IMG/VR virus record: IMGVR_UViG_3300030104_005222
Coordinates: 53,174 to 73,173 of that record
Source: an uncultured virus (IMG/VR IMGVR_UViG_3300030104_005222)
Lineage: Duplodnaviria; Heunggongvirae; Uroviricota; Caudoviricetes
Reading direction: 5' to 3' (one strand)
DNA length: 20,000 bases
The notes beneath the pieces are model-generated. The model saw nothing but the letters and a program-made list of their open reading frames with translations. It did not search any database and was not told the origin of the DNA. This document shows positions 1-20,000 of the stretch, piece by piece (position 1 is the stretch's first letter; every line of letters begins with the position of its first letter). The position numbers and the translations under genes were made by a program.

Positions 1-440
1 ATGAAGCCTTAGGCGAGGTCTCAGTTTGGATGGCACACGGGGGTGTTCCCGAATCCGAGCGGGATGCAATGGTCGATGCGTTTAGGGACTCGAACGGTCC
101 CTGCTGTCTTATCGCAACAGGACAGAGCGTCGGCACAGGTGTGGATGGTATGCAGACTGCGGACCTCGCCATTTTCGCTATGTTGCCCTGGAAACCTGGA
201 GACTTTGTCCAGTGGAAGGGTAGGTTTGACCGACTTGGTGGTAGCCCTACGCTACTAAAAGTCGTGGTTGCTCAGGGTACATACGACGAAAGGGTCGTTG
301 AGATTTTAGTCGAGAAGTTTGGTCCCATTGAGACGTTCTTAAAGGCGGATGAGCTTGAAGGTTTGGGCGACAAATTGCTTGGTATGGAAGATGAACAAGC
401 TCTTGTAAGCAGCATTATCAGCAAATTGGAGGTCGCGTAA
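1..440 (+). CDS. SNF2/SF2-family helicase, C-terminal fragment (5' truncated by the window)
   Basis: Frame is open from the window edge. Helicase-C motifs V/VI are visible: LIATGQSVGTGVDG..ADLAIFAMLPWKP...QWKGRFDRLG, matching the SNF2-type PWNP...Q..GR..R.G pattern. Confidence 0.8.
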   Translation, partial: EALGEVSVWMAHGGVPESERDAMVDAFRDSNGPCCLIATGQSVGTGVDGMQTADLAIFAMLPWKPGDFVQWKGRFDRLGGSPTLLKVVVAQGTYDERVVEILVEKFGPIETFLKADELEGLGDKLLGMEDEQALVSSIISKLEVA

Positions 441-613
441 TGGATTTAAGTGACGAAAGGTTTCACCGTAAACGTGTACCGTGGAAAGCCTTGACCCGAG
501 AGGGTGTTCAACCGCGAGAAGTTTTAGTCGAAGCGCAGAAGAAGGGTTTGTGGAAACTGGCAATAAGTGCCAAGCAAAGGCTCGACAATGAAAAGCGAGG
601 CTCCAGCCTGTGA
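440..613 (+). CDS. Small basic hypothetical protein, 57 aa (MDLSDERFHRKRVPWKALTREG...KRGSSL); not in the ORF track
   Basis: Translated by hand. GGAGG RBS upstream, TAATG overlap with the helicase stop, GTGA overlap with the next start; fills the gap exactly. Confidence 0.7.
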   Translation: MDLSDERFHRKRVPWKALTREGVQPREVLVEAQKKGLWKLAISAKQRLDNEKRGSSL

Positions 614-1596
614 AAAAGTTACTTATTGATGCGGGGCGAAGTAGTCGAGGGTGGTCGCGGATTGGTTCATTCTTCCGTTGTCCTCAGTTGTTTGCCTATC
701 AAAACAGGCTCGACATGAGTTTGATTCCTGCCGATGCCTTGACTCGTGGAAGCATGGGTCACGTTATCCAAGCGCATCAGCATGCAATCTGGGGAGCCTC
801 TACCTCTTCCGGTGTGTGGGTCGATGAGACATGGCACGATGATCCCAGCGTCTTTTTGGAACCTGAAGAGGCCATACAAATGTGGTGCGACACCAATGGT
901 GGGCATCAGCACCTTGATAGAATGATTGAAACGTTTCATCAGTACATGGAAAGGTACCCAGAGTGTCCAGGTGATGTGATTGCCGTAGAGTACCCAATCA
1001 CAGCCGTGCTGGGTGAGCGTGACAATCAATGGGGTTTGTGGGTTGTACACCCAGAAGAGCAAGACTTCAACCGTAAAGCGTACACTGTGAAGGCGTGGGA
1101 TGGGTCTGTGATAAAACCATCGCCTCTCAACTGTCCTGGTCATCCTAACGCAGGTGAGGCTGTTGTGCTGACTCGAAGGCTCGACATGGTGATTCGTGAC
1201 CGAGGCGGCAAGATTTTTATCTGGGATCATAAACATCAGGCTCGTGTTCAAGCCAACAAAAGTGTCGACGGGTACGCAATCGACGGTGGTTTTGCCGCGT
1301 TTAGAATCATGGGTAAACAACTTTACGGTAGTGACTTTGGTGGAGTTGCGTTGAATCTGATTCAAACTCAAGCGCCGTGGACTGTGGCTCGACCTATCGT
1401 ACCGTCAACACCACACCGAGACAGTCACTTTGCTGACATGCTTTGGCGAGCCGAGCACTCACTTGCTCGATTAGATTTAGAGCTTCCAAACTTTTGGGAC
1501 TGGCCAAAGGTTCAACACGAGACAATGTGTGTCGGTAGATACGGCACATGCCCCGCGATCAAAATGTGCTTTTACGGTGAAGCAGCCAAAAATTGA
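610..1596 (+). CDS. PD-(D/E)XK exonuclease, Cas4/AddB-like, with probable Fe-S cluster
   Basis: N-terminal RCP and GSMGH; nuclease motifs VEYP, RLDMV and IWDHK; C-terminal C-x6-C-x5-C (CVGRYGTCPAIKMC). The 1+3 Cys layout is that of Cas4/AddB nucleases. Confidence 0.8.
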   Translation: MKKLLIDAGRSSRGWSRIGSFFRCPQLFAYQNRLDMSLIPADALTRGSMGHVIQAHQHAIWGASTSSGVWVDETWHDDPSVFLEPEEAIQMWCDTNGGHQHLDRMIETFHQYMERYPECPGDVIAVEYPITAVLGERDNQWGLWVVHPEEQDFNRKAYTVKAWDGSVIKPSPLNCPGHPNAGEAVVLTRRLDMVIRDRGGKIFIWDHKHQARVQANKSVDGYAIDGGFAAFRIMGKQLYGSDFGGVALNLIQTQAPWTVARPIVPSTPHRDSHFADMLWRAEHSLARLDLELPNFWDWPKVQHETMCVGRYGTCPAIKMCFYGEAAKN

Positions 1597-1660
1597 CCGA
1601 CAAATCGAATCACTTTTTGTTACCCTTCTTTACCCAAAGCCAAATCAACCTGGAGAATCC

Positions 1661-2641
1661 ATGACATCTAAGAATGTTTTGCCGACCGTAATGGTTACGG
1701 TTTACGGCAAACCGAAACAAAAGAAAACGAGTGACGCACTGGCAGCGTTTCCTACTGCATTGTTTTGCGGTGTACCTTCTGCGATCACGTTGGTCGCACA
1801 AAACGAGTTGGGATTTACCCCAACGGTTCATCCTGATTCACCGAGAAACTTGGGTCAGCTTTCTGCAATGCTCCGCGCTCTTGGTCAGTCGGATAAAGCT
1901 AAACAGTACGGCGCTGTCGTTATCGACGACTTTAGCCATCTCTGCCAGCAGTCAATGTCTGAATGGACTGAAGAGGCTCCGACGGGCCGTAGTGGTAAGA
2001 AGGACCGTTTCTACCCCTATCAGCAACTTAATCAGCACTTATTAGAAATTGCGCAGGCTTCCCGTCATTTGGGTGTACACCTTTTGATGAACTTTCATGA
2101 ACGCACGCCAGGCACAAATGCTGACGGTCGGTTCTGTCCTGGTGGTCCTGACGTGCCGTCACGTAATCAGGTAGAAACATTACCTTCATGGTGCGACATA
2201 AATGTACGCGCAATGATTGATCCTAATTATCCAGACCCTTGGTTCCCCAGTATTTACTACTGCGATCCAACTGACCCTGAATGGGTAACGGGTGATCGTA
2301 CCGGCGTGTGTACCAAGAAAACACCTGGAAACATTAGAGAGATCTTGCGCGCTAGCGAAAGCAACTATCAGCTTGAACGACTGCCAGGACTTGAATGGCA
2401 AGATGATGTTGCAGAGTCTGTGGCACAAGATATGTTGAACGGCGTTGCTGTTCAGGATGCAATCCAATCAGCAATTTCAGGTCGGACTGAACACCAATTA
2501 CATTTACGTTGGGCGTGCCAAGATGGCATTGCTCGTGGTGTTTTGTTGCAGCAAGCAAAGCGTTCGTTGTTTGAGTTCCAAGAAAAGGAACAGAACACAA
2601 GCAACTCGCCAAGTCTTCCTCCACCGCCCCCATCAAAGTAG
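1661..2641 (+). CDS. Sak4-like/AAA_24 phage recombination ATPase
   Basis: Walker A-like VYGKPKQKKTS, Walker B VVIDD, and NFHER. Lies between an exonuclease and an SSB-like gene, the usual exo-Sak4-SSB order. Start moved to ATG 1661, which has a GGAGA RBS. Confidence 0.65.
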   Translation: MTSKNVLPTVMVTVYGKPKQKKTSDALAAFPTALFCGVPSAITLVAQNELGFTPTVHPDSPRNLGQLSAMLRALGQSDKAKQYGAVVIDDFSHLCQQSMSEWTEEAPTGRSGKKDRFYPYQQLNQHLLEIAQASRHLGVHLLMNFHERTPGTNADGRFCPGGPDVPSRNQVETLPSWCDINVRAMIDPNYPDPWFPSIYYCDPTDPEWVTGDRTGVCTKKTPGNIREILRASESNYQLERLPGLEWQDDVAESVAQDMLNGVAVQDAIQSAISGRTEHQLHLRWACQDGIARGVLLQQAKRSLFEFQEKEQNTSNSPSLPPPPPSK

Positions 2642-2690
2642 ATTCAACCCCCGGTCATACTGACCATCAACACAAAAAACGGAGCCAATA

Positions 2691-3284
2691 ATGGGCATCA
2701 AAATTTCAGGTAACGCATTTCAAGGTATTAGTTCTTTGGGGTCATCGGTCCCAGAGCCGGGCGTTTACCCTGTATCAATCGTAAAGATTGAGACTGGCGC
2801 AAATGACAAGCCAGGTACTCGTCGTATCCACGTACAATTTGAGGGTGGTTTCAAGATGTTTACCTTCTTGAGTATTCCTTACGACGACAACGGAAACATT
2901 CTTCCTGGTCTTACTGACAAGCAAGTGCGTGGTCGCATGGCGGCTTTGCGCACAATCCTTGAGTCGCTTGGTTACACCAAGGAGAACATTGAGACTGCCA
3001 CTGAGATCAATGACTCATGGTTCCTTTCGAGCATGAACAATGGTCGCGTTGCTTATGTCGAGTTTGAGCCAGGCCAAAAAGGTGTGCCCGGTTCATACAA
3101 CGAGATTCGACGATTCCTCAACAAGTCTCAGTTTGATCACCTCAATGAGGTTCTGGAGTCTGAAGCTCCAGCGCCCGCCAAGGTTGAAACTGCACAAGCG
3201 GCACCGACTAACGGCGCACCAGTACCTCCCGCAGGTGTTGCTCTGCCCCCTCCTGTTAGCTCAGCACAAGGTATCGTAAGCTAA
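2691..3284 (+). CDS. Phage single-stranded DNA-binding protein (DUF669-like OB fold)
   Basis: VPEPGVYPVSIVKIE N-terminal motif, YNEIRRF near the end of the domain, low-complexity tail, position after the Sak4-like gene, GGAG RBS. Confidence 0.55.
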   Translation: MGIKISGNAFQGISSLGSSVPEPGVYPVSIVKIETGANDKPGTRRIHVQFEGGFKMFTFLSIPYDDNGNILPGLTDKQVRGRMAALRTILESLGYTKENIETATEINDSWFLSSMNNGRVAYVEFEPGQKGVPGSYNEIRRFLNKSQFDHLNEVLESEAPAPAKVETAQAAPTNGAPVPPAGVALPPPVSSAQGIVS

Positions 3285-3286
3285 AG

Positions 3287-6064
3287 ATGGCGGCTTTTAA
3301 CCCCAAGAGTTGTGGCGCTCAGTGCGACATTTGTCCCTTGGGGCCAGAAGGTCCGTTGCGTAAGGATGAGTGGAAGCCCGTCGGTGGAGAGTTTCATCGG
3401 GGGGCTTCCGTCATCGCAATAGCAGAGGCTCCTGGCGCTGATGAAACACGTCATGGTAGGCCTTTAGTGGGTCGTGCCGGTGGTGAGTGGGTCACCGCAC
3501 TGACCGGAGCCGGTAAGCGTCGAGTGGACGTTGACTTAGACCATGTCATATCGTGCAGGCCATCGGGACAAGACTCAGGTGCTTGGCGTCGAATGGACAA
3601 AGAACTTGACCGACTCAACAGAAAGCGTGTCAAGAATGGTGACGACCCGTATCCACATCCAGCCACCTGTTGTCGTCCACGACTGCTCGACGTTGTGTCA
3701 AAGTATCAAAGTGTCATTACACTGGGTAAAACTGCAACGTCGGCCATAACGGGTCAATCATCGAGCATTCAATCGATGCGTGGTGGGCCGATGTTGGTGA
3801 ACGACGATTGGGACTGGGTGCCCGACAATGGCGTTCGCAAAGTACTCGCGACCCTACACCCCTCGTTTATTTTACGATCACCAAGTTGGCGGCACGTACT
3901 TCACTCGGACATTGCAAAGGCATTTCGTTGGTTCAACGGATGCCTACGTTGGGCTCAGCCAGACTCAATAATTAATCCAACACCAGATGAGCTTAGGGCA
4001 TGGCTATCGCAGCCTGCACCATTCTGGGCATATGATGTCGAGACTGATGGCATTGAACCGTTAGAATGCAACCTACGCACAATCGCGATTGCGATTCCGG
4101 ACTTGGATGAAAACAATCGTGCGGCCACAACTGTTGTATCTCAGAACGCAAGAGCCATTGGTGTCGGGTTGCTATCCACTGACGGAATGACCCGACTGTA
4201 TCCGCCGCACCAGGAGCAAGAGATCCTGGATATTTTGAGGGCTGCTTTTACGGATGGTCGTGTGTGGGTGGGTCACAATGCCGGATACTACGACAGGATG
4301 GTGATTGAGACTCAGCTTGGAGTCACACCTAAGCCGTTGGTTGACACGCTGTTTCATGCACGATTCCGTGCACCAGACTTACCTAAAGGTCTCAAAACGA
4401 TTGGCTCCGTCCTTACCGACGTTGAGCGTTGGGAGACAACAGAGAAGGGTACAAAGATTTCGACGGGTAGCCAGGATGACTTGGAGTTGCTGAAGTACAA
4501 CATCGTGGACTCTACAGTCAATGCGCGTATCGTCGTGCCCCTGATTCATGCATCAACAGAAGTTGGTGCGTTTGAGCCCGCAAACGAACACCTTAGACCA
4601 AACGGTTGGGACGAAACCCGTCCATGGAATTTGAATGAAGTCGATCACGCAACGCAAGAAATGTGCGTGGGTATGCACAAGTCAGGTGTATGGGTTGACC
4701 AAAAGCTTAGGAGCGAGCTTGAATTTGAGTACGACATCTCAGTACGTAAGCGGTACAAAAACCTGCAGAAGTTGGCTCAAGATGTAGGGGTTAAAACTCT
4801 GGACCCTGACTCTGTGAACGAACTGAACCCCGGTAGCGCCGACCAAATACGGAACCTTTTATACGAGAAGTGGGGTTTAGGGATTCCAGCTTCGATGGAT
4901 GCCCGTGAGTTTTATACGGAGACGGGTGCGCCTGGGACCGGTGATGCGGTGATTCGCGCTCATCTTGCGTCAGGTAGATTGGACCAAAATCAAGAGTCAT
5001 TTTTAAAAGAGCTTCGTTTATATCGGAGAGAGAAAAATAAAATATTGGGCACAGTCCTGATCCCTTTGAGGCGTAGGGACATGGACGAAAAGAAAGGGTT
5101 GGTCCATGAAGATGGTCGAGTCCGATCTACATGGAACGCTCATGTAACCAGTGTGGGTAGGCTATCAAGCAGTGGTCCAAACCTACAGAACATTGGTAAT
5201 CGAAAAGGGCAGGGGCGACTCAAAAAGATATTTGCAGCACCGCCCGGCAGAATTTTAGTTGGCGCTGACTTAGACCAAGCTCACCTTCGAATCACAGCCT
5301 GCTACTGGCAGATACCCCGGCTTCTCGAATGCTTCGATACCGGCAAAGATCCGCACAATCTCTTGGCTTATGACGTATTTGGTAACGACTTTAAGAATGC
5401 GTCGGGGTGGGGTCCTGACGGATTCAGCCTCGACCGTAAGCCAGGTGGCGGCGAGGCCAAGGCGATGCGTGACGTCATGAAAACATTTCGCTACGCTTCG
5501 ATCTATTGGGCCGACCCCACAACGGTTTGGCAAGTGTTGACCAGTACCGAGACTGATGACGGACGTATGCCTTACCTGAAGTTTGAAACCCGAGAGGTCC
5601 GTCACTTCCACAACAAATGGTTGGAGGCGGAGCCTGAGTGGGAGGTTGCCTGGAAAAACATGATGCAGATGTATGACCATCAAGGATTCATGGTAGAGCC
5701 TGTGCTGGGTCGAAGGTCCGGCCCCCTATCTGATGGCAAGAAAAACGAGGTGGTCAACTTCCCTATCCTTGCAGCAGAGTCATCGATCATGAGGTTGGCA
5801 GAGCAAGCAATCATCAATGAGTTTCCATTTCATTATGCGGGCAAGGGTACGGGAATGATCCATCAATGCCACGATTCAATTGCGGTTGAAGTACCGCTGC
5901 CCGATGGCGTCGACCCCAATTGGGCTCCTGGTGATGGCGAAATGCACCCTGAGATTAAACGAATTCAAGAAACTGTAGAAGAATGTATGACCGTAACTAT
6001 TCCCGGTTGGGAAGTAACCATGACTGCTGAAGCCGATGTTGGTCGCAGTCTAAAGGATGTGTAG
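3287..6064 (+). CDS. polA: Family A DNA polymerase with N-terminal family-4-like uracil-DNA glycosylase domain and 3'-5' exonuclease
   Basis: UDG: CDICPL, AEAPGADE, GRPLVGRAG, SCRP, TLHPSFILR. Exonuclease I/II/III: YDVET, GHNAGYYD, YNIVD. Polymerase: GRLSSSGPNLQN, ADLDQAHLR (A), RDVMKTFRYASIY (B), HDS (C). Confidence 0.92.
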   Translation: MAAFNPKSCGAQCDICPLGPEGPLRKDEWKPVGGEFHRGASVIAIAEAPGADETRHGRPLVGRAGGEWVTALTGAGKRRVDVDLDHVISCRPSGQDSGAWRRMDKELDRLNRKRVKNGDDPYPHPATCCRPRLLDVVSKYQSVITLGKTATSAITGQSSSIQSMRGGPMLVNDDWDWVPDNGVRKVLATLHPSFILRSPSWRHVLHSDIAKAFRWFNGCLRWAQPDSIINPTPDELRAWLSQPAPFWAYDVETDGIEPLECNLRTIAIAIPDLDENNRAATTVVSQNARAIGVGLLSTDGMTRLYPPHQEQEILDILRAAFTDGRVWVGHNAGYYDRMVIETQLGVTPKPLVDTLFHARFRAPDLPKGLKTIGSVLTDVERWETTEKGTKISTGSQDDLELLKYNIVDSTVNARIVVPLIHASTEVGAFEPANEHLRPNGWDETRPWNLNEVDHATQEMCVGMHKSGVWVDQKLRSELEFEYDISVRKRYKNLQKLAQDVGVKTLDPDSVNELNPGSADQIRNLLYEKWGLGIPASMDAREFYTETGAPGTGDAVIRAHLASGRLDQNQESFLKELRLYRREKNKILGTVLIPLRRRDMDEKKGLVHEDGRVRSTWNAHVTSVGRLSSSGPNLQNIGNRKGQGRLKKIFAAPPGRILVGADLDQAHLRITACYWQIPRLLECFDTGKDPHNLLAYDVFGNDFKNASGWGPDGFSLDRKPGGGEAKAMRDVMKTFRYASIYWADPTTVWQVLTSTETDDGRMPYLKFETREVRHFHNKWLEAEPEWEVAWKNMMQMYDHQGFMVEPVLGRRSGPLSDGKKNEVVNFPILAAESSIMRLAEQAIINEFPFHYAGKGTGMIHQCHDSIAVEVPLPDGVDPNWAPGDGEMHPEIKRIQETVEECMTVTIPGWEVTMTAEADVGRSLKDV

Positions 6065-6066
6065 GA

Positions 6067-6498
6067 ATGAATAGAGCACAATGGTTTTTAGCGCACTCGA
6101 AACAAGATGAACCAACGGACATCGAAACGTGGTGCAGTCAACTCGGTGAGAAGTTGAGTGATGACGAATGGGATGCGACCGTGATCGCTGGTCGAGACGA
6201 CTATGAGAACAGGTCGGCTGCATTGGGTGGGTGGAAAGCCTGGTGTCGAGATATCCCCTGTGGTGTAGACTATACAGGAGCACCACTATACCACGGTGTC
6301 ATCGTTCCTATAGATTCTTTACTTGACGCTCCAACGGTGGGTAAGGCTACGGCTCAGATACTCCAAGGATTTTTGTCAGAAAGCAAACACGTCTTTGCAT
6401 GGTGCCCAGATTCAAAGGCGTTTAGACAAGTCTCAGAAGTCACACAATTACCTGAGGACGACTGGACTTCATGGGCACGGTTAGAGTTTAGCGATTGA
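6067..6498 (+). CDS. Hypothetical protein, possibly NDT/TIR-like alpha/beta fold
   Basis: Coupled to polA with a 2-nt gap. N-terminal WFLAHS strand and C-terminal VGKATAQILQGFLSESKHVFAW loosely resemble nucleoside-deoxyribosyltransferase-like proteins. The ORF is likely real; the fold call is weak. Confidence 0.55.
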   Translation: MNRAQWFLAHSKQDEPTDIETWCSQLGEKLSDDEWDATVIAGRDDYENRSAALGGWKAWCRDIPCGVDYTGAPLYHGVIVPIDSLLDAPTVGKATAQILQGFLSESKHVFAWCPDSKAFRQVSEVTQLPEDDWTSWARLEFSD

Positions 6499-6523
6499 CA
6501 GTGTGGTAACTAACCGATACATT
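6495..6523 (+). promoter_or_regulatory. Sigma70-like promoter
   Basis: TTGACA (6495-6500), 17-nt spacer, TACATT (6518-6523), upstream of the GGAGG RBS and ATG 6561. Confidence 0.65.
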
Positions 6524-6560
6524 TTTAAGCCAACCCAAAGCACGAACGCATGGAGGATTT

Positions 6561-8561
6561 ATGCGACCGTATGTGAATAGTATTTTTAGTAATCTTAAGA
6601 CGCCCAGAGCCAACGGAGAAGCATGGAATGTTGAGTTAGGTCAACACACTTTGCTCGTGGGCTCGAACACCAGTCACAAAAGCAGCGTCATTCAATCAGT
6701 AGAACTTGCGATTGCAGGATCTGCAGACGACATCTTTGGTCGTAGTGCTGTATCGGATGCAGCGCTGTTGCTGACGTTAGCCCCTGGAGATGAACTTGGG
6801 ATTACCGCAAACCTGAACGACAGTAAGGGGAACACTACATCTAGTTTTAACCTGCGTCGTGAAGACGGAAAGTTGAAGCGCCCTACGATGGACGTTCCTG
6901 GTGCCGAGTGCTTAGTTCATCGATCGGTCAAGGCCGCACTCTCAGGCTCATCAACTACGGCACGCAAGGCTTTCCTGGGATGGTCAAGCGGCAACACAGG
7001 ATTAGATGATGTGCTTGAGTACATTCCAGATGATCTGCAGTCGAAGTACACCGACATCGTGAAGTTTAAGGGTCGTGGAAAGTCAGCGGTTGAGGGACTG
7101 TTAGAGGTGACAAACTATGCAGGACAGCGTCAACGCGAAGCATCGAAAGAAGCGAAGGGTGCTGAGATCATCATGGAAAACCTTGGCGACAAGGTAGATG
7201 CTCGGCCTACAGATGCGGAAATGGATAAGATGCGGTTTGCTGTGGCTGAAGCAAAGAATGTTCTTGATAAGTCTATTAGGAACCCGACTAATCGAAAGAC
7301 TCAGGCAGAATTAGATCAAGAGATCCAGGCGGAAGTAAACAAGATTAATCATTACGAAAGCCAGAAACTTGGTTTGCAGAAGGAGATCGAATCGCTCAAA
7401 GCTACGATGCCCCATCTGGGTGACAACGTATCGCTCGCGGCGCAGATCATTGACGTCGCTGTAAGTCATAATCTTGACGCATGCCCCGTGTGCAGTAGTC
7501 AAGTTGGTCTTGATCACCTGAAAAACTGCCAGTCTTTTTATCTCAAACAAGAGAGTGACTGGAAGGTACAGGTAAAATCTACGCTGGATCTTGTGAACAA
7601 GAAGACAGGTGAGATTGAATTTTTTGATCGCCAAATCGCAGATAGCAACTTCACATTAGAGAAGTTGAAGCAAATGCCTGTTCAGGTTTCCAACTCTGAT
7701 GCTATCCCCCTGGCCGACGCACAATCACGATTCGAGGCAGCGATGGCTGCACTGACAAAGCTTGACCAGATTCGAGACGAGTGGGATCGATTGGCATCGG
7801 CTCGTGACAAGATGATGTCGATGAAGCAAGACGTTGAGACCTACAAGCGGTTGAAGGTTTCTTGTGAGATTGCAGTCGGCAAGCTTCTCGAAACTCGTGC
7901 GATTGAGTTTTCTGCGCGGGTGCAGAAGTATTTGCCTGATGACTGGACGTTCAACATTCAACTCATGGATGGCAACAAGGAGGTCTTTCGCATGGGCATC
8001 ATGCGTAACGGTAGACTTCACTCGGCTTTGTCAGGCGCAGAATGGACGTCAGTTGTAACTTCAATTGCTATGGCAGTAGCTGAAGGTCTCGATGATCGTC
8101 TGCCCGCCGTATTGATTCCTGACGATCGTGCGTGGGATGGGAAGACTCTTAGCTCTGTCATGCGTGGCTTCTCTCAGTTTGATGGTCAAGTCATTATGGC
8201 GAGCACCATTCGACCCACGGGGCGTCCACCAAAAGGTTGGACTATTATTGACATGGACGAAACGAGTGCGTCTTGGGACTCAGTCGACGTTGTAGAAACA
8301 CCAAAAGTCGAGGAAGGCACAGTCAAGAAGACCAGTATTAATCATGCAAGTGGTGGCTTTCGGGTGACCACTCGTAGTGCTTTGATTCTGGAAGAGGCTG
8401 GGTTTGATGCTACGGTGATTCAATCTATGTCGAGAGAGACGGTGGCATCAATCATCAAAGATGGTCTTGCACCGGAAAACATTTCAGTGAACGAAGACGG
8501 CAGTTATCAGATTATACGTAGCGCAAAGGTGTTGCCTATGCCGCCCGCACCAAAAGTGTAG
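6561..8561 (+). CDS. Rad50/SbcC-like (SMC-type ABC) ATPase with zinc hook
   Basis: Walker A-like LLVGSNTSHKSS, long coiled coils, central CPVC zinc hook, signature LSGAE, Walker B-like VLIPDD..WD. Confidence 0.8.
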   Translation: MRPYVNSIFSNLKTPRANGEAWNVELGQHTLLVGSNTSHKSSVIQSVELAIAGSADDIFGRSAVSDAALLLTLAPGDELGITANLNDSKGNTTSSFNLRREDGKLKRPTMDVPGAECLVHRSVKAALSGSSTTARKAFLGWSSGNTGLDDVLEYIPDDLQSKYTDIVKFKGRGKSAVEGLLEVTNYAGQRQREASKEAKGAEIIMENLGDKVDARPTDAEMDKMRFAVAEAKNVLDKSIRNPTNRKTQAELDQEIQAEVNKINHYESQKLGLQKEIESLKATMPHLGDNVSLAAQIIDVAVSHNLDACPVCSSQVGLDHLKNCQSFYLKQESDWKVQVKSTLDLVNKKTGEIEFFDRQIADSNFTLEKLKQMPVQVSNSDAIPLADAQSRFEAAMAALTKLDQIRDEWDRLASARDKMMSMKQDVETYKRLKVSCEIAVGKLLETRAIEFSARVQKYLPDDWTFNIQLMDGNKEVFRMGIMRNGRLHSALSGAEWTSVVTSIAMAVAEGLDDRLPAVLIPDDRAWDGKTLSSVMRGFSQFDGQVIMASTIRPTGRPPKGWTIIDMDETSASWDSVDVVETPKVEEGTVKKTSINHASGGFRVTTRSALILEEAGFDATVIQSMSRETVASIIKDGLAPENISVNEDGSYQIIRSAKVLPMPPAPKV

Positions 8562-8568
8562 GCAGCGA

Positions 8569-8799
8569 ATGAACTGCCCTAAGTGTGGAAAGAAAACGAA
8601 AGTCGTGGACTCGAGAACCAGCGACTCTCAAACCAACTTCGGTGGCCAGAAGCGGATACACGAATCCGTCTCCTGGTACACCGGAGATTGGGTGTGTCGC
8701 AAGAGACGGTGTCGTGCGTGCCAAGAGTTTTATCTTACGGTTGAAATTTTACTGGACGACCTCGAAGAGGGATGGAGTCCGAAAGATCACAACTCGTAA
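8569..8799 (+). CDS. NrdR-type zinc-ribbon protein (N-terminal domain only)
   Basis: MNCPKCG..TKVVDSR and RKRRCRAC...YLTVE match the NrdR N-terminal ribbon. No ATP-cone (only 76 aa). Confidence 0.75.
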   Translation: MNCPKCGKKTKVVDSRTSDSQTNFGGQKRIHESVSWYTGDWVCRKRRCRACQEFYLTVEILLDDLEEGWSPKDHNS

Positions 8800-9137
8800 G
8801 TAGAAACAATATGCACACAACGGAAAACAATCTCAGCACCATAATCGTTTGAGATCTTATACATGGTCGGTGAACGCTGACCTCTGACCGATGACGGAGC
8901 CGATTGAACAATTTTCAAAGCTGCGTCGTAGTTATCTTTATCCCGAAAAGGAATTTGATAATTACCGAAGTCAGTACTTAAGTTGATCACGTACGTTTTT
9001 GGTTGAGGTTCAGGTGCCTTTGGTGCCTCTTTTTTAGGTGCAGCTTTCTTAGGTGCAGCTTTTTTCGGTGCAGCTTTTTTTGGTGCTGACGTTTTTGCTG
9101 GTGTCTTCTTTGTTGTTGGTTTTTTTGCCGTAGGCAT
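8787..9137 (-). CDS. Lys/Ala/Pro-rich histone-H1-like protein with a small C-terminal domain
   Basis: KKAAP repeats, AAGGAG RBS upstream, candidate extended -10 promoter. Confidence 0.7.
   Translation of the reverse strand: MPTAKKPTTKKTPAKTSAPKKAAPKKAAPKKAAPKKEAPKAPEPQPKTYVINLSTDFGNYQIPFRDKDNYDAALKIVQSAPSSVRGQRSPTMYKISNDYGAEIVFRCVHIVSTYEL
9030..9086 (-). repeat. 15-bp tandem repeat (about 3.8 copies) encoding PKKAA
   Basis: TTTYTTnGGTGCAGC units at 9030, 9045, 9060 and a partial copy at 9075. Confidence 0.85.
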
Positions 9138-9162
9138 GGAAGCTCCTTACTTCAATAAAATT

Positions 9163-9171
9163 ACTATAACA
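9163..9171 (-). promoter_or_regulatory. Candidate extended -10 promoter for the histone-like gene
   Basis: Minus strand reads TGT-TATAGT. No good -35 element. Confidence 0.4.
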
Positions 9172-9190
9172 GAATGTAGGTTTTGGTGGT

Positions 9191-9220
9191 TTGACAGATC
9201 GGTCGTAGTGCCGATAGAGT
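9191..9220 (+). promoter_or_regulatory. Candidate sigma70-like promoter for the DUF927 helicase
   Basis: TTGACA (9191-9196), 18-nt spacer, TAGAGT (9215-9220). Confidence 0.45.
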
Positions 9221-9330
9221 TGTCGGGTCTGATTCAAAACTCCCCAGGTAATGGTTCAGGCTTTGGGTTGCATCGTCCAGATTTGTCATCTGGGCGGTGC
9301 GTTCCCGTGGAACGGACTTTAATATAACGG

Positions 9331-11460
9331 ATGGTGAAAATGGAAAGTGATGGCTCAGCGACGGTAGAAGAACCTCGCAGTGCAGAACAGGCTGAGCCCA
9401 GTCGAACAGCAGGAGAACAGGCTGAAGAGATTATTCAGTCTTTATTGTCTTCGTTGCAAGAGGGTAATCGAGTAGAACAACGTGCTGCTTGGGCAGAGTT
9501 GCATGACCCAGACATCATGGCCACGTTGGCCGATGGGTGGAGACAATCGGAAGGCACGTTGAGTGCGGCGCTTTCGATCATTGAAACAATACCAGGACAG
9601 GTGCAAAGGTCTCGTACGTTTCGATCTGCGGTTAGGCGCTTGGCAGAAGAGCGTAGTCGTCGAGACGCCGAGGCTATGCTGGATCAACTTGAGGAAGAGT
9701 TGGGTCAACCACAAACGTTGGCTTTGGCGTTTGGTCCTGGTGCACCACCACCCTCTGTTGTTGAGCACCAAACGTTGGAGACGCTTCATGTCCCAAGGGG
9801 ATACGAGATTGATCTGACTGGTGTGTATCGTTTAGCCGCATCAGTAGACGGAACGATCAACAGAACAAAGATTGCTGCCGCACCGATTTTTATCGGGGGC
9901 CGGACGATTGATGTGTACACGGGCGAGGCAAAGCGTCAGGTCATCTGGCGTGGTCCAAGCGGCTGGTGCTCACGTGTTATAGAGAGACGAACAATTTTAG
10001 ACGCTTCAAAGATCGTCGCATTGACGAACCTGGAAGCACCAATCAATTCAAACACAGCCGGTCAGATGGTTTCGTACCTGTCTGATTTCGAAGCTGAGAA
10101 CAGTCATAGGTTTCCTGTGGTACGTTCTGCGGCTCGGATGGGTTGGCAACCTGACGGTGGGTTTTTATTACCCGATGTGTTTTACGCTGCGAATGATGAG
10201 GCAAGTTCCAATTTTGCTTTGACTCCACCAAGCGGGCTAGAAACTTTATCATCTGGGTGGACTACCGCTGGATCCTGGGACGACTGGATCGAAGCGATGG
10301 AGCTTGTCTCATCATTCCCTTACATGTACATCGCTACATACGCGGGTGCTGCTGCACCATTGCTTTCGATACTGAAGATCCCTGGCTTTGTTGTGGACTT
10401 TAGTGGAGAGACAAGTGGTGGTAAGACTACTGCGTTGCGATTTGCTGCTTCTGTTTGGGGTCGTCCCGCTGAGTCATATCCAACAGCCATGTATTCCTGG
10501 GACGCTACGAAGGTTTGGATTGAACGAACCAGTGGGTTCCTCAGTAATCTACCGTTGATTCTCGACGAGACGAAACGTGCGCGTCATCCTCGTATTGTGC
10601 GTGATGTGATCTATGACTTTTGTCAGGGGCAGGGTCGTGGTCGTGGATCGGTCGAAGGTACACGGCACACTGAGTCGTGGCGTTCTGTGTTGATCAGTAG
10701 TGGTGAGGGTGCAGCGACATCGTTTTCTCAAGATGCAGGGACACGGGCACGCGTGTTGAGCCTGAAGGGTAAACCTTTGGGATCAGATGTAACCATCGGT
10801 TCACGAGTCAGTGAGGAAGCGCAGGTAATACTTGCGAGTAACTATGGGCATCTGGGTAGGCGTGTAGCTCAGTACCTTGTGTCTAATCACGAAAGGCATA
10901 ACGACATACGGCAGATCTTCCAGCGGGCTCGCGAGAAGTACGCAGGTGTTGCCCGCACAGCCGTGGCTCGTAGACACGCAGGACACCTGGCGGTATTAGA
11001 AGTGACAGCAGCAATCGTGCATTTACTTGGAGTACCAAAGCCTGATGTCGATCCATTTTCCTACCTGATGGAGTCACAGGAGATGGCAGGGCTGGATGCC
11101 GATCGTCCCTTGGCGGCACTACAGGACTTGTTGTCGTGGTGCGCCACTCATCAGCAACGGTTCTGGGGTCGAGCAGAAACTGATTTCCACGGCCACGCCA
11201 AGGCTCCGCAACGTGGATGGGCAGGCAGTTGGGGTGGTGGTGATGACTGGGAGTACATTGCGATTGCAGTCATTACTTTCAAAGAAGTAATCAGAGAGAT
11301 CGGCCATGACCCTGATGAGATCATCCAACGTTGGACTGCACGGGGATGGTTGAACACAGGAAACGGTCGACATCGTAGTCGTGTAGTCAGAGTCGATGGT
11401 GCGCCCACGCGTTGTTACTGCATCGACAGAAGCGCATCCGACTTTGCGTTGGGTAATTAG
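9331..11460 (+). CDS. DUF927-containing replicative helicase (Cch/MCM-like AAA+)
   Basis: DUF927-like region (RMGWQPDGGFLLP), Walker A GETSGGKTT, ASVWG.P, Walker B LPLILDE, GQGRGR, WR..LISSGE, GTRARVL, NYGHLG and a C-terminal winged-helix-like region. Confidence 0.8.
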   Translation: MVKMESDGSATVEEPRSAEQAEPSRTAGEQAEEIIQSLLSSLQEGNRVEQRAAWAELHDPDIMATLADGWRQSEGTLSAALSIIETIPGQVQRSRTFRSAVRRLAEERSRRDAEAMLDQLEEELGQPQTLALAFGPGAPPPSVVEHQTLETLHVPRGYEIDLTGVYRLAASVDGTINRTKIAAAPIFIGGRTIDVYTGEAKRQVIWRGPSGWCSRVIERRTILDASKIVALTNLEAPINSNTAGQMVSYLSDFEAENSHRFPVVRSAARMGWQPDGGFLLPDVFYAANDEASSNFALTPPSGLETLSSGWTTAGSWDDWIEAMELVSSFPYMYIATYAGAAAPLLSILKIPGFVVDFSGETSGGKTTALRFAASVWGRPAESYPTAMYSWDATKVWIERTSGFLSNLPLILDETKRARHPRIVRDVIYDFCQGQGRGRGSVEGTRHTESWRSVLISSGEGAATSFSQDAGTRARVLSLKGKPLGSDVTIGSRVSEEAQVILASNYGHLGRRVAQYLVSNHERHNDIRQIFQRAREKYAGVARTAVARRHAGHLAVLEVTAAIVHLLGVPKPDVDPFSYLMESQEMAGLDADRPLAALQDLLSWCATHQQRFWGRAETDFHGHAKAPQRGWAGSWGGGDDWEYIAIAVITFKEVIREIGHDPDEIIQRWTARGWLNTGNGRHRSRVVRVDGAPTRCYCIDRSASDFALGN

Positions 11461-11512
11461 GGCGACACGTTGCACTGTGGTATTGCAAATATTAATCGGG
11501 TAGACTGAAGCC

Positions 11513-12076
11513 ATGAGTGATGACGTGCAAGACGAACTACCTGACGCTCCAAACGTGGACGCGGCCCCAGCAAACCAACCTCTACATATTGTGCCGACAT
11601 CTGTCGTACCGGCTGGAGAACAAGAGGTAGCAGCAATGCTGGCAGAACAGGCCAGATTCAATGACGAACCTGAAATGAAAGCTGTTGCAACAAGGCTGTT
11701 GGAAGCTGGATATACAGTACACAGTGCGGCACGTCGTCTGGGTCTGCGGTCGTCGACAGTCTGGTCCTGGTCGAAAGAACCTGCAGTTGCTGCTGCAATC
11801 ACAAGTGGTGCGGCACGTCGCCGTACGGTGCTTGGACAGGGATTAGAAGAGGCTGCAGAGCAGGCGTTAGGTACGTTGCTTGAAGTAGCGAACGATGTGG
11901 GAGCGCAGCCACGAGATAGGGTGAAGGCGTCAGAGGCAATCTTGGATAGGTGCGGGATTACTCCGACCGCTAATGGGCAGAGTGCGGCGGTGGGCGTGAC
12001 TATTGATGTCGACTTCGATGAACGGTTGGCTCGTATTGTAGCGGGCGCTGGTGTCAAAGCCGAGACGGAAACCTGA
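11513..12076 (+). CDS. HTH protein, probable terminase small subunit
   Basis: HTH (TVHSAARRLGLRSSTVWSW), then a helical region with RVKASEAILDR, a pattern common in small terminases. Confidence 0.55.
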   Translation: MSDDVQDELPDAPNVDAAPANQPLHIVPTSVVPAGEQEVAAMLAEQARFNDEPEMKAVATRLLEAGYTVHSAARRLGLRSSTVWSWSKEPAVAAAITSGAARRRTVLGQGLEEAAEQALGTLLEVANDVGAQPRDRVKASEAILDRCGITPTANGQSAAVGVTIDVDFDERLARIVAGAGVKAETET

Positions 12077-12111
12077 AATTAGGATATGATGTTTGGGCAC
12101 GTGGAGGCATC

Positions 12112-12429
12112 ATGCACGGATCGGGACCGAAGTTAGTCATCATCGCGAAGAAAGAAATGTTGGGTGAAGAGATGCCGGATTATGACGGCGATTCGTTTCA
12201 CGAAGCGAAAAAGAAGATGATGAAGGACAAGCCAACAGAAAGTAAGTACCCTGATGAGCCTCACGCTGCGATGAAGGCGATGGCAGAGGAATTGTACAAG
12301 GCTTCTAAACTGCACGCAGGGCAAGCAGATAAGTTGATTGAACTGTGCGAAGAGATGTATGGCAAAGATGAAGAGCCATTCGTTGCGTCGGGCCACAATC
12401 CTCATGGTAACAAGTCGTCGATGTATTGA
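12112..12429 (+). CDS. Hypothetical protein
   Basis: GGAGG RBS; last + strand gene before the convergence point. Confidence 0.65.
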   Translation: MHGSGPKLVIIAKKEMLGEEMPDYDGDSFHEAKKKMMKDKPTESKYPDEPHAAMKAMAEELYKASKLHAGQADKLIELCEEMYGKDEEPFVASGHNPHGNKSSMY

Positions 12430-12438
12430 TGCGACGGC

Positions 12439-12469
12439 AAAAAAACGCCGGTACAGTACCGTGGCCGTT
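12439..12469 (-). terminator. Possible weak second intrinsic terminator
   Basis: Minus strand reads AACGGCCACGGTA-CTG-TACCGGCG followed by T7; the stem is bulged. Confidence 0.3.
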
Positions 12470-12505
12470 AGTTGAAGACTGAAGACAGAGACTGGAAGTG
12501 TGCAT

Positions 12506-12545
12506 AAAAAAAGCCCGCCAGGTAGGAAAGTGACCTGACGAGCTT
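12506..12545 (-). terminator. Rho-independent terminator of the - strand gene block
   Basis: Minus RNA AAGCUCGUCAGGU-9 nt loop-ACCUGGCGGGCUU-UUUUU forms a 13-bp stem. Its two G-U wobbles pair only on the minus strand. Confidence 0.85.
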
Positions 12546-12601
12546 GGTCCCGAGGGACAGGAAATCGGACTGACTGTGAAGTCAGTTGTATGGTAACGCG
12601 A

Positions 12602-12784
12602 TTAACACATGTCGGCTAAATTCATCAGGACAATGTGGTCAGTATCTAAAACGTCATCATCAACGGCAACGCCGATATGATTGATTGGTAGGTACTCGTG
12701 CTCATAAAGGAAGGTCACGTTTTGGGTTAGCTGCTCTGGTGTTAATGACTGTGAAAGGTTGTCGATGAGTTCATGGTAGGTCAT
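12602..12784 (-). CDS. Small acidic hypothetical protein
   Basis: 60-aa ORF between the upstream gene and the terminator. Confidence 0.6.
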   Translation of the reverse strand: MTYHELIDNLSQSLTPEQLTQNVTFLYEHEYLPINHIGVAVDDDVLDTDHIVLMNLADMC

Positions 12785-12800
12785 GTGTTACCTGGTTCGT

Positions 12801-13499
12801 TTAGTGGATTAGGAAGCCGACGATGGGTGGTGCGTTTTCGTCTTTGGGATTGCACCAACCGCATGTGTTGCAGTCTTTGTCGGAAACTTGTGCGGGGCAC
12901 AAATGGACTGTGCGACCCTCGGGAGTGGTGTAGCGTTCGCCGTTCCACTCAGGGATTGAAGATAGTGATGCGCGTTTTGACCCTGGTGTCTTGCGGTCTG
13001 TGATAGTTACGGCGGCGTGCCATCCGGAAGATACGGCCTTGTCGGCGCGAGCGAGGGTGTCGACGGATGCCATTGCCAGGTACTTGAGGTGACGTGCGCG
13101 TGTGTCGAAGAAGTGGGTGTAGATTAGTAGGCCGCGCATTCCTGCGCGGCGCACTTTTTTGTGCCAGGATTCGACCGTGTCTCGGGGGAAGATACATGGG
13201 TCACCACCGACGGCGGCACGGACATAGCGTGCAGTGTTGCGAGAATGCTGTAGAGCGTAGTCAAGCGTGTATTGGGTGGGGTGTTGTGCGGCACGGCGTT
13301 GCATGGATGCTTGGGCACCGGTTGCCTGGCCGTTCCAGAAGTAGCAACCACCACCTTTGCCTGTGCGTTTGTTTCGTCGACGTAGTGGGCATCCTTTGCA
13401 GGAAGACTCTGTCTCGTCGCGAGTTGCACCGACGTATCCTTGAGGTATGGGGCCGGTCTTCGTGTTGCGTGAGTCGGGACGCCATAGCATTGTTGGCAT
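12801..13499 (-). CDS. Cys-rich phage protein (gp88-like, possible Fe-S/radical-SAM-like fold)
   Basis: NTKTGPIP, SCKGCPL...GCY, VR..VGGD, YTH, ASVD, CPAQ....CNTCGWC and C-terminal GFLIH; AGGAG RBS. Family recognised from memory. Confidence 0.55.
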   Translation of the reverse strand: MPTMLWRPDSRNTKTGPIPQGYVGATRDETESSCKGCPLRRRNKRTGKGGGCYFWNGQATGAQASMQRRAAQHPTQYTLDYALQHSRNTARYVRAAVGGDPCIFPRDTVESWHKKVRRAGMRGLLIYTHFFDTRARHLKYLAMASVDTLARADKAVSSGWHAAVTITDRKTPGSKRASLSSIPEWNGERYTTPEGRTVHLCPAQVSDKDCNTCGWCNPKDENAPPIVGFLIH

Positions 13500-13508
13500 G
13501 GTGGGCTC

Positions 13509-13841
13509 CTATATGTCTTCGCGTGGTGGGGGGCCGTTGTGTATGGTGCGTATTTGGGGATCATCGTTGAGGGCTTGAGCCAGGCGGGATTGTGGTTCGA
13601 CTGGAGGTTGGTTGACGTCACCGTTGATGCTGAAAGGATTGAACGGTTGTCGTGTTGCGTAGTCTTGTAGCACCATGCCAATGACACTCTTCAAACCATC
13701 AAGGCGTAGTTGTTCTTCTTCAAGGCATGAGCGAACCTCGTCGTAGGTAGCGTCGGCTGTGTCACAATAGACCTGGGTTTTGGTGCGAGATTCGACTGCG
13801 ATTCGGTAGGCTTGGATTTGGTCGTGGATCATGTGGAGCAT
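13509..13841 (-). CDS. Hypothetical protein
   Basis: Start moved to ATG 13841, 4 nt after the upstream stop, which removes a long overlap. Confidence 0.55.
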   Translation of the reverse strand: MLHMIHDQIQAYRIAVESRTKTQVYCDTADATYDEVRSCLEEEQLRLDGLKSVIGMVLQDYATRQPFNPFSINGDVNQPPVEPQSRLAQALNDDPQIRTIHNGPPPREDI

Positions 13842-13845
13842 TGGG

Positions 13846-14100
13846 TTACCAGATAGTTTTGTAGGTTGGCATTGGAAGATGGTCGTCACCCAGTGCTTCT
13901 CGAGTGACGTCGTAGTAGGTGTTTTCCCAGTCGTCGGGAAGTGAGCCGGCACCTTTTGGCATGATTAGTTGTATGACTTGGATAGCGTCGGAGAACCACA
14001 TACCGGCGCGCATTAGGCGGGCGACGGCGTATTGGTAGAAGAATACGTGGTTCGGTTGCAGGTCACGGGTTCGGCCCTTGAGCAGGTCATTGCGTTGCAT
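13846..14100 (-). CDS. Hypothetical protein
   Basis: GAGG RBS; tiles with neighbouring genes. Confidence 0.6.
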   Translation of the reverse strand: MQRNDLLKGRTRDLQPNHVFFYQYAVARLMRAGMWFSDAIQVIQLIMPKGAGSLPDDWENTYYDVTREALGDDHLPMPTYKTIW

Positions 14101-14440
14101 CGGAGCCTCGGTTGATTGGGTGGATGTAGATCATGACGTCCTCGATGGTGCACAGTTCTTTGTCGATTGCGGCCTGCATTATTTGCTGATGGCTTAGGGT
14201 TTCGTCGTACGTGGGGAAGTCGCGTATATCGAAGTTGTGTACGCTGGTTGGGTCACCCCATGAATCAAGGCCGTCTCCAAGCGTGTACCAGTAGGTGAGG
14301 CGGTTGTTTGGGTCGTCGTCTTTGTAGCAGTGATAGACCTTGATGTACTGTAGGTGTTTGTACAGAGCGCGTTTGAACTGTACGAAGTGGTGACATTTGA
14401 AGGCCAACTCGGGTGGTATCCATTTTGTTTCCCACGGCAT
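14087..14440 (-). CDS. Hypothetical protein
   Basis: TAATG coupling with the upstream gene; protein-like composition. Confidence 0.6.
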   Translation of the reverse strand: MPWETKWIPPELAFKCHHFVQFKRALYKHLQYIKVYHCYKDDDPNNRLTYWYTLGDGLDSWGDPTSVHNFDIRDFPTYDETLSHQQIMQAAIDKELCTIEDVMIYIHPINRGSDATQ

Positions 14441-14661
14441 TAGGACAAACGCTTTTGCAGTTCAAGTTCGCAGCATGTAAGTAACCACTGAAGCTGCTCG
14501 TTTGTAAACATAGTCAGTTGATCCTGGTAAATCGTTACTTCAGCTTCGGCATCGAAGTCTGTAATTTCGACATGGGCTATATCGTTTTCGATGGAGAGTT
14601 CTACGTCGGCGCTGGAGATGAATACGCCGTGGGTGAATGTGATGCTGGATGGTTTGGTCAC
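14440..14661 (-). CDS. Hypothetical protein
   Basis: GTG start 4 nt after the upstream stop; TAATG overlap downstream. Confidence 0.55.
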   Translation of the reverse strand: MTKPSSITFTHGVFISSADVELSIENDIAHVEITDFDAEAEVTIYQDQLTMFTNEQLQWLLTCCELELQKRLS

Positions 14662-14665
14662 TGGA

Positions 14666-15109
14666 TCAGCCTTGGGTGATTACGCGTAGGCCGCGTGTTG
14701 TTTCTGGGATGGCGGTTGTAGTTGTGTCGTAGTCTTCGATGATTAGTTCACCGTCGAACTGTGTGCTGCCGGTACGTGGGATCTCACGGTAGGGCATGAT
14801 TTGTTCGATACGGTGGTCAAACCATCCGTGGTCGGCGTGTTCGAAACGGCCCTTGCGAATGTCGGTGAGGTTGTCTAAGAGTGCTGTGTATTGGGAGGGG
14901 GTGAGGCGGTCGAGCAGGTAACGTACGATGTGTGCACTGCCGCTGTCGTTGCGGCGTTTGGTGACACCGGCCTTGCCTCGACGTACTACGCCGAGAAGGG
15001 TGCATGTCACCTCGACTGGGTAGGTGCCTGCGTCGAGGTCGGCCTTGAAGTGGGAGGCGTTTTTACCTTGGTTGAATTTTTGTAGGGCGATGGTGGTAAT
15101 CGGGTCCAT
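14666..15109 (-). CDS. Hypothetical protein (MDPITTIALQKF...)
   Basis: Start moved to ATG 15109 (AGGA RBS) to avoid overlap with the upstream gene. Confidence 0.6.
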   Translation of the reverse strand: MDPITTIALQKFNQGKNASHFKADLDAGTYPVEVTCTLLGVVRRGKAGVTKRRNDSGSAHIVRYLLDRLTPSQYTALLDNLTDIRKGRFEHADHGWFDHRIEQIMPYREIPRTGSTQFDGELIIEDYDTTTTAIPETTRGLRVITQG

Positions 15110-15116
15110 GGGAATC

Positions 15117-15494
15117 CTATAGTACTGCGACTCGAGGGCCGTAGAAGTTGTGGGTTGCGTGGTAGGTTGTTGATAAGCGGGCGAAGTCGGACTCGTACAC
15201 GGGAGTTTTAGTGCCGAGGGTGACGAAGGAATCGTATTCGTATGGGTCATAGATGATACGTTTGTAGTCGTGGTCGTTTGGGTGAGGTGTCGACTGGTCG
15301 GAGGTCAGTAGTGTTCCGCGTGCGAAAGCGTGTACGTTCTTGCGGCGGGTTTTTAGTACGCGAGCACGACCGCCTGGTTGAACGACCCACTTGATGTCAC
15401 GTAATAAAACAAACTGTGTGTGGTCGATGACCTTGCCTTTGTGGCGTACACTGAAGCAGTTTTTGTTTAGGTTCCAATAGACTTCAACTTTCAT
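15117..15494 (-). CDS. Conserved phage hypothetical protein (MKVEVYWNL...RKNVHAF type)
   Basis: YWNL..CFSV, GR.RVL..RRKNVHAF..G and YDPY..F motifs, recalled from a widespread phage family. GGAG RBS and ATGA overlap at 15494. Confidence 0.65.
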   Translation of the reverse strand: MKVEVYWNLNKNCFSVRHKGKVIDHTQFVLLRDIKWVVQPGGRARVLKTRRKNVHAFARGTLLTSDQSTPHPNDHDYKRIIYDPYEYDSFVTLGTKTPVYESDFARLSTTYHATHNFYGPRVAVL

Positions 15495-15661
15495 TTCAAC
15501 TCCAGTATTGATTCGATCCATTGTTTTTGTTGGGTGTCGATGATTAGCGAGCAGAGTGTGTCGACCTCGGTCTGGATCAATTCGGTGTGACGTTTGCCTA
15601 TTTCTTCGTCTATGGTTTTTACGTGAGTTAGCATGGCATCGAGTATTGCTTCGTAGTTCAT
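15491..15661 (-). CDS. Small hypothetical protein, 56 aa (MNYEAILDAMLTHVK...WIESILELK); not in the ORF track
   Basis: Translated by hand; ATGA overlaps at both ends. Confidence 0.65.
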   Translation of the reverse strand: MNYEAILDAMLTHVKTIDEEIGKRHTELIQTEVDTLCSLIIDTQQKQWIESILELK

Positions 15662-15792
15662 GGTTTCGTCGTGCGAAAGGCGTCACGTAGAAGATCCCAA
15701 TCGATATCATTCATGGTTCCTCCGTCTTCGGATGCAATCAGTACGTGCTCGATTACAGAACGTAGGTATGAAATAGTTTGTTGTGGTGTCAT
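15658..15792 (-). CDS. Small hypothetical protein (MTPQQTISYLRS..., 44 aa)
   Basis: AAGGAG RBS; ATGA overlaps at both ends. Confidence 0.6.
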   Translation of the reverse strand: MTPQQTISYLRSVIEHVLIASEDGGTMNDIDWDLLRDAFRTTKP

Positions 15793-15989
15793 GATTGATC
15801 TCCTTCGTAGCATTCGGCGCATACAATTTCGTCGTCGAGTGGTGGGTGGGTTTCGCATAGGTGACACAACTCAGAGTACATGCATTCGCGGCACAGCCAG
15901 CCGTTGCCTGTTTCGGTACGGTTGATGAACAAGCCGCTTCCAGGTGTGGTGTTTTGTTTGCATTCTACGCATAGGTCGATGGTGGCCAT
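15789..15989 (-). CDS. Small multi-CxxC zinc-finger protein
   Basis: Four CxxC motifs (CVEC, CREC, CHLC, CAEC); GGAG RBS. Confidence 0.65.
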   Translation of the reverse strand: MATIDLCVECKQNTTPGSGLFINRTETGNGWLCRECMYSELCHLCETHPPLDDEIVCAECYEGDQS

Positions 15990-16002
15990 GGATGCTCCAG
16001 GA

Positions 16003-16089
16003 TGGTGCTTGAGGCGGGACTCGAACCCGCATGGCTGTGATGCCGGGAGATTTTAAGTCTCCTGTGTCTACCGGTTCCACCACTCAAGC
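16003..16089 (-). tRNA. trnL-TAA: tRNA-Leu (anticodon UAA), 87 nt with encoded CCA
   Basis: Minus strand GCTTGAG...GGAGA-CTTAAAA-TCTCC, long variable arm, GCGGG-TTCGAGT-CCCGC, CTCAAGC-A-CCA: a complete cloverleaf. Confidence 0.95.
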
Positions 16090-16093
16090 ATGT

Positions 16094-16254
16094 GAAGGGG
16101 AGTGGGTTGGTCTGGCAAGGCGAGGTTGGGGTTGAGGTGAAAGAAGAAAAGTGTGGGGTGAAGGGGAATGGCCTGGGTTGGTCTGGCGAGTCGAGGAATG
16201 TTACGGTAGGGTGCGGGCCGAGAGGTGCCAGGTTGTTATGGTGCCTGGCTCACC
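16094..16254. ncRNA. Pentamer-periodic array 1 (two tracts, linker, hairpin); candidate guide-like ncRNA
   Basis: On + strand, G at every fifth base over 16094-16139 and 16155-16225, mostly GG-N-NN. Linker GAAAGAAGAAAAGTGT; hairpin GCCAGG...CCTGGC. The repeat structure is directly visible; RNA status is inferred. Confidence 0.7.
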
Positions 16255-16260
16255 GAAAGT

Positions 16261-16881
16261 TTATGCAGCCTTGCGTTTGGGGTACTTGCCTTTGGCGTCT
16301 TGGACCTCAACGCTGAAGCGACCGAAGCCGTAGCCACGACTTGCTCCAATGCCACAGAAGTTTCCTGACTGGGTGATGAAGTGGATGATGTCATCGCGGT
16401 TCATCTTGTCGTTGCCGGAGTAGTTGATTGTAAATTCGCAGGACCATTCGGGTACGATTGCACGAGTGGTGGGCACTTGTACCATGCCGCTCTTCATGAT
16501 CGAATCGTATCGATAACGAGGATCGTTTGCGATTTCGTCGAGGTCGTCGGAACCACCGTGGATGAGCTTGGCTGGACCGGCGATGATGGCGTAACGTTTA
16601 CAGTTAGCTCCCATGCGGTCAAGCTTTGCACCGTCAATAAAGGCGGCGCGCAAGTTAGCGGCGGGGATATAAAGACCGAGTTCCTTATTCCAATAAAGAC
16701 CGGCTTTGACACGTAGGATGGACTGTTTTTCAAGGATTGCGTCGACGTCTGCGCCTTTGCGCTTGGAGGCCTTGTGCAATTCCTTGAGCCGCTTGGCGTA
16801 TTCGTTGCGGGGATCGGCAGTCTGGTTGTTGTCCATCATGAGAGGCCCGCGTCCGGTGATACGAAATGTAATTGATTTCAT
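16261..16881 (-). CDS. Stand-alone RAMP/Cas7-like (Csm3-like) protein
   Basis: N-terminal strand ITFRITGRGPLMM, YIPAANLRAAF (cf. RAMP IPGSSLKG), RAIVPEWSCEFTI, and a C-terminal Gly-rich loop GIGASRGYGFGRFSV; GGAG RBS. Confidence 0.75.
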   Translation of the reverse strand: MKSITFRITGRGPLMMDNNQTADPRNEYAKRLKELHKASKRKGADVDAILEKQSILRVKAGLYWNKELGLYIPAANLRAAFIDGAKLDRMGANCKRYAIIAGPAKLIHGGSDDLDEIANDPRYRYDSIMKSGMVQVPTTRAIVPEWSCEFTINYSGNDKMNRDDIIHFITQSGNFCGIGASRGYGFGRFSVEVQDAKGKYPKRKAA

Positions 16882-16884
16882 GGG

Positions 16885-17421
16885 TTACTCCGAGAAAGTT
16901 TGGTCGGGGATGATGATGTTGGGTTTGGTCTCGAGTGTGATCCGTTCGCGTGCGGCGTCACGCATTGCCTGTTGGGCGGACCCCTCAAGTGCACCGAGGC
17001 GAACCTGGTGATTGATTTTGCGGCGACGTTCCTGCATGTCGAGGTCGGAGTCGCGAGTCTTTTCGAGGATGCGGGAGCTTTTGCGGATCGCTTTGACGAT
17101 GTCACGGGTAGCGGTGGTTGAAGCGTAGTCAATGTTCTCGGCGGGGCGAAGGATCTCAAAGCCATAGCCGTAGACGGTGCGAGGGAAACGTCCGGTCTCT
17201 TCGAGGATGCGTTCGCGCCATGTCTCGCGCAGGTACATTAGGTTTAGGGACCATGACTGATGATCGGCGACTGGTTGGTCGTCAGTTGGTGGAGTCAACT
17301 GGGACATTGCGATGAGGTCATCGCTGCTGAGTGTGTAGCTGTCGGGTTGTGATTGTAAGAGTTCGGTGGTTGCCGATACGGCAAGCTCGATAGCGGTGGT
17401 TACTTGGCTTTGGGTGTACAT
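16885..17421 (-). CDS. Partner gene of the RAMP-like protein; possible winged-helix plus coiled coil
   Basis: Stop lies 3 nt before the RAMP start. Helix followed by wing-like RTVYGYGFEIL, then a long basic helix. Start moved to ATG 17421 because the upstream extension reads through array 2. Confidence 0.6.
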   Translation of the reverse strand: MYTQSQVTTAIELAVSATTELLQSQPDSYTLSSDDLIAMSQLTPPTDDQPVADHQSWSLNLMYLRETWRERILEETGRFPRTVYGYGFEILRPAENIDYASTTATRDIVKAIRKSSRILEKTRDSDLDMQERRRKINHQVRLGALEGSAQQAMRDAARERITLETKPNIIIPDQTFSE

Positions 17422-17431
17422 GAGTATCCAT

Positions 17432-17600
17432 GGTTGGGGTGATAAAAAGTGTGGTAGGGAAAGGTCTGAGCTGAGTAGGACAGGATAGGTGTGTGCTGGT
17501 TCGAGGCGGAGAGAAAGAAAGTGTGGGTGGGTGTGGGAAGGTCTGGGCTGGCACGAGGTGGAGAGTTGCAGGGTTTTGGTGCGTCTGGATGACCCTGCGA
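17432..17600. ncRNA. Pentamer-periodic array 2 (two tracts, linkers, hairpin); candidate guide-like ncRNA
   Basis: On + strand, G at every fifth base over 17453-17513 and 17525-17565. Linkers GATAAAAAGTGT and GAAAGAAAGTGT; hairpin TTGCAGGGTT...GACCCTGCGA. Confidence 0.7.
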
Positions 17601-17610
17601 ACCACAAGGA

Positions 17611-18543
17611 TTATTTGGCTTCGCCAACGTCGATGTACTCACGGATGCTGAGGTCGAACGCTGGAATGTGGGCGTCGGTTACTGAACCACCAGCGGCAGC
17701 GATAGCCTTGGTGGCGTGGTCGATACCGGCGAAGTGACGGAATGCCTGGTTGGGTGGAGTGCGTTGACCTGCTGCGGTGACAGCCTGGTATGCACTGAAC
17801 AGGTCATTGCCACCGTGTTCGTCATGCAACTCACCGTTGTGGCAGGCGTTCCAGTAACGGAAAGCTGCGTTGAATGAGTTGGGTTTGATGAGTCCACGGC
17901 TGAACAGGACGCCCATGTATGCACCGAATAAATCGTTTTGTACTGGGATGTCTTTCCAGCCCTGTACCATACGGATGCGTTCGAGCACTGGCGTTACAGC
18001 AGTGTCGGTGATGTCATCGATCATGTTACTGAGCGTTGAGAATACGTTGGTTGTGTGCTTGGCACTGACCATGTGCTCGCCCGAGAAACAACCGTTGGCA
18101 CACACGAATGGTGCACTGCCGATTGCAATCTGGTTAGAGATGGACTTGTCATAGCTTGAACGCAGTGCAACGGTGAGAGCCTGGCCGGTGAGACCGGAAC
18201 CGAAACCAATCATACCGAAGAGTTGACTGCCTTTCTGGTTGAGAGCATAGGTCTCGAACAGTGGGTCAGCATCAAGGACGTTGGCCATTGCATCGCGAGC
18301 ACCGTTGATCAAAGATGCGTACGGTACAGGTTGGTAAGATGCGTTGCCGGAACGTGGATGGTATTCCGTTTCAGGTACGGGGATGGCACATACCGTTTCG
18401 TAGTTGACTCGATATGCCTCGGGCGCACCGACGGTGCAGATCTGTTGAGACTTGAGGGCGGGAGGTGGTGCAACACGCGCGCGATTGAGATTATCGTTTA
18501 GGCGAGGTGCGTCGACAGGTTTGTGATTGTGGTTTTGAAACAT
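17611..18543 (-). CDS. DUF932/DUF945-family protein
   Basis: YQPV, LRSSYDKS and FVCANG motifs followed by KHT, plus a C-terminal DLFSAYQAVT (cf. W..YNA.T). Start moved to ATG 18543 (GAGG RBS). Confidence 0.7.
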   Translation of the reverse strand: MFQNHNHKPVDAPRLNDNLNRARVAPPPALKSQQICTVGAPEAYRVNYETVCAIPVPETEYHPRSGNASYQPVPYASLINGARDAMANVLDADPLFETYALNQKGSQLFGMIGFGSGLTGQALTVALRSSYDKSISNQIAIGSAPFVCANGCFSGEHMVSAKHTTNVFSTLSNMIDDITDTAVTPVLERIRMVQGWKDIPVQNDLFGAYMGVLFSRGLIKPNSFNAAFRYWNACHNGELHDEHGGNDLFSAYQAVTAAGQRTPPNQAFRHFAGIDHATKAIAAAGGSVTDAHIPAFDLSIREYIDVGEAK

Positions 18544-18550
18544 CGGTTCC

Positions 18551-18838
18551 TCATCGGTAGATGTAATGTTGGGGGTGGTTGTCGAGAGACAGTATGTAAA
18601 CGTTTTCCTGCTTAGCAGTAGATGGGTGATAGTAGTGACGGAAGTGGTGGTGCCAGGTAGTACTGGTTGTGGTTGGGCGTGTGGTGCCCATGTAGGACCA
18701 CTTCTCACCGCACTCGTGGTATCGCTTGGCGGGTGGGCCGAAGTCGATGGAAGTTAGATGGGTCCAGACCCGAGTCCATTCGGGACTCTCGGTGCGTAGC
18801 CAACGTAGGTTGGGGGCTATGAGATAGGTATCGTCCAT
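18551..18838 (-). CDS. Hypothetical protein, His/Trp-rich
   Basis: GEKWSYMGT...HHFRHYYHP motif; tiles within the operon. Confidence 0.55.
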   Translation of the reverse strand: MDDTYLIAPNLRWLRTESPEWTRVWTHLTSIDFGPPAKRYHECGEKWSYMGTTRPTTTSTTWHHHFRHYYHPSTAKQENVYILSLDNHPQHYIYR

Positions 18839-19101
18839 TGGGCAGTGTTTCCTTTGCGTGGGTTACGCGGTAAATCCTGAAGAAGAATGTGCAGATGAAT
18901 GCAGTCATTCGTCGGTAGGATGCCGTCGTATACAGCAAGGTAAAGCGCAGCAGTTTGTTCAAGTAGTGGTAGTACTTCGTGACTGTTTTTGTTTGCCTTC
19001 TTGACGAGAATCCGATTGGGGTTCTGTAATGTTTCGAGCCAGTTGATAAATGCTTGGCGTTTTTCCTCTGGGGTTGTGGGGGTTTTTTTACGTGGTGGCA
19101 T
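18817..19101 (-). CDS. Hypothetical protein
   Basis: ATG directly follows the ssb stop codon. Confidence 0.55.
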   Translation of the reverse strand: MPPRKKTPTTPEEKRQAFINWLETLQNPNRILVKKANKNSHEVLPLLEQTAALYLAVYDGILPTNDCIHLHILLQDLPRNPRKGNTAQWTIPIS

Positions 19102-19491
19102 TTAGAATGGGATCCCGTCGTCGTTTTGCCATTGGTTACCTGCAGGAGCGGGCGGAGCACTGGACTTGTTGGATGCACGAGAACCAAACTCGACACGGTC
19201 AGCGATGACTTCGAGACTTTTGCGTTCGATACCGGTCTTGTCAGTGTACGTACGTTTACGAATCTTGCCTTCGACAAGGATACGGGAACCCTTGGAAAGG
19301 TTTTGCGCGCAGACCTCGCCTTGACGTCCGAAGACTACGATGTTGTGCCACTCGGTGTGGTCGACCCATTCGCCGTCAACCTTGTCGCGTTCGTTAGTGG
19401 CAAGGCTGAGGTTGCAAACGGGCGTACCTTTTTTGGAGTGACGTAGTTCTGGATTGGCACCGAGGTTGCCAAATAGGATGGTGATGTTCAT
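19102..19491 (-). CDS. ssb: Single-stranded DNA-binding protein, bacterial type
   Basis: MN...L.GNLG..PELR, TEWHNIVVFG, L.KGS.I.VEGK and a C-terminal DDGIPF tail; GAGGA RBS. Confidence 0.95.
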   Translation of the reverse strand: MNITILFGNLGANPELRHSKKGTPVCNLSLATNERDKVDGEWVDHTEWHNIVVFGRQGEVCAQNLSKGSRILVEGKIRKRTYTDKTGIERKSLEVIADRVEFGSRASNKSSAPPAPAGNQWQNDDGIPF

Positions 19492-19512
19492 GAGTTGTCC
19501 TCGTTTAAAGAT

Positions 19513-19572
19513 TAGTAGGGTGCTGGTTTTTGACCCTGCTAGTTAGTTGATTCGCGGCTTTCGAAACCAGCA
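19513..19572. promoter_or_regulatory. Intergenic structured element with overlapping inverted repeats
   Basis: TGCTGGTTT (19521-29) / AAACCAGCA (19564-72) and TAGTAGGGT (19513-21) / ACCCTGCTA (19533-41). Confidence 0.4.
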
Positions 19573-19590
19573 AAAGGGGTGGCCACTTTG

Positions 19591-19986
19591 TTAAGATGTT
19601 TGGTTGGAGTGCAAACGCGCAACGACCATGTTCAGATGACATATGAACATGTTGTCATCCATGATGTTGCCGAAGGAGATGGTCGCATCTCGTTCGATAA
19701 GAGAGTCGATCGTGTGGGTGATGTCTTTGATAAGCTCGTCCTGGTTGTCAGGTAGACGTTCCTTGTTGGCGTAAAGTACCAATCCGTTGACATCACTTAT
19801 CGTAAGGGTGAGCCCTGTGCCTGCGCCAAGCCGGACAGAATTTGCGTAGGCAATCCATGGTGCGCCCATTAGAATGTCGCGTCCGTAAAGGTAACCAGCG
19901 TACATGATCAGATCCAGTGGTGTACCTTTCCAAAAGGGCCAGTCAGCTACGCGCACCTGGTTGTCGGTGTTGTGGTCATTGATCAT
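19591..19986 (-). CDS. Hypothetical protein
   Basis: TAAGGAG RBS upstream of ATG 19986. Confidence 0.65.
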   Translation of the reverse strand: MINDHNTDNQVRVADWPFWKGTPLDLIMYAGYLYGRDILMGAPWIAYANSVRLGAGTGLTLTISDVNGLVLYANKERLPDNQDELIKDITHTIDSLIERDATISFGNIMDDNMFICHLNMVVARLHSNQTS

Positions 19987-20000
19987 TGGCGGGCTCCTTA

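Follow-up and report, generated by a model that had tools for sequence, protein, structure and literature searches.

The closest described relatives of the locus analysed here are the phage systems named VIPR (Viral Interference Programmable Repeat), in which an ancestral RAMP protein serves as the basis of RNA-guided DNA silencing. They became known only in 2026, through a set of preprints (10.64898/2026.04.26.720920, 10.64898/2026.04.26.720927, 10.64898/2026.10.15.759431). A minimal locus has vipr and a single accessory gene, vap, between long non-coding spacers, and neither cas genes nor a CRISPR array; the Vipr protein combines an RRM core, a glycine-rich loop and a thumb, it binds the expressed vrRNAs, and an invariable, structured 3' tail comes after the repeats. 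The published repeat tracts span 9-16 units, each with a GGY scaffold and a variable NN, and vrRNA calling accepts as few as 4 units (10.64898/2026.04.26.720920). The code reads the last two bases of every GG-led pentamer, with a skip of 1 nt (10.64898/2026.04.26.720920). Alternative consensus sequences listed in the same preprint are NNNGG, YNNNG and NNNNG, and further non-canonical ones, WGT/NN and TGH/NN, are given elsewhere (10.64898/2026.10.21.760802).

The window, a stretch of 20,000 nt (positions 53,174 to 73,173 of IMG/VR record IMGVR_UViG_3300030104_005222), belongs to an uncultured marine phage of ~73 kb that also encodes an N4-vRNAP-like giant protein. We find in it two paralogous G-rich tracts, at 16094-16225 on the plus strand, whose letters agree with those quoted in an earlier, sequence-only reading of this DNA. 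These tracts are very probably vrRNA repeat tracts of a phage VIPR system. Homology, repeat anatomy, the confinement of the tracts and indels that keep the register carry their interpretation as guides, and the RAMP fold of the neighbouring protein comes from a model. VIPR has already been described in the 2026 preprints, and the locus adds a further member with unusual features: its arrays converge on vipr, and its consensus is NNNGG. The features of the locus are, in window coordinates:

16003..16089, minus strand: tRNA-Leu(UAA), found by ARAGORN and Rfam; it bounds the array and lies outside the system
16094..16138, plus strand: probable vrRNA repeat tract A (tract 1 of the sequence-only reading), 9 GG-led pentamers by the earlier count, 7 by the strict one
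16139..16154, plus strand: A-rich linker or leader, which ends GTGTGG and precedes tract B
16155..16224, plus strand: probable vrRNA repeat tract B (tract 2), 14 units, 13 by the strict count
16227..16249, no strand: hairpin 1, immediately 3' of tract B (plus strand), 11 nt away from the stop codon of vipr
16261..16881, minus strand: vipr gene, encoding a 206-aa RAMP-family protein, PHROG phrog_4652
16885..17421, minus strand: candidate vap (Vipr accessory protein) of 178 aa, its end separated by 3 nt from the start codon of vipr
17453..17512, plus strand: probable vrRNA repeat tract C, 12 units, upstream of candidate vap, from the genome-wide caller
17525..17564, plus strand: probable vrRNA repeat tract D, 8 units, from the genome-wide caller
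17568..17598, no strand: hairpin 2, immediately 3' of tract D (plus strand), with a stem of 7 bp and a loop of 17 nt

The product of the gene at 16261-16881 matches PDB chain 36pp_D, 'SUSP1 Vipr protein', in a phmmer search (E 7.2e-19, query residues 1-195 against chain residues 1-191), with about 31% identity. It is modelled as a RAMP fold: the AF2 model reaches a pLDDT of 92.1, and Foldseek returns 80 PDB matches at E<=1e-3, the top ones being backbone subunits of type III, IV and VII CRISPR systems and Cas6. Weak profile matches to Csm4 and Cas6 fall on a C-terminal glycine-rich loop, GhGxxxxxGhG, at residues 177-187. There are 25 metagenome homologs of this Vipr. The residues with which SUSP1 Vipr contacts G1 and G2 count against the assignment, R138 alone being kept (R140 here), while H17 is replaced by D, D177 by A and W178 by S. 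Among the other residues that hold G1, G2 and Y3 in SUSP1, R179 and C173 are kept, E71 has become A and M72 has become N, and the loop is one residue longer. This residue set characterises one clade and not the Vipr family as a whole, and at the present locus the relaxed GGNNN scaffold is accompanied by matching changes in the pyrimidine-pocket residues.

Arrays of this kind and Vipr genes also go together elsewhere. Among viral loci whose period-5 arrays are degenerate, 55 of 88 have a Vipr-HMM match within the DNA examined, compared with 4 of 40 microsatellite-like loci. The sequence-only reading had held the pentamer register to be biologically meaningful; the Vipr (RAMP) gene that adjoins the tracts, and a published code that reads GG-led pentamers, bear this out. 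On the Vipr match, TRAP-like ring binding, a two-tetrad G-quadruplex and an R-loop were dropped as explanations, and tandem promoters, origin iterons and a Rho rut site were set aside.

The second gene of the operon is conserved as well. Its 178-aa frame is 53-65% conserved in five relatives, whereas an overlapping 95-aa frame reaches 45-49% over about 58 residues in four of the five. Neither Pfam nor PHROG matches the 178-aa protein. Its AF2 model has a pLDDT of 69.5 and a winged-helix-like order of N-terminal secondary structure; Foldseek finds nothing at E<=1e-3, although winged-helix DNA-binding domains make up most of its weak top rows.

A caller for GGNNN units finds just four tracts in the 73-kb phage, all on the plus strand and flanking the candidate vap-vipr pair, two on either side; in 20 block-shuffled genomes it makes a mean of 0.05 calls. 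The spacers that bear the tracts measure 171 and 189 nt, while vipr and the conserved 178-aa gene are 3 nt apart. Tracts A and C have a conserved A-rich linker, not a hairpin, on their 3' side, and the hairpins follow B and D, each pair of tracts ending in a conserved hairpin. Copies of the linker before C and D belong to a repeat family, D1, at 16139-16181, 17437-17479 (60%) and 17509-17551 (72%); the linker may be a 5' leader, a processing site or the tail of the preceding vrRNA. Hairpin 1 is a candidate vrRNA 3' tail and/or two-way terminator. It is kept in five relatives, with one pair changed on both sides (A-U in three, G-C in three), and no T-run follows it on either strand. Hairpin 2 lies 12 nt from the stop of a DUF932-like gene and by eye is similar to the relatives' hairpin 1, down to the GAACCA after it. 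Rfam detects the tRNA and nothing else (gathering threshold on the window, E<=1 on L001-L003), and DNA similarity to cultured phages is confined to a match at the tRNA. CRISPR-Cas identity was rejected, with no repeat-spacer array with identical direct repeats in the window (repeat search, TRF) and no cas families among its 27 PHROG-scanned and 22 Pfam-scanned ORFs.

The sequence-only reading had described two related tracts that differ by one whole pentamer, and had proposed autocorrelation at lag 5 against shuffled controls as a check. Both stand. With a single 5-nt gap, 31 of 34 aligned bases are identical (by eye), and an ungapped repeat search pairs 16092-16124 with 16158-16190 at 76% identity; tract A is a paralog of tract B minus one unit. 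All 9 pentamers of tract 1 and all 14 of tract 2 have G at one phase. Over 16094-16225 the lag-5 value for G and the period-5 power exceed all 2000 dinucleotide-preserving shuffles. For the intergenic span 16090-16260, an unbiased choice of borders, a fraction of 0.0015 of 2000 shuffles reaches the observed period-5 power and none of the 2000 reaches the lag-5 value. The same test gives no signal in the tract region at periods 3, 4, 6, 7 and 10. Across the whole 73-kb genome the region of tracts A and B is the top period-5 window, with a score of 2.03 (99.9th percentile 1.34), and the runner-up, 17418-17517 with 1.61, is the second array. Periodicity beyond shuffles, as the earlier reading had expected, holds for the window and for all five relatives tested. 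At L072 it was undetected over the whole region, where by eye there are short GGY-like tracts in different phases with hairpins between them. The strict caller places 7 units at 16099-16133 (tract A) and 13 units at 16155-16219 (tract B), the two tracts standing in different phases modulo 5; the outermost pentamers of the earlier listing are weak, because the strict caller drops them.

Composition alone suggests another explanation, in which the minus-strand transcript, rich in C and poor in G, would load Rho here at a rut site, a weakly structured C>G segment of some 70-80 nt, or would have an unstructured leader between vipr and the next gene, the repeats being coincidental. Over 143 nt the spacer's sense strand has 50% C and 10% G, the stretch comes after the hairpin behind the stop codon, and a Rho subunit, according to the accessible part of the review PMC12360218, holds 5 nt, with linkers of 4-5 nt between, and prefers A and C. 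We consider a rut site very unlikely. It leaves unexplained the strict 5-nt period with one invariant base, the confinement of the tracts beside vipr, the association of such arrays with Vipr genes at 55 of 88 loci, and the conservation of N4-N5 over N3 that is described next; moreover, most other loci have repeats that are G-rich on the sense strand of the gene.

In 152 units from the window and five relatives, G makes up 99% at position 1 and 80% at position 2, positions 3-5 vary, and the tracts range from 7 to 19 units. The consensus, NNNGG, is one of the listed alternatives of VIPR. Two figures count against the VIPR reading, namely that the window's own units have G at position 2 in just 74%, and that position 3 is a pyrimidine in 55% of units here versus 100% in canonical arrays. 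Compared with its ortholog in L069, tract B is identical at positions 1 to 5 in 13, 9, 6, 12 and 12 of 14 units. From these per-position identities, the guide positions N4 and N5 are kept and N3 is drifting, a pattern that shows purifying selection on N4 and N5. Indels had been predicted to come in multiples of 5, and all four in-tract indels in the window and its relatives do so (5, 5, 15 and 15 nt); the two others, of 1 nt each, sit at the edge of a tract or in a linker. Among relatives with a single vrRNA the differences are blocks of 15 nt, between L002 and L069 they amount to two whole vrRNAs, and the distance from tract B to the hairpin differs by one unit from that in L069.

The same comparison bears on the idea that the repeats are tandem promoters, protein-binding sites such as tRNA promoters or origin iterons, or a decayed pentanucleotide microsatellite. 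In its favour, copy number among relatives ranges from 1 to about 6 units, the 5' end of the tRNA lies right against tract A, and the tracts of relatives have short true pentanucleotide runs (CCAAA) at one end. Yet L002 and L003, which were scanned, carry no tRNA and none is apparent in L069-L071, and the tracts are kept in all of them. The core motif occurs just twice in the genome, no promoter consensus was found in the window, neutral decay would not preserve N4 and N5 while N3 drifts, and neither would it tie arrays to a RAMP gene. We regard this family of explanations as highly improbable. A 15-nt tandem repeat at 9018-9096 is more iteron-like than the tracts. The core motif as a general promoter was rejected on its two genome copies and on a database search, in which 59 stretches included a single true relative, on L002's own contig, the rest looking like chance coding matches.

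Which strand is the RNA? We think it quite probable, on the sequence features that follow, that the G-rich plus strand is transcribed, in the direction of vipr. In L003 a sigma70-like promoter, TTGATG-17-TAAAAT (9/12), stands on the G strand and reads into the tract, with 0.3 in shuffles. A leader of the GAGAGACA type lies 5' of G tracts in canonical same-strand arrays (L186) and, by eye, in L002; the polarity of GAGAGACA relative to the G tract appears conserved, because the same element is found 5' of the G tracts in L186. Several observations count against the G strand. No sigma70-like promoter was found on either strand in 15500-16900 or in L002, the plus strand upstream of tract A is the antisense of the tRNA gene, and the G strand is opposite to vipr, any opposite-strand array being present in just 5 of 55 Vipr-linked loci. 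A terminator scan found nothing in the window or L002. The arrays being inverted relative to vipr, transcription of the vrRNA and of vipr would converge on the shared hairpin.

The locus could also be a VIPR locus whose functional RNA is the C-rich strand, running in the same direction as vipr, with a Vipr clade that reads CC. That strand would restore the usual arrangement, arrays being confined to the strand of vipr in 50 of 55 loci, and three of the four G-contact residues of SUSP1 are lost. In L002 and L069 a conserved CAGTGTCTCTCC lies 3' of each C-strand tract, where the accessible text of the preprint places an invariable tail (10.64898/2026.04.26.720920), and the outermost pair of the hairpin is in three relatives G-U on the C strand and C-A on the G strand. 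A plus-strand promoter, besides, was not found in the window. Set against this, the L003 promoter reads into the tract on the G strand, the GAGAGACA-type element is 5' of G tracts in canonical same-strand arrays too, R138, which contacts G2, is kept, and on the G strand the hairpin comes after the last tract, as expected of a 3' tail. No VIPR variant described in the accessible parts of the preprints reads CC. We judge a functional C-strand RNA rather unlikely.

The sequence-only reading had suggested searching databases with the last two bases of each pentamer, and these turn out to be the very bases that the VIPR code reads in the accessible text of the preprints; in tract B the guide dinucleotides are positions 4-5 of every unit. 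With a 1-nt skip, 23 of the 28 guide bases in tract B agree with the Walker B codons (ILFLDEIT) of an AAA_5 ATPase from other phages, of ~59 kb. Its 8-unit core finds 69 stretches in viral_contigs at a 1-nt skip versus 16 at a 2-nt skip; of the 69, a single AAA_5/phrog_1297 ATPase family accounts for 44, located at its Walker B box, and 33 agree with the guide in 23 of 28 bases. In 52 loci of the ATPase family, found by protein homology, tract B again scores 23/28, or 82% where a natural target calls for at least 80% of NN, while other skip rules reach at most 19 and 30 order-shuffled guides have a maximum of 21; the scoring is partly circular, because the family was found through the exact core. 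Taken alone, 23/28 is not significant database-wide, tens of chance sites being expected in viral_contigs by our own arithmetic from the 16 matches of the 2-nt-skip control scan. The phage's own genome holds neither a self-target nor a homolog of the AAA_5 ATPase. Guides A, C and D, as well as the other guides of the relatives, score no better than shuffled guides across the phage's own genome, the 196 early loci and the 52 target-family loci; the match of tract D is at shuffle level. On the matches of tract B we lean slightly towards these Walker B codons, in the gene for a MoxR-like AAA_5 ATPase carried by other phages of ~59 kb, as its target. Such a predicted target would fit the idea, put forward in the accessible VIPR texts, that skipping the wobble base defeats synonymous escape.

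By homology with SUSP1, one Vipr protomer would sit on each 5-nt unit and hold its GG scaffold. Bases 4-5 of the unit would then be exposed to pair with double-stranded DNA, every third target base being skipped, and the complex of vrRNA and Vipr would occupy a gene of a competing mobile element and silence it.

Tract A appears to be a duplicate of tract B that has lost one unit, and two of the three substitutions between them are, by eye, at guide position N4. Is tract A a new working guide, or is it decaying, its 5-nt difference reflecting repeat mutation and not selection? Decay is a serious possibility, if not the one we favour. Tract A matches 13-14/18 at best in every set scanned, which is not above shuffled guides, its 7 strict units are under the published 9-16, no hairpin follows it, and slippage on 5-nt repeats alone would yield multiples of 5. 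On the other side, GG persists in 7 consecutive units with none broken, the substitutions relative to tract B concentrate at N4 as just described, the calling minimum in the accessible text of the preprint is 4 units (10.64898/2026.04.26.720920), and the DNA scanned is a small share of possible target DNA.

A broader proposal of the sequence-only reading was that units diversify into new guides in the absence of Cas1-Cas2. The part that held is that the repeats are guides working without Cas1-Cas2, given the adjoining Vipr gene and the published code. That duplication and indels make new working guides is no more than plausible, tract A having no target above the level of shuffled guides in the DNA scanned. 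We put forward tentatively, and with some doubt, that VIPR guides are born or re-aimed by tandem duplication of a whole vrRNA, followed by gain or loss of 5-nt units and by changes at N4 and N5. Tracts A and B, one unit and two N4 changes apart, and the differences among the relatives appear to catch this re-aiming in the act. If true, it would be a route of guide diversification that needs no Cas1-Cas2.

The present locus extends VIPR to an uncultured marine phage and shows arrays on the strand opposite to vipr. Its close relatives form a natural series, in which guide positions are kept, the third base drifts and lengths change by whole units. This series provides direct comparative evidence for the published code as well as material on how guides arise.

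How does the locus compare with known systems? TRAP of Bacillus subtilis binds as a ring to 11 (G/U)AG repeats with spacers of 2-3 nt between them and does not work through a guide. The likeness lies in an oligomeric protein that reads a triplet-plus-spacer repeat of about 5 nt, whereas the TRAP fold is unrelated. The Cas7 backbone of class 1 CRISPR systems (Csm3, Cmr4 and Cas7 of types I, IV and VII) shares the RAMP fold with its glycine-rich loop, and also the principle of one protomer per repeat step of the guide with periodic bases withheld from pairing. The step, however, is 5 nt here and 6 nt there, and the guide here is a genomic tandem repeat, whereas there it is a spacer acquired by Cas1-Cas2.

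The closest likeness, as far as the accessible VIPR texts describe them, is to the type II systems of Escherichia phage SUSP1 and a Pseudomonas fulva prophage. Like them, the locus has a Vipr of ~200 aa, alignable end to end, and a two-gene operon flanked on either side by units of 5 nt in which GG is fixed and the final two bases vary. Its hairpins after tracts B and D may correspond to the structured element that follows the tracts there. It too is phage-encoded and lacks a self-target, and it too is predicted to aim at a coding sequence in another phage, the base that is skipped falling on the wobble position of the codon. Unlike type II VIPR, the locus does not keep H17, D177 and W178, which contact G, nor E71 and M72 of the pyrimidine pocket; its position 3 is not restricted to pyrimidines, its tracts are opposite to the vipr strand, and a simple hairpin common to two tracts takes the place of a pseudoknot tail per vrRNA. 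With the non-canonical VIPR systems, as the accessible text presents them, the locus shares period-5 arrays beside a Vipr-like fold and a relaxed scaffold trinucleotide.

Two tracts of G-led pentamers, A and B, occupy the 171-nt spacer between a 206-aa gene and tRNA-Leu(UAA), in the final 20 kb of a 73,173-bp IMG/VR virus record. Re-reading of the sequence bears out the + strand letters given for 16094-16225 by a sequence-only reading, with one-phase G in 9/9 pentamers of tract A and 14/14 of tract B. That reading held that the two tracts differ by one whole pentamer, and indeed 31/34 aligned bases are identical once its single 5-nt gap is placed; ungapped, a repeat search pairs 16092-16124 with 16158-16190 at 76% identity. 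The lag-5 autocorrelation of 16094-16225, a check suggested there, and its period-5 power exceed those of 2000/2000 dinucleotide-preserving shuffles. Across the unbiased intergenic span 16090-16260 the observed power is reached by 0.0015 of shuffles and the lag-5 value by none, periods other than 5 being flat in the same test. The array region is also the top period-5 window of the 73-kb genome. A caller of GG-led 5-nt units, run on the whole genome, finds four tracts in total, all on the + strand (control: mean of 0.05 calls over twenty block-shuffled genomes), and these flank two minus-strand genes:

16003-16089, minus strand: tRNA-Leu(UAA), from ARAGORN and Rfam
16099-16133, plus strand: tract A, from the GG-led unit caller
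16155-16219, plus strand: tract B, from the same caller
16227-16249: hairpin 1, 3' of tracts A/B on the plus strand
16261-16881, minus strand: vipr, 206 aa, PHROG phrog_4652, no Pfam family
16885-17421, minus strand: candidate vap (Vipr accessory gene), 178 aa, its end 3 nt ahead of vipr
17453-17512, plus strand: tract C, from the same caller
17525-17564, plus strand: tract D, from the same caller
17568-17598: hairpin 2, 3' of tracts C/D on the plus strand

There is one hairpin per tract pair, and the minus-strand gene facing each has its stop codon 11-12 nt away; hairpin 1 is kept in relatives, with one base pair altered on both sides. Tracts B, C and D are each preceded by an A-rich element with a GTGTGG end. 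Read on the minus strand, the spacer with tracts A and B is 50% C and 10% G. The 5' end of the tRNA lies 4 nt from the first pentamer of tract A; no tRNA turned up on scanning related loci L002 and L003, nor is one apparent in L069-L071, pointing to its recent insertion beside the array.

The identity of the locus comes from its protein. The 206-aa product resembles PDB 36pp_D, 'SUSP1 Vipr protein' (E 7.2e-19, residues 1-195), and has 25 homologs at 48-98% identity, unnamed metagenome proteins throughout. Its AlphaFold2 model, built with homologs (pLDDT 92.1), yields 80 Foldseek PDB matches at E<=1e-3, led by effector chains of type III Csm and Cmr, type VII and type IV-A3, and by Cas6; the PDB set used dates to April 2026 and is without a Vipr entry. 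The available text of 10.64898/2026.04.26.720920 describes Vipr, a small phage-encoded RAMP protein, and its guide vrRNAs, in which a structured 3' tail that does not vary comes after 9-16 YNNGG repeats. Pairing with double-stranded DNA involves both Ns of a unit and skips one target base per unit; natural targets are competing phages and satellites. The same text describes seven types of VIPR (Viral Interference Programmable Repeat), six vap genes and the alternative consensus repeats NNNGG, YNNNG and NNNNG. One protomer binds per repeat, and the residues holding G1, G2 and Y3 are named, in the text available of 10.64898/2026.04.26.720927. We conclude that these arrays and genes form a VIPR locus, a class of system published from April 2026 onwards. 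The 178-aa gene is a candidate vap: its frame is kept across five relatives, and its AF2 model, of middling confidence, has a winged-helix-like order of elements with no Foldseek match at E<=1e-3.

The window's phage carries portal, terminase, major head protein, DNA polymerase A, primase-helicase and SSB genes, and no close cultured phage was found for it. For the gene at 17611-18708, upstream of the second array, a DUF932 match falls below threshold (E 8e-4, 19.6 bits versus a cut-off of 23); in viral locus L072 a similar-looking gene sits on the downstream side of the array. Upstream of the primase-helicase gene (9331-11460), the spacer holds at 9018-9096 a 15-nt tandem repeat of about 4 copies (84-90% matches), which may be a set of origin iterons or else have a regulatory role. 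Within the primase-helicase ORF an ARAGORN 'tRNA-Stop' (10132-10226, anticodon TTA), without Rfam support at the gathering score, is probably a false call. Sense-strand C exceeds G throughout the minus-strand gene block made up of window 12800-20000 plus genome 1-4300 (+ strand GC skew +0.2 to +0.3); the plus-strand blocks, and the remaining minus-strand block at genome 7-14 kb, show sense-strand G>C. Outside the window, genome 29973-38585 (L005 10973-19585) encodes a 2870-aa ORF with a weak match at residues 1188-1369 to an N4-type virion RNA polymerase PHROG (E 7e-10); it is possible that the phage injects an RNA polymerase of its own.

How do such guides change? In word searches of two of the VIPR preprints, an origin of guides through duplication, indel or slippage is nowhere discussed; a third such preprint of 2026 is bioRxiv 10.64898/2026.10.15.759431. 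Six related loci were found through the 206-aa protein, L068 being identical across the region. L002 holds about six tract units, L069 about four, and L003, L070 and L071 one tract each; the 5-nt period is present in 5/5 non-identical relatives and is reached by 0/1000 shuffles in each. L003, L070 and L071 differ by two indels, each of exactly 15 nt. Between L002 and L069 there is a 136-nt difference, equal to two whole units, along with two 1-nt indels, one at a hairpin-tract junction and one in a linker. The expectation that relatives would differ by multiples of 5 is upheld, in-tract indels being so in 4/4 cases (5, 5, 15 and 15 nt), the 5-nt ones separating A from B and B from L069. Tract B aligns with the hairpin-adjacent tract of L069 at a one-unit offset, with identity at positions 1-5 of 13, 9, 6, 12 and 12 of 14. 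Positions 4 and 5 (N4 and N5, the guide bases) are thus held while N3 drifts, which matches the prediction of the published code for a functional guide. Three further substitutions separate A from B, two at N4 (by eye). Within the VIPR reading, tract A may be a decaying duplicate and not a new guide, a possibility that we entertain with some doubt. Together the locus and its relatives make up a comparative series that bears on guide evolution.

Arrays of this kind recur elsewhere. Searching viral_contigs for fourteen YC steps spaced 5 nt apart gave at least 128 stretches. Among the matches listed, 40 loci are plain microsatellites or homopolymers and 88 are degenerate CCNNG-type arrays, some >1 kb; an ORF matching an HMM of the window protein and homologs occurs in 55/88 of the latter versus 4/40 of the former. 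These counts are of loci, not independent phages, several being overlapping pieces of one contig and many having 300-nt flanks only. Among the same listed matches the G-rich strand is the ORF coding strand in 50/55, and at least one opposite-strand array occurs in 5/55. L072 1130-1790 has a Vipr homolog (33% identical) and, after it on the same strand, about six hairpins, their stems varying in sequence with complementarity kept (by eye) and GAAA loops in two, that alternate with G/T-rich stretches of about 60 nt holding GGY-led pentamers (by eye); this looks like a canonical tract-plus-tail array. At L074 640-1200, beside a Vipr gene, a conserved 57-nt hairpin element alternates with tracts of about 14 units. 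L126 1390-2960 is about 1.5 kb of nearly unbroken CCNNG units from vipr to a RusA-like gene, and L186 280-1070 consists of modules each repeating the vipr 3' end ahead of a tract.

Given the Vipr homology, the RNA is expected to be the G-rich strand, here the + strand, converging on vipr, and we regard this as very probable. That the C-rich strand is instead the RNA, within the VIPR reading, appears improbable, even though a promoter scan of the window and L002 found none, opposite-strand arrays are rare among the matches listed, the G-contact residues H17, D177 and W178 of SUSP1 Vipr align with D, A and S, and L002 and L069 have a conserved short element after each C-strand tract. Against it, a sigma70-like promoter on the G strand of L003 reads into the tract, a hairpin follows the last tract on the G strand, as a 3' tail would, and, by eye, the G tracts of both L002 and the L186 array, a canonical same-strand one, have a GAGAGACA-type element on their 5' side. 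The L003 promoter (2962-2990, locus minus strand) overlaps the RBS and start codon of the next, opposite-strand gene, and transcription of vrRNA and of that gene may interfere mutually.

A target can be predicted for tract B. The guide core, eight units with N4 and N5 identical in B and L069, joined by the 1-nt skip, matches 69 stretches of viral_contigs, versus 16 for the same bases at a 2-nt skip. In frame it reads I-L-F-L-D-E-I-T, a Walker B box, and 44/69 matched ORFs belong to a single ATPase family (Pfam AAA_5, phrog_1297). Guide bases match at 23/28 in 33 of the 69 stretches and 24/28 in one; chance 23/28 sites in the collection, estimated from the 16 control matches, number in the tens. 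Two of the five mismatches fall in one serine codon, AGn in the guide versus TCn in the genes, a codon-family switch that leaves the residue unchanged. In 52 ATPase-family loci (659,722 bases) gathered by protein homology, the family having first been found through the exact core, tract B reaches 23/28 in 30 locus-strands; other skip rules reach 19, 30 order-shuffled guides reach 21 at most, and the L069 ortholog guide reaches 16/18 in 49. The proposed search with the last two bases of each pentamer in gapped form thus yields a candidate target for tract B at the 1-nt skip; guides A, C and D give no match above shuffles. The target-family contigs are phages of about 59 kb that encode a terminase, a DNA polymerase and a helicase of their own; homologs of the ATPase in cultured phages are <60% identical, and the window's phage itself lacks both the gene and a self-target. 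We find it somewhat favoured that tract B is directed at these Walker B codons, and the locus thereby offers a testable predicted target.

A Rho rut site, tandem promoters, iterons, a TRAP-like ring or a decayed microsatellite: none explains jointly the confinement of tracts to vipr flanks, the linkage of arrays with Vipr genes elsewhere, the position-specific conservation in tracts and, among the matches listed, the G-richness of most such arrays on the gene's sense strand. The available text of 10.64898/2026.10.21.760802 reports VIPR arrays recovered through a 5-nt entropy period, with non-canonical scaffolds. Here, over 152 units of this clade, G stands at position 1 in 99% and position 2 in 80%, and position 3 is a pyrimidine in 55%, versus 100% of 109 canonical units (L126, L186). 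In alignment the window protein retains R138, C173 and R179 of SUSP1 Vipr, whereas E71 and M72 of the pyrimidine pocket are A and N, smaller residues in agreement with the relaxed third position. The locus is unusual in three respects: its arrays lie on the opposite strand, its GGNNN scaffold is accompanied by corresponding changes in the pocket, and two tracts share a hairpin.
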